DNA from: a virus
Taxonomy: Duplodnaviria > Caudoviricetes
IMG/VR virus record: IMGVR_UViG_2595698868_000001
Span: 215,968 to 279,967 of that record
Direction: 5' to 3' (one strand)
DNA length: 64,000 bases
Shown in pieces: positions 1 through 64,000 of this stretch. Position 1 is the stretch's first letter; the number at the start of each line of letters is the position of its first letter. The notes below the pieces were generated by a model. That model had not been told where the DNA came from. It searched no databases and was given only the letters and a program-made list of their open reading frames with translations. The position numbers were made by a program, and so were the translations under genes.

Positions 1-12
1 CTCGGCGATCGT

Positions 13-822
13 ATGAAGGAATACGAGTTCCACGAAACGGGACGTCGTTTCCTTTCCATGCTGCCGGTCTACGCCCGCATCGACGGGCGTGGCTTCTCGA
101 AGTTCACGCGCGGTATGGCCAAGCCGTTCGATCCGCGCATGTCGGCCGCAATGATCGAGACGACCAAGTACCTCGTTCAGCACACCGGCGCCCTGATCGG
201 CTATACGCAATCCGATGAGATCAGCCTTGTCTGGAAGGCGCCGGACTACAAGTCGTCGATCTTCTTCAATGGCAAGATCACCAAGATGACCAGCGTCCTC
301 GCCGGTCTCGCCACGGCCGCCTTCGGTAAGGAAATTCGTGGCTGGACGCCTTACGAGGATCGCCTGCCGTGCTTCGATGCCCGCGTACTGCAACTGCCGC
401 AGGACTACGAAGCCGCCAACATGCTGCTCTGGCGCACGCTGGACGCCGAGCGGAACGCAGTCAGCATGCTGGCCCAGGCCCACTTCTCGCACAAGGAACT
501 GCAACACAAGACGCAGCGACAAATGCACGAGATGCTCGACGCCAAGGGCATCAAGCTGACGGACTTCCCCGAAGGCGTTCAGCGCGGCACATTCGTGCGT
601 CGCGTGACCTACGACCATCCGACCATGATGATCGACATCGAGACCATTCCCGGCCCGACGTTCGTGCCCAGCACGGTCAAGCGTTCCAAGGTCGACGTCA
701 TTCCGATGCCCTCGTTCCGTTACGTCCGGAACCGCACCGAGGTGGTGTTCGACGCCGCCGCGCCCGACCATCTGGAAACCCTGGAGCGCTGGGAACGCAT
801 GACAGGTGAAGCCGATGATTGA
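13..822 (+). CDS. thg1: tRNA-His guanylyltransferase Thg1-like protein (3'-5' polymerase); may start just upstream of the window
   Basis: Motifs RIDGRGFSKFT, YTQSDEISL, FDARV and WR..DAERN are typical of the Thg1/TLP family. Confidence 0.9.
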   Translation: MKEYEFHETGRRFLSMLPVYARIDGRGFSKFTRGMAKPFDPRMSAAMIETTKYLVQHTGALIGYTQSDEISLVWKAPDYKSSIFFNGKITKMTSVLAGLATAAFGKEIRGWTPYEDRLPCFDARVLQLPQDYEAANMLLWRTLDAERNAVSMLAQAHFSHKELQHKTQRQMHEMLDAKGIKLTDFPEGVQRGTFVRRVTYDHPTMMIDIETIPGPTFVPSTVKRSKVDVIPMPSFRYVRNRTEVVFDAAAPDHLETLERWERMTGEADD

Positions 823-1207
823 ACTCACGCCCACGAGCCGCAACTTCCTGCGCGGAGATTTCCTGGACGCGAACAACATTAGCTGCTCGATCCAAGAGTC
901 TTCGGTCGCCACGGATAATCTGCTTTGGCTCGGTTGCGACGGGTCGCGCATGCACCTGACCCAGGGCATGGCCGCCGACCTGCTGCCGCATCTTCAGCGT
1001 TTCGTAGCGACGGGTGAACTCACCGACAGCCCTGTCCCCGCCGGCGAGGAACCGCCGCTGGACCTGCTGGAGGCGCGTGTCGCCGAGATGGTGCAGCGTA
1101 TGTGTCCGCCCGGCTGCCTGCCAACGCGAGGCCAGGAGCGAGATGCTTCGACGCTGGCTGCTCTCATCCGCATGGCGCGTCGCGGCGCCTCAGCCCCAAA
1201 CTTGTAG
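806..1207 (+). CDS. hypothetical protein
   Basis: ORF overlapping the upstream stop in the + operon. Confidence 0.6.
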   Translation: MKPMIELTPTSRNFLRGDFLDANNISCSIQESSVATDNLLWLGCDGSRMHLTQGMAADLLPHLQRFVATGELTDSPVPAGEEPPLDLLEARVAEMVQRMCPPGCLPTRGQERDASTLAALIRMARRGASAPNL

Positions 1208-1216
1208 GAGGTCCAG

Positions 1217-1570
1217 ATGAACCAGTCCGACCCGCAGACGACGATCCACGAGGCCTGCGCCCGCGCGATCGCCTGGATGGCCCGAGGGCATGTCGCTCAT
1301 GAACACCTCTTCCTGGATTCGGTGGTCGAGCGCATCCGGGCCGTTCCGCGCCAGGAGAAGGCGTACGAAGTCTACACGGCCGTGCTGACCGAACTGACCC
1401 GCATGAACGCCGTGCTGGAGGCCGAAGGCCCCAGCAGCGCGAACAAGGCGCGTCTGGTCGCCGTCTCGATGGAACGCATCATGGAAGAAGTCGGGCCGCG
1501 CCTGGATGACCCCATGATCATCTATTCGGACCACCACAAGTGGTGGCCGATGGTCGAGGCCGCCGCATGA
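1217..1570 (+). CDS. hypothetical protein
   Basis: AGGAGG RBS before ATG. Confidence 0.7.
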   Translation: MNQSDPQTTIHEACARAIAWMARGHVAHEHLFLDSVVERIRAVPRQEKAYEVYTAVLTELTRMNAVLEAEGPSSANKARLVAVSMERIMEEVGPRLDDPMIIYSDHHKWWPMVEAAA

Positions 1571-2118
1571 GGTTCCACAACCTCCACCTAGGTATCGACT
1601 ATGACGATGCCTACCGCGCCGTGACCGTCACGCTACGCGACGGCACCGAGGTGCGATTCGAATCGGGAGACCCGCCGGCTGACTTCGCCAAAGCGGTCGA
1701 GTATGCCCGAGGGGAATGCGTCCGCATCGGCTGCAACGTGATGACGTCCTCGTCGCTCGATAGTTTCGTGTTCGATGTTCCGGGGTGGAAGTACAACAAC
1801 GAAGATATGCTGATCCGCGATCCGCGCGACCACATCGCCTCCGTCGCCGAAGTCATGTCGGGCTGTCCCATGGAGTGGGAGGGCTTGCTTGAAGACGGCA
1901 CTCACTTCTATGCCCGATATCGCGATGGTCGGTTCCGGGTGGGCTTTGGTGAAACGAACATCCAGGCCGTGGATCATGCGGTCAGCAACGACAAGGGCTA
2001 CACCGCACAGATCGGTGAGCATCTGGAAGGTCACCTGACCTGGGCCGAGGCCCTGCCACACTTCAACCAAGCCCTCCTGAAGCGTGCGGGCTATGCCGTG
2101 GATCAAGACGACGAATGA
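1567..2118 (+). CDS. hypothetical protein
   Basis: ATGA overlap with the previous stop. Confidence 0.65.
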   Translation: MRFHNLHLGIDYDDAYRAVTVTLRDGTEVRFESGDPPADFAKAVEYARGECVRIGCNVMTSSSLDSFVFDVPGWKYNNEDMLIRDPRDHIASVAEVMSGCPMEWEGLLEDGTHFYARYRDGRFRVGFGETNIQAVDHAVSNDKGYTAQIGEHLEGHLTWAEALPHFNQALLKRAGYAVDQDDE

Positions 2119-2525
2119 CCCCGATCCCTACCGACCTGACCTGCTTCCAACTGGTCCGTATCGACCTCGCCAGCCTGAACCCCGGCAAGGGCATGGCGCA
2201 GACCAACCACGTCGGCTCCAAGCTGGTCTACGACTCTCGCAAGTGGGACCCAATGCAGACCGCCTGGGTCGAGATGTGGCTGGAGGAGGCCGACGGGTTC
2301 GGTACCGTCTTCACGTACGGCGCTACCCTGGAGCAAATGCGTGCGGCGGTGATGCTGGGTAAGGCTGTCGGCACTCCGGCCGCGATCATCAACGACCCTA
2401 CCTATCCGTTGCGCGACGGAGCTACCCTGCATTCGCTATCGCTGGAGACCGCTGCCTACGTGTTTGGTTCGCGTGCGGTCATCATGCCTCTCATGAAGCT
2501 GCTGGGCCTGGAGTGGCATCCGTAG
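2115..2525 (+). CDS. peptidyl-tRNA hydrolase 2 (Pth2)-like protein
   Basis: LVRIDLASLNPGKGMAQTNH resembles the Pth2 VR.DL.M..GK..AQ..H motif; 136 aa. Confidence 0.6.
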   Translation: MTPIPTDLTCFQLVRIDLASLNPGKGMAQTNHVGSKLVYDSRKWDPMQTAWVEMWLEEADGFGTVFTYGATLEQMRAAVMLGKAVGTPAAIINDPTYPLRDGATLHSLSLETAAYVFGSRAVIMPLMKLLGLEWHP

Positions 2526-2824
2526 TGATCCGCTTCAAACACGCTGATTTCACTGACTGCGAACTCGTCTCGTTCGGCGAGGGGCGCGGTCGGCTGCAAG
2601 GTTTGGCAGGCTTTGCGAACTGCCGTACGACGGCCGGCGTCGAATTTCAGGCGATGATCCGAGCGCCGGAGAAGCTTCGCAAGCGTCTATTAGGCCCCGA
2701 TGGCGCCCTCGTGAAACGTGTTCAGGTCCAACACATGGGCCTGAATATCTGGGGGAAACCTCGTCTGGGCATGGTGATCAAGTTCATGGACGCCGACGGC
2801 GTCGATCTAGAGTTCGAGAGTTGA
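2513..2824 (+). CDS. stand-alone OB-fold domain resembling the C-terminus of ATP-dependent DNA ligases
   Basis: DCELVSFGEGRGRLQGLAG...GVEF...QHMGLNIWGKPRLG matches the ligase OB pattern EGKGK..G..GA...YQGLT..GKPRFP. Confidence 0.55.
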   Translation: MASVVIRFKHADFTDCELVSFGEGRGRLQGLAGFANCRTTAGVEFQAMIRAPEKLRKRLLGPDGALVKRVQVQHMGLNIWGKPRLGMVIKFMDADGVDLEFES

Positions 2825-2850
2825 CAGACGGCGCAAGGCTAGGATACCTG
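2818..2850 (+). promoter_or_regulatory. class B promoter GAGTTGACRGMCRGC; other copies have TTGAC at 7503, 19843, 22025 and 25422
   Basis: Five near-identical intergenic GAGTTGAC(A/G)G(A/C)C(G/A)GC sequences with a sigma70-type -35. Confidence 0.6.
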
Positions 2851-2877
2851 TGTCGCTACTGACGACAAGGAGGCCCC

Positions 2878-3066
2878 ATGAAACTGTCCAAAGCTCAGGA
2901 AGCGTTCCTGCGTGAACTCCCTACGACCGCCGCCGAAGGCTATCAGCCGGCGAGCAAGCTAGTCGAACTCGGTCTGGCGACCAAGGAAGCGCAGAAGTAC
3001 GGCTCCGACCGCTATACGCGCACGCCCGCCGGCGACGCCTGGATCGCCAAGAAGGACGCCGCCTGA
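2878..3066 (+). CDS. small winged-helix-like protein
   Basis: KLVELGLA...YTRTPAG wing motif; AGGAGG RBS. Confidence 0.6.
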   Translation: MKLSKAQEAFLRELPTTAAEGYQPASKLVELGLATKEAQKYGSDRYTRTPAGDAWIAKKDAA

Positions 3067-4043
3067 TGGGCCGCGAACTCCGCCGTGTGCCGCTCGACTT
3101 CGACTGGCCGATCAACGAGACCTGGGAAGGGTTCCTGAATCCGCACTACACGGCGACGCCGTGTCCCATCTGCGTCGACAATTCGGGACATTCAACGGGC
3201 TACTCGCCCTACGCCCAGAAGGTGATGGATCAGTGGTACGGTCATCGCGGCGGCATCAAGGAAGTGCCTGCCTACAGCCAGCCGCACCTGCCCACGGACG
3301 ATCACGTCGTCGCGTACGCCCAGCGCCAACTCAACCATAGCCCCGGCTACTACGGCCGAGGTCCGGAAGCCCTAGCGCGCGAAGCGCTGCGCCTGAGCAA
3401 CCTCTGGAACGGTTCGCTGTGCCACCACATCGACCAGGATGACGTGCAGGCCCTGATCAACGCCGGGCGCCTGAACGACTTCACCCATGTCTGGCGCGAT
3501 GGCCCGGAGGGGCGTCGCTGGTATCCCAAGGAACCAGCGGTGGTTCCGACGGCGCGCGAAGTCAACATCTGGTCCTGTAGCAGCATGGGTCACGACAGCA
3601 TCAATATGTCGATCGTGATCCGCAGTCGCTGCGAACGCGCTGGGCAGCCGACGACCTGCACGCACTGCGGAGGGCACGGAGATATCTGGGCCTCCAAGGA
3701 GGACGAGGCGCGCTACAACGCCTGGAAGCCGACACCTCCGCCCGAAGGTGAAGGCTGGCAAATCTGGGAGACCGTCTCCGAGGGCTCGCCGATCACGCCC
3801 GTCTTCCGTACGCCGGAAGAACTGGCCCGCTACAAGGCCCGCCATCCCTACGGCACGGACAAGGCCAGCTACGAATCGTGGATGAAGTTCCTCCTCGGCG
3901 ACGGCTGGGCGCCTTCAGCTATCGGTTTCGCCGGCGGCGGCATCATGAACGGCGTCGAAGGGCTCGCGCGGCTTAAGGCCCAAACGTCCGACGACTACGA
4001 TCCGGATGAGTACGCCGACATCGGCGTGGAGGAACGCTTTTAA
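3066..4043 (+). CDS. phage hypothetical protein with split CxxC zinc-binding motifs
   Basis: CPIC and CTHCGGHG; 325 aa; coupled start/stop. Confidence 0.75.
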   Translation: MGRELRRVPLDFDWPINETWEGFLNPHYTATPCPICVDNSGHSTGYSPYAQKVMDQWYGHRGGIKEVPAYSQPHLPTDDHVVAYAQRQLNHSPGYYGRGPEALAREALRLSNLWNGSLCHHIDQDDVQALINAGRLNDFTHVWRDGPEGRRWYPKEPAVVPTAREVNIWSCSSMGHDSINMSIVIRSRCERAGQPTTCTHCGGHGDIWASKEDEARYNAWKPTPPPEGEGWQIWETVSEGSPITPVFRTPEELARYKARHPYGTDKASYESWMKFLLGDGWAPSAIGFAGGGIMNGVEGLARLKAQTSDDYDPDEYADIGVEERF

Positions 4044-4759
4044 TGTCGGTCTTCGACGAGGGCCTCAACCAACTCGCGTTGGACCCCGGCGACACGCCGC
4101 CGGGAGTCTTCTCGATCATCGCCGACCGCCTAGAAGAAGCGATCTGCGGCGACGAGCAAGAACTGCGTTTGCTCGCCGAGAAGCTGGATACGATCTTGCG
4201 GGCGGGGCTTCGGAACAATGGCGCGATCGCTCCGGCGATCTTGGGCCAGGAGCCAGACTCGAAGATCGAGACTGCGTACGCCCTCGGTCGCCTGTCCTTC
4301 GCTCTGGAACTCGCGCAGCGTACTCTGAGCCGTCGACCGCCCGAAGGCTTCTACACGATGCTCGACGACTACGGCTGGAGCGGCTTCTACAAGGCGCTGC
4401 TCAAGCAAGGTCGGGTCTCGCTGTCGTCGCGCCTTGGCGAGAAGGCGACGAAAAAGCGACGCAAGGAGGAACTCGAACGCTTCCAGGTGCTCGTGAATTC
4501 GGGCGTCGTCGACTTCGTCGAGGAGAACGGCGACACCCTGTTCATGCTGACGCCGGCGGCTCGTTCCTATCTGGAGAACAAGCCGCCTCTGACCCTGGGC
4601 CTGCCCGAAGAACTGCTGGCCGGATGGGGCGACCTCGACAGCGCGATCAACCGCGTCATCACCTCGCTGCCGGCGCAGATTTCGGCCAACATGGAAGACC
4701 TGGAGGGCCGCAAGCGGACTTTCCGTGAACTGATCCACAAGCTGGCGATGGGGCGCTGA
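4043..4759 (+). CDS. hypothetical protein, possible internal winged helix
   Basis: Coupled ORF; LVNSGVV...FMLTPAA. Confidence 0.65.
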   Translation: MSVFDEGLNQLALDPGDTPPGVFSIIADRLEEAICGDEQELRLLAEKLDTILRAGLRNNGAIAPAILGQEPDSKIETAYALGRLSFALELAQRTLSRRPPEGFYTMLDDYGWSGFYKALLKQGRVSLSSRLGEKATKKRRKEELERFQVLVNSGVVDFVEENGDTLFMLTPAARSYLENKPPLTLGLPEELLAGWGDLDSAINRVITSLPAQISANMEDLEGRKRTFRELIHKLAMGR

Positions 4760-5130
4760 TGACCGACCTCGAAGAGCGTCTCGATCCACAGACGCTCGCC
4801 GACCTCATCTACCGTCACTTCTACAACGGGCCGGTCGGCGGCGCCCGTCATCGACTCGCGCGTATCATCCGCAACCACGTGATGGGCCTGCCGATCATGT
4901 ACTTCCAGGAAGTTCTGGACGAGTACCTGACGTCGGCCCTGGCGCTGAACGACAGCACGGACCCAGCAATCCGCGCCGAGAACCAGAAGGCCCTCGCGGA
5001 AGCGCGCGCCTTGTTCTGGAAGGGGCTGAACGGCGTGGCCGATCCGGTCCACGTCGACGGATTGATCGCCTATGCCGCCGCCAAGGAACTGACGCCCTGC
5101 ATCGCCGATACGATCGCACGGAGACGCTGA
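4759..5130 (+). CDS. hypothetical protein
   Basis: TGATG coupling. Confidence 0.65.
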   Translation: MTDLEERLDPQTLADLIYRHFYNGPVGGARHRLARIIRNHVMGLPIMYFQEVLDEYLTSALALNDSTDPAIRAENQKALAEARALFWKGLNGVADPVHVDGLIAYAAAKELTPCIADTIARRR

Positions 5131-5588
5131 TGTATCCCATTTCGGTGCCGCATCTCCAGCAAATCGCCGACCCTTTCGAGAACGTGGTCTGGCACCTCGA
5201 TATCGACTCCCCGATCACTCGGCAGGAGGTCCATGATGCGATCGCTCAAGGACGCTACAGCGGCCACATCTCCACTGCGCTTTATTCGCGCAATTGGAAC
5301 GATCCGACGGAACGCCGTCGGACCCATGCCGAACGCATCGCCCATCTCGTAACTTTCGGATGGCATGACGCCATCATGATCGACGTCGGTATCCCGAGCT
5401 ACTTCTTCGGCGCCCGCCCGCCATATTGGCCCGTCACGGACGGCAACCATCGGCTGGCGGCGGCGATCTACCGCTGTGATCCCTATATCGCGGGCGACGT
5501 CGTCGGCTGCGTCGAAGAAGCCTGCCGCCTGGGCCTGGGTCCGCCCGGTCAAGTGCGTCCTCCGCTCCCCATGGTGATCAATGGCTAA
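5130..5588 (+). CDS. ParB/Srx-like domain protein
   Basis: VTDGNHRLAAA motif. Confidence 0.65.
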   Translation: MYPISVPHLQQIADPFENVVWHLDIDSPITRQEVHDAIAQGRYSGHISTALYSRNWNDPTERRRTHAERIAHLVTFGWHDAIMIDVGIPSYFFGARPPYWPVTDGNHRLAAAIYRCDPYIAGDVVGCVEEACRLGLGPPGQVRPPLPMVING

Positions 5589-5814
5589 GCACCCTCCCAT
5601 CCCGCAGGACTGCCGCACCTGTCCGTCACTTTGGACCCAAGGTCGCAAGGATGGGCAGCACGACCGCTGGTGCTGCCACTTCGGAGCGCCGGCGCCCCGA
5701 ATGATCGGTCACTGTAAGACGACCGGCTACTTCGGCAGCGCTGCCCACGAGAAACATAAGGGCGACTTCCCCCGACCTGCCCACGTCAAACCGAAGGACC
5801 GCGTCAGCCTGTGA
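5581..5814 (+). CDS. small Cys-rich hypothetical protein
   Basis: CRTC...WCC...HC; coupled ORF. Confidence 0.55.
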   Translation: MAKHPPIPQDCRTCPSLWTQGRKDGQHDRWCCHFGAPAPRMIGHCKTTGYFGSAAHEKHKGDFPRPAHVKPKDRVSL

Positions 5815-6314
5815 ACCGTCCGATCCTGTTCCTGGACTGCGACGGCGTCGTCAATACGACGTCGACCGAGCCGCTGCCTTACGACAAGCGACGGCCGGCG
5901 TGGCGCAAATATGCCCACCTCTCCGAGCCGGCGATCGTCGCGCGGCTCAAGACCTTCGTGCAGGCCCACAACATGATTGTGGTGGTGTCGAGCACGTGGC
6001 GTAAGCTGAACACGCGCGCGTAGTTCATCTCCTACCTCGGCGATTGGCTCCAGAATCACATACCGCGCTCGAAGCATTGGCGGACGGTCTCGACCAACAA
6101 GGGCTTTCGAGGCGAAGAAGTGCGTATCTGGTTCCGCGCTAACCCTCGCCACGGCGCCGCACCCTACGTGATCTTCGATGACGATAGCGACTTCTATCCT
6201 GACCAACCCCACGTCAAGACGCACTATGATCACGGCCTGACCGACGCCGATATCGAGCGCGCTTCGCAATTACTGGCAGACCAGCAGTGTTCGACTCTTT
6301 CGTCTACCACCTGA
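5811..6314 (+). pseudogene. HAD-family phosphatase (Swiss-Army-knife RNA-repair-like HAD) interrupted by an in-frame TAG at 6021-6023
   Basis: FLDCDGV (motif I) and VVSSTWR precede the TAG; the frame continues to RGEEV..W and YVIFDDDSD. Confidence 0.75.
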
Positions 6315-6745
6315 ACGCTTATCGTCAGCGCAAGGGCAAGTACCGGGTCTTCCGCTACATGGGACGCGAGGACGGTAACCCGCTGCGTATCGTCTACACT
6401 CGCAACTTCGGCCCGTCGCTCAACGGAGAGACACGGTTCACGCTGGTGCTGGGCATCGATACCAAGCTGTTCAGCTACTCGCTGATGATCAACCGCTACA
6501 GCGAGCGTTATGTCCTCAATCCCCACACTGACGGCATCGACCACAACGAAATCCTGCTCCTGGAACTGATCCGGGCCAGGGCCGGCGGCGTCTTCTCGGC
6601 CGGCGCGGGAGCCCGCTCCTGGCTGAACGGTCGCATCTGGCGGCTCGACGGCGGTCAGGTTGAGCATGGCTTCACGAAGATCGAGAAGGGATCGCGCCTG
6701 ACCTTGATCTTCCAACGTGGACAGCATGGCGGCCGATGTCCATGA
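6287..6745 (+). CDS. 2OG-Fe(II) oxygenase-like protein
   Basis: INRY...PHTD...EHGFTKIEKGSRLTL shows the HxD..H..R pattern. Confidence 0.6.
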   Translation: MFDSFVYHLNAYRQRKGKYRVFRYMGREDGNPLRIVYTRNFGPSLNGETRFTLVLGIDTKLFSYSLMINRYSERYVLNPHTDGIDHNEILLLELIRARAGGVFSAGAGARSWLNGRIWRLDGGQVEHGFTKIEKGSRLTLIFQRGQHGGRCP

Positions 6746-6990
6746 TCTTGCTTCGGCCGCCAGTATGCTTTGCCAAGGACGTGCATATCTCACTTCGCGC
6801 GTCTGCTCCTCTGCATCCTGCCGCCGCTGAATGGATCGCCGGAGTAAGCTGTCCGCCTCATGTCGTGCCCAGGGTGATCGCTTGCCTGGAAAACAGTGGA
6901 CGTTACGACTGCTGCGTGTCGGAGGCCGCTTATGCGGCTTCTTGCGTCGACTTGCCCGAGGTGGGTATCGAAGTGCTAGTGCTCACTTGA
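6736..6990 (+). CDS. hypothetical protein
   Basis: Coupled ORF. Confidence 0.45.
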   Translation: MSMILLRPPVCFAKDVHISLRASAPLHPAAAEWIAGVSCPPHVVPRVIACLENSGRYDCCVSEAAYAASCVDLPEVGIEVLVLT

Positions 6991-7020
6991 CCATGGGTAT
7001 ATCGTTCTTGTAAAGAAACA
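6987..7020 (+). promoter_or_regulatory. promoter with an inverted copy of the class A operator (TTCTT-GTA-AAGAA)
   Basis: TTGACC at 6987 followed by CTTGTAAAGAAACA. Confidence 0.55.
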
Positions 7021-7040
7021 TAAACATGAAGGGAGCCCAC

Positions 7041-7181
7041 ATGATCGAGATGCTAAAGGAGCTTCAGCGCCGGTTCGAGCACGAGATCAAAACGAACAAT
7101 GCGTTCTTCTGGTACATCGTGGCGACGGGCGCCGTGAACGTCGTGATCTTCGTCTGGCTGATGGGCGTGATCTTTGGCTAA
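7041..7181 (+). CDS. small membrane protein (46 aa, not in the ORF track)
   Basis: GGGAG RBS; MIEMLKELQRRFEHEIKTNNAFFWYIVATGAVNVVIFVWLMGVIFG. Confidence 0.6.
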   Translation: MIEMLKELQRRFEHEIKTNNAFFWYIVATGAVNVVIFVWLMGVIFG

Positions 7182-7312
7182 CTGTCCAGATATGGCCGAC
7201 AACCGCCGTTTATCGGTCGGATTTGGCCACCCGTGGACAATTGCGTAACCGCCCGTATGTGAGCCATTAAGGGCCTATTTCTCGGCTAACAGCCCACACA
7301 TGACACTTTATC

Positions 7313-7365
7313 GACCGGAGGTCCCGCCGGCGGCAGCCGGTCACGAGGGCCGAAGGCGCGAGTGA
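7313..7365 (+). repeat. GNA-loop triple-hairpin element, copy A
   Basis: gacc-GGA-ggtc ccg ccggc-GGCA-gccgg tcacGAg g gcc-GAA-ggc g cGAgtga. Confidence 0.85.
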
Positions 7366-7455
7366 TTCCTTGACGCAGGGATCGAGATCAGCGAGAGTGA
7401 GATTCTTAGTAGGGGTGGTAGCCTGCTGGGTCTCCTTAGGGATGATGTTTGATGG

Positions 7456-7492
7456 AAACGGGAGGGCGGTCTTCGGGCCGCCCTCTTCGTTT
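7456..7492 (+). terminator. stable C(UUCG)G hairpin, probable intrinsic terminator
   Basis: gagggcggtc-TTCG-ggccgccctc followed by ttcgttt. Confidence 0.65.
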
Positions 7493-7538
7493 GAGCCAAG
7501 AGTTGACAGCCGGCGCCGGTCTCGCTTATCCAAGAGCC

Positions 7539-7928
7539 ATGCCGCACTCGCTCGACGCCATCGCCAATCGTGTCCGTATGGCGGACCCGAATCTCCTGCA
7601 TCTGAGCCTGGAGGCGGACCTGCTCCACACGCTCTTGCTTCAGTCGGAGTGGCCACCCGAGTGGCATCATGTCACGCGCTTCAATCCGCTCGATCGCCTG
7701 GAATCGGCGATCAGCCTGATCGAGCGTTTCTTCCCCGGCTGGGACTTCGGAGTCCAGTACCGATTCGACGACAAGACGGATGAGAAGTACGCCAGCGCGG
7801 TGCTCTCCACCCCAAACGGCTCAACGGTCTATTCGGAAGAGGTGCGTGGAGGTTGCATCGCTATGCCAAAGGCGACTTGCCTTGTGCTCCTGCGGGGGTT
7901 GAAGGATCAGCTTTCGCACGCAGCTTGA
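7539..7928 (+). CDS. hypothetical protein, possibly leaderless
   Basis: ATG lies directly after the class B promoter at 7503. Confidence 0.6.
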   Translation: MPHSLDAIANRVRMADPNLLHLSLEADLLHTLLLQSEWPPEWHHVTRFNPLDRLESAISLIERFFPGWDFGVQYRFDDKTDEKYASAVLSTPNGSTVYSEEVRGGCIAMPKATCLVLLRGLKDQLSHAA

Positions 7929-7953
7929 CGATCGACTTCCATTTCTTTACATG
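7925..7953 (+). promoter_or_regulatory. class A promoter (TTGAC-N-RTTTCTTTACA)
   Basis: ttgacg N17 tacatg, with gacgatca downstream. Confidence 0.7.
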
Positions 7954-7983
7954 GGTCCTGACGATCAATCAGAGGAGACCCAC

Positions 7984-8175
7984 ATGCAGATCGGCACCAT
8001 GGATGACGTCAGCAGGGACAATGACCTGCTCGATCTCATTCTTCAGCTTCTCAAGGCCTCGGGCGACATCGACCAAGTGCCGCGCGATGCGGAGTACGTG
8101 GAAGCCTACGGCGCCGCCGTCAACATCAGGCTAGTCGACGGCCGCACCGCGACCATCCTGGTCTCGGTCGACTGA
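7984..8175 (+). CDS. hypothetical protein
   Basis: GAGGAG RBS. Confidence 0.6.
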   Translation: MQIGTMDDVSRDNDLLDLILQLLKASGDIDQVPRDAEYVEAYGAAVNIRLVDGRTATILVSVD

Positions 8176-8176
8176 C

Positions 8177-8794
8177 GTGACCCAGATCACCTACCGCGAA
8201 GCTAAAGCGCGCCTGAGCGCGCCGGACGCTGACCTGAACAACCTGCGCGCCGAACTCGCCGTCCTAATGGACGCGATCGACAACAATCATTTCCCCTATG
8301 ATCCCGAGCGGCCGTTCTGCCGGGGATTCGTTCTGTGGACCCATCCGGACGACCCCACAAAGCAGGTCACCGTCCGTAACGGACAGATCACCTGCGTCGA
8401 CGGCGCGCATTACGGCATCTCGGCCAAGACCCTGTGGATCAGGGAGACATCCGAGAACGAAACCTATGCGCGATTGGAGATCGGCAGGGTTGATTCAGAT
8501 GAAAAGGCTATCGAATTCAACTTCAGCGAGGTGCTCGCCGGCCTCGAAGACATCATTGGCTGCAAGGTGACGACCAAGGTCTGCTATGGCTTCGACGGCT
8601 TCTACCAACTCGGGTTCGAGCGTCAGTTCAAGCGTTGGGATCGCCAGCGTCTGCGCGCCGAGCAGGTCGTCACGTTCATGCAGAAGTACGACTGCGCTTT
8701 CGGGCGCACATTCGTGGAGGTGAAGACAGGCCGGATCGACCTGACGATCCAACTCCACAAGGGCGAGCACGGGAACTACACCAAGAAGGGTTGA
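8177..8794 (+). CDS. hypothetical protein
   Basis: 205-aa ORF in the operon. Confidence 0.65.
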   Translation: MTQITYREAKARLSAPDADLNNLRAELAVLMDAIDNNHFPYDPERPFCRGFVLWTHPDDPTKQVTVRNGQITCVDGAHYGISAKTLWIRETSENETYARLEIGRVDSDEKAIEFNFSEVLAGLEDIIGCKVTTKVCYGFDGFYQLGFERQFKRWDRQRLRAEQVVTFMQKYDCAFGRTFVEVKTGRIDLTIQLHKGEHGNYTKKG

Positions 8795-8819
8795 CGCTCA
8801 CGTTGTGTTTCTTTACAAG
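8791..8819 (+). promoter_or_regulatory. class A promoter
   Basis: ttgacg ctcacgttgtgtttctt tacaag. Confidence 0.75.
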
Positions 8820-8863
8820 CACATCTGACGATCACAGATTACTGTGCAATCCAGGAGGACCCG

Positions 8864-9445
8864 ATGACCAAAGACCCCTTCCGCGACGCGCAGGGTAACC
8901 GCCAAATCCAGATGAAGGATGGCAAGCCTACCTATCGTGGGTACACGATCGAGCCGAAGAAGGATTTCGGCCAGTACGGCTATCACGTCGGCCCGTTCGT
9001 CTACGATCGGGGCTACGTTGTGACCGATGGCGGAATCACCAACGTCATGCCGGGCGCGACGTGGTTCACGACCCACGACGACGCGATGCGTGCGATCGAC
9101 GATTTGATCGCGAGCAAGGAATTCGTCATGGACGGCGAGCATCCGTTCTGGGCCTACGTGCGGCTGCGCCGCGCCGCCGAAGAGCGCGCCCTGGAACTGG
9201 CTCTGGCGCTGAACGCCCTGGTCGAGACGTCGGAAGCCTCGATCGAGAAGCCGCTGACGACGATGCCGGCGCTGGTCAAAGCGCGGATGTGGGCGCGTAA
9301 GCTGCTCAACGAGATCGATGACAACTGCGATCGCCGCGACACAATCATCGAGACCGACGGCACGCGCCGGCGTGTGGGCGTCAAGAAGGGCGGCCACTTC
9401 AGCCTGCCGATGAAGAAGAAGGAAGAGCCGCAAAAGAGCGCTTGA
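8864..9445 (+). CDS. hypothetical protein
   Basis: AGGAGG RBS downstream of the promoter. Confidence 0.7.
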   Translation: MTKDPFRDAQGNRQIQMKDGKPTYRGYTIEPKKDFGQYGYHVGPFVYDRGYVVTDGGITNVMPGATWFTTHDDAMRAIDDLIASKEFVMDGEHPFWAYVRLRRAAEERALELALALNALVETSEASIEKPLTTMPALVKARMWARKLLNEIDDNCDRRDTIIETDGTRRRVGVKKGGHFSLPMKKKEEPQKSA

Positions 9446-9498
9446 CCGCGCAGTTTAGTTTCTTTACAAGCCTCCATGACGATCAACGCCATGGAGGC
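9442..9498 (+). promoter_or_regulatory. class A promoter plus anti-SD hairpin
   Basis: ttgacc..gtttctttacaa gcctccatg-acgatcaacgc-catggaggc. Confidence 0.8.
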
Positions 9499-9504
9499 TT
9501 TCTC

Positions 9505-9885
9505 ATGACCAGCACCTTCCGCCAGGAATTCGAGGCCCGCTACGCCGACAAGGCTGCCGCCGCCCGTAAGAAGGCCAAACCGCATGCCCGCAAGGCTGGT
9601 GACGAACTGCTGAAGCTGGGCGCTCCGGTCTACTTCCACCTCGCCGGCGAACACGGCACCCACTTCATCATCGGCGCCGAACTGCGCGACAACGACGACA
9701 GCCTCTTCTGCGACTACTACCAGGAAGATGTGCGCGAGCGCTGGGATCGCGAGGACGTGCCGGTCGCCGAGCGTAAGATTCTTAACGCCCAGGGCATCAA
9801 GACCGAGGTCCATGATGTCCTGAAGAAGCACGGCCTCTACGCCGAGTGGATCAACCCCGGTCAGGTCGGCGTCTACGATGCGTAA
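9505..9885 (+). CDS. hypothetical protein
   Basis: GGAGG RBS; ATG at 9505. Confidence 0.7.
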   Translation: MTSTFRQEFEARYADKAAAARKKAKPHARKAGDELLKLGAPVYFHLAGEHGTHFIIGAELRDNDDSLFCDYYQEDVRERWDREDVPVAERKILNAQGIKTEVHDVLKKHGLYAEWINPGQVGVYDA

Positions 9886-10138
9886 GCTGATCTCGAAGTT
9901 CTCCGACGCCTACAATGCCTATCGTGACGCGCGCACGCCGCGCTACGTCGGGCATGTCAGGTTGCCGTACACGGCCTACAATCCTTTCATCGGGCTCTAT
10001 CAGGGCGGCGAAGACTTCATCCACTTCTACCGCACGCCCAAGGGCAAGCGGTCGGTGAAGGTCACGGATCGTCGCCTGATGCAGCGTCCCCTGGTTCAAG
10101 CCTATCTTCGAAACGGCACCCTGCCGCTCGCCGCGTGA
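9878..10138 (+). CDS. hypothetical protein
   Basis: Coupled ORF. Confidence 0.55.
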   Translation: MRKLISKFSDAYNAYRDARTPRYVGHVRLPYTAYNPFIGLYQGGEDFIHFYRTPKGKRSVKVTDRRLMQRPLVQAYLRNGTLPLAA

Positions 10139-10533
10139 CTGAGCCCTACTTCACTTCTGATCCAGAGGCCCTGGCCGCGCGAGCGGTCAGGTTCCCTCTG
10201 CGCGGGCCGATCTCAATCTATGACGCCTGGGACGGCGTCGCACTGATCGACTTCGCCTATCGAATGCGGCTGCCGCTGGGCAAGCTACGCGAACGACGCT
10301 GCCAGCAAGCCGTCGATGTCATTAAGGACCACGACAGCCCCGCCGCCTTCCGCCTGATGGCCGTATCGCGCTTGGCGCAATATCAGGTGATGATGGTGCG
10401 CTTCTATCTCGGCCCAGAAACAATCCTCCCCACGGACGAGGAAATCATCCGTGCATGCGAGATGCTCGATCGCGCCTACAAGAAGCGTCGCGCAGAACAA
10501 CGTCGGCGCAAGAAGTTGCTTGACGCTGTCTAG
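10135..10533 (+). CDS. hypothetical protein
   Basis: Coupled ORF. Confidence 0.55.
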   Translation: MTEPYFTSDPEALAARAVRFPLRGPISIYDAWDGVALIDFAYRMRLPLGKLRERRCQQAVDVIKDHDSPAAFRLMAVSRLAQYQVMMVRFYLGPETILPTDEEIIRACEMLDRAYKKRRAEQRRRKKLLDAV

Positions 10534-10571
10534 TTGTTTCTTTACAAGCCTCCTCGACGAAACGAGGAGGC
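10520..10571 (+). promoter_or_regulatory. class A promoter plus anti-SD hairpin
   Basis: ttgacg..gtttctttacaa gcctcctcg-acgaaa-cgaggaggc. Confidence 0.8.
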
Positions 10572-10575
10572 ACCC

Positions 10576-11094
10576 ATGAGCGACCACTGGCCCGAGACCC
10601 GCGACGAACTGATCGAGCGCTTCTGCGCGCCGGATCATAACGGCCGGATCGCGATCGAGGACCGCGAACTGTTCACGCGGTTCGTCGACAAGGCGCTCTC
10701 CATGCCTGACCAGCGCTACACCTATGCCTTCTCGGACGACCCGTCCAAGCAGCCGCCGGTCACGCCGTCGGCGCTCTGCAACGCCATATACGATGGCGGC
10801 TACTTCCTGAACGACAGCACCGGCTGGATCGATCGTGACGGCAAGTTCTACGGATGCGCTTATGCCCGTCATGAGCGTCTGCTGGAATGGATGGACATGA
10901 ACTCGATCGAGCAAGAGCAAGAAGGCTGGATCAAGCTGTCCCGCTACACCGCACACGCCACGTTTGCGCCCAATGACGCGCAGTGCGCCACCCTCATGCG
11001 GATCAACGATGAGGTGCAGGAAAAGCACGCATTTTCGTTGAACTTCGCGCACCTGCACAATCTTCCCCAACTGCCGCGCAAGCGTCGCGCCTAA
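10576..11094 (+). CDS. hypothetical protein
   Basis: GAGGAGG RBS; ATG at 10576. Confidence 0.7.
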   Translation: MSDHWPETRDELIERFCAPDHNGRIAIEDRELFTRFVDKALSMPDQRYTYAFSDDPSKQPPVTPSALCNAIYDGGYFLNDSTGWIDRDGKFYGCAYARHERLLEWMDMNSIEQEQEGWIKLSRYTAHATFAPNDAQCATLMRINDEVQEKHAFSLNFAHLHNLPQLPRKRRA

Positions 11095-11103
11095 GGACCC
11101 TCC

Positions 11104-11958
11104 ATGACCAAGCCAATCTGGATTCTGGAAACCAACGTCTTCGCCGAAGTGTGCTTCGATGCGATGGTCGCACACCTGATCGCGTCCGGCATCGAACATC
11201 ACCTCGTACGCGTCCTGCCGATGACCAGCGATGGTGGTCGCAAGGCGCCGGAGATCGAGGGCAAAACCCCGGTTTTGCCGGCCGGCGTACCGGTCGTGGT
11301 CTATGGGTCGGTCGGTGTCCAGGCCTTAGCGCGCCAGCATGGTTGGACTCCGGGCGTATGGACGGACCACGAGAACTTCAACTATGAAACCTTCCGCGAC
11401 AAGCTGGGCGACCTGCTTCTGAACGACGACATGGAGCGCATGCCGCTCAGTGCCGCCGGCGCCTACTTCGCCGCGCTCACTCCCGGCGAAAAGCGGTTCA
11501 TTAAGCCGAACCTCGATACCAAGGAGTTCGCTGGTCAGGTCATCACCGCTGACGACTTCGACGTCTGGCTCGCCGGAATGATCGACACGGGGTATCTGAC
11601 CAAGGACAGCGACTTCGATGTGGTGATCGCCGCGCCGAAAGACCTGGGCGTCGAATGGCGCGCGGTGGTCGTGGATGGCAAGGTCTCGTCCTGCTGTATC
11701 TATCGGCAGTGGCAGCGCGTGATGCCTGAACTGCACATCCTGCCCGAGGTCGAAGACCTGATCCTCAAGGCGCACGCCAAGTTCGCGCCCGGCGACGTCT
11801 ATGTCATCGACGTCGCGCAGCAATACCAAATGATCAACGGCGAGCGCGACTACGTGTTCAAGATCATCGAGTACAACACGTTCAACTCGGCCGGGCTGTA
11901 TGCCTGCGACGTGGTCAAGATCATCGACGACATCAACGCCTTTCTGGAAAGGAGCTAA
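11104..11958 (+). CDS. ATP-grasp domain protein (DUF4343/R2K-like)
   Basis: FIKP..DTKEFAG, EWRAVVVDG, YVIDV, IIEYNTFNSAGLY. Confidence 0.75.
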   Translation: MTKPIWILETNVFAEVCFDAMVAHLIASGIEHHLVRVLPMTSDGGRKAPEIEGKTPVLPAGVPVVVYGSVGVQALARQHGWTPGVWTDHENFNYETFRDKLGDLLLNDDMERMPLSAAGAYFAALTPGEKRFIKPNLDTKEFAGQVITADDFDVWLAGMIDTGYLTKDSDFDVVIAAPKDLGVEWRAVVVDGKVSSCCIYRQWQRVMPELHILPEVEDLILKAHAKFAPGDVYVIDVAQQYQMINGERDYVFKIIEYNTFNSAGLYACDVVKIIDDINAFLERS

Positions 11959-11959
11959 T

Positions 11960-12184
11960 ATGCCGTTCAAGCGTGCTTCCGAACTGAAGATCGTGGAGAT
12001 CACCCCGCAAGGCGCTGAACTGCGCTACGAGGCGATCGCCCAGGCCGCTGGTCACTTCAACATCATCGCCTGGGGGCAAAACAGCGCCGGCGAGCCCACT
12101 CAACAGGAGCACGCCCGCTGCGGGTCCCGCGAGAAGGCCGTGTCGGAGATGGACGACCTGTTTCGCACGCTGGAGCGTGCCTGA
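11960..12184 (+). CDS. hypothetical protein
   Basis: AAGGAG RBS. Confidence 0.55.
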   Translation: MPFKRASELKIVEITPQGAELRYEAIAQAAGHFNIIAWGQNSAGEPTQQEHARCGSREKAVSEMDDLFRTLERA

Positions 12185-12450
12185 TGCGCGACCTGACCGT
12201 TTACGAATTTCACATCTACGGCGTCGACGAAAACGGCGTGGTCACGGATGACGCCCAGATCGAGCGCATCCCGTGCTTCGACGAGAAGTCGGCGAAAAGC
12301 GCTGCCCGCCAGTTCGCCGCCCGCGACGGCATCGGTCCGGTCGATCTGGCGCGGGCGGGTCCCTCGCCCTGGGCCGATCGCTACGTCGGTACGGCTACGC
12401 GGAAGTGGCCTGAATCCAAGTACCGGGCGACGCAGTTCGAGGTGCTGTAA
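12184..12450 (+). CDS. hypothetical protein
   Basis: Coupled ORF. Confidence 0.6.
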   Translation: MRDLTVYEFHIYGVDENGVVTDDAQIERIPCFDEKSAKSAARQFAARDGIGPVDLARAGPSPWADRYVGTATRKWPESKYRATQFEVL

Positions 12451-12458
12451 AAAGGCGC

Positions 12459-12527
12459 TTGACGCGTCTGAAGTGTTTCTTTACAAACCTCCTCGACGAA
12501 CACGAATTGCACCGCAATTTGAGGAGG
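12459..12527 (+). promoter_or_regulatory. class A promoter plus anti-SD hairpin
   Basis: ttgacg..gtttctttacaaa cctcctcg...tgaggagg. Confidence 0.75.
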
Positions 12528-12532
12528 CCTGA

Positions 12533-13012
12533 ATGACCGAAGCCGCTACCGCCCGGAAAGAGTTCTACACCGCTGAGGAGATGGACCGCGTCTGCGAAGC
12601 GATGTGGCGTGTACGCGATCTGGAAGTCCAGCGCGTGCGTGAAGAAGAGCAGGCGCGCGCCAAGCGAATCCTGGAGGCTGCGCTGGACGACCAGCGTCGC
12701 CAGCTTTTCGCCGGCGCCGAGGCCAACTACGGGGCGGGCCGCTTCGAACTGACGCGGTTGAAAGCCGACGAATACCGCGACACCAGCGCGGTCCTGGCCG
12801 AAGTCCGGACCCGGCTGTTCGCGGCCCGCATCCGATACGACGATTCCGATGGTGTCTACGTGGTCACCGTCCTGATCAGCCGCCAGAGCTACTGGCCGAC
12901 GCGCAAGCTGGAAAAGGAGTTCACCTCGTCGAGCGAGGCCTGGAACTTCTACAAGCGCGCCATCGACAAGTTCTACGACCAGGAGAACTTCTCCTGTCAG
13001 GTCGACTACTAA
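12533..13012 (+). CDS. hypothetical protein
   Basis: GAGGAGG RBS. Confidence 0.7.
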   Translation: MTEAATARKEFYTAEEMDRVCEAMWRVRDLEVQRVREEEQARAKRILEAALDDQRRQLFAGAEANYGAGRFELTRLKADEYRDTSAVLAEVRTRLFAARIRYDDSDGVYVVTVLISRQSYWPTRKLEKEFTSSSEAWNFYKRAIDKFYDQENFSCQVDY

Positions 13013-13044
13013 GCCCTTCCATTTCAGCAAAGGAGTCACATCCC

Positions 13045-13464
13045 ATGCCCTGCAACTCCGAATACATGAATCCGAACGCGCGCGAGATCGAGTCGAAGAA
13101 GGTCGCCGGCCTGATCGTCTACGCCAATCTGAAGCTGGGCGAGACGCCGGACCCCGAAGTCGTGGCGATCTCCCAGACCTACTACGGCGCGCCCCAGCAA
13201 TGCGACTACCTGACGTCGATCCTCTGCTCCATCTGCCGCAAGATGATGGACGGCGAGCGCGAGCGCGTCATCTACGACGCCCACGACCCGAAGGCTCGTG
13301 AACTGGCCGACTGGTGGGAACGTCACCAAGCCCACGACAAGGCGCGCGAAGAGCAGGAAGCCCACTCCGCCCAGGTCAAGGCCATGGCCGATGCGGTCGG
13401 CGGCGTCCTGTCGGACGACCAAAAGGCGCTGCTGCGCGAAGCCGTCAAGACCGGCGCGCTCTGA
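13045..13464 (+). CDS. hypothetical protein
   Basis: AAGGAG RBS. Confidence 0.7.
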   Translation: MPCNSEYMNPNAREIESKKVAGLIVYANLKLGETPDPEVVAISQTYYGAPQQCDYLTSILCSICRKMMDGERERVIYDAHDPKARELADWWERHQAHDKAREEQEAHSAQVKAMADAVGGVLSDDQKALLREAVKTGAL

Positions 13465-13970
13465 TGACCGTCTACGCAATCGGCATCGTCTCGACTGACG
13501 CCGGCCTCGCCCTGGAGGCGGCCTTCGAAGCCAAGGCCTTCTTCTACAACATCCGCGAAGCCGAAAACGAGCGGCGCCGGCGCACGAAGGCTTCGGACGT
13601 CCGCTACCGCACCTTCGAGATGGTCTCGCTGAACCGTGTCGTCGTTCTCGACAACATCGCGATCGAGCGCACACCCAGCGTCGGTAGCATCCCGGTCAAT
13701 CCGCACGGCACGGATCGTCTCTATACGGTCGGCTTCTCCGGTTCCGTCATAATCGACGGCGGCTGGCGGAATATGCTGATCGGTCAGGAACAGCACCACA
13801 CCGTGCTGGACGCCGAGGAAGCTCGCGAGCGCATCCAGGCTGAGTACAGCTACGATGATGGTATTACGACTATTATCGTCGAGCAGGTCATCGCGGCCGA
13901 GATCATCGTCGAAGACGAACGTGTCATCCGCGTCCCGAATGCGATGCACCTCCTGCCGGCGGCGGCCTAA
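13464..13970 (+). CDS. hypothetical protein
   Basis: TGATG coupling. Confidence 0.65.
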   Translation: MTVYAIGIVSTDAGLALEAAFEAKAFFYNIREAENERRRRTKASDVRYRTFEMVSLNRVVVLDNIAIERTPSVGSIPVNPHGTDRLYTVGFSGSVIIDGGWRNMLIGQEQHHTVLDAEEARERIQAEYSYDDGITTIIVEQVIAAEIIVEDERVIRVPNAMHLLPAAA

Positions 13971-14552
13971 ATGGCGACCTACGAGGCCCACAAACCCCGG
14001 CTGGTCGACGTTCCCGAGGGCGTCAGCGGTAACTGGCGCGTCGAGAAGTTCTTCGCCAAACGCTCGGCGTCGTCGATCATGGACGAACTGCGTGGACGCG
14101 GCCTGCCAGAGGGCGAGTACACGCGACTCGCGAACGACACCGAAGACTGCTTCATGAGCGACACGCCGGCCGAGTACCGTGACGCTATGTGGTTCATCGG
14201 TGCGGCCAAGGGTGACATCTTGATCTCGGGGCTGGGCCTCGGCATGGTCGTGAAGGCCCTGCTGAAGAAGCCCGAGATTACGAGCATCACCGTCCTGGAA
14301 CTCTCCGAGGACGTGATCAAGCTGGTGGCTCCTTCCTATCCCGATCCGCGCGTCCGCATCATCCATGCGGACTGTCGGACCTGGAAGGCTGATCGCAAGT
14401 TCGACTATGCGTGGCACGACATCTGGGCCGAAGTCTCGCTGGACGATCTGCCGGAGATGCAACTGCTGCGCCGGCGCTACGCCAAGGCCATGAAGGCGTC
14501 CCAGCGTCAGCATGTCTGGGGTGAAGACCTGATCAAAAGGAGCCGCTGGTGA
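13971..14552 (+). CDS. class I SAM-dependent methyltransferase (spermidine-synthase-like fold)
   Basis: ILISGLGLGM motif I, VLELSEDVI, IIHAD, FDYAWHDIW. Confidence 0.75.
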   Translation: MATYEAHKPRLVDVPEGVSGNWRVEKFFAKRSASSIMDELRGRGLPEGEYTRLANDTEDCFMSDTPAEYRDAMWFIGAAKGDILISGLGLGMVVKALLKKPEITSITVLELSEDVIKLVAPSYPDPRVRIIHADCRTWKADRKFDYAWHDIWAEVSLDDLPEMQLLRRRYAKAMKASQRQHVWGEDLIKRSRW

Positions 14553-14727
14553 GTGACCATGTTGAAGACATCCTCACCAGCATGCGCCGAGAGCGCGTAG
14601 AATGGGAGGCCCGTACAATCGAACGTCATCGCCTACAAGACCAATGTGAGGACGCGATTGTCTTCGACTTAATCGGTGCGGCGTTGGCGCTCACAATCCT
14701 CGGTTCCGTCCTGGCGGCGCTCTGCCT

Positions 14728-15324
14728 ATGAACCGCGACGCGATCGAATGGATGCAGACGGCGCCCGCCGATTTGCTCGAACTGGAGCCGCGCGACTGGA
14801 TGCAGACGCAGATGCGGCAGCATAGGAATCAGGTTCAGTTCTGGCGCGACGACCTAAATCGCACGGACCCCTCGGTCATTCGAGCGGATGGCCGCGCGTG
14901 GGCTGGCGATGTGGATGTCGGTTCGGGTTGGCTGCGGATCAGCATCATCACGGCCAACGGCGAGATCGCCTATCACCGTGATCCTGGGTTCGAGAAATAC
15001 GGCTACCTGCTGATCCTGCGTCCCGCTGGCTACAGCGTCACCGGCCTCTACAACTGGAGAGGTGAAGAGGTTCAACAGCGCGGTATGATGTTGTGCCTCC
15101 ATCAGGCGCGGCGGCTCCATGCTCTCGTGCGGCGCGGTACATCGAAAAGTCACGGCGTGCGTCTGAAGGATACATACGGCCTGCATACGTCAACGCCCGG
15201 CCGGGTGTGGATGGCGATCGGGTTCAATTCGGAGAAACTGCTGACGCTGGAAGAGGCATCGGAAGTTTTCCGAACCGATCTCGGAAAACGCCCTGTCAAC
15301 GCCGCGAGGCGCTTGACAGCCTGA
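14728..15324 (+). CDS. possible 2OG-Fe(II)/cupin-fold protein
   Basis: IAYHRDPG...RRLHAL shows HxD..H spacing. Confidence 0.45.
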   Translation: MNRDAIEWMQTAPADLLELEPRDWMQTQMRQHRNQVQFWRDDLNRTDPSVIRADGRAWAGDVDVGSGWLRISIITANGEIAYHRDPGFEKYGYLLILRPAGYSVTGLYNWRGEEVQQRGMMLCLHQARRLHALVRRGTSKSHGVRLKDTYGLHTSTPGRVWMAIGFNSEKLLTLEEASEVFRTDLGKRPVNAARRLTA

Positions 15325-15342
15325 GTAGTTTCTTTACAAGAA
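15313..15342 (+). promoter_or_regulatory. class A promoter with the full palindrome TTCTT-TAC-AAGAA
   Basis: ttgaca..gtttctttacaagaa. Confidence 0.75.
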
Positions 15343-15377
15343 CCACAACGTTATTCCTCCAACCCAAAGGAGCCCTC

Positions 15378-15680
15378 ATGTCCCAACTCGACGATAACAT
15401 CGCCGCTCTTCCCGAACTGGCCTACGCGGTCATGCCGTCCTCGGGCGACACCGTCATCATCAAGCGTGGCGAGATGGGCTATCATGATCCGGGCTACGGT
15501 CCGCAAGGCGAAGCTGTCGTCAAGAACCTGAACGACCGCATGGGCGTGACGCCGGCGCAGGCCGCCGCGATGTTCAACGGCTCGCTGTTCGGCTGGCATA
15601 CGCCGGCCGCCAATCCCGATGCCTACGACGACAGCGGTCAGTTCAAGGTGTCGCTGAAGACGGCGCGGAAGAAGAGCTAA
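15378..15680 (+). CDS. hypothetical protein
   Basis: AAGGAG RBS; AMFNGSLFGWHTPAANP. Confidence 0.7.
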   Translation: MSQLDDNIAALPELAYAVMPSSGDTVIIKRGEMGYHDPGYGPQGEAVVKNLNDRMGVTPAQAAAMFNGSLFGWHTPAANPDAYDDSGQFKVSLKTARKKS

Positions 15681-15683
15681 ACC

Positions 15684-16307
15684 ATGGGCACCATCCGTCA
15701 TCACGCCATCGTCGTCACCAGCCGTGACCGCGATCACCTGAAAGAGGCTCACGCCAAGGCGGTCGAAATCTTCGGCGACGCGCAAGCCAACGTCATCACC
15801 GGCGAGAACCTCGCTCCCGTGAGCGAGATCACCGTCGATTCCCAAGGCTACGCTTCGTTCATGATCGCTCCCGACGGCTCCAAGGAGTTCTGGGACCACA
15901 GCGATCTCGCCGACAAGGGCCGTGAAGCCTTCGTCGTGTACCTGAACGGCGAACGTCATGCCGACCCGTCGATGTCCTCGACCCTGTCCTGGGCAGAAGC
16001 CCAATTCGGCGGCCCGAACGATGACGACATGCTGCTGTCCTCGGTCGGGGCCGATGCCAAGAAGCTGTACGCAGCCGTGGCGCGCATCGCCCATGAAGGT
16101 CATGCTCGACCCGAGTACCCCAGCTATGCGCACGTCGGCTTCGACGTCCTGACCTCGCTGGAAACCATCGGCATGGTCTTCGTGGACTCGCGCGGCAACT
16201 ATCTGCTGACGGAGACCGGCTTCGAGTCCGCCGGCTACGTGGCGCGCGATCATCCCTTCATCGTGAAGGCGGTCACCCACAACTCGGTGATGGCGACCGT
16301 CGGATGA
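15684..16307 (+). CDS. hypothetical protein with a C-terminal winged-helix-like segment
   Basis: APDGSKEFW; LETIGMV...YLLTETG. Confidence 0.65.
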   Translation: MGTIRHHAIVVTSRDRDHLKEAHAKAVEIFGDAQANVITGENLAPVSEITVDSQGYASFMIAPDGSKEFWDHSDLADKGREAFVVYLNGERHADPSMSSTLSWAEAQFGGPNDDDMLLSSVGADAKKLYAAVARIAHEGHARPEYPSYAHVGFDVLTSLETIGMVFVDSRGNYLLTETGFESAGYVARDHPFIVKAVTHNSVMATVG

Positions 16308-16579
16308 TCCAGCCCGAACCCACCGTCGAAGAACTGCTGGCCGAGATCAAGCGCATCCTGGAGGCGCCGGACGACATCGATCCGGCGGTCCTGATGTCGC
16401 CCAAGATGTCGTCGATCGCCGGCGTCGCGGACGTCGAGTTCGATGAACGCTGGGCACGTGAGGTCGCCGATCTCGAACGTGTCGCTACGCGCATCGTGCC
16501 GGCGCCGGCCGATCACACCGCCGTCGAGGCCCGCATCGACAACGTCATCTACGTCCGCTTCGGCGGTAGCCCGTACTAG
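16304..16579 (+). CDS. hypothetical protein
   Basis: ATGA coupling. Confidence 0.55.
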   Translation: MIQPEPTVEELLAEIKRILEAPDDIDPAVLMSPKMSSIAGVADVEFDERWAREVADLERVATRIVPAPADHTAVEARIDNVIYVRFGGSPY

Positions 16580-16587
16580 GAGGACCG

Positions 16588-17088
16588 ATGGTCAGTTCCA
16601 GCCTGATGTGCCCCAGCCGCAGCAACCCGTTCGACGGCGATGACGGCGTGACGAAGCTTCAGGATGATGTCCTGGGCCTGCTGGAAGACGCAGGACTGCC
16701 GACGGACATCAACGATCAGATCATGCTGCTCGTCCAAACGGGCGAGGGCATCCTGGCTGGTGAGCGCAAGTCGGCGGAGCCGCGTGCCCTGGAAGAGGCC
16801 CGCGACGCCGTCCAGTTCTACGACCGCGTCCAGCGCGCGTCGGCGGATGAGAAAATTGCGGTTGGACACGACCATTGGGACCGCCTGATCAAGGCGATCC
16901 GAGGCGTCGTGAGCCTGCTGCCGGGCGAGCGTTTCATCGATCCCGTCTCCGGCGCGATTCCCGAGGGCGTCTACTGGTTCGCCGAGCACCAGAACTTCTA
17001 CGACGCGAATACCCGCGTCGGGATGGGTGACACCTTTTATCGGAACTGGCGCGGGCGTTATCACGAATTCCCGACGGAGCCGGGCTGA
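16588..17088 (+). CDS. hypothetical protein
   Basis: AGGAGG RBS. Confidence 0.7.
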   Translation: MVSSSLMCPSRSNPFDGDDGVTKLQDDVLGLLEDAGLPTDINDQIMLLVQTGEGILAGERKSAEPRALEEARDAVQFYDRVQRASADEKIAVGHDHWDRLIKAIRGVVSLLPGERFIDPVSGAIPEGVYWFAEHQNFYDANTRVGMGDTFYRNWRGRYHEFPTEPG

Positions 17089-17089
17089 C

Positions 17090-17320
17090 ATGCTGGATAT
17101 CTGGGTCTATGGCATGATCGCACTAACGGTGTTCAACATCGGCTGTGCGTTCTCCCAGGGCTGGTGGTCGCCCAACAACTCCAAATTGGTGCTGCTCACT
17201 CTCGTGTGGCCGGCATGCTGCGTGGGACTAATCGTGCTCCTGTTCATCATGACAACCTTCACGGTGATGCCGGCATCGCTCAAGGCAGCGATCGAAAAAT
17301 ATCCGCTTGACCTCGGTTGA
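17090..17320 (+). CDS. small two-TM membrane protein
   Basis: Two hydrophobic segments. Confidence 0.55.
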   Translation: MLDIWVYGMIALTVFNIGCAFSQGWWSPNNSKLVLLTLVWPACCVGLIVLLFIMTTFTVMPASLKAAIEKYPLDLG

Positions 17321-17364
17321 GTGTTTCTTTACAAGCCTCCATGACGATCACAGCCATGGAGGCT
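17307..17364 (+). promoter_or_regulatory. class A promoter plus anti-SD hairpin
   Basis: ttgacc..gtttctttaca agcctccatg-acgatcacagc-catggaggct. Confidence 0.8.
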
Positions 17365-17367
17365 CCT

Positions 17368-17796
17368 TTGCACGACCTGACCAAGATCACCTTCGTCGAC
17401 AAGCGCAATGAGGCGCTCGCGAAGGCCCTGCTGGGTGTCGTGACCGACGCCGAAGAGACCCTGGCGAAGTTCCAGGAAAGGTTCGCGGAGAACCCCTACT
17501 ACGCCTTCGATTGGGCGGACAACGCCGTCCGGGCCGCTGCCTACAAGAAGGTCGCCCTGCACTACCTGGACGGCCTCCTGGGTAATCAGGAAGGCCAGGA
17601 CCCCAAGGACTCGGACTACTGCGTTGAGTTCATCAAGGAAAGCCTGCTGCGCGAGACCCTGCGCATGGCCGCCAATCCGCGCATCTCGACGTCGACCTGC
17701 GGCAACTATCTCCAGCAGATGGAACTGTCGGCCTACGCCGAACTCCGCGACCGCCTGGGCAAGGAGTTCTGGGCCTTCAAGGGGAGCTTCTCCTGA
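17368..17796 (+). CDS. hypothetical protein (probable TTG start)
   Basis: GGAGG RBS before TTG at 17368. Confidence 0.6.
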   Translation: MHDLTKITFVDKRNEALAKALLGVVTDAEETLAKFQERFAENPYYAFDWADNAVRAAAYKKVALHYLDGLLGNQEGQDPKDSDYCVEFIKESLLRETLRMAANPRISTSTCGNYLQQMELSAYAELRDRLGKEFWAFKGSFS

Positions 17797-18044
17797 TGCG
17801 CGGCGTCGACGTCAACGAAAGCTATCAGACCGAGCAGCGCTCGTTCGATGGCCAACTCGCCGGCAGCAAGTACGGTGCCTCGGGCGGGCCGGACCTGACC
17901 CGTGAGCAATGGCGCGCCATGCAGCGCGCCGAACGTCAGCGGTTCACCGGCAAGGTCATGATGATCTTCCTGGGCCTGTTCCTGTTGACGTGGGTGATCG
18001 CCGATCTGACCCACTTCAACGCCAACCTGAACCTGCCATTCTGA
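17796..18044 (+). CDS. small membrane protein
   Basis: C-terminal TM segment. Confidence 0.55.
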   Translation: MRGVDVNESYQTEQRSFDGQLAGSKYGASGGPDLTREQWRAMQRAERQRFTGKVMMIFLGLFLLTWVIADLTHFNANLNLPF

Positions 18045-18418
18045 TGGACAAGGCGCAGCGCATCCGTCTGGCGATCGACACGGCGCGACCGGCGTGGATC
18101 GAGAAGACCGTCAGCGGCGATCACTACATCGTCGTCACCAAGGGCACGCTGTTCCCGCTCACGAAGTCGGTGTTGCAGCGCTGGTACAAGACGCGGGCCG
18201 GAGCCGTCAATCTGGCCCGGCGCGAAGGGCTCACGATCCTGGAAGGCGAGTGTCCGTTCGATCCGCCGACCGATGAGCAGGTCAAGGCCTATCACGCCCG
18301 CGATCGCGAAAAGCGTAACGCGGCCGAGCAGGTCATGCAGGAACTCGACGTCCCGTTCACCGAGGCGTGGCGCGCACTAACCAACCTGGAGGCCAAGGGC
18401 CTCATCCGCTTCGGATAG
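18044..18418 (+). CDS. hypothetical protein with a C-terminal HTH-like segment
   Basis: Coupled ORF; LTNLEAKGLI. Confidence 0.6.
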   Translation: MDKAQRIRLAIDTARPAWIEKTVSGDHYIVVTKGTLFPLTKSVLQRWYKTRAGAVNLARREGLTILEGECPFDPPTDEQVKAYHARDREKRNAAEQVMQELDVPFTEAWRALTNLEAKGLIRFG

Positions 18419-18421
18419 CCG

Positions 18422-18450
18422 TTGACACGTTGGGCGTATTTCTTTACATG
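18422..18450 (+). promoter_or_regulatory. class A promoter
   Basis: ttgaca N17 tacatg, then gacgatca. Confidence 0.7.
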
Positions 18451-18480
18451 CGTTTCTGACGATCAATGAGGAGGTAGGTC

Positions 18481-18906
18481 ATGAAGTTTCCGAAAGGCAT
18501 TACGCGTTGCGCCGCCCCAAAGCGTTCCAATCACGCCGGCCGAGTCTGGGACTTGGCTGACCTGACCCTGCCGAACGGTGCCATCGCCTTGGCCCACTAC
18601 GACATGTCGTATGGACAGAACTTCTATTTCGAGATCGATGGCGTCTGGCGTAAAGGATCGATCGATCTGTTCGGCCAAGATAGCGGCCGACACATCAAGT
18701 TCGACCTGCGGGACGCAGCCGCTCTCGACGCTGTTGAGAAGCTGACGGTTGCCTACGAAGAAGCTCTGTGCAACGGCGACGAAGGCGAAATCGAGCGGCT
18801 TTGCTACGAGGTCGAGGAAGCCGCGACGAAAGCAGGCTACAACAATCATCGCCGGCTGGCCGCCCTGCACACCTGGGCCGAAGGTTTCGCACTGAAGGGA
18901 GCCTAG
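18481..18906 (+). CDS. hypothetical protein
   Basis: GAGGAGG RBS. Confidence 0.7.
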   Translation: MKFPKGITRCAAPKRSNHAGRVWDLADLTLPNGAIALAHYDMSYGQNFYFEIDGVWRKGSIDLFGQDSGRHIKFDLRDAAALDAVEKLTVAYEEALCNGDEGEIERLCYEVEEAATKAGYNNHRRLAALHTWAEGFALKGA

Positions 18907-19440
18907 TGTCTGGTCCCTTGATCATCTCCGGGTCCGAAATCTCGATCATCTCGGCGCATCCTAAGTGGGGTCGTTGGGTGAGCTATCCAGATATAGCTGA
19001 ACCCATCCATCTGCATCCCGATCAGAAGTGGATGCCGCATGAGGTGCTAGGCCTGAGGGTGGTGTTCAAGCCGGATGACTTGATCGAGATCAAAGATCAG
19101 TGGCTCGCTGAGCGGATTGGCGTCTGCGTCGCACATGTCTCCAGGTTCCGCTGGTGGGCCTACAATCGCCGGTCTGGCGCGTATCCCATGGTGGAACTCC
19201 AGGGCCTGCCTCTGATTTGGTTCGCCGCTGGCTTCTTCCGAAAGATCAACTGATGCCCAAGCCGCACAAGGATGTCGAAGAGCTTTACGCACAGGTGGGC
19301 GATCCGCGCTTCATGGTGCGCCGGCTTCAGGCCGAACTCGGCGACGACATGCGGATGCCCGACAACTGCCGTTACTGTGGCGAACTGACTCCGCGCCATA
19401 ACCCCACCTGTTCCACCCTCATTCGCAAAGGAAAGCGCGC

Positions 19441-19833
19441 ATGACCGAGATCACCATCTACACCAAGGCCTTCCCGACGTTGGACGTTCTAGGCGCCACA
19501 TCGGGTTACCTGCTGGCCGATATGGGCGGTATCTACGAAGTCCTGAACTTCATGACGGATTCGGACCTGTTCACCCATCAATTGCCCCGAGCCATGGAGC
19601 CGGCGCGCGAGGCCTTCATCCGCTACAATCCGGCGATGGTTCCGTTCTTCGCCGAGATCAAGGAGATGACCCAGGAGCAAATCCTGGCGGCCCGCGACGT
19701 CTGGGTGATGAAGTACGGTCCGACCCTCGACGTGCCGCGTATCCCGTCCCACAAGTACGAGGCGATGGACCCGATCTCGGAACTCGTGGCGATGCGCGGC
19801 GGCGCCGATACGGTAGAGGTCATCGTCGTCTGA
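19441..19833 (+). CDS. phage hypothetical protein
   Basis: Coupled ORF; LFTHQLPR. Confidence 0.65.
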   Translation: MTEITIYTKAFPTLDVLGATSGYLLADMGGIYEVLNFMTDSDLFTHQLPRAMEPAREAFIRYNPAMVPFFAEIKEMTQEQILAARDVWVMKYGPTLDVPRIPSHKYEAMDPISELVAMRGGADTVEVIVV

Positions 19834-19900
19834 CTTCGAGAGTTGACAGACAGCGTGCGGGTCTCTAAAGGTGACGGTGACGATCACAAAGGAGACCCTC

Positions 19901-20428
19901 ATGCCCAAGATCAGCGACGTGACCTCGATCGAGGTTCAACTGCAAGGGAATCGGACTTGCATCCGTTTCCTCACCAGCAGCGCTCGCTATCACGTCTGGG
20001 CGGATGCTGAGACCCTGGAAGTGGGCGCCGGCGGCGCTTCGTACTTCGGTACGATGAAGAACGCTCCCGTCCTCTACAAGAACAGCCTCGTCGAAGATCA
20101 TCGGGCCGAAGGCTATTCAGCCTGCCAGTACCTTAAACTCAGCGTACCGGCGAACCGCAAGCTCGTCGACGCCGTGATCCAGCGCGTTCGTGACGAAGGT
20201 CTAATCGAGGCCGCCCTGCAAGCGCAGACGCGCGCCGAGCAAGAACGCATCGCCAACATTTTCCGCGAGGACGCCGAGAAGGGACGAACGGTCTTCGGCC
20301 GCGTGATCGAAGAGGGCGAAGCCGAAGGTCTCCTGACCAAAGCGACCGCCGACTCGATCCGCGAACTGATGGAAGGCGTCAAGCCGGAAAGCTGGGCGGC
20401 GCTGACGCGCGCGTTCATGCGGACGTAG
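19901..20428 (+). CDS. hypothetical protein
   Basis: AAGGAG RBS after the promoter at 19843. Confidence 0.7.
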   Translation: MPKISDVTSIEVQLQGNRTCIRFLTSSARYHVWADAETLEVGAGGASYFGTMKNAPVLYKNSLVEDHRAEGYSACQYLKLSVPANRKLVDAVIQRVRDEGLIEAALQAQTRAEQERIANIFREDAEKGRTVFGRVIEEGEAEGLLTKATADSIRELMEGVKPESWAALTRAFMRT

Positions 20429-20433
20429 CTCCG

Positions 20434-20808
20434 ATGTCCAACGAAACTCTAGACGTCAAACAACTGAACTCGGGGCTGTTGAACAAAGCGGCCGATCTGA
20501 TCGAGTCCCACGGCTGGTGGCATAAAGGTGATGCGGTGAGGCCTATAGGCTCTCTCTGCATCGTCGACGCCCTGCGCCGCGCCGTCATGTTGGATGCGAA
20601 CGAACGTGCATTCATCGATACGGCGGCGAAGTTCGGCTATATCGAACGCAAGCCCCGCGCACTCGCGCTGTTCATGATCATTCAGTTGGGCCTGCATCCC
20701 TATCCCAGCCCGCCGACATCGTTGGTGGAGTGGAACGACGCGCCTGACCGCACTGTCCGGGATGTCCTCGACGCGCTGCGGACCGCCGCGAAGGAGTTGG
20801 CGCAATGA
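20434..20808 (+). CDS. DUF6197-like phage protein
   Basis: AADLIESHGW...LCIVDAL...WNDAPDRTVRDVLDALR. Confidence 0.6.
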   Translation: MSNETLDVKQLNSGLLNKAADLIESHGWWHKGDAVRPIGSLCIVDALRRAVMLDANERAFIDTAAKFGYIERKPRALALFMIIQLGLHPYPSPPTSLVEWNDAPDRTVRDVLDALRTAAKELAQ

Positions 20809-21182
20809 CCAATCGCCTTTTCCTCCTCGCGGCTGCCCAGATCACCCGAGGCGCCAAGCTGACCACGGTCTTCAAGAACATCGCCATGCAGGGGATGCCG
20901 TTCGAGACGTCCGGGACCCGCGACGTCTACGTCTGGATGGTCATGGATTTCCAAATGGATGTGCCCGAGGCCGGTGCCGATATCGACGCCTGGGCCAATG
21001 AACAACCCATCGACGTGGTGCGCGCCGCCCTGACCAAGGTGGCGGAGATCGACGCCGGCGGCAAGCGTGGTCGCGAGATCGAACGCATGCGTCAGCGCAT
21101 CGACGCGGACTACGCCCGTCTCACTCAAACCGACAAGGCTGTGGCGATCGCCCAGGCCGCTCAGATCATGGGGATCGCATGA
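20805..21182 (+). CDS. hypothetical protein
   Basis: Coupled ORF. Confidence 0.6.
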   Translation: MTNRLFLLAAAQITRGAKLTTVFKNIAMQGMPFETSGTRDVYVWMVMDFQMDVPEAGADIDAWANEQPIDVVRAALTKVAEIDAGGKRGREIERMRQRIDADYARLTQTDKAVAIAQAAQIMGIA

Positions 21183-21739
21183 GTCTCGTCAGCATCTACG
21201 AACGCGCGCTGTTCCTGATCCGGGAGGAGCCCGACAACACACCGATGAACGCCTTCGTCGTCGGCCTGAACTACGGTTCCCAAGACGTCCCCACGCGCTA
21301 TGAAGCCGTTCGGCGTCTCGGGAAGAAGATTGGTCTGGACGTCCCGGAAGACGCCAATCTGCTGAACGACAAGCAGGTCGATGCCCTGTTGATCAAGATC
21401 GACATGTGGCGCAAGGCGCGCACCATCTCGCAGTTCACCGGTCGCTTGGAGAACGCGTTCGGTGAGGCCCGCCGTGAACGCAACGCCGCCATCCTCGCGG
21501 AGGTGGTCAAGCGTTTCGAACGATTCCCGCAGGCCGCCGTCATCCCGCTGCGCGACGTCTTCGACACTATCTGCCATGAGGCGAGTAAGGTCGAGCCGAC
21601 CGACAGCGTCTGGGCCGCCGCCGACGCCTACAGCGCCTTCGAAGTGGTGAACGGGAAGTCCTCGCCCAACTGCCTGCCGGCCGCGTCGGCAGTCGTGCGC
21701 CTTAAGGCTGCGCTCCAGGCGAACAGGCCGCCGGCATGA
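21179..21739 (+). CDS. hypothetical protein
   Basis: Coupled ORF. Confidence 0.65.
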   Translation: MSLVSIYERALFLIREEPDNTPMNAFVVGLNYGSQDVPTRYEAVRRLGKKIGLDVPEDANLLNDKQVDALLIKIDMWRKARTISQFTGRLENAFGEARRERNAAILAEVVKRFERFPQAAVIPLRDVFDTICHEASKVEPTDSVWAAADAYSAFEVVNGKSSPNCLPAASAVVRLKAALQANRPPA

Positions 21740-22023
21740 GCGCCTTCCTGGAGAATGGCAAGGCGACGCGCAACTCGATCCTGATCCACGCGGCCAAGGT
21801 CGCGCTGGGCTGGTATCCCAATCCGGCCACGCTCGATCAGGTAATTGAGGCTGCTGTGGAGCAGCAGGAACGTTCGGTAGGCTTCGACGAAGTCTACGCG
21901 GCGGAACGCGCCGCTCGGGCCGCTTTCCGCAAACACTACAGCTACCTCGATCTGTCCGCGCCGGTCGAACCCGCCAAGATGGCCCATCGTCTGCTCTTCG
22001 TCGCGACGCAGGTGCCTGCGTGA
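21736..22023 (+). CDS. hypothetical protein
   Basis: Coupled ORF. Confidence 0.55.
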   Translation: MSAFLENGKATRNSILIHAAKVALGWYPNPATLDQVIEAAVEQQERSVGFDEVYAAERAARAAFRKHYSYLDLSAPVEPAKMAHRLLFVATQVPA

Positions 22024-22323
22024 GTTGACAGACGGCGCCCCGTTCTCTACCCGTGTCAGTGTCCTTCCTTAGTGAGCAAATCCGATGCACTGCCGCAACC
22101 TGTTCAAGACCACTGGCCTCCTGTTCGCCGGGCTATTTGCGCCGGTTCGAGTCTGATGTCCGGTTCTAACCTCTATGGCGGTAATGTGCCCTTCATGGTC
22201 AACTCGGGGACCTTCGGACGCTGCAAGCACGGGCATACCCGCTACATGCCGTGCTGGCGCTGCGGCGTCTGGCATCCTATCAAATTCCTGCGCCACCTGA
22301 TCGCCAACCTGAAAGGCTGAACC

Positions 22324-22683
22324 ATGGCCCTGGAAACCATCCCCGAATCCGAACTCGTCCACCGCGCCTACTATCGCGGCTGGAACCGCAACACCAAGTT
22401 CGCGCGCTGGGATGCGACGCAGAACTGCTTCGTGTTCTGGCGCGCGAAGTTCGACTCCGTCTACATCTCGACGGCGCCGTTCGGCGAGAACGCCTACCAA
22501 GGCGACATCTTCCGCCCGTACGAGCGTGTCGCCGATGAAGCGATCACCTTCCCCGTACCGTTCTACGCCGAGGGTGACATCGATCCCGAGCCGACCGCCC
22601 AAGCGATGCACGAGGAAGACATGCGCCAGTACAAGCTGGAGAATCCCGACGTCATCGTGGAACCCTATGGGATGTCGAAGTGA
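22324..22683 (+). CDS. hypothetical protein
   Basis: ORF in the + operon. Confidence 0.65.
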   Translation: MALETIPESELVHRAYYRGWNRNTKFARWDATQNCFVFWRAKFDSVYISTAPFGENAYQGDIFRPYERVADEAITFPVPFYAEGDIDPEPTAQAMHEEDMRQYKLENPDVIVEPYGMSK

Positions 22684-23297
22684 CCGAACCTTGGCCAATC
22701 CGCACTCGCCCGTCGGGCTTCGACATCCAGTCGAACGCACTCGACATCATCACCCGGCGCTCAGGCCTGAATTCCCAAGGCGGTCCTGACGTGATCATCG
22801 TGCCGACTGGCAAGGCCCGTAAGGTTGTTGCGAGCCAAGGCAAGATCACGCGCACGATCTCGGCTCCCGAAATGGACATGCTCTTGGAGGCGGCGGCCGA
22901 GTACATCGTCGAGCAAGGCTGGCGCCGTACAACGGCCGACGACGACACGCTTACGATGACCAGCGCTGTCCTGCTCGCGGTGACGGTGTTCAAAGCCTAC
23001 AACCGCGTGGATGAGGAATCGATGCTGGACCGGGTGGTGCTGAACCGATTGGCCAAGGCGCTACCGAGCTACTACGAGGGCTGCTCCGTCGACGAAGCCA
23101 TCGGTAAGTGGGAGGCGACCCCCGGCCGCACCCTGGAGGACGTCCTGCACGTCCTGCGCACGCGCACCCGACTGCGCGACGACTGCTCGATCTGCCAGGG
23201 CCGCAGCGGCGGCGTGCCGGGCAATGAAAACGTGATTGGGGGCAAGCTGGTCTGTGACTACTGCCACGCCGCCGATATGACCTTGAGAGGGATGTGA
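22680..23297 (+). CDS. DUF6197-like domain fused to a C-terminal Zn finger
   Basis: AAEYIVEQGW..WEATPGRTLEDVLHVLR resembles 20434-20808; CSIC..CDYC. Confidence 0.6.
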   Translation: MTEPWPIRTRPSGFDIQSNALDIITRRSGLNSQGGPDVIIVPTGKARKVVASQGKITRTISAPEMDMLLEAAAEYIVEQGWRRTTADDDTLTMTSAVLLAVTVFKAYNRVDEESMLDRVVLNRLAKALPSYYEGCSVDEAIGKWEATPGRTLEDVLHVLRTRTRLRDDCSICQGRSGGVPGNENVIGGKLVCDYCHAADMTLRGM

Positions 23298-23680
23298 TGG
23301 GGCTGAACTGTACGCATGGCGCCTTCGATGGCGCCTACTCGCGTTTCCAACGCTTCCGCGTGGCGATCTGCCGCGCGATGGGCGGCTCGTACCCCAACGG
23401 CTACGACGGGGAGACGAACTGGTACTACGGTCCCGGAATGGACCGTGACACTCATCCAGGGCTCTACATCCTCCTCTGCCACAGCGACTGCGACGGTCAC
23501 CTGACGCCGAAGGAGTGCCGGCTGGTCGCGGACGATCTGGACAAGATGGTGCCGTTGCTCGCGCAACTACCGGACCACGATCCCACGGTCCGCAGTCATA
23601 GCTTCGTCGAGATGGCCGAGACGTTCGCGGCCGGTTGCCGTGAGGCTGCCTCGAAGCGTCAGAAGCTGAAGTTCATGTGA
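23294..23680 (+). CDS. phage hypothetical protein (HSDCDG motif)
   Basis: Coupled ORF. Confidence 0.65.
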   Translation: MMGLNCTHGAFDGAYSRFQRFRVAICRAMGGSYPNGYDGETNWYYGPGMDRDTHPGLYILLCHSDCDGHLTPKECRLVADDLDKMVPLLAQLPDHDPTVRSHSFVEMAETFAAGCREAASKRQKLKFM

Positions 23681-24045
23681 TGCAGGCCCCTCGGAAAGTC
23701 CAGGGCGGCTACAAGCCTGAAACCGCCGAGCATGGCGATCCGCCGTTCGGAGGCAGTGCGGTCCGCCCGTCTGGCTATCGCGTCGAACGCATGGGCTTCT
23801 TCGAGCACCGCGTGCCGACCTACGAAGAGCCTGCCCCTGAGCCGCCGGCGCCTAAGCGCGACTATCTGACGTGGCTGATCGCTGCCCTGCTCTGGGGCGG
23901 CGCCGTCTTCGCCGTCGCCCGTGCAGCGGGGCTTCCCATCTGGAACGCCGGGTGGACGATCGACGCAGTCGATCTGGCGCTGCTTCCCGTCGGAGTCTGG
24001 AGCATCTGGTTCTGGCAAGGCCTCGCGGAGAAGAAACGTCGATGA
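23677..24045 (+). CDS. membrane protein
   Basis: Two C-terminal TM segments. Confidence 0.6.
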   Translation: MMQAPRKVQGGYKPETAEHGDPPFGGSAVRPSGYRVERMGFFEHRVPTYEEPAPEPPAPKRDYLTWLIAALLWGGAVFAVARAAGLPIWNAGWTIDAVDLALLPVGVWSIWFWQGLAEKKRR

Positions 24046-24371
24046 GTCAGCGGCATCAAATGGTCCAGATGCTCAACGCCGACATCCTCCAACTCAATGA
24101 GGATGGGACGGGCAAGCTGGTCGACCAACCCTACGACCTGATCATTCAACTCAATCTCAACTACGTCGATCACGGGGACATGGTCGATTTGGTCGAATTG
24201 GGTATCCAGGCCATGGCCGCCCGCGAAGATCTTCTGAAGATCACGCGCGAGAATCCGCCGCATCCGATGACAGCCGAGGACGTCGACGTGGTGATCGCGG
24301 CGACGCGTCAGCGCCGGTTCAAGGCCGAGGCGCTGCTACCGCTTATTCGCCGGCCTGGGCCGGTTCGCTAA
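24042..24371 (+). CDS. hypothetical protein
   Basis: ATGA coupling. Confidence 0.55.
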   Translation: MSQRHQMVQMLNADILQLNEDGTGKLVDQPYDLIIQLNLNYVDHGDMVDLVELGIQAMAAREDLLKITRENPPHPMTAEDVDVVIAATRQRRFKAEALLPLIRRPGPVR

Positions 24372-24386
24372 AGGGGAGGGGCTAAG

Positions 24387-24929
24387 ATGGGTGGATACGC
24401 TAAAAAGCCGTCGGAGCCTAAGTGGTGGTGGTCCAAGGCGCGACGCGCTGAACATGAGGCGCAGGCCGCCCAAGCTCAGGCAGAGAAGCGCGCTCAGGCG
24501 GAACAGAAGCGGGAGCAGAAGGCGCGGGACGCTAAGGCTCAAGCCCTGAAACTGCGCCGACAGCTTCGTCGCGCCGGCGCACATCGCGTCGTGCAGACCA
24601 ATCAGGACCGATTCCATGTTGAGCAGATCAACGCACAGGGTAAATGGTTCCCTGTTACCTACTACGGGGAATGGTTGAATGGTCATTGGGAAGACCTTAA
24701 GACGCATCACTATGAGTCGTTAGAACAAGCCGCCAAAAATGGTCAAGGTTTCGAGGAAGATTTCAAGTCTCAAGTGACTTGGGAGATTAAGCGCCTGACC
24801 GAGTACAGCAACATCTTGAGCCCGCCTAATTACGAGCCCATCCCCGTAAACGGTGGAATTAATCCTGATGAGGCGCTAGTCCGCGCTGTAGCCTCGGTCT
24901 GGGGCGGTAAGGAGTACAAGTACACGTGA
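24387..24929 (+). CDS. hypothetical coiled-coil protein
   Basis: GGAGG RBS. Confidence 0.65.
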   Translation: MGGYAKKPSEPKWWWSKARRAEHEAQAAQAQAEKRAQAEQKREQKARDAKAQALKLRRQLRRAGAHRVVQTNQDRFHVEQINAQGKWFPVTYYGEWLNGHWEDLKTHHYESLEQAAKNGQGFEEDFKSQVTWEIKRLTEYSNILSPPNYEPIPVNGGINPDEALVRAVASVWGGKEYKYT

Positions 24930-25384
24930 CCCAAGAACGCTCACCCTGCCCCGATCTCGGCGGATACGTCCGTGATCCGGCCTATCACCTGATGCGCCTT
25001 CGGATGCTGCTGACCTGCACGAATGCTCCGGAGGACGCGGTGCTCCGCGACGCCCTGATCCGGCTGAACGCGCATCTGGAGAAGGACACGGACCTACTGT
25101 CCTCGCTCCGTGGTGAACGGAAGCTCCACTACGACATCATGTCCGATCCTCGTGAAGACGGGGGTGTTCGTATCTGGAGCTACACACTGCGCGGGCTGCA
25201 CCTTTCCGGCGCAGACAGTGGTGAAACGTTCGCCATGTTGCCGGATGCGATCAAGACGCTGTTGATCGCCAACGAGGGTGTTGCGGCCGACGAGATCATC
25301 TCGATCGCGATCAATCGCACGACGGATATCCCCTACAAGCGAGACGTCGTCGTCACACTGAAGCCGCTGCCGTCCGTTAACTAA
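24926..25384 (+). CDS. hypothetical protein
   Basis: Coupled ORF. Confidence 0.6.
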   Translation: MTQERSPCPDLGGYVRDPAYHLMRLRMLLTCTNAPEDAVLRDALIRLNAHLEKDTDLLSSLRGERKLHYDIMSDPREDGGVRIWSYTLRGLHLSGADSGETFAMLPDAIKTLLIANEGVAADEIISIAINRTTDIPYKRDVVVTLKPLPSVN

Positions 25385-25390
25385 GTCGAC

Positions 25391-25450
25391 GAAAAAAGTT
25401 CAAGAATCCTGTCATCAAGAGTTGACGGACGGCAGGGAGGCCAATAGATA
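25391..25450 (+). promoter_or_regulatory. sigma70-type promoter for the tRNA-like pair
   Basis: A-tract, then TTGACG (25422) N17 TAGATA (25445). Confidence 0.65.
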
Positions 25451-25493
25451 GACATCAAGCGCGGCGGAGAAATCCTAAGCGTCGATGAGAGAT

Positions 25494-25769
25494 CGGAGGG
25501 TAGCTCAGCGGGTAGAGCACCAGGGCCGCACAATCATCGGGTGAGACCAAGTTAGGTGACGCGGATGGCACATTCTTCAGTGCCGGAAACCGAGCCAAGC
25601 AAGGTTGGAAGTCCCTTTAGCGAGGGATGGACTTGGACGAAGATGAATACTGGCGAGGCGGTACGGGATAGGCCATTCCGGAAACCAGACTAGGAAAGTC
25701 GACGAAAGATCATTCGGTGCGCGGATGAAGACCTGGGTGTCGGGGGTTCGAATCCTTCCCCTCTGACCA
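25494..25769 (+). ncRNA. tRNA-like RNA 1 with a 200-nt insertion in the anticodon loop (25525-25724)
   Basis: Acceptor CGGAGGG/CCCTCTG-A-CCA, D arm GCTC..GAGC, anticodon stem CCAGG/CCTGG, T loop TTCGAAT; removing the insert leaves 76 nt with loop ATGAAGA. Confidence 0.85.
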
Positions 25770-25781
25770 TCTCTCGAATAA

Positions 25782-26030
25782 CGGTGTGTAGCTCAGGTGG
25801 TAGAGCGCCAGGGCCGGGATTACTGTGATGCTGCGGAACGAAGCCGACGCCGGGGTCGCTACTCGGAAGACGCTGGACTGAAGCAACGATGAGCTAGCGG
25901 ATTACACGGCTCAGCGCGATGGCTAACTTCGGCCATAAGCGGGTGCTGAAGAAACGCTGGCAAGAGTCGGGGATCACAGCCTGGATGAAGACCTGGAGGT
26001 CGGGCGTTCGACTCGCGCCCACACCGACCA
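25782..26030 (+). ncRNA. tRNA-like RNA 2 with a 172-nt insertion in the anticodon loop (25813-25984)
   Basis: Acceptor CGGTGTG/CACACCG-A-CCA, D arm GCTC..GAGC, stem CCAGG/CCTGG, T loop TTCGACT with one bulged G in the T stem; same ATGAAGA junction. Confidence 0.85.
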
Positions 26031-26058
26031 TTCCCTTTCACAGCACAGGAGGCCTCTC

Positions 26059-26604
26059 ATGACGATCACGATTGAGGCCTCGCTGCTGGCCAACGAAACC
26101 CCCTCGCAATTGGTCGGGCATATGCTCGATCTCGCTGACGTACGTCCTGGGCACTCGGTCCTGGAGCCCAGCGCGGGCGACGGCCGTCTCGCGTTCGAGG
26201 CCGTGGCCCGAGGCGCCGATGTCACCGCAATCGAACTGAACCAGCGCTGCTGCGAGAGCATCGCCAAGCAGCGTGACATGTACGGTCTTCCGAAGTCCGT
26301 CCTGGCAGTGCGCCGCTCCGACTTCCTGATGACGCCGGTGACGACGTTGTACGATCGCGTGGTCATGAACCCTCCGCGCGCCAATGTTCCGCACGTGACG
26401 CACGCCTACAGCTTCCTGAAGCCGGGCGGCCGACTGGTCGCGTTGATCCACCGTGAGCATGCCCAGGCGATCATCGTTCATCTGGGTGTTGTCGGTGATG
26501 CGGAATACTCGCTCACGACCCTGCCGGCCGGCATGTTCCATTTCGACGGCAAGCCGATCGAAGCCGCGCTCATCACGCTGTGGAAGCCGCATGAAGCTGC
26601 CTAG
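26059..26604 (+). CDS. SAM-dependent amino-methyltransferase-like protein
   Basis: VLEPSAGDG motif I and VVMNPP motif IV. Confidence 0.8.
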   Translation: MTITIEASLLANETPSQLVGHMLDLADVRPGHSVLEPSAGDGRLAFEAVARGADVTAIELNQRCCESIAKQRDMYGLPKSVLAVRRSDFLMTPVTTLYDRVVMNPPRANVPHVTHAYSFLKPGGRLVALIHREHAQAIIVHLGVVGDAEYSLTTLPAGMFHFDGKPIEAALITLWKPHEAA

Positions 26605-27079
26605 CCTGATCTGGCGCCGGCCCGGCGGCCTGGAGGAGTGTCCGTACTTCCGCTTGACCAAGCTGGACTTCGGCCCCTTCTCGATCCGCGCCCACGAGTG
26701 GAACGGCGACGACGATCACCGCGCCTATCACGATCACCCGAACTGGTTCATCACCTTAGTGCTGAAAGGTGGCTACACCGACGAGAGTCCGGACATGCGC
26801 CCTGAGGTGATCGAACGGCTTGGCGAGCCGGGCAAGGTCTATGACGTGCTTCGCGCAGGCTCGATCCGGTACCGCCGTGCCGACTTCGCCCACAAGGTCA
26901 TCAATGTCAAGCCGGGCACGGTCACGCTGCTGATCGCCGGCCGACCGTCGCGGCGTTGGGGCTTCTGGATCAAAGGCAAGCTGATCAAGCGCGATCGCTA
27001 CTTCATTGAGCAGGGCCACCACGGCTGCACGCCCGACGCGGCTCCGATCCGCAGACGTCCCGACGGTTCCCGGCTATGA
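26591..27079 (+). CDS. cupin-like phage protein
   Basis: HDHPNWFITLVLKGGYTD...FAHKV...RRWGFW. Confidence 0.65.
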   Translation: MKLPSLIWRRPGGLEECPYFRLTKLDFGPFSIRAHEWNGDDDHRAYHDHPNWFITLVLKGGYTDESPDMRPEVIERLGEPGKVYDVLRAGSIRYRRADFAHKVINVKPGTVTLLIAGRPSRRWGFWIKGKLIKRDRYFIEQGHHGCTPDAAPIRRRPDGSRL

Positions 27080-27354
27080 TCTACTACCTGGAGGACGGCA
27101 CGGTCATGGACCTGCGCTTCCAGTGTGTGAGGTGCGGTAAGCTGACTGGTGGGCGTCGACCTCGTGATGGTATCGGGCCGGGTGACGGGAGCTACTACTG
27201 GCCTCGCCGGCACAAGAGCGATCTGGGCGACCCCTGCCCCGGCATCTATGACGAGGCCGAGTGGGTCGAACGGGAAGTCGGCCGCGTCGAACCGCTCGAA
27301 CGCTCGCAGTCTCGGCTGCGGGGAAAACTAGACTTCAAGCGCCACAAGGTGTAA
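27076..27354 (+). CDS. small Zn-finger protein
   Basis: CVRCGK..RH..CPG. Confidence 0.55.
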   Translation: MIYYLEDGTVMDLRFQCVRCGKLTGGRRPRDGIGPGDGSYYWPRRHKSDLGDPCPGIYDEAEWVEREVGRVEPLERSQSRLRGKLDFKRHKV

Positions 27355-27420
27355 CTATGCCGTATGTCGATCAAGAACGAGGTGGTCGTCTTCCGTTAGG
27401 TTAGCCAACGGAGACTACCC

Positions 27421-27906
27421 ATGACCCAGAACTGGCGCCGCGTTGACGGCCCTGTGATCGCCCTCGAAACCTGGGGGACGGCGCGCCGCTTTGACTCTCT
27501 GGTGGAGGCGGTGCAATACTATGCGCGCGGTTACTACGGTGACCCGAAGATGCGTCACATCCTCGACCAGGACGGCCTCTATATCCCGGCCTGGAAGATC
27601 GACGAAGTCGCTCGCCTGAATCCGCGCCCTAGCTATCGGCGATGGAACCGCCGGTACGTCTTCCGGCAAGGGCCGGTGGAGGGCGTCCGCTGCACGCGCG
27701 CCAGTCGCCGGCGTTGCTACCGCCGGATCGCCACGACCGGCGAGCGCCGTGAGAATGGCTTCCTCTGCTATGACGAGGACGCGGTCGACCTGGGCGTGAA
27801 GGTTCGTGGGAAGCGTTCGAAGCTCCCGTCGGCCTGGGACGACGTCCAGCACGCGCGTCGCGGCAACGGCTGGAAGCGCAACCGGCAGAAGCAATATCGG
27901 GAATGA
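27421..27906 (+). CDS. basic hypothetical protein
   Basis: GGAG RBS; LPSAWDD...WKRNRQKQY. Confidence 0.65.
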   Translation: MTQNWRRVDGPVIALETWGTARRFDSLVEAVQYYARGYYGDPKMRHILDQDGLYIPAWKIDEVARLNPRPSYRRWNRRYVFRQGPVEGVRCTRASRRRCYRRIATTGERRENGFLCYDEDAVDLGVKVRGKRSKLPSAWDDVQHARRGNGWKRNRQKQYRE

Positions 27907-28096
27907 CCCACACTCTCGCCAAGCGCAGCGGCCGTCTCTGGGTTCTCCAGGACGGCCAGCCGCTATACACCCCTCCCGATTTTGTCAGGCGTGAGATGCG
28001 CGGACGAGGGCTCATGGTCGAGTTGGTCGCCCGGCTAAACGCCGGCGACAGCTACATCAAGTCGATAGTCTGGTTCGAGACGGCGGTCCGTCCCTG

Positions 28097-28264
28097 CTAA
28101 AGCGTGATGATGATCGGGCGCGAGGCTTCCTTGCGGCGGACCTCCGCGTCCAGTTCCTTCGCCGCGTTGCGATCGCGGGCCGCGTCGGTGATCCAGATCA
28201 GGGCCGCTAGGAAGGCGAGTACGCCGCCCAGGCTGCCAATGAATATGCCGGCCGAGTAATCCAT
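28097..28264 (-). CDS. small membrane protein (55 aa, not in the ORF track)
   Basis: MDYSAGIFIGSLGGVLAFLAALIWI...; GGAG RBS. Confidence 0.55.
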   Translation of the reverse strand: MDYSAGIFIGSLGGVLAFLAALIWITDAARDRNAAKELDAEVRRKEASRPIIITL

Positions 28265-28300
28265 GGTGATCTCCAGGCCTCGGGATGAGGCAGCTAGACC

Positions 28301-28744
28301 TTACACCGCTGGCGGCGGCGGCTCAACGGTGCGGTACATGACAAGCGGCTGCGGAGACCCCGCCGGCTTGATCTCCGATACCTTCGATTCCGCCAAGCCT
28401 GCGTGTTTCAGTGCGTGCAGAGAGGCCCGGACCTTGTCGGGGTTGTAGCCCAGCACTTCCACGAGTTGGTGGACGAAGACCCACCCGTGCCTTTCCTGGA
28501 GACCTTCCAGGGCGCCCAGGGTTGCCTGGGATGCCGGCGCTTGCGCTCGTCGTTGCACCTTCTCGGACAAGCTCAGTCGATCGCGGCGCACACGGCGCTT
28601 CCCCAGGCCTTGAAGTAGCGCATGGACATGGTCATGATCCATGCGGACCTCGACGCCATTGAACGCCAGGACCGCACCGTCCTTCACGAGGCGGACGTCG
28701 AGGGCATCGCCAGGAGCCAGCGTGATGTTGATCGCCAGCTTCAC
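28301..28744 (-). CDS. protein with a C-terminal winged helix
   Basis: VHQLVEVLGYNPDKVRASLHALKHAGLAES. Confidence 0.6.
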   Translation of the reverse strand: MKLAINITLAPGDALDVRLVKDGAVLAFNGVEVRMDHDHVHALLQGLGKRRVRRDRLSLSEKVQRRAQAPASQATLGALEGLQERHGWVFVHQLVEVLGYNPDKVRASLHALKHAGLAESKVSEIKPAGSPQPLVMYRTVEPPPPAV

Positions 28745-29460
28745 TCCGCGCCCTCCAGCATGTTCAGCGCAGCTTGGGCGATCTCGCGCGGCGACATCTT
28801 CCGCTTCGGCGTGTTGAAATAGAGTGTTTTGAGTAGTTGCCGCGTCATCTCGATCCGGCGCTGTTGGCGCAAGGCCTCGGCCGACGTGAGTTCGTCGACC
28901 GTCTTTTGCGCGCGCTTCAGCACGGCGGGCCAGCCTGCGCGACGCCTTGCTCGCTCCTCCTCGGAAACAGGCTCATCCACCCACTCACCGGTCTCCCGAT
29001 TGCGGTAACGCTCCGTCTGCGGATACAGCGGATCAGCCAGCATCGCGGTGAAGTTCTCGACGGTGTGCTCGGCCTGCTGAAGCTTGTCGCGATGGTCGAG
29101 CCAGCCGATATGGCAGAGCGACTTGAGAACCCAGAGCATTCCTACGGCATCATGGACCTGGACCGCTTCAGCCAGGAGAAGCGCCTGATCGTGGGCAGCC
29201 TTCGACCAATCGCGCTCGCCGGCGCCGATCCGAAGGTTGTAGTTATAGGGCTTACCGAAATCGAGCCCACCAGTCACGGCGATCCTCGGCTTGTAGCCTA
29301 CATGGCCCATCGCCGGCGCATCGCGCCCTTCAGCCCAGAACTCGACGAGGACGTGATCCGTCGCCATCGTGGAGCCGTTGACCGACACGAGGAATGAACC
29401 CAGGCCCGGAATGACGACCGGTTTGCGGTCGCCCTGGAGATGAATGAACCCCCGGCTCAC
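28741..29460 (-). CDS. hypothetical protein
   Basis: GTG start coupled to the 29457 stop. Confidence 0.65.
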   Translation of the reverse strand: MSRGFIHLQGDRKPVVIPGLGSFLVSVNGSTMATDHVLVEFWAEGRDAPAMGHVGYKPRIAVTGGLDFGKPYNYNLRIGAGERDWSKAAHDQALLLAEAVQVHDAVGMLWVLKSLCHIGWLDHRDKLQQAEHTVENFTAMLADPLYPQTERYRNRETGEWVDEPVSEEERARRRAGWPAVLKRAQKTVDELTSAEALRQQRRIEMTRQLLKTLYFNTPKRKMSPREIAQAALNMLEGAE

Positions 29461-30317
29461 AGGTACACCTCGGCCAGTTCGGGCGCGGCATCCTCGCCGT
29501 GCTCGTTGAACCACATCAGGATGGCGCTGTGGTACAGATCGGCCGCTTTCGCTTTGGTGGGTGTCCGCATCAGGTCAAGACGCCGCGCGTCGAGTTCGAC
29601 CTGATCGGACAGTTCGGCGATGCGCTCCAGCGCTTCGAAGTCACGGCGGACGGTGTCGTAGTGGAGCGCCATTAGAAGCGCTCCGCATCTTCACGACGGC
29701 GGAACAGGATGCCCTGAGCCGCGTGCGGCATGTCGGCGTAGGTACCCTTGAACTCTTCGTCCTCGGTCAACGCGATGGCCCAGCGCGAATGCAGCACGCG
29801 ACGCATGTAGCCGACCGTCTCACCCTGTTCGGTGACGATCTCGTACATGATGCCGGCGACGCGTTTGGCGTACAGGATGACGCCGCCTGCCGGCGTTATG
29901 ATCTGACGGGCCATTAGGCAGCCTTCCCTCGCGCCGCAGCGCATCCTTCTTCGAAGCCGGTGCGATAGGCCGCCGGCGGATCATCGTAGCCGGCGCCGTA
30001 GTGTAAGCCGTGGAAGCCATCGCTGTAGCCGGCGAGATAGCCCGTCCGTTCGAGGCAGTTGTAGCCTTCGGACGGACGGGGATTCCAAGCGGTCTTGCCC
30101 ATCAGGCCACCACCGGGCAGTCGCCGGCCACGACCTTCACGCGGCCGTACTTGAACCGGGGACGCAGGGCCTTCGCCGCGCGCTGGGCTGCCGCACCCGA
30201 GGGATGCGAGCACGAGTCGACGCCGGTATCCTTGGCGATCGCGAGGCCCGCGACCGAGCCGAGCAGATCGCAGTAGGGCCGACCGCCGATCGTGATGTGA
30301 TGGGTCTGCTTGCACAT
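29457..30317 (-). other. four small coupled hypothetical CDS (29457-29672, 29672-29914, 29914-30102, 30102-30317)
   Basis: Overlapping start/stop codons downstream of a class A promoter. Confidence 0.55.
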
Positions 30318-30322
30318 GGCGA

Positions 30323-30377
30323 GCCTCCTTTCGTTGTTCGTCAGGAGGGTTGTAAAGAAACTATTCGAGCCTGTCAA
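30323..30377 (-). promoter_or_regulatory. class A promoter plus anti-SD hairpin
   Basis: Reverse complement reads ttgaca..gtttctttacaac cctcct-gacgaacaacgaa-aggagg. Confidence 0.75.
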
Positions 30378-30612
30378 TCGCCCGCGAGAGGCGGGTTGAG
30401 CACTTCGTACGTGGCGGCAGCATCAGCGATAACCTTCGACCGCTGCTCGCTCGCTTCCGCGATCATCCGATGAGCGATCGTACGCCAGCGATTTCGCTCC
30501 TTCGCCGACATTTCCTCGTAGGATTTCGCCCGATCCGGACGTTGTCCATAGGCGCGTCGAACCCAACTTTCATAGAGCGTGACCGCCAGCGTTTCGTAGG
30601 CGTCGATTCCGA

Positions 30613-31245
30613 TCATGAGGCCTCCTTCTCATAGAGCCGCGCCCAGGCGTCGGTCTGGCCCTCGTGATCTGCGGCGGAGATGCTAGGGTCGACCGGACCG
30701 TGATGCAGGATCGTGTAGATGTGCGGAGCACCGTGAGACCCGTCCATGACCAGCCCATCAGGCGTGATCTGCGCGCGCATCTTCCAGCACCCGTTCAGGA
30801 CCCAGAGGAAGGCTTCACCATCTCGCACCGCCAGAACTTGGGCGTAGATGCCCGCCACACCGCGATCACCCAGCAGTAGGTAATCTTCGGCCTGGATGAT
30901 GTGATCATCGGTGAAGGCGGTCGGCTCAGCGACCTGGACCTGTTGGCCGTTCGCATCGTAGCCGACGATGGTGACCACCTCATCGATCTGATGCACTATG
31001 GTGCGCTCGTAGTAGATGATATCGACGATTTCCTGCGTCTCGATCATCGACTTCAGATAGCCGGCGGAGATCGCGCGGACTGCTTCCGCATGCGTCTCGT
31101 ACGTGTCCGCGATCTCCGGGACCCACTCAGTCCAAGACCATCCGATCTTGGGGTAGACGTATTGGCCGATCTGTTTTGAAAAGCCCCGTACGATCCATTC
31201 GGTCTTTTTGCTGCTGTATTGACGCGGATGCGTTCCGATCTTCAT
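30613..31245 (-). CDS. hypothetical protein
   Basis: Coupled 210-aa ORF. Confidence 0.65.
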   Translation of the reverse strand: MKIGTHPRQYSSKKTEWIVRGFSKQIGQYVYPKIGWSWTEWVPEIADTYETHAEAVRAISAGYLKSMIETQEIVDIIYYERTIVHQIDEVVTIVGYDANGQQVQVAEPTAFTDDHIIQAEDYLLLGDRGVAGIYAQVLAVRDGEAFLWVLNGCWKMRAQITPDGLVMDGSHGAPHIYTILHHGPVDPSISAADHEGQTDAWARLYEKEAS

Positions 31246-31628
31246 GGCGCCGTCACCACCGGCTCGAAGTGCGCCTTCAGGGCCTCCTTGCGTTCCTGTT
31301 CAGCCTCCTCGCAGGCGGCGATCGCGCTCGCCAACTTCTTCTCCAGGGCGAGGCGATCGGCGTCGAGCGCTTCGACCGGCGCGCTCTTCTCTTTCCAGAG
31401 CGTGAAGGCCGACTTGCGGCGTTCATAGGCCTCCTCGAACGTGTCGAAGAAGCCGTACACGAAGTTGAACTCCGCGTGCTGGATGCCCGACTTCAGGCCC
31501 GGATCGGCGAGCCGCGCGATGCGGGTGCTGCTGTAGAAGCGGTCCTTCATCTGGACGGTGGTCCAGTCCACGATCTCCAGCGAGGCCGGAGTCGGTCGGG
31601 ATGAAAAGGATACGACGGCGACGGTCAT
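31242..31628 (-). CDS. hypothetical protein
   Basis: AGGAGG RBS. Confidence 0.65.
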   Translation of the reverse strand: MTVAVVSFSSRPTPASLEIVDWTTVQMKDRFYSSTRIARLADPGLKSGIQHAEFNFVYGFFDTFEEAYERRKSAFTLWKEKSAPVEALDADRLALEKKLASAIAACEEAEQERKEALKAHFEPVVTAP

Positions 31629-31636
31629 GAGCCCTC

Positions 31637-32404
31637 CTAGACGATGTATGGAACGCGCTGACGGAAGTCGAAGGCCCGCTTCGTCTCGCGAACGTAGTCG
31701 ATCAGCTTCTTCAGCAGGTCAGGATCGTGGGCGCCGGGGTCGAAGTCGTTGCGCAGTATCGCGTCGATCAGTTCGATGTTCTCGGCGGCGAGTTCATCGC
31801 GACCGCAGATGCAATCCGCGAAGCGGGCCGCTTCCATGACCGGTTGCGGCACGTTCAGGCGCGCGCAGATGTCCATGATCTCGCTCTTCCAGAGCGACCG
31901 GATCGGCTGGATCGACACCGAGTCCGAGAGCAGGCTGAACTTACCCAGGGTGAATTCGGTCAGGTTGGTGCAGCCGACGACCCAGAAGTTGTTGCCCGGC
32001 TCATACGGAATCGGCTTCCTGGTTGGCATACCCTCGTGCGACTCGACGTCGTTCAAGGCACGCAGGTGGATGTCGGCCCAACGCTGCTGATCCTCATTGC
32101 CGCCCAGCGGCACGAGGACTTCGAGGCTGACTTCGTCGCCGGCGACTTCCTTGATCCAGGCCGCCGCAGCGGTCTCGAACCAGCTTGGCGTCTTGCGGCC
32201 GGCGGCGACGTAGTGCAGCGCGCGAATCGGAACGCGTCGGAAGCCCTCGGCCTCCAGTTCGCGCACGGCCGTCAGCAGGGCGTAGAACGCCGTCAGCGAG
32301 TCGGTGCCCGACAGGCCGATGATGAAGCCCGGCACAGGCGTCTGGGACTGCTTGATCTTGATCTTCAGCCGGGTGACGAGGTTCTGGAACTTAGGCGTCG
32401 GCAT
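31637..32404 (-). CDS. nadE: NH3-dependent NAD+ synthetase (NadE)-like protein
   Basis: GFIIGLSGTDS PP-loop; VVGCTNLTEFTLGKF..D...QPIRSLWKSEI..L.VP matches the NadE pattern. Confidence 0.7.
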   Translation of the reverse strand: MPTPKFQNLVTRLKIKIKQSQTPVPGFIIGLSGTDSLTAFYALLTAVRELEAEGFRRVPIRALHYVAAGRKTPSWFETAAAAWIKEVAGDEVSLEVLVPLGGNEDQQRWADIHLRALNDVESHEGMPTRKPIPYEPGNNFWVVGCTNLTEFTLGKFSLLSDSVSIQPIRSLWKSEIMDICARLNVPQPVMEAARFADCICGRDELAAENIELIDAILRNDFDPGAHDPDLLKKLIDYVRETKRAFDFRQRVPYIV

Positions 32405-32599
32405 TGGCTTCTTTCTTGGCGTTGATATCGTCCAGCGCGGCTTTGATTTCCGCCGTCAGTGCCTTGGTGCGCTCCAGCAGGTCATCATGGATCGCTTGCT
32501 GCTCCGGCGTGATCGGCTTGGGTGCGTAGTCCTGCGGCTCGCTGACCGGCTCCAGCCACGTCATGCCGGTCTCGGGACAGGTGAACTTCTGAAACTTCA

Positions 32600-32983
32600 T
32601 CAGATCGCTTCCCCGTTTTGGTTCACCCACAGCGTCTTGCTCGGATGTAGCCGGCTCGCGATCTCGAATCCGAAAGCTTCGTTGATCTTGTCGGCGTGTT
32701 TGGCGATCGAGGCCTGCGTGATGCGGCCCTTCTCCAGCCAGCAGGTGTCGAACCCGCCCAGCATCTTGAACCGGGACGGCGCGCGCAGGATCAGTTGGGC
32801 TTGCACGTAGTCGCGGCCGAAGCCTCGTGCGCCGTGCGCCATCGTATGGCCGGGGACGATGAACAGCATCACCGTCGAAGTCGGATCATCGCGATAGATG
32901 CCGGGGCGATGGAGGGCGGCGATCAGCCGACGCTTCACGCCCCAATCACCATTACCGTGGCGCGGGATAATCTGCTGGGTCAT
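32600..32983 (-). CDS. hypothetical protein
   Basis: GAGGAGG RBS after the promoter. Confidence 0.65.
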   Translation of the reverse strand: MTQQIIPRHGNGDWGVKRRLIAALHRPGIYRDDPTSTVMLFIVPGHTMAHGARGFGRDYVQAQLILRAPSRFKMLGGFDTCWLEKGRITQASIAKHADKINEAFGFEIASRLHPSKTLWVNQNGEAI

Positions 32984-33010
32984 AGGGCCTCCTCGTGATC
33001 GTCAAGCTTC

Positions 33011-33038
33011 GTGTAAAGAAACAGGACGACCACGTCAA
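33011..33038 (-). promoter_or_regulatory. class A promoter
   Basis: Reverse complement reads ttgacg..gtttctttacac; a 28-bp stretch is identical to the copy near 47948-47975. Confidence 0.75.
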
Positions 33039-33061
33039 GCGAGAAGTAGTGAGTGATAGCG

Positions 33062-33137
33062 TGGCGATCCCTACTGGACTCGAACCAGTACCCGCCCTTT
33101 AGAAGAGGGCTGCCCTCTCCAGTTGGACCAAGGGACC
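33062..33137 (-). tRNA. tRNA-Arg(TCT)
   Basis: Reverse complement GGTCCCT..GCCCT-CTTCTAA-AGGGC..ACTGG-TTCGAGT-CCAGT-AGGGATC-G-CCA; 76-nt cloverleaf. Confidence 0.9.
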
Positions 33138-33387
33138 TATCGATAGCCGTGTTTGTGAAGGAACTGGTTCACGTTCTTCACAGCGAAATGTACGGAGGAC
33201 TGATCGCCGCCTCGGGACGTGCTACGAATCGAGGTGACATGAATCCAGCCCTGGCCTGGAAGCTGAGATTGGACCCGGACGTGTTTGCCCTGCCGAACAG
33301 CACGGGCTTCCAGGCCCTTCTGCTTCAACATTTCTATTGCAGCGGCGGTCGCGAGTTCCATGTGCCGCTGCCCGTGCGTGCTGCGAG

Positions 33388-33747
33388 TCATCCGGCGGCC
33401 ATATGCAGGGCGTACTCGGCGCGTTCGCGGAAAGCCTTCCTGGCGGCGTAGGCGCGATCTACGATCTCGCTGGAGTAGAGTTGGCTTTTGTTCCCGAGGT
33501 TGGCGCGGGCGTGCGCCTCCTCGATCCAGAAGGCCGCCTCGTGTTCCGACCAGTCGCCGGCCTCGACCAGCGCGAGTCGTGCGACCATGGCGCGGCGCGA
33601 CCACTCGGCCTGCGCATACAGGATGAAGGTCATCGAGTAGGCTTCGGTCGCCAGCGCGCGATTGACCATGAAGCTGAAGCCGCCGATGACGGGCGTCGTC
33701 TGGGACACCAGCGACTCGGCCTTCTTGAGAGCGAGTTCGCGTTCCAT
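33388..33747 (-). CDS. hypothetical protein
   Basis: Coupled ORF. Confidence 0.55.
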   Translation of the reverse strand: MERELALKKAESLVSQTTPVIGGFSFMVNRALATEAYSMTFILYAQAEWSRRAMVARLALVEAGDWSEHEAAFWIEEAHARANLGNKSQLYSSEIVDRAYAARKAFRERAEYALHMAAG

Positions 33748-34178
33748 CACGCGGCCTCCGCGCCGGCCAGCACATGATACCACGAGTCTGGGTGCTTCGA
33801 GTTGCCCTCGTCCTTGATCCAGCCGCCGCCGAAGTGGGCAGTCACCAGCCGCAGAATGCGCTCGGCGTCGCCGTAGGAGCCCAGGGTGAGCAGCACGCCC
33901 GGATCGCGCGAGAAGACCTCGCGGTAATCGCAGGCGCAGTAGCCGTTGAGGAAGACGTGCATCATGCGCGGCTCGCCACGATCGCGTTGATGGTACTTCT
34001 TGCGGACGTTGCCGGCCTTCTGCGCCGGCGTCAGTTCTTCGTTGAAATGCACGACGACGTGGTCGTCTTGATCCGTCAGGCGGATCGTATAGTCCGAGCC
34101 GCCGTACAGGGTGCGCATGGCCTTCACGATCGACATGACGTCGGTGTGCTGGAACACGGCGTTGCAGGAAATGGACAT
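33747..34178 (-). CDS. hypothetical protein
   Basis: AGGAGG RBS after the promoter. Confidence 0.7.
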   Translation of the reverse strand: MSISCNAVFQHTDVMSIVKAMRTLYGGSDYTIRLTDQDDHVVVHFNEELTPAQKAGNVRKKYHQRDRGEPRMMHVFLNGYCACDYREVFSRDPGVLLTLGSYGDAERILRLVTAHFGGGWIKDEGNSKHPDSWYHVLAGAEAA

Positions 34179-34209
34179 CAGGGCCTCCTGGGTTGTTCGT
34201 CAGTGGCGT

Positions 34210-34237
34210 GTGTAAAGAAACACTCTCCGCCTGTCAA
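34210..34237 (-). promoter_or_regulatory. class A promoter
   Basis: Reverse complement reads ttgaca..gtttctttacac. Confidence 0.75.
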
Positions 34238-34539
34238 CGCCCTCCAGCGTTGGAGGCTTCGAATTCCGCGTACAGTTTCACGACATGGCCGACAGCCTGC
34301 TCCACGAAGAGGAAGTACGTCTCCGGGCGCTGCCCGTACACGGGCTCCTCGTTCAGCTTGTAGAAGCCGAACCCGTACTTCGCCGTCCATTGGACCTGGA
34401 TGTTGAAGTCGTTGCAGTCGATCTCGATCCAGAACTCACCATTGGGCGATTCAGGACGATCGAGATGCGTCGTGGCCGAGGACGAAAGTAGCTCGGGGAT
34501 CAGCGCCATGAAGTCGCTGGGCTGTTTGTAGAGGCTCAT
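34234..34539 (-). CDS. hypothetical protein
   Basis: Coupled ORF. Confidence 0.6.
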   Translation of the reverse strand: MSLYKQPSDFMALIPELLSSSATTHLDRPESPNGEFWIEIDCNDFNIQVQWTAKYGFGFYKLNEEPVYGQRPETYFLFVEQAVGHVVKLYAEFEASNAGGR

Positions 34540-34841
34540 CGCGACACCGTGTCCTTCTTGCGCCGGTTCTTGTGGGCTTCCCAGCCGGCCTTGAACGCGA
34601 TGTCCAGGACGAGACGATCCACGCCCGGCGGATAGGTGCCGCCCAGAGCCTTCCAGGCTTCGAAAGCCTCGTGGCGCTCCTGCATGTCATTCTTCTTCAT
34701 GTGGGGCTCCTCTTTTGCTGCGGGCACGTAAATCGCTGACGACGGATCGCCTCGCTTGACGTATAGGTAGCCATCCGGAACGGGCGGCAAACCCTGCTTC
34801 GTCGGGTCGAGTTTGAAGACGGCCGTCTCGACTTTTGGCAT
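34536..34841 (-). CDS. hypothetical protein
   Basis: AGGAG RBS; class A promoter at 34871-34898. Confidence 0.6.
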   Translation of the reverse strand: MPKVETAVFKLDPTKQGLPPVPDGYLYVKRGDPSSAIYVPAAKEEPHMKKNDMQERHEAFEAWKALGGTYPPGVDRLVLDIAFKAGWEAHKNRRKKDTVSR

Positions 34842-34971
34842 GGCGTGGCTCCTGGCGATCGCGGTCACATCTTGTAAAGAAACCACATACAGGGTCAAGC
34901 CTCAAAATGCCGGCTTGACAGTCTGGCTGACCGTGCGAGAACCAGCGTTGCCATTAACCAATGAGGCCGAC

Positions 34972-35421
34972 ATGGGCACGCGTGCGCAGTTCTTCATCAA
35001 CCACCCGAGCGATCTCGAAAAGCGTATCTGGCTCGGCTCGGTCGCTTGGGACGGCTACCCGGAAGGCGACATCGGCGAGGCCTTCCAGGGCGTCAAGACC
35101 GTTCACGACTTCCGCGAGGCCGTCGATAAGATTGCGCTCCAACGGGACGACTACTGCGACCCGGACAAGCGCAGCTTCCCGTTCCCCTGGACGAACGACC
35201 TCTATCTGACCGACTGCACCTATGCGTTCTTCGACGACAAGGTCCAGTTCACCTATTTCCACGCAGGTTTCATGCCGCTGGAAGCGTATCTGACCCTGAC
35301 CGATGAAGAGCAGGAAAAGCTGGACGCGCGTGGCGACACTCTGCCCGACAACGTGCCGGCGCCGGTCTCAGCCCTGCCACCCGGCCCCGACAGCATCATC
35401 ATCGTGAGCGCAGCCGGCTAG
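34972..35421 (+). CDS. hypothetical protein (lone + gene inside the - block)
   Basis: GAGG RBS; upstream TTGACA; MGTRA..WDGYPEG. Confidence 0.7.
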   Translation: MGTRAQFFINHPSDLEKRIWLGSVAWDGYPEGDIGEAFQGVKTVHDFREAVDKIALQRDDYCDPDKRSFPFPWTNDLYLTDCTYAFFDDKVQFTYFHAGFMPLEAYLTLTDEEQEKLDARGDTLPDNVPAPVSALPPGPDSIIIVSAAG

Positions 35422-37145
35422 GCTGCGTTCTTACCGATGTGGTAGCCGTCGCAGAAGACGCACTTGTAAGGGCGAAAGACCCCGCCGTGCTTACGCTGCA
35501 TGGCGCCGGCGGCCTTCTCCGCGCTTTCAAGGGAGCCGTATTCGACCTTCGGCTTCTTGCTGCCCCGGCTGATGTGGGAGTTGCGACTGAACATCCCCCA
35601 GGCATTGCCGGTGATGAAGAAGTTGCGGTAAAGCCGCGTCAGCGGCAGTTGACCCTTCAGGGCGAGGTAGACGTTACGCAGTCTCATTAGGCGTTTCCCT
35701 CCTGCGGGAACAGCGAGGCGATGTAGTCGAATGCCTCCTGGCGGCTGCGGAAGATGCGCACGTTGTGCTTCTCGCACCACTCGATGCCGACGCCGAGCGT
35801 TCGGAACGCGCCCTTGTTGCGGTAGATGCTCCAGCCCCAGAGCGCGCGACCCGTGCCGGGCGACCCAGGGTAGTCCTTCACGATGCACGCGAAGACGGTC
35901 GGGAAACAGTCGGACCCGTAGACGGCCCACAGAGGCACATCGAGCGGCGCCGTATCGAGCGTGAGCGGGATGAACATCAGTCGTCCAGGCGCGTCGCGTT
36001 CTTCATCCAAACGCCGGCGCGGAAGAAGCAGAAGGCACACGCAATGCCGAGGCAGCCGAACGGCACCGTACCGATCGTGGGAATGAAGATGCCGGCGAAG
36101 AACGTGGCGACCGCGAAAACGGATGCGGCATTCTGCCAATCATGCGCTCGGGATAGTGCCAGATACCGCTTCATGCTCATATAAGCCTCCTGTCACGCCA
36201 CTCGTAAACTCTCAAGCTCCGCCGCGCAAGATCACATCGTGCAGGTCTCGCACACCTCGCCGGCGTACTCGATCTCATGTACGACGGGCGAGGTTTTCAT
36301 GCCGGGCGGCGGCTCACGGCCGCCAAAGCCCATCTGATGGATGACGCCGCTGCGCGACTCTTGGCGAACGCGCGGCGTAGGTTGAGGCGCCCGCACCGGC
36401 CGCCCAGGTTCCAGCCCGCGCTCCACATAATGGATCGTCCGCAGCCTCACGATGTAGGCGGCGAAGCTCAGGCCCCATAGGAACACCAGGAGCATACTCA
36501 GCATGCCCATGCGTCAGAACTCCGTCGGCAGGTAATCCCAGGGCTGCTTGCCCTCGGGCACGGCGTCTTCGGCAGGCTGCACGTACAGGCTGTCGGTGCT
36601 GATGAAGGCTCCCCGCGCACGCTTGTGGGCCATCTGCGTCGGATGCTCGTAGCTCAAGAAGTTCGGCTTCTGCCGACCGCGACGCTCCTTGTACTCGAAG
36701 CCCATCTCGACCAGCTTCTCGTGGGCGCGCCACAGCTTGGACTCGCGGGCCAGCTTCCAGCCGGCCTCGTTGAGCTTGTCCTTATGCAGGGTCAGTATGT
36801 GGTCGCCGATCTGCACTTCGGTCGGCACGAGCGAGTAGTAGCCGTACATCGCGATGCGGGTGTTGGTGTGGAGGCCACGCTGGGCGCCGGTGATCGCCAG
36901 ATAGGCCAGGGCGCGCGAGAGGGTCTTCGGGGTGGTCGTCATCCTGATCTCCTATTTCGCTGTCTGGCTCATTCGGTGATTTCTTCGACCTCGGAACGGC
37001 TGTAGACCCGTTCCCCGGTCGCGGTCTCACGGCGGCTGATGATGACGTGGCCGTGGACGAAATGATCGTCGACGTACGACGCCAGCAACACCTTACCCGG
37101 ATACGGGCGCACGCCGGTCTTGATCTTGAAACGCCGCTTGGTCAT
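35418..37145 (-). other. small hypothetical CDS cluster (35418-35687, 35687-35977, 35977-36180, 36232-36510, 36514-36942, 36969-37145)
   Basis: Coupled ORFs downstream of the class A promoter at 37172-37200. Confidence 0.55.
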
Positions 37146-38116
37146 AGGGCCTCCTGTGTTCGTCCAGGCCGCTTGTAAAGAAACATATCACCCCATGCAA
37201 GCGAAATCGTAAGGCGAGCCGCCTCGGGGGACTCATACCCACTTTGGGAATTGTGTCGGGAATTCGACACAACCTTGGCCATTCGAAATCGTTTGCTGCA
37301 TGGCCGAAAAACGGCTATTCCACCTACATGACCAAGCTTCATCATGATCCGCAGGTCTACGCGCGCGAACAGGCCGCCATCGCCCACGTGGCGGGAGGGG
37401 TTCAGGCGTTGCTGGACCAGTCTGTTGAAGCGACCGATATGACCGCCCTGCTCTCTCGATCCCTGCGCACCGAACTGGCGCGGGAGATGGCCCGGCGCCT
37501 CGTACAGATGCCGATGGCGTACCCTGGAGTCAGGGCGGCAGTCTAGCCGAGCCGGCTGTCAACACTTTTGGCGTTGACCTCACAGGTAGCGTTGGTTTAC
37601 GGATAAGCCGAAAGGTTCACTCAGGGTGGACCAAATGGCTTGAAGGTAAACCATGGGCTGGGGCACGCATCCCGACACCATCTCGTGCGCAATGGCCTCG
37701 GGCGCCGGAAACCGCAGCGGCCACCCCTGGGGTACGCTGGCCTGGATGAAGGCCTATCGCGAACACTACGCTCAGAACAATGAATCCTTCGGCGGCACCC
37801 TGGAGAGCTATTTGGCGTCGATCGACGCCGAGATAGCCTTGTTGGAGGCTGCGCCCAAAGGCACCATATCTAAAGGGTTCTGGTAGATGACTATTCAAGC
37901 GCAATACACCGACACAGAGTTCAATGAGGCTCTCAAGACTCTGGACCTATCCCGGAATCCCGACATGCCCCGTCCTAGTGCTATCTTGGACGCTCTGCTG
38001 CGAGGACTTAACGCTCGCCACCCTAGTGCGATGCGGCCCCTCCCAGCCCCTTCGCCAGAGCAAGTCAAGAGTATGACAGCGGCGGCGCTTTGCCTTAAGT
38101 CGTGGTGGGACCTCTG

Positions 38117-39214
38117 ATGATCATCTACCCCATCCTCAACCGCATCAAGACCGGCGAAGTAACCGCTGAAGAAGCGCGCGCTGGACTGCGCCAGTTGCTG
38201 GATGAACAAGGCCTAAAGGTCTACACGCACGTCTTTTCCGCCCTGCGCGTTTGGACGGTCAAGGTGCTGACCAGCGGTCGAACCGACGCCACCGAACTCA
38301 ACAGGTGGTTCAGACTCCTGCGCGGCGTTTCGGTCACGATGGCGCGGCGCGAACCTGACTGCCACGACAGCGTCGCCGTCGACGTGCTCGCCGAAGTCCT
38401 CTTCGACTACCTGTCCAAGCTGATGCGGGACGCCTTCGACGCGGCCGATTCCTTCCATTACCAATATCTCGTCCATCGACGCCTCGGGCGCTTCATGGTG
38501 AAGCCGGGTAATCCGATCGATTTCACGCGCATGCAGGTTCCGGGCGAGATGTCCTGGTCCGTCAAGGGCGATCAGAGCATTGAGTTCATCCATGTCCGCC
38601 GTCCGGAGACCGAGGACAAGGGTCGCTTCGCGATCTCCAGGGAATGGTTCGAGCGTAAGGTCGCCCTGGAAGGCGACACCGAGATCGGCGCCGGGTTCGA
38701 CATGATCCACATGCTGCAAGAGGACGACGTGACTCAAGTCTCCCTGATCCAGACGCTGCGCGACCTGCATGACGCCTTCGCGCCCTGGGCAGCCCAGACC
38801 GTGAAGCAAGAACAGGCGATCGCTGCGGCCAAGGCGTTGCTGGATCGGTACGACCTCGACGCCTATGCGACCGAAAAGGATATCTCGTCCGAGAGCCGCG
38901 AGATCATCACCGACATCTTCGGGTCGGCCGTGCTGGTTTCGGATCGGCCGATCGTCTTCACCCTGGAAGAAGTCGACACCATCCTGAAGGTCCAGCGCGC
39001 CCTTTTGGGTAAGCCGTCCTTCGAGGACGCGTTGATTGAGTCGATCCGCGAGTTCGCCGATCAGGTCTTGAGCGCCGGGCAGGACTGCTGCATCGATCCG
39101 GATGCCGGCCCGGACGCGACAACCACGGTGCGGTTCACCGGCGAGGAAGGGTGTCGGATGGGGGACGCGCTGCATCGGATGGTTAACGCGGTGGCGCCGG
39201 TGGACTCCCAATGA
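38117..39214 (+). CDS. hypothetical protein
   Basis: About 365 aa; TGATG coupling. Confidence 0.7.
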   Translation: MIIYPILNRIKTGEVTAEEARAGLRQLLDEQGLKVYTHVFSALRVWTVKVLTSGRTDATELNRWFRLLRGVSVTMARREPDCHDSVAVDVLAEVLFDYLSKLMRDAFDAADSFHYQYLVHRRLGRFMVKPGNPIDFTRMQVPGEMSWSVKGDQSIEFIHVRRPETEDKGRFAISREWFERKVALEGDTEIGAGFDMIHMLQEDDVTQVSLIQTLRDLHDAFAPWAAQTVKQEQAIAAAKALLDRYDLDAYATEKDISSESREIITDIFGSAVLVSDRPIVFTLEEVDTILKVQRALLGKPSFEDALIESIREFADQVLSAGQDCCIDPDAGPDATTTVRFTGEEGCRMGDALHRMVNAVAPVDSQ

Positions 39215-39594
39215 AGCGGCCCGGCCTCCCGCGCATCCGCTCCGGCAATGCCACGCCTGAAGAGGCCGGGCTGGAGATCATCGAACATCTCCAGTTGGGC
39301 CGTCCTGGGCATCTCTTCCTCTACGGAGCGCTGCGCGAGCAGACCATCCGCATTATCCGGGGACAAGTCGCCTACGGTGAATCCTGGGGCTGGCGTCAGA
39401 TCATGCGCGCGGTCCGTGATCAGTTTCAGCGCCGTGGTTCTGATTATGCCGGCCATATGGACGCCCTGCACGATTTGGTCGATTGGTCGATCCGGGAGCG
39501 TGAGCAATTGGATCGTTCCGGCCGTCTCGATCCCCTCGGCCGACCGGAGGTCCCGCCGGCGGCAGCCGGTCACGAGGCGCGGAGCGGCGAGTGA
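39211..39594 (+). CDS. hypothetical protein
   Basis: Coupled ORF; its 3' end overlaps triple-hairpin copy B. Confidence 0.55.
   Translation: MKRPGLPRIRSGNATPEEAGLEIIEHLQLGRPGHLFLYGALREQTIRIIRGQVAYGESWGWRQIMRAVRDQFQRRGSDYAGHMDALHDLVDWSIREREQLDRSGRLDPLGRPEVPPAAAGHEARSGE
39542..39594 (+). repeat. GNA-loop triple-hairpin element, copy B
   Basis: gacc-GGA-ggtc ccg ccggc-GGCA-gccgg tcacGAg g cgc-GGA-gcg g cGAgtga. Confidence 0.85.
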
Positions 39595-41375
39595 TGGGAC
39601 AGTTCAAAGGCATCTGGAATGGATTGGTCATCACGGTCGGACTGACCGCGATCGGCTGCATCCTGGCCCGCGTCATCGTGGACCCTTACGTCCGCTGGCT
39701 CGAACCGATCATCGCTGAATACGGCCCGGAAGTGGCCCTGCTAATTACCCTGGTGATCTCGGGCGCAGCACTGATCTTCCTCCTGATCGTCACCCACCTA
39801 TTTGGACGGAAACGCACATGACCAAAGAGACCCGCGTCGGCTTCATGTGCATGACCGACTTCGATGACGAGCTAGAGAACGCCGCCGGCGGCAACAAGGT
39901 CTATCCAAGCATGGAAGACCTGAAGAGCAATGCGTCGTGCTGGGACACCTGCGGCGTGGTCCGGGTGACGGTCACGAAGGAAGAGGTCGTCGTGCCTCAG
40001 AACCTGTTCCCGCGTCGAGCTTTTGAAGAAGGCTCAAACCTGTGACTGATCTGATCTCCCGCATCAACGCCCTCTCGAACGACGCGGTCTACATTGCGTC
40101 GCTGAAGGACTTCGGCGTCGTCATGATGGGCAAGCCTATCCTGATGGCGGCTGCGAACGAGCGCCAGCAGAAAGCGTTCGACGAACTTCTGGAGGCGGGC
40201 TTCGTCCATGGAGACGTGGAGCGCGGCATCTATGGGTACCGGTCGACCTTCGACGGCCGGGAGGCGCACCCGTACTGCATCGCGGCGCTGGCGGGGCATG
40301 TCGAATGAGCGAAGCGTCTGAAAACAAGGTGAACACCCTGGTGTGCTTCATCGGGATCGTGGTGTGCATCGTCTCGATGATCATTCTGGCTGGTCGACCT
40401 CTACCGACCCACTCGGAAACGCTAGACCGGAAACGCGATGGGTGCAGGGTCTATGTGACCCGATATAGCGACGGCACCGTGCAGACGACCGTCATCTCCT
40501 GCCCACAGGACGGCCAATGACCGAATTCCTCATCACCTGCCCGCACTGCGGCGGTGTCGTCCCGCCGGACGCCGAGAACAACGTCGATCTCGCGGCCGTC
40601 GAGGCGCTCGCGATGCAGCTTCACACGCGGACCGGGGCGGCGCCTAACTGGCATCAAGCAGAGCCGGATGATCGCGCGTACTGGCGTGGTGTGGCGCGCC
40701 GGCTGCTTGTCGAGGCGGCCGAGGAGATGACCGAGACCGATGATGACGATTGAGAAGGTCAAGGTCGGCGATCGCCTTCGTCTGCTACCGGACGATCAGC
40801 TTCCCGGCGACATAACTGAGCACGCGCTGTATCCCAACTCGACGCTCCGCATCCCGTTCAACTGGCCCCTCGTGGTTGCCGAGGTGAAGATGAGCGGAGG
40901 GCTTCAGATCGTCCGCGTGGAAGGTTCGTTCCGGGGTCTGGATAGCCGCCGGTTCGCGCCCGCGCTTATCCCTCTCCTGCGTGGTGATGAAGACCTGGAG
41001 CGCGATCGACAAGCACTGAAGGCTGAGTCCGCTTAGATGGGACGGCCCTACGATCACCAATACTACTGCGACACGGGGTCTCGCCACGGCGAGATGCGCT
41101 GTGGCGGTTGTGGTAAGCCAATCACCGAAGGCCCGTATCGCGTCTACAAGCGCAGCAAGGCCTTCGACTGGTACTACGTCACCTTCCACCGCGCCTGCTG
41201 CGAAGATGATCCGCAGTGGGCCAAGCTGGACGCCGCACGCGAAGCCTCACTAGTCCGAAACAACCAACTGTACGCGGCGGCCGTGCGCTTTCGCGACAAA
41301 TGGCAGGTCGATGATCTGGACGACCTGATCGAACGTCTTTCACCTCCTGCTGAAGAGTACCACGATGGGCTGTGA
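39591..41375 (+). other. small CDS cluster (39591-39821 TM, 39818-40045, 40042-40308, 40305-40520 TM, 40517-40753 Zn, 40740-41036, 41037-41375 Zn)
   Basis: Coupled ORFs. Confidence 0.55.
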
Positions 41376-42087
41376 CATCCACTTCTACGTTGAGCGTCGC
41401 GTCGACGGGGTCTGGCAGGCCGCCGACACATGGGTCGACGATGGCTATGGCGACAAGGGCGTTCCACGGCTTCACGTCCCTTATGAAGCCCAATACTACT
41501 CTGACCGCGATTACGAATTCTACGGCATCCTGGCCGGCGTGCGGCGCCCGCAAGCTGGCGAGCCTGTCGCTCACCGGGGCGTTCCTGAGGACGCCTGCCC
41601 CGAGTACAAAGCGCACGTCGAGCGCTGGGACTTCGATGGGCATTCCCACTCGCATTTCACGCTTGCGGAATTCTTCGAATACGACTGGACCCAGGAGGCC
41701 AAGTTCGAGGGATGGGTCCACCTCAATGAGTGGGTGCGTTGCCGAGACAATCCAGAAGGCCCCGATGCCTATTGTGGCGGCGTTGGCGGCGCGACAATCC
41801 GTCATCACACCATGGAGCAGTTCGAGGAGGCTTGGCAGGCGCTTTGCCGAGAAAAGGGATGGTCACCCGACTCGAAGCCGCGTTGGAAGATCGACCCCAA
41901 TGATCCGCTCGACCCTGTGAAGTCGCGCATGATCGCGCTGCTCGGCGGCGGCGATCCGTACTGCCACTTCCGGTGGTCAGTTCCGTACTACAAGTCGGCG
42001 CGTCGGTTCTGGAGCGACGTGATCCCCCGTCTGCTGCGCCTGGGCAAGCCGGAAGATGTCCGTTGCGTCTTCTTCTTCGACAACTGA
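41365..42087 (+). CDS. phage hypothetical protein (MGCDIH...FFFDN type)
   Basis: MGCDIH, RDY..YGILAGVR, HSHS. Confidence 0.75.
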   Translation: MGCDIHFYVERRVDGVWQAADTWVDDGYGDKGVPRLHVPYEAQYYSDRDYEFYGILAGVRRPQAGEPVAHRGVPEDACPEYKAHVERWDFDGHSHSHFTLAEFFEYDWTQEAKFEGWVHLNEWVRCRDNPEGPDAYCGGVGGATIRHHTMEQFEEAWQALCREKGWSPDSKPRWKIDPNDPLDPVKSRMIALLGGGDPYCHFRWSVPYYKSARRFWSDVIPRLLRLGKPEDVRCVFFFDN

Positions 42088-42390
42088 GGGTACAATGGGT
42101 TTCACCTGGATTTGCCCGGAATGCCAAGTGCTGAACGGACACACGATGGAGTGCTCCTGCCCGCCGGTCCCTTCGTATAGTGAGACGCAGGAGGCCAAGC
42201 GTCGCGCCGCCTCCGAACAACAGGCCGAACGCGATCGCCGCGAATCGATCAAATGCCGGGCGCTGGACGAGATCGACGACATCCGTGCGATCGTCGACAC
42301 CGACTTCGCGCGCAGCATGCTTGGGCGTCCTCAAGTCGAGGATATCAAGCGGAGCCTTGACAAGCTGGGCACCATCGTCACGGTGGAGCT

Positions 42391-42735
42391 ATGACCCAGA
42401 TCATGAAGCCGGCCGACCGGCACAAGTGGCTCCTCGACTACATCGCCGCCCTACCTCCGCAGGAGACGGTGGACGTCTGTAGCGCCGACTTTGTGAACGA
42501 CTACCTGGATGCGACCAAGGCGTCGGCCTACATTCAGCCATACGGCGCCCACCGCTGTCCGAGCCTGGGCCGCGACCTGTCAGCGCTCTACAAGCAGCGC
42601 CGGCTTAAGCGGGTGCGCAGCAGCATTGAAGGAATGGGCGGTATGGGCTTCCCGACCTGGGTCTGGTGCTACCAGTTGTCGACGATGGAACGCATGTTCC
42701 GCGAGAAGGGGCCTGAGGCCTTCCTGGAGTATTGA
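42391..42735 (+). CDS. hypothetical protein, winged-helix-like
   Basis: LGRDLSALYKQRRLKR. Confidence 0.6.
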   Translation: MTQIMKPADRHKWLLDYIAALPPQETVDVCSADFVNDYLDATKASAYIQPYGAHRCPSLGRDLSALYKQRRLKRVRSSIEGMGGMGFPTWVWCYQLSTMERMFREKGPEAFLEY

Positions 42736-43020
42736 GCCGATGATCCTCTACGAGAAGACATGGCGAAACAAAGAGCCGCGAGAGCACTCCATCTTCACGG
42801 CGATCTCCTCGGCCGTCACGCCCGACCCATACTCCTACGACAATGCGGGGCAGCGGGCGGACCAGACCGTCGACAAGCTGATCGAGATGTTCGCTCGGCT
42901 GGTGGAGGAGCTTCACACGGATGGGCAATTGACGAACGCTCAGGTCGTCAAGATCGTCGGTCGCGGATTCTTCGAGACGAAGGCGCAGGCCGAATGAGCA
43001 TCACGCCCGAGCCGTAAATT

Positions 43021-45450
43021 TCAAGGCCGGCTACGAAGCAGCGCAACGTTGATCATGTCGCGCGCCTCGGGCGAGAGGCGAAGCCACGCGGGCGACATCT
43101 GCACCTCGACCATGGCGGTCCTTGCTTCTTGAATCAGGTCCAGCAGAGCGATGAACGTCTCAGCCGTCGGGTAAGCCTGGGCCAGGGCGATGTCGGCCTT
43201 CTCGGATGCGTTGTGGGTGTCCAGCGTCTCCTGGGCAGCGTCGGTCAATGCAGCATCGCGAGCGCGGATCGCGAGCCACCTCAAGTTGCTGAGTTTTAGC
43301 GGCGTGGTCATGCGGGTTGTTCCCTGGCTAGACGTTCGATGTAGTCGCGCATCCCGGCGCTGCTGGCGTAGTGCCACGTCCAGGGCACCTGCTCGGGCCG
43401 GGCGCCGTTGAACCGGCAGAGCCACGCAAAGCCCTCCGGCGAATGCGGGAACTGTTCGGCCGACGGCTGGAAGCCGGTCATGCGGAAGCACGCGGCAACC
43501 TGCTCGGGCGTCAGGTTGGGATCGCGGACAGCCTTCAGCTTGACCTTGACCTCCTCGGCCTGCACGGGCGCCGGCGGCTCGATGTCGTAGCCGGCCTTGC
43601 GGAGCAGCTTGATCGCAGCGACGATTTCAGGCGTGGGCTTCGTCATCGCCTTCCTGTTCGACCACGTACTCAGCGATGTCGCACAGGCGGAAGAACCCGT
43701 GCCGGCGGATCGAGCGATCATCGGGCAGCGCGAACCAAATGCTGTTCGCGACGCTGATCATCTTGCGCGCGTCGCCGGCATCACGTGCGGCCTTCAGCGC
43801 TCCGAAAGCGCTCGGCTCGAACTTCTCCAAGTAGTAGCTGAAGTCGTTCAGGTAGTCCCTGAGGACGTCTTCATTGCTATCGAAGATCGAGAAGATGGCT
43901 TCGGTCACGAGACCACCTCGACGGTCACGCGCACCTTCTTGCCCACGAACTGGTTGAAGGTGATGTGCTCCTTCTTCTCGTCCCAGCTTTGCAGGCGGAC
44001 GAACATGCCATTCGGCTCGTGCGGGTTGTGCTCGAAGCCCTCGGCGATCAGGGCCATGCCCCCATCTTCCTTCTTGGGGTCCACGACCCCTTCCATCACG
44101 ACCTTCATCATGCCTCCTCCGGCTTAATCACGTGCCCGGCGTCGATGAACTCGCGCGCCGTCATGCCCTCGTATTCGTCGACCTCGCCCGGCTCCGGTCC
44201 GCTGTCGCAGCCCATGCCGATGCCTAGGCGCTTCGCGTACAGATCGCCCTCCGGCAGGCTGAGCGCGCCGCAACTGGACTTCCCGTCCGTCCAGACCAGG
44301 AGCCGGCAGGGCTCCCCGATCGGCGAGCCGTGCATCTGACCGATACCACACGGGATCGCGACACAGCAGACGCCGCAGCCCGTGCAGGGCGAGCCTTCGG
44401 CGGGCTTGCGATAGGTGTCCATCAGCAGTCCATCATGAGCGCGAGCGCCAGCGATGAGCCCTGATCCGCGCCGAGGCTGTAGCGACCACGCTTGTCGAAG
44501 GGTAAGGCCTGGGGATTGGCCCGGATGTCCCAGGCCAAGCCATCACGGCCGATGATTTTGACGTCCAAGTCATCGTCGAGGGCGGCGATGGCTTGACGCA
44601 GGTCTTTGATCTTCATTGCGGAGCCGCCTGCTTCAGCGCTTCCAGGCCGGCGGGCGTCATCTGGTACAGCATGTAGTAGTACCTACGCTCGCCACGGACC
44701 TGCTCGGACTGCTGAGCGCTGCGGAGCAGACCGCGCCGCACGAGGCCACTGAATAGGGCAGCCGAATAGCCGCTGGGACGTCGTGACCACTTCTGCTGCG
44801 CGTCTCCCGTATAGGAGCGCAGGTGAGACAGCGCCTGGATGTGCCGTTCGGTCAGCTTCACTTCGTGATCTCCGACAGGCGGTCTTCTTGCTCGGCGGCG
44901 AGTTGCTTCAAGCGATCCTTAAAGGGTCGCATAGCCTCCACCATGAGCCGCTCTACCTCCGCCTCGCGGGCGGCGATGTCCTGGAAGACTTCGATCGCGG
45001 CGAGGCGCGCGGCCTCGGCCTCCTGGCGCGTAGTGAAGCGGCCCTTGATCAAGTCCTTGAGGCCGCGCTGCTGCCCGACGCCGGACGAATAGGGACGCAT
45101 CCACGTCTTCTCGGTCTCCGAGATCATGTAGGTTACGGCCCAGCGTTCCGGCTGATCCCACCAACCTCCGTTGTGGAGCTTGTGCAGCACCCAGCAGACG
45201 TAGGCGCCCTTCGGGTCCGGACCGTCGTCGCGGAAATCCGGCATCTTCATGCGGCGGCCTCCAGGGCAAGGCGATCATGACCGTCCTGGGTCACGATCAG
45301 TCGGCGATGACCGGTCTCTCCGGTGCCGAGTTCGATGTAGCCGAGCGCGGCGAGATGACCCTGCTCGCGCTGGAATTGACAGGAGCACGGGCGCGGCTCG
45401 GCCGCGATCTGGCGCAGGGCTTTGAGCAAGGTGTTGACTTGCACCGCCAT
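43021..45450 (-). other. cluster of about 9 small coupled hypothetical CDS, including 44108-44422 (CxxCxxCC), 44613-44861 (wHTH-like) and 44858-45250
   Basis: Overlapping start/stop codons. Confidence 0.55.
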
Positions 45451-46307
45451 CAGCCTTGACCTTCTAGCAGGCCGAGCGCCCGATACACGACCAGCGCGGT
45501 GTCGCGCCGGCCCTGGTCGGGGTCGTCGTTCGGGTCCATGTAAGGACTCAGCGAAAGCAGAGCATGACGCAGGGCCGGATCGCGCCGCGCCGCCAGGATG
45601 TCGCCGAGCACCGTCCCCTTTTGATCCGTCGACAGACACAGGCCGCTCCAGTCGGGGATGCCGACCGAGGCGTCACCTCCGTCGAATTGCATGCCGACGT
45701 TAGCGAACGGCTTGTCGGATTCCCAGGCGTCAGGCCAGTCGGGCATGTCGTCGACAGGGCCGTGGACTTGCTTGATCGAGCCCAGCGCTTCCTGCACAAC
45801 GATGTCCGTCCGCAGCGCGTCGGTCCACAGGCGTTCGATTTCCTGACCTTCGGCGTCGAGGGCGATTTCGCGACGGACCGCGACCATGATCAGGACGCAG
45901 CCGGACTTGGTGTCCTCGACGGTCATCCCGTGCGTCTCTTCATGGTTGAACTCGTAGATGTCGCCCACCTTCGCTTCGACATGGGCGTCTCCCGCCTCGA
46001 TCACTGTACGTCCCGCCGGAAGGATGACCGGAATGACATAGGTGTTCGACTGAAAGACCTCGGGGTCGAGCAGATCGGTATGCGGCTCGGCGCCCTGGGC
46101 GGCCGAGAAGTACACGTAGTCGAGCCGCGCGCGGTCGATACCGATCCGATCGGCGATGTCTTGCAGCAGGTCGCCGGCGATGTCGGCGGTCAGCGTGTTT
46201 TTCTGGAACCGCGCCGGCGTGGTGGTCTTGTAGTTGAGCATCCGGATCGGCTCGGCGGCAGCGATCACAGCCTCGGGGATGTAGACGTTTCCGTGGAGCG
46301 TGATCAC
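45450..46307 (-). CDS. 2OG-Fe(II)/cupin-like N-terminal domain protein
   Basis: AEPHTD...FNHEETHG; GTG start coupled to the 46304 stop. Confidence 0.55.
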   Translation of the reverse strand: MITLHGNVYIPEAVIAAAEPIRMLNYKTTTPARFQKNTLTADIAGDLLQDIADRIGIDRARLDYVYFSAAQGAEPHTDLLDPEVFQSNTYVIPVILPAGRTVIEAGDAHVEAKVGDIYEFNHEETHGMTVEDTKSGCVLIMVAVRREIALDAEGQEIERLWTDALRTDIVVQEALGSIKQVHGPVDDMPDWPDAWESDKPFANVGMQFDGGDASVGIPDWSGLCLSTDQKGTVLGDILAARRDPALRHALLSLSPYMDPNDDPDQGRRDTALVVYRALGLLEGQG

Positions 46308-46555
46308 CAGCGTGGGTCCTTCTCTCCGGCCTTCATGGCGGTTTCGATGGTCGAGTAGCGGGCGACGTAGTCGATCACGCCCGAGTTGAGCTTCCGGTAC
46401 AGCACGAACGGGCGCGCCGCCGGCTGCATGGTCTTGGTCAGTTGATCTTGTACGATCTGGTAGCGCGGGTTCGCGGCGTTCCACGCGGCGATCTGCTCAC
46501 GGTACTTGTCGTAGGGATTGATGCGGGCCATCGGGGTCTCCTCTTGATCGTCACG

Positions 46556-46587
46556 GTTCTTGTAAAGAAACAACGTGACTGATGCAA
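46556..46587 (-). promoter_or_regulatory. class A promoter (TTGCAT -35, full TTCTT-N3-AAGAA palindrome); further copies end at 47991, 50047, 51570 and 54076
   Basis: Reverse complement reads tttccgcttgcat..gtttctttacaagaa. Confidence 0.75.
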
Positions 46588-47548
46588 GCGGAAATTTTCG
46601 CTAGTTCTGGTACCGCAGGTACGACAGCAGTTCGGCCCTCTGCTCGGGCGTTGCTTCGCCGGTCATGACGAGATGCGCCAGGACCGGCAGCACCGAAGCG
46701 GCGTCCGCCGGCATCTTCTGGACCGGCATCGGACCCTGGGCTCGCGCCGCGTCAAGCATACGATCAAACATGTCGGCGTTGATCGTGCCATAGAACATGC
46801 CGTGCGTGCGCAGGTTGTGCGCGACCGAATGGCTCATGCCTTCGATCAGCTTCAGGTTCTCGGGCTTCATGCGAGGCCTCGTTCCTTCTTGGTCAGCCGG
46901 CGCACGCGGTACACCATGCCCGATCCGCCCCAGCCGGCCGATGAAGGCATGTGACGCTCGGCGGCGATCTTGGTCTTGTGGCGCGAGATGACGCGACGAC
47001 CGGCGCGCTCGCCCGCAGTGATCACGACCTTCTCGACGCACCACTTGTGGCAGCTAGCCGACATTGCCTTCCTCCGTCAGCGCGGCGCGCAGCACATCGA
47101 CCGCACGAGCCAAGGAGTGTTCGGCGCCAGCGGCCGTGCCGCACGGCGGATAGAGAATGCCCAGGGCCTGCCGAACGGCGGCCTCCAGCGCAGCTTCGCG
47201 CGCCTCCGTGCCTTCCTTCCGAGCCGCCGCCAGCAGCGCGGCCGTGGCTTCGCTGACGCGAACGCCCGTGAAGAAGATGCGCAGCGGGCCGGGCACCACA
47301 TTGGTGATCAGGGCACGATCCTGCATGGTCAGGTCAACCATCAGGGTTCCTTTCGCACGTAGGTTCGGAGGTTACGCACTTCGCGGATGATCTGGGCGCA
47401 GTTCGGGCACGTGATCGTCTTGGACTTCGATGGCGTCCATTCATAGCCGTCGACGTCAGACGCCAGATCGAACGCGTCGCCGCACAGAGTGTGCTCGCCG
47501 CCGCTGACCGGGTTGACCACGTGGACGAGGCCTTCGGCTTCGACGAGT

Positions 47549-47935
47549 TCAGCCAATGAATTCCTCCAGGCCCAGCACATGGAAGAAATCCATGCGCAAT
47601 TTCGCCAGCACCACTTCCTCCGCTTCCTTGCGCACGTCGTCAGACAGCGGCTGACTGGTCAGCGCGCCGTGCTCGCCGTACCAATGTTCGGGCGTCGCGG
47701 TGTCGCTGTGCTGCACGGCCATATGGGCGATGACGTACCAGCGCATGTTGTTGTCCACATCCAGGCTGACGCCGTGGTAGTAATGCGTCGTCTCGCGCAG
47801 CCGCTTGTCCAGGCGCATCGCGGTGATGAACTTCGGAATGTCTTCTTCCGGGCCGCCGCCGTTGATGAACACGACCATCGCGGTGTGTTCGTCGTACGAG
47901 AGCGGATAGATCGGTTGCAGCAGGTCGAAGGACAT
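47549..47935 (-). CDS. hypothetical protein
   Basis: AGGAG RBS after the promoter. Confidence 0.65.
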   Translation of the reverse strand: MSFDLLQPIYPLSYDEHTAMVVFINGGGPEEDIPKFITAMRLDKRLRETTHYYHGVSLDVDNNMRWYVIAHMAVQHSDTATPEHWYGEHGALTSQPLSDDVRKEAEEVVLAKLRMDFFHVLGLEEFIG

Positions 47936-47974
47936 CAGGTTCTCCTAGTGATCGTCAAGCTTCGTGTAAAGAAA

Positions 47975-48361
47975 CTACCACGTTTCCGCAAGCGGAATCT
48001 TCGGCGTGCCTCGATAGTTCACCACGTTGCCGTAGTTGCGGCAGGTCACGAGCCGCTTGTCGCAGGACTCCCCCGGCGCTGGCTGATAGCCACACGATTG
48101 ATCGCCGAAGCGGGCCGGGCACAGGCCGTCGACCTGGAGCGGTTTGCGCGCGTCCACCGCCGCCATCGCTTCCTCGGCAGTCTTCCAGGACAGCAGGGCC
48201 GGCTCGCAGCGGACGCCACGTCCCGACGCTTTGCGGAGCGGCGTGCCGCCATCGTCGTTCGGCCCGGTGACGTAGGCGTTCCATCGGCCTCGCGCCGTCA
48301 TGGTCACGTTGGACCGGTCGGTGCGGTCGAAGCGATCGTCGGAGGTACGGGTCCAGGTCAC
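47975..48361 (-). CDS. hypothetical protein
   Basis: Cys-containing C-terminus. Confidence 0.55.
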   Translation of the reverse strand: MTWTRTSDDRFDRTDRSNVTMTARGRWNAYVTGPNDDGGTPLRKASGRGVRCEPALLSWKTAEEAMAAVDARKPLQVDGLCPARFGDQSCGYQPAPGESCDKRLVTCRNYGNVVNYRGTPKIPLAETW

Positions 48362-49038
48362 TTCAGCCGCGCCTCGCGTCGATCAAACTCAGCAGCGAGT
48401 TGCTCGGAAGTTTGAATGCCGTAGGCGATGTCGAGACGCTTGGATTCTTCATGGTTGGGTGCTGGTCGTTGCGAGAATGCCATCTGAGGCAGATCGTTCA
48501 GGCAGCCGGGTACCTTGATTCGACGAATCATCTTCATCGTTATTTCTCCAGAACATACCCAATTCGGACATTCATTATATCGGCAACCTCGAACGCGGCG
48601 CGGCTCGCCTGAGCTTCCGAGCCGTACACCTCGACCGGGAAGCTCTCGACTTCATAGTCGGTCGCCTCATCGTCCGGAAACCAGCGCGGCTGATAGTGCA
48701 GCATGACGAACCAGCGCCGCTTCGAGCCGCCGGCCCAATAGCGATCGCCGCGCGCGGCCTCGGGCGTCAGGGTCTGGATGACATCGGTCACGGCAGCACC
48801 ACCGGCGTCACGCGATGCGCCGGCAGACGCGTGATCTCGTCGCTGTAGGTGTCAACGCGGATGTCGTAGTGGGTCGGCTTAGCCGCCGGATCGACGCGCA
48901 GGAATTCCACCTCGAACGAGCCGGGTTGACGCAGGAAGTGCTCGGGTGAGTCATCCCCGTCTCGATAAACCCACGGATTGGGCTTACCCGTCATGATCCG
49001 GCGGCGCCAGCGCCACGCGTCGGGTTTAAGATCGCTCA

Positions 49039-49701
49039 TCATGATTCCCTTGTGCCGGCGGGCAGGAAGCCCTCGGCGGTGTCGGTCGGCTCGTGCTTGA
49101 GGCGGCCATAGTTGACGCAGAGGTCTTCGGGCGACATGAACTGGTTCATGACCTGGACGCGCTCGACGTCGAAGATCATGTCACGGAACTTACCGTCCTT
49201 GGCCGCGCAGGCGAAGCTGATCTCGTTGAACACCGTGTTGGCGGTGCTGCGGTCCGGAAGTGCGTACACCTTGTCGGCGATCTGCATCCACAGGACGTCG
49301 CGGCGCTTGTTCAGTACCTCCATCTCGGCCGCGACCTTCTCGCACTCGCGCAGGAATTCCTCGGTCAGGATGTCGCGAATCGGTGAGGTGAACCGAGCGA
49401 CCTGACGGGCGGTGCGATCGGGCTCGGGATAGGGAAACTTCGGGCCGGCGATGACCCTGACTGCGCCATCCGACCATGACCCGCTGATCACATCGACCTC
49501 ACGAGCTTCCTCCATTTTGCGGGCAGCCCGCATACCCAGCACGCCCAACCGATTTCGCTCCAGAATGGCGTGCGGTTTGACGTCAGGATTCCACGGCTGC
49601 GGCGGATGGCCTTCCTGGATACGCTGCTTCGTGATGTCCCACTGACGCAGCATCAGCGCGATAATCGCGATGCGGTTCTCGGCGACAGTCGTGTCCGTCA
49701 T
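49039..49701 (-). CDS. hypothetical protein
   Basis: 220-aa ORF with RBS. Confidence 0.65.
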   Translation of the reverse strand: MTDTTVAENRIAIIALMLRQWDITKQRIQEGHPPQPWNPDVKPHAILERNRLGVLGMRAARKMEEAREVDVISGSWSDGAVRVIAGPKFPYPEPDRTARQVARFTSPIRDILTEEFLRECEKVAAEMEVLNKRRDVLWMQIADKVYALPDRSTANTVFNEISFACAAKDGKFRDMIFDVERVQVMNQFMSPEDLCVNYGRLKHEPTDTAEGFLPAGTRES

Positions 49702-50371
49702 GGATCAGGCCTCCTTCGGGAAGTTCGGGCCGGCGAGCAGGTGGGCCTCGCCGTTCTCCAGGGCGCCTCCGGCGACGATGATCTCTCCAGCGTCGACCAT
49801 GCGTTTCGCGGCCGTGAAGGCGCGCGAGCCGTAGCTGTAGCGCGACAGCGACATCTCGGGCAGGCCGGTTGGGTTCCAGCGGGCGACCATGGCGGCCTGA
49901 CCCGTGCGCAGCAGGCGCTGAGCCGCCTCACCACCCTCACGCATGCGCTGGAGGATGTGTTCGCGATTCTGGGCGATCGTCATGAGCGGCATCCGGGTCT
50001 CCTTGCTTCGTCGGGATGGTTGTAAAGAAACATCCCGAGACGTGCAAGCGTTATTTTGTCGCCTTCAGGCGCTCATCGAGCGCATCCGACAAGCGATAGC
50101 GCTCCAGCAGGAGATGCGCCCGCATCTCGTCCAGGGTCTCGACGGCCTTGTCGATCTCGCGGATGCGGCCCACCTCGGGCGACCCGGATACGCGTCCGGC
50201 CGTTTTGATCGACATCAGGCCGAGGCCACAGAGCAGGGCTTGTCGTAGACCTTCACGGATGCTGAAATTGAAGCCCCGGAAGCGCGCTTCCGAGCGCTCG
50301 TAGTCCCAGCCTTCGACGGCCGCGTCGAGCATGGTGTCGGGGATGAGTGTGCGCATCGGAGCCCTCCTTGA

Positions 50372-50590
50372 TTAATCGACGATCGGAGCGTGCAGGATCG
50401 CATCCGGACGGAACAGCACGCCGTTCCGAGCGAACGCTTCGAAGACCGCCAGCAGAATGCTGGGCTCGGTCTCGCGGGCGCCGCGCTCATAGTCCGCGAT
50501 GGTCGAAGTTGCGCAGCCAATCTGCTTGGCCAGATCGTGCTGGGTCCAGCCCAGGAGGACGCGGGCAGCCTTGCACTGCGCGCGCTTCAT
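50372..50590 (-). CDS. XRE-family HTH transcriptional regulator
   Basis: MKRAQCKAARVLLGWTQHDLAKQIGCATSTIADYERG. Confidence 0.8.
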   Translation of the reverse strand: MKRAQCKAARVLLGWTQHDLAKQIGCATSTIADYERGARETEPSILLAVFEAFARNGVLFRPDAILHAPIVD

Positions 50591-51133
50591 CAGGCTTCCT
50601 TCTCCAGGGTGTCGAGGCAGGTTTCGATCGTCATGACCGCGAAGCGCTGCCCGGCCGACATGAACGTCTTGCCGTTGATGTCCGTCTTGACCACGGCGCC
50701 AGTGAAGGCGCGGCCCGACAACATCAGATCGCGCAGACGATAGGCGTACTGGTGATGCTCCGGACGAAATGCGTAGCTGGTGCCCTTCGGGCGGTCGACG
50801 CCCTTCCAGATCGGTTGTACCGACAGGCTGCCCGGCACGGGGAAGTCGCCCTGCTCCAGATCGACGCGGTCGAGCAGATGCAGATAAGGGCCGGCAGGCG
50901 GAGGAGGCGACGAAACGCGGTTCACGCTTCTTCTCCCGCAAGGTACGCGGTCACGGCGCGACGCGCGAGCTTGCGCACCGAGTGAACATAGCCCGCGAGG
51001 CGGTAGCCGGGTTCCTCAGCATCGGTACGTGCAGCAGCTTCTTGATAGGGATTGTCCTCCCCATCGAAGTTGCGGTAGCCGATGGCGTTCCAGAGTTCTT
51101 CGGCAGCGCGTTCGAGCGCCTTGTCGTTCAGGC

Positions 51134-51502
51134 TCATTGCTCGCGCTTCCAGACCAGCAGGCTCCAGGTGCTGACCTCGGGATCGTAGTCGCCCTGCTGC
51201 ATCGCGTGCGGCGACTCGGCATAGTCGAAGCCGCCCTCGACGTAGATTTCCGTCACCTCGGGGTGATGGGCCTCGATCGTCGCGATCAGGACGTCGAACT
51301 TCCACTTCGTCTTCCAGTCGTCGCCGGGGACCGACTCGACCAGAGGGCCGGCGCGCTCGCGGCCGTCGCTGGTCATGGCCCAGGTGCCGCGCGACTGATA
51401 GACGCCGCGCCGACCGACCGAGTGCCGGGCTTCGACCAGCGCAGCGGCGCGGGCTTCAGCGATCGCGGCGAGCATGTCAGCGTGGTTCGGGTAAAGCTTC
51501 AT
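51134..51502 (-). CDS. hypothetical protein
   Basis: AGGAGG RBS lies inside the anti-SD hairpin. Confidence 0.65.
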   Translation of the reverse strand: MKLYPNHADMLAAIAEARAAALVEARHSVGRRGVYQSRGTWAMTSDGRERAGPLVESVPGDDWKTKWKFDVLIATIEAHHPEVTEIYVEGGFDYAESPHAMQQGDYDPEVSTWSLLVWKREQ

Positions 51503-51507
51503 CGGGG

Positions 51508-51570
51508 CCTCCTGGGAGCGAGTAAGTGATCGTCCAGGAGGCTTGTAAAGAAACATCTATCGAAGCGCAA
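51508..51570 (-). promoter_or_regulatory. class A promoter plus anti-SD hairpin
   Basis: Reverse complement reads gtttctttacaa gcctcctgg-acgatcacttactcgctc-ccaggaggc. Confidence 0.8.
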
Positions 51571-52139
51571 GCGGAAATATCACGGCCACTCGTTGGCGCG
51601 TTTGATCTGGTCCTGGATCACGCCGATGACGTGCTCCTTCGTCTTCGCGCGATCGCAGTCGGCGGTGATCGATAGGAACACGGTTGGACCGAAGGCGCCG
51701 TCATATTCGACGTTCTCGACGCCGGCGATCAGTTCGAGTCGTTCCGTCAGGGTCGGCTTGAGGCCGTGCTTCGGCTCGACGAGACGAGCGACTGCCAGCC
51801 GCTCGGCCTTCGCGAGGGCGTCGTACGCCTCCTGGCCGAGATCGACCGTGTAGCTGGTCTGGACGGGTTTCAGTGTGAGACCCTTGAGCGCGTCAATTCG
51901 GCGCGTCTCGTGAACGGCGGCCCGAACCCGATCCTTGAACGTCTGCATCACTCGACCTCGTACAGCCGGGCCAGCATGTCGCTGACATCTTGATCGTCGA
52001 AGGTTGCGCTCTTGTGCAGCTTCTCGATCAAGGCCGCGAGCACGAACCCGATCCCTACGTCGACCACGGCGTGGCTCAACGGCACCGGCGTCGCGGTAGG
52101 GATATTCGCCTGTCTGACCTTCATCATGTCCTCGTGGAG

Positions 52140-53456
52140 TTAGGGGAAGAAGCTGTACTCGCCGGTCTCGACCAGCGTCACTTCCTTCGGGTCGGTGGTC
52201 CAGGTCGCGCCCAGCACGTCGACGATATCGAGATCGTTCAGCAGGCCGCGCGTATGCAGCTTGCCGATCAGCCGGCTTACCGTGACGCTCATGTGGCACG
52301 CGCTCTTCTGCATCTCCTCGCGCGCGGCTTCCTCGGCGCTGTACCGGAGAATGCCGTGGTCCTCGGAGTCGACTTCCTGTTCGCGTTGATAGAACGTCAT
52401 CGCACACCTTCATTCGCAACGCGGAGCCGATCATACGCAGACATCGGAGTGTCGGCGCGGGCCTCGAACCGGGCGCGGACGGCGGCGTGCTTGCCCAGCA
52501 GTTCGGCATGCTGGAGCACATCCAGGGAGTCCGCGCCAGCGGGCAGCAGATAGGAGTCCTTGATGAAGATGAACGTCTTGCCGCCCTTGCGGACTTCCTC
52601 GTACGCGGCCTTCACGTCCTCATTGAGGATGCCGATTTCGCCTGTCTCGATGCCGAACTGGCTGTAGAACTGAAGAACGACGGCCCAGGTCAACGGCGTG
52701 CCCTGCAAGGCTTGCGCGCCCACGATGCTTACCACTTCGTGGTGCAACTTCTTGAGTTCGGCAATGCGTTGGCGTGTGACATTCATCCGATCATCTCCCG
52801 CAGATCGGAGCGACCGAAGCCGGTCGCCTCGACAAGCGCTTCCATGAATTCCAGATCGCGTTGCTTGGCCGCGATCTCGGCCTCCTCGATCAGGCCCGGC
52901 CCATTCGGGTAGCCACGCAGTGCTTGCCAGCGCGCACCGCTGGCGGACTGCGCCTCCAGTTCGAGATCGCGGGCCAGGGTCCGGGCGTCATGCAGGGCCT
53001 TCGCCCGCTCTTGTAGCTTGGTCGGCGCGACGCGCGGCGGCTTAGGCTGTGCCTTCCTGTGACGTTCGGCGCCGGCGCACGCGGCCTCGAAGGTCGCGAA
53101 GCGCGCGACGTACATCACGCCCGGCTTGAGCCGCCTGCTGAGAGTGAAGGGTCGCTTGGCCCACCGGTTGTCGGCAGTCACCATCTCGTAGGCGATCTCG
53201 AAGTCGCTGTTCTGGTTGTTCCAGATCGCGATGCGGACCCGATAGGCGTCGAAGGTCATCGGCGCTTCAACACGATCGGCGCCGGCGTGTCGTCCTCGAC
53301 GTCCCAGGTCAGGAAGTGGTTGCCGTCGTGATCGTACAGGCTCTCTTCCTTGGTCATCAGGATCGTGTCGCCGGCCGCGTCCAGCAGCAGGATGAAGCCG
53401 TTGCGGCGTTTCACCTTGGCGATCGTGCGGCCTTGCAGGGTCTCGATCGCGGTCAT
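52140..53456 (-). other. coupled hypothetical CDS (52140-52400, 52397-52786, 52783-53259, 53256-53456)
   Basis: ATGA overlaps. Confidence 0.6.
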
Positions 53457-53587
53457 CAGCGCACGCTCACGGCGACCGGGAAATCGCGCGTCGAAATGCG
53501 CCCAACGATGGCGCCGGCCATGAACGCGCAGATGAAGCCGATCGCGAGCAGCAGTTGGGTCTTACGCATGGTGCCTCCTTGTTGAAG

Positions 53588-54019
53588 TTAAACGAGATCG
53601 CGCAGCGTGTCTTTGCGCTTCATCGCACGCCAATAGTTCAGGACGCCGTCCGGCGTGGTCTCGCCCAGGGCGGGATTACGCTTGTTGACACCGGCGAGAT
53701 CGAGGACGTCGTAGACCGCCAGCATCGCGTTGGCGCAGTCGCCGACGCTGGGCTCGGGCTTCTCGGTCGTGACCTTGAAGTTCCGGCGCAGCACCACGGC
53801 GATCATCTCGTCGAGCTTGCTCCACGGGAAAGCGGCGTCCAGCATGGTGCAGAACTCCTGGCCGATCTCGAACACGAGACCCGACGAAGCGCGATCATGC
53901 GGCGGCTTGAAGAACGTGTCTTCGATGAAGACCCAGCGGTCCTCGGCCTTCTCCCAGGCCTGCGCGATCTCCAGCGTAAAGCGGGGGCGCAACAGATTAA
54001 CGCGGTCGCGGTTCAGCAT
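53588..54019 (-). CDS. hypothetical protein
   Basis: AAGGAG RBS after the promoter. Confidence 0.65.
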   Translation of the reverse strand: MLNRDRVNLLRPRFTLEIAQAWEKAEDRWVFIEDTFFKPPHDRASSGLVFEIGQEFCTMLDAAFPWSKLDEMIAVVLRRNFKVTTEKPEPSVGDCANAMLAVYDVLDLAGVNKRNPALGETTPDGVLNYWRAMKRKDTLRDLV

Positions 54020-54589
54020 GGGGTCTCCTTATTGATCGTCACCGTGACCAGTAAAGAAACAACATGACGCGCGCAAGCGGAAAATTCAATTATGAGTTAA
54101 TCGCTAACGGGCGCCGCCCCCGCGAGGCCATCATCCACACTATCCTTCAGTTTCCGGAAAGAGCGCACCATGGCGTCGAAGGCGTACTTGGCCTGCCACA
54201 TCTCGCCACGCTCTCGGTTCTGGGCAATCGCATCCGCCATCGCATCCAAAACCTCGAACGGAACCCGCTCACCCTCGCCGGTCTGCTCAGCCCGATAATA
54301 GTCCTCAAGCCACGCGATCGCCGCGCCCGTAATCTCGCTCATGATTGCGCCTTGGACCGCCACGCATCCGCGCTCCAGCGCAACGTCTGGGTCAGTCCAT
54401 CCGCCCCAGCGATCGGACGCTCCTCGGCGACCTCGGTCCACTCGCCCTTAGAGTAGGTCGCACTAATCGCGTGCCCGTTCGACCACACCCGCAGCAAGCC
54501 TCCGTCCCAGACACCCCAACTGAGATCGGGCGCGATATAGCTGTCAGTCTGGGCGTCCGGTCGCGTCACTCGCAGCGTGTACATCTCAG

Positions 54590-55240
54590 TCACCAGCGCA
54601 GCACTCGATCTTCCGTCCGATAATTCAACTGCCCCATCGGGGTGCGGACCAGCGCCATCATCGTGTCGCCGACCCACTCCGGCCGCAGATGCGCCGACAG
54701 AACCGCGCGCCAGCGCCAGTCCCCATCCCGGACCTGATACTGGTCCAGCACCGTACGCGGCAGCGCCCCGCCAACCGGCGGCCCCAGGTAGACACGCTTG
54801 CGGGTCTTGGCGATCGCATCTAAGCGGGCAAAATCGCTGTCCCGGAATGGGCGCCCCAGGTTCTGGGGTGGAACCACCTTGATGGCCATGAAGTCCTGCA
54901 TCATGTCGCCGGCCTGAGGGCTGATCCGATACGCCAGCGCGACCTGACCACGACGGATCGCCTCACGCCGCATCCAATAGGTCGGGCCGGGGTCATTGGG
55001 GTACACGAACCTCCAGTCCTGCTCCACCAGAAGGTCTGCCTGCATCATGAACGAGAACACCTCCGGATCGAAGTCCGACCGCTCGCGCGCCGGATTGCCC
55101 TCGGCCGTCCAGTCCGCCAGGGCAGCAGTGACGCGGTCGTGCATCGGCGCAATCGCCGCAGCAGCCTCCTGCACACTCCCGATCGCCGCCATCGACGCAG
55201 CAGCGCCCATCGCGGTCAACAACACTCGACGATTGATCAT
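54590..55240 (-). CDS. hypothetical protein with a Tat-like signal peptide
   Basis: MINRRVLL-TAMGAAASMAA twin-arginine pattern; AGGAGG RBS. Confidence 0.6.
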   Translation of the reverse strand: MINRRVLLTAMGAAASMAAIGSVQEAAAAIAPMHDRVTAALADWTAEGNPARERSDFDPEVFSFMMQADLLVEQDWRFVYPNDPGPTYWMRREAIRRGQVALAYRISPQAGDMMQDFMAIKVVPPQNLGRPFRDSDFARLDAIAKTRKRVYLGPPVGGALPRTVLDQYQVRDGDWRWRAVLSAHLRPEWVGDTMMALVRTPMGQLNYRTEDRVLRW

Positions 55241-55580
55241 GAACCCCTCCTAGCCTACGCTCTTCATTATAGGAGACCCGCGTAGCGGTCAAAGGGGAAA
55301 CTAGGCCATTCGAGCAGCACGCGAGCCGCCGGCCGGCACTCGCGGAGCGAGTCCAGGAGTCAGCTAGAATAATTGGGACACGGCCGAATTGCGCAGCAAT
55401 TATGTAGCCGGTCGTCGGAAAAATTTCGGCCGACACAGTCGCTGGCCGGCACACCTTACCGGATTCGGCAATATGGAGCCAAATTGCCCTGCTGGCGCGC
55501 TGGTTTATCGAATACGGTAACGCAGTCGACACGAGGCCGGCATGGTCGCATGGGCGTCTCGACCATCTCGTCAATTGATT

Positions 55581-55632
55581 GTCCGGAGGACGCGTCGGCG
55601 GAGCCGATCACGAGGAGCGAAGCTCCGAGTGA
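55581..55632 (+). repeat. GNA-loop triple-hairpin element, copy C
   Basis: gtcc-GGA-ggac gcg tcggc-GGA-gccga tcacGAg gagc-GAA-gctc cGAgtga. Confidence 0.8.
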
Positions 55633-55644
55633 CAGCCCGGCCTA

Positions 55645-56073
55645 TTACCCCTGCTGGACCAGCCGGCGTGCTTCTTCCTCGCCCGCCGATGTCAACTCGT
55701 ACGTGCGAGCGCCCAGATCAGCCGTGATCAGGCCCGCCTCCACCAGATGGTGTACCGCGACGTAGTTCGAGGCGAAAAATGATCGCGTGCCCAGCGCCGC
55801 ATCATAGAGCAGACTCTTTTCGACCGGACGGAGCGGGATCGGTTCGTCAGCATATCGCTGCGCCTCCGCTACCCCCTCGGGCGTGAACTCATATTCACCA
55901 CCCGAGCGCGGCGTCCGCGCCAGGAAATGTCCTAGTTGACGCTCAATCACCTGTTGCTCACTGCCCAGCGCCACGATGTGTGCGCCCTGCTGACGGATGC
56001 GGCGTAGGACCCTCAGGGCCGCGTCGGTATATCGGAGTGACATGGGTAAGCTGTAGCGCAGCCATCTCTCCAT
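55645..56073 (-). CDS. tandem winged-helix-like protein
   Basis: YEFTPEG and LVEAGLI..YELTSAG; flanked by copies C and D. Confidence 0.55.
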   Translation of the reverse strand: MERWLRYSLPMSLRYTDAALRVLRRIRQQGAHIVALGSEQQVIERQLGHFLARTPRSGGEYEFTPEGVAEAQRYADEPIPLRPVEKSLLYDAALGTRSFFASNYVAVHHLVEAGLITADLGARTYELTSAGEEEARRLVQQG

Positions 56074-56212
56074 GACAACCGCCTAGGCATCCCGCTCCGG
56101 TGGACGTCTCGACCATCTTGACCGCCTCGGTTGTAAGGCCTCGTGGCTCGTCTCGACCACCTCGGTTGCGAGCCCTTGACCTACTAGGGTCCTTGACTAC
56201 TGATCTTCTGGG

Positions 56213-56270
56213 GTCCGAAGGACGAGCCGGCGGCAGCCGGTCACGAGCGCAGGCGAAGCCCAGCGAGTGA
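56213..56270 (+). repeat. GNA-loop triple-hairpin element, copy D
   Basis: gtcc-GAA-ggac gag ccggc-GGCA-gccgg tcacGAgc gca ggc-GAA-gcc ca gcGAgtga. Confidence 0.85.
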
Positions 56271-56338
56271 TGTGCCAGGATCGTTGACACCGGGCTGCCA
56301 GTATTCTAGACATGGTTAACTCCGACCAGGATTAACCG

Positions 56339-57598
56339 ATGTCCCGCATCCCTCAAATTCAGAAGACGATCCACGGCGTGCCCGTGGACCATACCACCTA
56401 CCTTCGCGCGATCTTGGACGAGATCGACCGTTATCCCGATGGCGCTCGTAACGCCGATGTGGCGCGAGGTCTAGGCCCGGAGTGGGCCGAACTGCCCCTG
56501 CGAACCGTCCTGTCCCAGACCCTGGTGAACATGGCGCGCCGTAACCTCATCTACCGCGACCTCGGTGAGCGAGGCCTGTATAAGGTGTCGATGGTGGCGC
56601 GCCGCTCCGGCGTCAATAAGTTCGACTCCGATGAGCAGTCGATCCTCGCCGCGATCCGCGCCGAAGGCGGGATTTGCCAGTGGCGCGACATCCTGGACGC
56701 CCACGACTGCCGCCCGAAGGGCGTAGACGCCAGCATCATCAAGGCATCGCCGCTCTATTCGCGACTGACCCGCGTAATCGCGAACAGTCAACTGATCCGG
56801 CAGGACTTCGCTGCCCGTGGCGTCTACAACCTCCCCTGGGCCGAACTCGGGAGCCTTCCGCTGCGCGGTAAGTGGTTCGCCCTGATGTCGAAGGTCTCGT
56901 TCATCGAGTCCAGCGCCAAGGCGAAGCTTGACGTCGATCTGAACGTCTGGCGCGATCAGCGCGACGCCTATTTCGCCCACGTCGGCGAAGCGTTCGCGAA
57001 CCTCCGTAAGCAATTCGGCGATAGCGAAGACGACCTCCTGGCCGATAGCCGCGTCTACGGCGCCGTCGTGACCCTGGCGCGCGCCGCGCCCAAGGAGGTC
57101 AACATCATCCGAGCCGAATGGCGCGACCGCACCGATGTGTGGGTTCAGGCGCGCCGCGATGCCGCTGAAGCCGAAGCTGACGCCCTGGAAGCCGAGGGCA
57201 AGACCTGGAGCCACCTCCAGCCGATCGTGCGGCAGGATATCGAGGAGTACCGCGCCGGCCGTGACGACGAATGGGACAAGAAGCACATCCGCTGGCTCTA
57301 TTCCCGTTTCGAGCGAGGCACGGTCGGAACGCACGTTCACGCGCCGCTGCTCCTCTATACGGCAGTGGCGGAGCACTACGGCAAGTGCCCGGCGGCTCTC
57401 AGCCGTGGCCTGATCGTCGACAAGCCCCACGACGATGTCCGCCTCCGGCCGCATCGGACGCGCCGCACGTCCTGGGAAATGATCGAGGAGCAGATCGCGC
57501 ATGAAGTTGCCGATGAACGGCAGCGCGAACTCCTCTATCAAGATGACATCGACCTCGACGAGGAGTTGGACATCGACGAGACGCCGTCGTCCATGTAA
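56339..57598 (+). CDS. hypothetical DNA-binding protein (N-terminal winged-helix-like repeats)
   Basis: 419 aa; ARNADVARGL..LVNMARRNLI..RGLY; upstream TTGACA N17 TAGACA. Confidence 0.7.
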   Translation: MSRIPQIQKTIHGVPVDHTTYLRAILDEIDRYPDGARNADVARGLGPEWAELPLRTVLSQTLVNMARRNLIYRDLGERGLYKVSMVARRSGVNKFDSDEQSILAAIRAEGGICQWRDILDAHDCRPKGVDASIIKASPLYSRLTRVIANSQLIRQDFAARGVYNLPWAELGSLPLRGKWFALMSKVSFIESSAKAKLDVDLNVWRDQRDAYFAHVGEAFANLRKQFGDSEDDLLADSRVYGAVVTLARAAPKEVNIIRAEWRDRTDVWVQARRDAAEAEADALEAEGKTWSHLQPIVRQDIEEYRAGRDDEWDKKHIRWLYSRFERGTVGTHVHAPLLLYTAVAEHYGKCPAALSRGLIVDKPHDDVRLRPHRTRRTSWEMIEEQIAHEVADERQRELLYQDDIDLDEELDIDETPSSM

Positions 57599-57620
57599 CG
57601 TCGAAGCTGATGAAAGATTG

Positions 57621-57650
57621 AAGAGGCCGCCCACTCGGGCGGCCTTTTCA
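57621..57650 (+). terminator. intrinsic terminator
   Basis: ggccgccc-actc-gggcggcc-tttt. Confidence 0.8.
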
Positions 57651-57766
57651 TCTATATAGCTTTTAGACCTATAATAGACCAATCACTCTCTAACCTTGGG
57701 TTGCTTCATTTTTATAGACGCTTTTGACGTATATTTAACCTAATGGATGCTCGATGCGCCGCTCCT

Positions 57767-57892
57767 CTCTTTACCCTAACCTTACTAAAGCACTTCTCGA
57801 CCATTAATTAACTACGCATCTGACAGGCTCAAGCCCTGCTCCCCTCTTTACCCTAACCTTACTAAAGCACTTCTCGACCATTAATTAACTAC
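57767..57892. repeat. two identical 49-bp direct repeats (57767-57815, 57844-57892) in an AT-rich intergenic region
   Basis: ctctttaccctaaccttactaaagcacttctcgaccattaattaactac twice, period 77. Confidence 0.95.
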
Positions 57893-58163
57893 CGACAGGA
57901 GGGTCCTCATTATAGTCTATTTCTAGTCTATAAGTGCTTTAGTCCCTGCTACGGGAAGGATATAGAGAGGAGAAAGAGTCAAAAATTGAGTCGGGACCGA
58001 CTCTTGCCGGAAAGTTGCATCCTGACCTCCGGTTGCTACCGCTAATAGCCGGTGCTTGACAAGGTTGACCGGCCAGTGCTACTGGCGGCAAACTGCCAGA
58101 AATCTTGACATGCTGGTGGGATCATGAGACGGATGCAGCATACAGTTAACGCTTTCAGGTCCC

Positions 58164-58736
58164 ATGGCTCGCGCCTATCTCCGCAATGCTCCCGAAGGGG
58201 ATCAACGTCCCGAACCGCTCAGCACGCCGGTCGTCGACCGGGCGCTGGAGTCACGTTTGCCGGACGTCAAGGCTTGGCTCAAGCCTCGCATCCCCTCGCT
58301 GGAAGACAGCGACATCAAGTTCGCGCTCTCCTCGGCGCTGAAGGGAAGCGGAGCCGACGCGTTCCGCGCCGGCGTCATTCTGAAGGACATGTTCTCGTGG
58401 CCGGTCGATATCGACCTGATCATGGTTCTGCGCGACGCGATCGAAGGGCTCGCCATCGCCCTGAAGATCGAAACTGGTCATTGGGTGCTGCGCACGGGCC
58501 TGCGCTTCCCCGGCAAGGATGGCGACACGATCGAATGGGAAGACGAAAACGGCAAGGCGCGCGCCGGCACGATTAAGACGATCGACCGCACCTATGCCCA
58601 GGCCCTGGTCCAGCCACCGGACGGCCTGACCAAGGTTTACAAGCCAGTCCGCGTGATCGCCGAGTCGGTCACCGCCAACATCACGCAAGCTGAATATCCG
58701 AAGATCATTCCGCTGGCGGCCAACGGAGCCGCGTGA
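58164..58736 (+). CDS. hypothetical protein
   Basis: 190-aa ORF downstream of TTGAC-type sequences. Confidence 0.7.
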   Translation: MARAYLRNAPEGDQRPEPLSTPVVDRALESRLPDVKAWLKPRIPSLEDSDIKFALSSALKGSGADAFRAGVILKDMFSWPVDIDLIMVLRDAIEGLAIALKIETGHWVLRTGLRFPGKDGDTIEWEDENGKARAGTIKTIDRTYAQALVQPPDGLTKVYKPVRVIAESVTANITQAEYPKIIPLAANGAA

Positions 58737-59032
58737 TGCCGCGCGGGCTGCCCTTCGCCGTCGACGTCGAGCGCAAGCGTGGCGATCACTCGCGCTACCA
58801 TCGCCCCTACGTTCAGGAGCGCATCGCGGTCCGGCGCGGCCGAGCGCTCATGGTGTCGCACAAGGAAGCGCTCTCGCCCGCCAAGATCGCCGCCTTGCCC
58901 GAGTGGGTCCGCAAGTTGCCGCATCACGAGGTGATGGAGCGCAGCTTCGACCTGATCGACGACTACAGCGTCGACATCCGCCTGATCACCAACCTGCTGC
59001 ACCACATCCGCGAAGAGGAGGCTGCGCAATGA
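58733..59032 (+). CDS. hypothetical protein
   Basis: Coupled ORF. Confidence 0.55.
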   Translation: MMPRGLPFAVDVERKRGDHSRYHRPYVQERIAVRRGRALMVSHKEALSPAKIAALPEWVRKLPHHEVMERSFDLIDDYSVDIRLITNLLHHIREEEAAQ

Positions 59033-59198
59033 ATGCTGTCGTAGCCGCCGGCGCGACGGGGGCCTGGGCCGCGCGCAACGCCCAACTCGACCGGGCACAC
59101 CCAAATTACGTCGAGGACAAGGTGTCCTGGCGTGACGACCTCTACGCGCTGATCCTCGCCGTGGCCGGGATCGCCACTGTCTTCTGGTTGTATCACTG

Positions 59199-59705
59199 AT
59201 GTCGCGTATCCTGGGCATCGACCCCGGCGTCAACGGCGCTATCGCGCTCATCGACACCGACGACTGGTCGATCTGCATTACCGACATGCCGCGCGAGCCG
59301 GGCAAGGGTGGCAAGAACGCCGTCTCGCCGGCCGGATGCGCCCGCATCTTCGACGCCACCGCGCCCGACTACACCTTCATCGAAGACGTCTGGTCCTCGC
59401 CCCAGATGGGCGTCGTCTCGGCGTTCTCGTTCGGACGCAACCTCGGCATCCTCGAAGGCGCCGCCGCCAGCCGATCCATCCTGACCAAGGTGCGCCCACA
59501 GGATTGGAAGGCCGCGACCAAGACGCCCAAGGACAAGAACGAGGCCCGTCGCCGGGCCATGCAACTTTTTCCCTGCGCCTACGACCTCTTCAAGCGGGTC
59601 AAGGATGACGGTCGTGCGGAAGCCGCCATCCTCAGTTTCTACGGGCTCCTCAGCATCAAGTTGATGCCGCCCAAGCCGCTTATCCTGGTGGAGTTCCCTA
59701 ATTGA
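59199..59705 (+). CDS. ruvC: RuvC-like Holliday junction resolvase
   Basis: ILGIDPG, FIEDV, AFSFG, PQDWK, DGRAEAA. Confidence 0.85.
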   Translation: MSRILGIDPGVNGAIALIDTDDWSICITDMPREPGKGGKNAVSPAGCARIFDATAPDYTFIEDVWSSPQMGVVSAFSFGRNLGILEGAAASRSILTKVRPQDWKAATKTPKDKNEARRRAMQLFPCAYDLFKRVKDDGRAEAAILSFYGLLSIKLMPPKPLILVEFPN

Positions 59706-60244
59706 CCTCGCGTATCAAGTTGGTCGGCGCGCGTACCCCTAAGCTCCGGATGTTCAAGCGATCAGGCCCGCTGCGCGGCAAGCGCGCCTCGGTCGTCATC
59801 ACGGATGGCTCCGGCCCGATCCCGTCCGAAGACGGCATCTCGTGGACGGCCGACCACGTCATCGACGATCCGCGCGAGCCGCGCATCACGCCGACCGGCG
59901 TCCTGGATCATCGCGGCATGATGTTGCTGCGCGTCGCCGTGCCGATCAAGGTGCCGATGGGCTTCGTCATTCCGAAGACTAGCCCGCCCGAGCCGGACGA
60001 AGTCGAGACCCTGATCCCCGAGGACATGCTGGCGGTCTCGGAAGTCGGCCTGGGCATCGGCTTCGTCACGCCCGAGGAAGCCGAGGAGAGCGAAGAGGAT
60101 CAGGCCAGCCTGATCATGCAACTGATTGAAGCAGCGCTCGAACAGACCAAGGGCGACAAGGTCGCGGCCAAGGCGCTGCTCGCCGAACAGGGCATCGAGA
60201 TCACGTTCAAGGACGAGGCCGCCGGCCCGGACAAGACGCCATGA
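59702..60244 (+). CDS. hypothetical protein
   Basis: Coupled ORF. Confidence 0.6.
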   Translation: MTSRIKLVGARTPKLRMFKRSGPLRGKRASVVITDGSGPIPSEDGISWTADHVIDDPREPRITPTGVLDHRGMMLLRVAVPIKVPMGFVIPKTSPPEPDEVETLIPEDMLAVSEVGLGIGFVTPEEAEESEEDQASLIMQLIEAALEQTKGDKVAAKALLAEQGIEITFKDEAAGPDKTP

Positions 60245-60492
60245 GCCCCGAGGACGTCGAAGAAGGCGAGCGGTTGAAGGCGGAAATCGACCGTCTGACT
60301 AATCGCCAGGAACTGGTGATGGATACGATGAAGGAGCATCAGTCCTCCGTCTTCAATCTCGTCGCCCAGAACGCCAACGACGAACTCATCGAAGAAAATC
60401 GCAATCTAGCGACCTTCTACTACGAATCCTTCCTCGACCTAACCATCCAAATCGGCCGTCTAACCACCCGACTAGAGGCCCTAGCGAAGTAA
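60241..60492 (+). CDS. hypothetical protein
   Basis: Coupled ORF. Confidence 0.55.
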   Translation: MSPEDVEEGERLKAEIDRLTNRQELVMDTMKEHQSSVFNLVAQNANDELIEENRNLATFYYESFLDLTIQIGRLTTRLEALAK

Positions 60493-60498
60493 AAGACA

Positions 60499-61179
60499 TT
60501 GCCGCGACTTGGTAACGATAAGCATGAACTCTACGCACGTCACCGTGCTAAGGGTATGTCTCCGTCAAAGGCTGCACCGGCCGCTAACTTCTCTCCCAAC
60601 TCCTCCACGACGCATCTGGAGGAGAACCCGGAAATCCGCGCTCGGATTGACGAGCTACGGGCCGAGCATGAGGCCGTCAAGGAGCAGCAGAATATTGCCG
60701 CTCGTGAGGCCGCGAAGGTTGTGGGTCAACTCGCCGGCTACGGTCGCTCGTGGGTGATCCAGCAATTGGCCGAGGTCGCAGGGCTCGCCAAGAATGATCA
60801 GGCTTACAAGGAAGCGATCACCGCGCTCGAATTGATCGGTAAGGACTTCGGTATGTTCAAGGGCGCATCGGAAGAAGATCGCGGTGACGTTCCGAAGACG
60901 ACCGATCTCGACGCCCTGGCGAGCTTGGTCAACAGCGCCCACGAGGCGCTTCCGACGGTCGAGGACATCCATGCCATGCCGCCGCTCAATGATGAGGAAG
61001 CGGCCGAACTGATCGCCGGTCAGAAGCGCGCCGAGGCGGAGAAGCCGAAGGCTGCCAACAACACCATCACCGTGGCAGACGCCGCTGAGCCGTTCGACTA
61101 CGACGCCCTGCGTCGATCGCTGGAAGACGGCGATTTCGACGATGAAGAGGAAACGCCGGACGCCGGCGACGACGAATAA
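60499..61179 (+). CDS. terS: probable terminase small subunit
   Basis: KHELYARHRAKG..PEIRARIDEL..ALELIGKDFGMF; immediately upstream of terL. Confidence 0.7.
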   Translation: MPRLGNDKHELYARHRAKGMSPSKAAPAANFSPNSSTTHLEENPEIRARIDELRAEHEAVKEQQNIAAREAAKVVGQLAGYGRSWVIQQLAEVAGLAKNDQAYKEAITALELIGKDFGMFKGASEEDRGDVPKTTDLDALASLVNSAHEALPTVEDIHAMPPLNDEEAAELIAGQKRAEAEKPKAANNTITVADAAEPFDYDALRRSLEDGDFDDEEETPDAGDDE

Positions 61180-61184
61180 TCACC

Positions 61185-63905
61185 ATGACGTCCACCAACG
61201 TACCTGCCCCGTATCCGATGGAGCAGCGCAAGCGAACGCGCGCGGCCATCACCCAACTCAACGACCTCGCCCACAAGAGCCTGGAAGTCGCCCAGATGGG
61301 CCTCATCCTGCCGACCACGACCAAGCAGGCGATCATCAAGATCACCGGCACGTCCGATCCGAGCCAGCAGGTTGAAGCCCTGAACGATCTTTCCGAAAAG
61401 GTCCAGAAGCATCACCTGGAGCGGCTGCTGCCGTTGGCCAAGGACGAGTTCAACGCCTTCTGCGAATACGTCAACCCGGACGAGCCGCCGGAGTCGCCCT
61501 GGCATATGTGGCTCGTCGACAAGCTCCAGGAGATCGAGAACAACCCGCGCCTCAACCGCTTCATCCTGAATTGCCCGCCGGGCCACGCCAAGCCGCTGCA
61601 CGTGGACACGCTGGTCCGCATGGGCGACGGAAGCTGGAAGCGCCTGGGCGACATCAAGAAGGGCGATTTCGTCCTGTCGCATGTGGGCCTGTCGCGCGCC
61701 GTCACGGCCGTTCACGATCAGGGCGTGTTGCCCCTGCTGAAGATCACGACCCGGCGCGGTCGTGAAATCCTGTCGGCGCACGACCACTCGTTTCTGTCCA
61801 AGGGGAAGTGGAAGCAGGCCGTCGATCTGCGGCCGGGGGACCCGCTCGAAATCGTGGGCGCGGTGACGCCGCAAACGACCAAGGCTGCTGATCCTTACCC
61901 GGACCTGACCGAGGCGAACTACCGGCTCGCTGCCTGGGTCGTGGCGCGCATGTACCGCATCCACAAGAAGGACTTCCACGAATATTCCTTCTCGGTTAGC
62001 TTGGCGGGCCACCAGACCGCGCTCGAAAATCTGCTGACGCAGCACGCGATCCCATTCACCAATTATCCACGTGCGCAAGCTGGACGGTCCTACCACCGCC
62101 TCGGCACGAAGGCGATCAAGGCGTTTCTCGCGCGCTTCGACCTCGACGTGCCCACCGAAGAGCGCTGCATCCCGGAGAAGGTGTTCTCGGCGACCTACGC
62201 CAAGCGCAAGGTGTTCACCCAAGCTTATATCCAGGTTCGCGGAACCTTCAGCGGCAAGAAGACGCCGCTCGTGCGCTTCAACTACACGACCGAGAAGCAC
62301 GCCCGCGACTGGCAACGACTGCTCGCGTCGATGGGTGTGGATAGCTCCCTGACGATCCGTGAGCGCTCGTTCCGAGTCACGATTAGCGCACCGGGCCTGC
62401 GCGTCCTGGAGGAGCAGGAAATCTCCTTCCCCGGCGAAGAGCACGAAACCTATCTCAGCAAGCGCGCCGAGGCGATCAAGCCGCTATCGGACAGCGTCGC
62501 CTCGGTCGAGCCCGCCGGCGAAGGGCCGTGCAAGTGCCTCACCGTGAACCAGGATCACACCTTCCTCGCCGATGGCGTGGTCGTCCATAACTCGACCTAC
62601 GCCTCGCGCCTGTTCGTGGCGTGGCGTCTGGGCCGTAATCCGAAGCTGCGCATCATCGGCGGCGGCAACAGCCAGACGTTCGTCGAGAACGAGTTCTCGA
62701 AGAAGATTCGCAACCTCGTCACCACGCCGATGTACGGCAAGGTCTTCCCCTCTCTGGCGATCGACCCGAGCACGCGCGGCGCGCCGCAATGGGCCATCGC
62801 CGGCACGACTGGTCAGTACGCCGCCAAGGGCGTCGGCTCGCCCGTCCACGGTTTCCGCGCCAACTTCATCGTGGTCGACGACCCCTACGCTCGAATTGAA
62901 GAAGCTGAATCCGCGACCATCCGCGAGAAGGTCGCCACGTGGTTCATCGGGGACTTGGGCACGCGTCTCATGCCGGGCGGCAAGGTCTTCCTGGTCATGA
63001 CCCGGTTCCACGAGGACGATCTGACGTCCACGCTGATGAAGATGAACTCGCGCCTCAGCGAGCGCTCGCAGTGGCTCAAGGTGGAGGTGCCCGGCGTCTG
63101 CTACGAGGAAGAGGGCGACATCCTCGGCCGCAAGGTCGGCGATATGCTGTGGGACGTTTACGACCACACCTGGGCGAAGGAGAAGCAGGTCGAACTCGGC
63201 TTCCAGCGGTATTCCCTGGTCATCCAGCAGAACGACTCGGCCGCGTCCACCGAGAGCATCTCGGGCAACTTCAAGTATTACTCGATCCCGCCGCACCTCA
63301 CGAACGAGGCGCTGCGCAAGGCCCTGGCCGAGGGGCACGTCGACAAGCGTGGTCGTCCCAAGCCGAACCGCCGAGCATACTTCCGTCGCATCGTCCTCAG
63401 CGTCGACACCGCGTCCAAGCCCACCGAACGCGCTGACTACACGGTCATCCAGACCTGGGGCGAGACGTTCGACCGGCAGTATTACCTCCTGAACCAAAAG
63501 CGGGTGAAGGTCGACTTCAACGCGATGATCCAGGAGATCGAGACCCAGGCTCGCAAGGATGACGTCGACGCCATCCTGGTCGAAGACAAGGGCCAGGGTA
63601 CGGCCTACATCCAGAACCGAGGCAAGACCTCTTTCCAGAAGCGCCTCGCGCCGGCCCCGATCGTTCCGATCGACCCGAAGGGCCAGTCCAAGGAGTTCCG
63701 TTTCGACGAAGTGAGTCCCATGATCGTCGAGGGCTCTGTGTGGCTGCCGGAGGAAAAGGTCTGGATCAACGACTTCCTCAAGGAGGTCAGCCAGTTCCCC
63801 GAAGGCGCCCACGATGACCAAGTCGACGCCATGACCCAGGCCCTGCTCTACTTCAAGAAGTCGCGCGCTCGCGGCGGCATCCGCAAGATTGGTAGCTACG
63901 GTTAA
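61185..63905 (+). CDS. terL: terminase large subunit containing an intein
   Basis: Walker A PPGHAK|STYAS split by the intein, Walker B IVVDDP, MTRFHEDD, nuclease SVDTA..ADYT and FPEGAHDDQVDA. Confidence 0.95.
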   Translation: MTSTNVPAPYPMEQRKRTRAAITQLNDLAHKSLEVAQMGLILPTTTKQAIIKITGTSDPSQQVEALNDLSEKVQKHHLERLLPLAKDEFNAFCEYVNPDEPPESPWHMWLVDKLQEIENNPRLNRFILNCPPGHAKPLHVDTLVRMGDGSWKRLGDIKKGDFVLSHVGLSRAVTAVHDQGVLPLLKITTRRGREILSAHDHSFLSKGKWKQAVDLRPGDPLEIVGAVTPQTTKAADPYPDLTEANYRLAAWVVARMYRIHKKDFHEYSFSVSLAGHQTALENLLTQHAIPFTNYPRAQAGRSYHRLGTKAIKAFLARFDLDVPTEERCIPEKVFSATYAKRKVFTQAYIQVRGTFSGKKTPLVRFNYTTEKHARDWQRLLASMGVDSSLTIRERSFRVTISAPGLRVLEEQEISFPGEEHETYLSKRAEAIKPLSDSVASVEPAGEGPCKCLTVNQDHTFLADGVVVHNSTYASRLFVAWRLGRNPKLRIIGGGNSQTFVENEFSKKIRNLVTTPMYGKVFPSLAIDPSTRGAPQWAIAGTTGQYAAKGVGSPVHGFRANFIVVDDPYARIEEAESATIREKVATWFIGDLGTRLMPGGKVFLVMTRFHEDDLTSTLMKMNSRLSERSQWLKVEVPGVCYEEEGDILGRKVGDMLWDVYDHTWAKEKQVELGFQRYSLVIQQNDSAASTESISGNFKYYSIPPHLTNEALRKALAEGHVDKRGRPKPNRRAYFRRIVLSVDTASKPTERADYTVIQTWGETFDRQYYLLNQKRVKVDFNAMIQEIETQARKDDVDAILVEDKGQGTAYIQNRGKTSFQKRLAPAPIVPIDPKGQSKEFRFDEVSPMIVEGSVWLPEEKVWINDFLKEVSQFPEGAHDDQVDAMTQALLYFKKSRARGGIRKIGSYG
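61593..62591 (+). mobile_element. 333-aa intein, Pro-initiated and class-3-like, with a degenerate LAGLIDADG-like region
   Basis: PLHVDTLVRMGDG...SAHDHSF...CKCLTV..HTFLADGVVVHN|S. Confidence 0.9.
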
Positions 63906-63915
63906 CCCCACCAGC

Positions 63916-63950
63916 AAGGTGTCCTTAGCCCCTCTGGGGCGGGGACCCTT
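63916..63950 (+). terminator. hairpin after terL
   Basis: aagg..gtcc..gcccc-tct-ggggc..ggac cctt; weak U tract. Confidence 0.4.
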
Positions 63951-64000
63951 CGAAATTAGGGTAGAAATAGGCTAAAAAATAACTAAGAATTTCAGAGCCC

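Follow-up and report, generated by a model that had tools for sequence, protein, structure and literature searches.

Conserved tRNA-Phe genes with large anticodon-loop inserts in Colossus-like jumbo phages: a proposed family of tRNA-scaffolded RNAs

To our knowledge, the only interruptions known in bacterial and phage tRNA genes are group I introns, apart from a few 'enigmatic' introns of megaphages. Group I introns almost universally carry a U at their 5' splice site. The smallest of them are about 200 nt long, and we know of no natural group I intron as short as 168 or 172 nt. In the archaeal-type bulge-helix-bulge (BHB) motif, a 4-bp helix lies between two 3-nt bulges, which contain the splice sites. 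A synthetic 'tRNA scaffold', in which a cargo RNA is placed on the anticodon stem of a tRNA and is processed and stabilised by host enzymes, was reportedly designed by Ponchon and Dardel. For Lak megaphages, 'enigmatic' and highly conserved tRNA-gene introns without an Rfam class are described in the sections covered of Devoto et al. 2019 (PMC6784885). The genes analysed here resemble these introns in being unexplained, conserved and located in tRNA genes of very large phages; compared by the description in those sections only, they differ in having multi-helix domains of 168-200 nt at site 31/32 and a codon-like loop.

The window, i.e. the whole 64,000-nt stretch of DNA that was analysed and to which positions refer, is derived from the Caulobacter phage CcrColossus, a giant phage with a genome of 279,967 b. 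The initial annotation had reported two genes with complete tRNA arms, encoded CCA and a G...ATGAAGA junction around inserts of 200 and 172 nt (RNA 1 and RNA 2, Table 1). The sequence agreed with this description, and so did the proposed ARAGORN run with introns allowed (-i), in which both genes were called as tRNA-Phe(gaa) interrupted after position 31 by introns of 200 and 172 nt, with complete acceptor, D, anticodon and T arms, A73 and an encoded CCA. Neither gene was called by default ARAGORN (no introns) or by the Rfam tRNA model. The anticodon stem CCAGG/CCUGG is common to both RNAs, and the junction (G, insert, AUGAAGA) is identical. A contiguous 7-nt anticodon loop is absent at the gene level, where an insert of 168-200 nt follows position 31. 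Excision of the insert in silico produced a standard 7-nt anticodon loop in which position 33 is U and position 37 a purine, and thereby a tRNA-Phe of 76-77 nt according to ARAGORN. The top non-self matches of the 3' part of RNA 1 (25725-25769) were annotated phage tRNA-Phe genes.

Table 1. Features of the insert-bearing tRNA-Phe locus of CcrColossus (positions in the window)
Feature	Position	Strand	Remarks
Upstream region with TTGACG, promoter-like	25400-25468	+	68/69 identical to CcrPW
5' leader arm GAGAGAT	25487-25493	+	complementary to trailer ATCTCTC, 25770-25776
RNA 1	25494-25769	+	276 nt; tRNA-Phe(GAA)-shaped, encoded CCA
RNA 1 tRNA 5' half	25494-25524	+	acceptor 5' strand, D arm, anticodon stem 5' strand; ARAGORN -i
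RNA 1 insert	25525-25724	+	200 nt, begins with G32
RNA 1 S1 helix	25526-29/25721-24	+	closing stem ccgc/gcgg
RNA 1 5' bulge ACAAU	25530-34	+	between S1 and S2
RNA 1 S2 helix, 10 bp	25535-44/25710-19	+	RNA 1 positions 42-51/217-226; in MFE fold
RNA 1 codon-like hairpin	25567-25584	+	loop AUUCUUCA at 25572-25579
RNA 1 hairpin UCCCU/AGGGA	25612-25627	+	two compensatory pairs in X1 contig
RNA 1 AUGAAGA	25725-25731	+	followed by tRNA 3' half to 25769, A73 and CCA
RNA 2	25782-26030	+	249 nt; tRNA-Phe(GAA)-shaped, encoded CCA
RNA 2 tRNA 5' half	25782-25812	+	ARAGORN -i; 31/31 identical to CcrPW
RNA 2 insert	25813-25984	+	172 nt, begins with G32
RNA 2 S1 helix	25814-18/25980-84	+	closing stem ccggg/cctgg
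RNA 2 bulge AUUA	25819-22	+	between S1 and S2
RNA 2 S2 helix	25823-29/25973-79	+	two compensatory pairs relative to CcrPW
RNA 2 hairpin, loop GUCGCUA	25850-66	+	25853 G>A in X1: G.U to A-U
RNA 2 codon-like hairpin	25919-25936	+	loop UAACUUCG at 25924-25931
RNA 2 AUGAAGA	25985-25991	+	followed by tRNA 3' half to 26030, A73 and CCA; 46/46 identical to CcrPW
Class I SAM methyltransferase gene	26059-26604	+	co-oriented, downstream of RNA 2

Both RNAs recur in phage CcrPW with compensatory changes and conserved synteny. A further homologue with conserved synteny is located on a DNA contig of run X1 that continues into both flanks. A single insert-bearing gene is present on G001, a distant, syntenic jumbo-phage contig; its insert measures 168 nt, its anticodon stem covaries and its junction is identical. 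An absence of conserved homologues, named at the outset as an outcome that would refute the proposal, is thus contradicted by CcrPW, the X1 contig and G001. Five genes (RNA 1 and RNA 2 of CcrColossus and of CcrPW, and the G001 gene) were compared. In the acceptor stem, pairs 2, 4 and 6 vary without loss of pairing, as do pairs 3 and 4 of the anticodon stem and pair 4 of the T stem, which exceeds chance; acceptor pair 4-69 of RNA 1 is altered from A-U to C-G in CcrPW and X1. Judging by these compensatory changes in the acceptor, anticodon and T stems, the tRNA fold is under selection. The elements of the tRNA cloverleaf (four stems, U8, A14, G18G19, U54U55C56, A58) are present with few exceptions: the D loop of CcrPW RNA 1 (UAGUGGUA) is without A14 and G15, the T stem of RNA 2 contains a G.G mismatch and one extra base, and that of G001 a C.C mismatch.

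The junction G-CC...GG-AUGAAGA is invariant in 5/5 genes, and the anticodon stem covaries at two pairs. C1-G72, A73, CCA, G32, the CC/GG closure, AUGAAGA and a loop of the form nnnCUUCr are present in all five, and by these sequence features the tRNA-Phe insert RNAs of Colossus-like phages constitute a small conserved family, which is proposed here. The insert of RNA 1 is 97% identical to that of CcrPW (194/200), compared to 86-89% for the neighbouring genes and 97.4% for the ordinary tRNA cluster; the exons of RNA 1 (69/76 identical) are less conserved than the insert. In RNA 2, the exons are fully identical (77/77) and the insert matches in 135 of 173 aligned columns (78%).

The region upstream of RNA 1 (Table 1) is likewise conserved above the 86-89% of the flanking genes. 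A sigma70 promoter had been assigned at 25422; the TTGACG motif is indeed present at 25422-25427, but a sigma-70 scan called 0 promoters. In G001, TTGACA-17 nt-TAATCT is located immediately upstream of the insert-bearing gene. The annotated pairing of the RNA 1 flanks (gagagat/atctctc) was found in the sequence and is the same in CcrPW. The product of the downstream gene belongs to Pfam Cons_hypoth95/MTS and to the PHROG 'DNA methyltransferase'. Its synteny with the insert-bearing tRNA gene is retained in G001, and a site scan detected 0 terminator-like sites between RNA 2 and this gene.

At their base all inserts share G32, a helix of 4-6 bp, an A/U-rich bulge and a second helix, which together form a stalk, and all end in GG. 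Beyond this, the three insert types share short motifs only, with no alignable common core. The annotated lack of obvious similarity is only partly correct, as the base architecture and the CUUC loop described below are common to the inserts. MAFFT alignments of whole inserts were judged untrustworthy, and MFE z-scores (0.00, -0.81 and -0.79) were not significant, such folds being uninformative in G+C-rich RNA.

Several of the helices annotated from the letters alone were substantiated by covariation: ctgtgat/atcacag and atggc/gccat of RNA 2 by two and four compensatory changes in CcrPW, respectively, and tccct/aggga of RNA 1 by two in the X1 DNA contig, where 25614 C>T is matched by 25625 G>A and 25616 T>C by 25623 A>G. 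The closing stems ccgc/gcgg and ccggg/cctgg are retained, with ccagc/gctgg as counterpart in G001. Helix ggcac/gtgcc of RNA 1 exhibits a single one-sided change that preserves the pair (C>U, giving G.U, in X1), and ccaagt/acttgg is invariant among the sequences compared. Helix tcatc/gatga of RNA 1 is rivalled by the 10-bp S2 helix, which is favoured by the MFE fold; in S2, the CcrPW change at 25717 converts a U.G pair to U-A. Helices ccgac/gtcgg and tgagct/ggctca of RNA 2 were given up, as both are broken by changes in CcrPW. The GUCGCUA loop of the RNA 2 insert occurs also in the G001 insert, on a different stem. A circular permutation between the RNA 2 and G001 inserts was considered and rejected, since with three motifs the observed order is a 50% chance event.

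A new observation is that each of the three insert types contains a hairpin with an 8-nt loop, nnnCUUCr, which is complementary to the anticodon region of the same RNA. The loops (AUUCUUCA in RNA 1, UAACUUCG in RNA 2 and CCACUUCA in G001) all hold CUUC in one register. They are complementary to U33-G37 within the conserved AUGAAGA, which places a Phe codon opposite the anticodon of the same RNA. Energies of -3.9 to -5.3 kcal/mol were calculated for the duplex of loop and AUGAAGA. Among 2000 dinucleotide shuffles of each insert, 54-75 produced a matching hairpin by chance. The loop of RNA 1 is identical in CcrPW (deduced from zero differences in the alignment to CcrColossus) and in X1, X2, X3 and X6; a C>U change in its stem at 25584 (X1) produces a G.U pair. 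In CcrPW RNA 2, the codon-like stem is remade by four compensatory pairs around the same loop. Position 37, the partner of the C before UUC, is G in 5/5 insert-bearing genes, whereas A37 is present in the ordinary tRNA-Phe of the 4/4 related phages examined (CcrBL9, phiCbK, CcrRogue and G001). Covariation is not seen in the pairing of CUUC and anticodon because both sides are invariant. GAAG occurs also elsewhere in the inserts, enriched about 2-fold, and the CUUC loop could hence have another partner.

The conserved, covarying insert-bearing tRNA-Phe genes failed the tests for known intron types and tRNA-like RNA families. At gathering score, Rfam produced nothing relevant to these RNAs in the whole 64,000-nt window; at E<=10, it produced nothing relevant and no ribozyme family in positions 25350-26150 (801 b) and in the G001 locus. 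The suggested Rfam search for group I, tmRNA and YrlA gave no significant match, and the initial view that the inserts are neither a recognisable group I intron nor a recognisable tmRNA was upheld. With the group I model RF00028, neither the 801-b region nor the whole genome gave a hit at E<=10 (the same search was positive in 8/14 control genomes), and the last base of the 5' exon is G, not U, in 5/5 genes, while the terminal G of the intron is present. For tmRNA, a 10-bit Rfam fragment at most was obtained; ARAGORN, whose tmRNA search reports the tag peptide, made no tmRNA call, and the RNAs have a 4-bp D stem and G3-C70 instead of G3.U70. A match to YrlA (RF02553; 25.3 bits, cut-off 69) is regarded as an artefact of the tRNA-like parts because it runs from the 3' half of RNA 1 into the 5' half of RNA 2.

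Comparison with described systems revealed partial likeness in each case. Like the group I introns of Azoarcus tRNA-Ile and cyanobacterial tRNA-Leu, the inserts are structured, lie in the anticodon loop, end in G, would pair with the anticodon loop and, in RNA 1, measure about 200 nt; unlike them, they follow an exon ending in G at site 31/32, are 168-172 nt long in two cases, and have no RF00028 match and no shared core. Archaeal and eukaryal pre-tRNA introns (EndA/Sen, RtcB) share with them a (here predicted) masking of the anticodon by pairing, bulges on opposite strands around a short helix, and an RtcB gene in the genome; here, however, the bulges measure 7 and 4-5 nt and flank a helix of 4-6 bp, the insertion site differs from 37/38, the phage genome has no EndA and RtcB does not track the trait. 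The inserts are about ten times as long as a typical archaeal or eukaryal pre-tRNA intron. tmRNA also combines a tRNA-like acceptor/T module and CCA with a large structured domain in the anticodon region, but the RNAs described here have a full D stem and anticodon stem in addition to G3-C70. YrlA and other bacterial Y RNA-like RNAs resemble them as phage-encoded, putatively stable RNAs with a tRNA-like and a second structured module; YrlA is, however, circularly permuted with the T arm first, and motifs common to the inserts and the phage's own YrlA-like array did not exceed chance 8-9-mers. The specifier loop of T-box Stem I similarly presents a codon plus purine to a tRNA anticodon; in contrast, the present arrangement would act in cis within one RNA, with no T-box family match and no antiterminator. 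Unlike the synthetic tRNA scaffold, a laboratory design, these RNAs are natural and retain the anticodon loop beside the cargo.

Three further ideas were discarded. The first bases of the insert as anticodon, suggested by the Pro-like C1-G72/A73 end, would read CGC, CGG and CAG, all without U33. A hammerhead-like role of AUGAAGA found no three-way junction and no Rfam hit, and enrichment of CsrA-type GGA/GGAU was a mere 2-3-fold.

Searched for further members with blastn ('distant'), 50,697 phage records yielded only CcrPW (two records, one genome). Of three IMG/VR pattern scans, the first gave one stretch (CcrPW), the second 30 stretches with two of tRNA type (CcrPW and G001), and the third, among the 116 listed loci examined (CcrPW lying outside this set), G001 as the only tRNA-type locus. 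The 22 matches of a metagenome pattern scan were all chance matches in coding DNA; 14 matches of a genome pattern scan included no member, two being 3' tRNA-like fragments without a 5' half. The methyltransferase neighbour is common in small phages (80 loci kept) and did not help in finding members, and a gp367-like neighbour protein was found only in CcrPW and one unrelated contig without tRNA. The junction-plus-T-arm pattern was absent from phiCbK, CcrRogue, CcrBL10 and CcrBL9. No description of these RNAs was found in the literature searched, which did not comprise the supplementary tables (Gill 2012 S6, Devoto 2019 6) that could list them. According to the part of Gill et al. 2012 covered, which nowhere uses the word 'intron', Colossus has 28 tRNAs and no further RNA element.

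No further tRNA-Phe gene was detected in CcrColossus and CcrPW. CcrBL9, phiCbK and CcrRogue, in which no insert gene was found, have one ordinary tRNA-Phe each, and G001 has an ordinary tRNA-Phe(GAA) at 88717-88792 beside the insert-bearing gene. The idea that insert genes and ordinary tRNA-Phe replace each other among these phages was dropped on account of G001, where the insert-bearing gene is therefore not simply the phage's tRNA-Phe. CcrColossus encodes RtcB (168272-169417 of the whole genome), an RNA ligase (PF09414), and Ro60 with adjacent Y RNA-like (YrlA-like) RNAs. The idea that RtcB tracks the insert trait was likewise abandoned; phiCbK and CcrBL10 have RtcB, and the junction-plus-T-arm pattern did not find the insert gene there.

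Transcript evidence consisted of contigs only; the label 'RNA' is a guess for runs X2 and X6 and not known for X3, and X2 and X3 are possibly one data set. Contigs of 256 nt from runs labelled as or guessed to be RNA cover 25510-25760, across both insert/exon junctions of RNA 1. A 217-nt contig (X6, depth 70.6) covers 25553-25769, its last base being the end of the RNA 1 CCA. The joined (spliced) form was found in none of the contigs of four runs, in which parts are uncovered, so that this is not evidence of absence. Mature tRNA is rarely captured by standard libraries, and the missing spliced form therefore says little.

A new class of tRNA-scaffolded ncRNA and a new type of protein-spliced intron, the two options raised initially, both agree with all findings. 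We favour stable, unspliced, tRNA-Phe-derived scaffolded RNAs of Colossus-like jumbo phages, at a probability of roughly 0.45. RNA 1 and RNA 2 would be transcribed upstream of the methyltransferase operon and released by ordinary tRNA end-processing, and would accumulate chiefly in unspliced form, at about 276 and 249 nt. The tRNA body would supply processing signals, the CCA end and stability. The stalk of G32, 4-6-bp helix, A/U-rich bulge and second helix would leave the anticodon arm between positions 31/32 and 32 and bear the folded domain, whose hairpin would pair C-UUC-purine, a Phe codon, with U33-G34-A35-A36-G37 of the retained anticodon loop. Held in cis by the CUUC loop, the anticodon would be kept out of decoding. 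The pairing of loop and anticodon, the absence of splicing and any function are inferred. The RNA 1 insert, as conserved as the tRNA cluster and more so than its neighbours, the T-stem mismatches of RNA 2 and G001, and the contigs across the junctions, one ending at CCA, were counted for the unspliced form, and G37 instead of the A37 of ordinary tRNA-Phe for the clamp. RtcB and RNA ligase in the phage and the textbook anticodon loop after insert removal were counted against it, as was intron-anticodon pairing, which is typical of eukaryal and archaeal pre-tRNAs. A tentative extension is a new phage ncRNA class in which a never-spliced tRNA-Phe body, its anticodon clamped to the Phe codon of its own insert, might still be recognised and perhaps charged by tRNA-handling proteins and, barred from the ribosome, serve as a decoy or adaptor. 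A guess at its target would be a tRNA-recognising protein, such as a host tRNA-directed defence enzyme or PheRS.

A protein-spliced intron is somewhat unlikely, and is the best of the alternatives. An endonuclease of phage or host would recognise the tRNA body, the G/AUGAAGA loop and the stalk and cut at the conserved junction, RtcB or the RNA ligase, both encoded by the phage, would join the exons, and the insert would be discarded or kept, perhaps as a circle. The exons make a canonical 76-77-nt tRNA-Phe. The lack of another tRNA-Phe in CcrColossus and CcrPW, when three insert-less relatives each have one, is expected if at least RNA 2 is spliced, and argues against the unspliced reading. 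With its invariant exons and a fast-evolving insert containing compensatory changes, RNA 2 also resembles an intron-bearing tRNA. The identity of the junction in 5/5 genes would suit a common recognition site, and the opposite-strand bulges around a 4-6-bp helix are reminiscent of BHB; yet at 7 and 4-5 nt they are not the 3 and 3 nt of that motif, and BHB-style cuts would yield exons that lack U33 and carry three different anticodons. A search of the phage genome for an EndA-type endonuclease (PF01974) gave 0 hits at E<=1. RtcB in phiCbK and CcrBL10, the ordinary tRNA-Phe of G001, and an RNA 1 insert more conserved than its exons also speak against splicing, and the lack of a joined form in four runs does so weakly.

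Less probable again is a new ribozyme, a domain that self-cleaves at the junction (leaving 2',3'-cyclic phosphate and 5'-OH ends for sealing by the phage's RtcB) or self-splices, with the CUUC loop guiding the 3' exon. Conservation of the RNA 1 insert to tRNA level, GG at every insert end, the invariant junction and a conserved loop that complements the start of the 3' exon, much as a guide sequence would, are in line with catalysis. Against it, Rfam ribozyme families are absent at E<=10, the three inserts have no alignable common core, contigs spanning the junctions exist, and the 78% identity of the RNA 2 insert compared to 86-89% in neutral-looking flanks would be odd for a catalytic core. 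Divergent group I introns overlooked by the Rfam model are very improbable. The location in a tRNA anticodon loop, the terminal G and, for RNA 1, a size near that of the smallest group I introns are shared, but a G precedes the insert in 5/5 genes with no U in the 5' strand of the anticodon stem or at position 32, the inserts of 168 and 172 nt fall below any natural size known to us, and RF00028 was silent in region and genome. Dead tRNA genes with junk insertions, or an ARAGORN false positive, can practically be dismissed: ARAGORN is error-prone with introns (6/8 calls with -i0,400 in this genome, those outside RNA 1 and RNA 2, look spurious, three on inspection and one of the other three judged only by its position inside the methyltransferase gene, as do 6/6 calls with -i401,3000), but both ideas are already contradicted by compensatory changes in tRNA stems and insert helices, synteny over three lineages, encoded CCA, and identities of 100% (RNA 2 exons) and 97% (RNA 1 insert) against a background of 86-89%.

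If the RNAs are spliced, a phage of Caulobacter, a model bacterium, uses a tRNA-splicing route that is undescribed in bacteria and open to laboratory study. If they are unspliced, as we favour, they would be a naturally occurring equivalent of the synthetic tRNA scaffold that carries its own codon-anticodon clamp, and a new kind of player in phage tRNA biology alongside the RtcB, RNA ligase, Ro60 and Y RNA-like RNAs of the phage. Should the clamp prove true, the RNAs may act as decoy or adaptor in the contest of phage and host over tRNAs. Phage and host are both culturable, and direct testing is possible under either reading.

With introns allowed, a check that the initial annotation had proposed, ARAGORN called RNA 1 and RNA 2 as tRNA-Phe(gaa) with four complete arms, A73, an encoded CCA and introns of 200 and 172 nt, respectively, each after position 31. 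The junction described earlier (CCAGG, G, insert, AUGAAGA, CCUGG) was exact when read in the sequence. Default ARAGORN and Rfam runs on the window, the final 64 kb of a 279,967-b virus record, called neither gene and gave a tRNA-Arg(tct) as sole match. Annotated tRNA-Phe genes of other phages were similar to the 3' halves of both genes.

Positions of the RNA genes and further features
Feature	Location	Strand	Source or remark
RNA 1	window 25494-25769		ARAGORN, introns allowed
RNA 2	window 25782-26030		ARAGORN, introns allowed
Cysteine dioxygenase-like gene	window 26591-27079	+	PHROG 4786
Ordinary tRNA-Arg(tct), isolated, far from main tRNA clusters	window 33062-33137	-	default ARAGORN, Rfam
G001 insert gene	L270 (G001 locus) 9654-9897	-	IMG/VR pattern scan
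tRNA near G001 insert gene	L270 10752-10829 (G001:C1:204751-204828)	-	Rfam, ARAGORN
YrlA-like array	G000 (CcrColossus genome):C1:108600-109600	-	adjoins Ro60 at 107635-108432
Long tRNAs, 86-90 nt (Trp, Lys, Asn, Cys, Met)	G000:C1 59240-59325, 62019-62108, 69054-69142, 132216-132302, 133537-133623		ARAGORN

The nearest public phage, CcrPW, matched at 91.2% over window 25400-26100, where its annotation is blank between gp365 and gp366. The genes flanking the RNAs were 86-89% identical to CcrPW, and the ordinary tRNA cluster 97.4%. Relative to CcrPW, compensatory changes were found at acceptor pair 4-69 of RNA 1, in helix 25823-29/25973-79 (two pairs) and in hairpin 25919-23/25932-36 (four pairs); a third relative, seen in a DNA contig of sequencing run X1, showed two compensatory pairs in hairpin 25612-16/25623-27. 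The tandem tRNA-Phe-shaped genes with inserts are real. Among the helices first proposed, ccgac/gtcgg and tgagct/ggctca were disrupted in CcrPW, and tcatc/gatga is present but rivalled by a better-supported 10-bp helix; the flank pairing of RNA 1 was recovered, with 7 leader bases pairing with the trailer.

Scanning IMG/VR with the 3' junction and T loop gave one further tRNA-type match, on the 278,859-b viral contig G001, next to homologues of the window's methyltransferase and of the following gene. It has a tRNA-Phe(gaa) shape with C1-G72, A73 and CCA, a 168-nt insert in the corresponding position and the same junction (G, then CC...GG, then AUGAAGA); its anticodon stem CCGAG/CUCGG differs from CCAGG/CCUGG by two compensatory pairs. 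Across the five genes compared, covariation was also seen at acceptor pairs 2, 4 and 6 and T pair 4. Homologues, on whose existence the initial annotation had made its case depend, thus occur in CcrPW, the X1 relative and G001. The junction-plus-T-arm pattern was absent from phiCbK, CcrRogue, CcrBL10 and CcrBL9, and the metagenome and bacterial genome contigs scanned contained no additional member. 3' tRNA-like fragments starting with AUGAAGA were seen on a Blastocatellia MAG contig (L308, ~690-990; a tandem pair, of which one forms a mini acceptor/T-arm hairpin with ACCA at its end) and on the minus strand of a Corynebacterium lactis contig (L315); no 5' half was found nearby, and the fragments may be remnants of integration sites or a different tRNA-like RNA. 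A tRNA (Rfam, 38.5 bits) with the anticodon loop GCAUACA, without U33, lies about 850 nt upstream of the insert gene in G001 and is called 'Tyr(ata)' by ARAGORN.

No terminator-like site was found between the RNAs and the downstream class I methyltransferase; in G001 the CCA lies 14 nt from the methyltransferase ATG. The next gene matched PHROG 4786 'cysteine dioxygenase' (E 4.7e-46), and such a gene neighbours the RNA gene in G001 too. Of the sigma70-type promoter placed at 25422, the TTGACG is there, within a 69-b block identical to CcrPW at 68/69 positions, but a sigma-70 scan made no call. G001 has a promoter-like TTGACA-17-TAATCT a few bases upstream of its RNA gene; a perfect 12-bp inverted repeat, GTAGGAGTTGAC / GTCAACTCCTAC, encloses it (L270 ~9898-9960, minus strand).

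Each insert starts with G32 and a 4-6-bp helix opening CC/GG, followed by an A/U-rich 5'-strand bulge (ACAAU, AUUA, UAAA) and a second helix. The inserts of RNA 2 and G001 have in common the word GGAUUAC and an identical 7-nt hairpin loop, GUCGCUA, on different stems (CCGGG/CUCGG vs CAAGG/CCUUG). All three insert types carry, in the same register, an 8-nt hairpin loop with CUUC (AUUCUUCA, UAACUUCG, CCACUUCA), constant in every relative seen while its stems are rebuilt; among 2000 dinucleotide shuffles per insert, 54-75 produced such a hairpin. The inserts of RNA 1 and RNA 2, described at first as without obvious similarity, therefore have this loop and the base architecture in common. C-UUC-R is complementary to U33-G34-A35-A36-G37 (duplex energy of the loop with AUGAAGA, -3.9 to -5.3 kcal/mol), and G37 is present in 5/5 insert genes vs A37 in the ordinary tRNA-Phe of CcrBL9, phiCbK, CcrRogue and G001. 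The CUUC loop reads as a Phe codon plus its neighbouring bases, which may be presented to the anticodon of the same RNA, and AUGAAGA is proposed to be frozen because the loop would pair with it. Since both partners are invariant, and covariation hence absent, we can only infer this pairing.

The RNAs are tentatively regarded as unspliced stable chimeras (probability roughly 0.45). A protein-spliced intron is a less likely reading, although joining the exons gives a textbook tRNA, the phage encodes RtcB and an RNA ligase, and CcrColossus and CcrPW, with 28 tRNAs, have no other tRNA-Phe, whereas CcrBL9, phiCbK and CcrRogue have one. The RNA 2 exons are also perfectly conserved in CcrPW (77/77) beside a fast-evolving insert (135/173 aligned columns). 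RNA 1 behaves oppositely (insert 194/200, exons 69/76), its CcrPW copy having lost A14 and G15. Moreover, G001 keeps an ordinary tRNA-Phe alongside its insert gene, RtcB also occurs in phiCbK and CcrBL10, where the pattern search found no insert gene, and the T-stem mismatches of RNA 2 and G001 fall on pairs important for binding EF-Tu. Neither a nuclease nor a ribozyme signature was found, and a new ribozyme is improbable. The remaining probability lies with mixed cases, e.g. RNA 2 spliced and RNA 1 unspliced.

Contigs of sequencing runs give a weak hint against splicing: no joined form was present among those aligned to the RNA genes. Short contigs limited to RNA 1 came from three runs: X2 and X6, for which RNA is a guessed label, and X3, whose label is not known; X2 and X3 may be a single data set. 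Cover of 25510-25760 (depth 4.1) spans both insert junctions, and cover of 25553-25769 (depth 70.6) stops at the last A of CCA; the X1 DNA contig extends into both flanks.

The earlier exclusion of group I introns and tmRNA held. RF00028 (group I) gave 0 matches at E<=10 in the RNA region and the whole genome, the identical search being positive in 8/14 control genomes. Group I introns need U as the exon base before the insert; here it is G in 5/5 genes, and two inserts have only 168-172 nt, so that a group I intron is very unlikely. A tmRNA was rejected by the D stem, the G3-C70 pair and the lack of an ARAGORN tmRNA call. The cmscan comparison with Rfam that had been suggested for these classes and YrlA gave no convincing match (YrlA, 25.3 bits vs a cut-off of 69, bridging both genes), and the G001 insert had none. 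The insert stalk, in which a 4-6-bp helix is flanked by one bulge on each strand, resembles the BHB layout, but the bulges measure 7 and 4-5 nt and no EndA was found in the phage genome. That the elements are junk has next to no probability beside their compensatory changes.

The genome also encodes Ro60 and an array of permuted tRNA-like (YrlA-like) units with T arm, closed acceptor stem and D arm, each beginning GGGTGGCGTAG; stitched together, they produced false intron-tRNAs in ARAGORN -i. Y RNA-like RNAs have already been reported for CcrColossus (PMC12135203). The long tRNAs carry a long extra (variable) arm with a GCAA or GAAA cap, unusual for these amino acids.

No description of insert-bearing tRNA-Phe RNAs was found in the literature searched; the nearest report, compared by its description, concerns 'enigmatic' introns in Lak megaphage tRNAs (PMC6784885). 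The RNAs were filed as a new family. The phage-host pair is culturable, which makes the mechanism directly testable.
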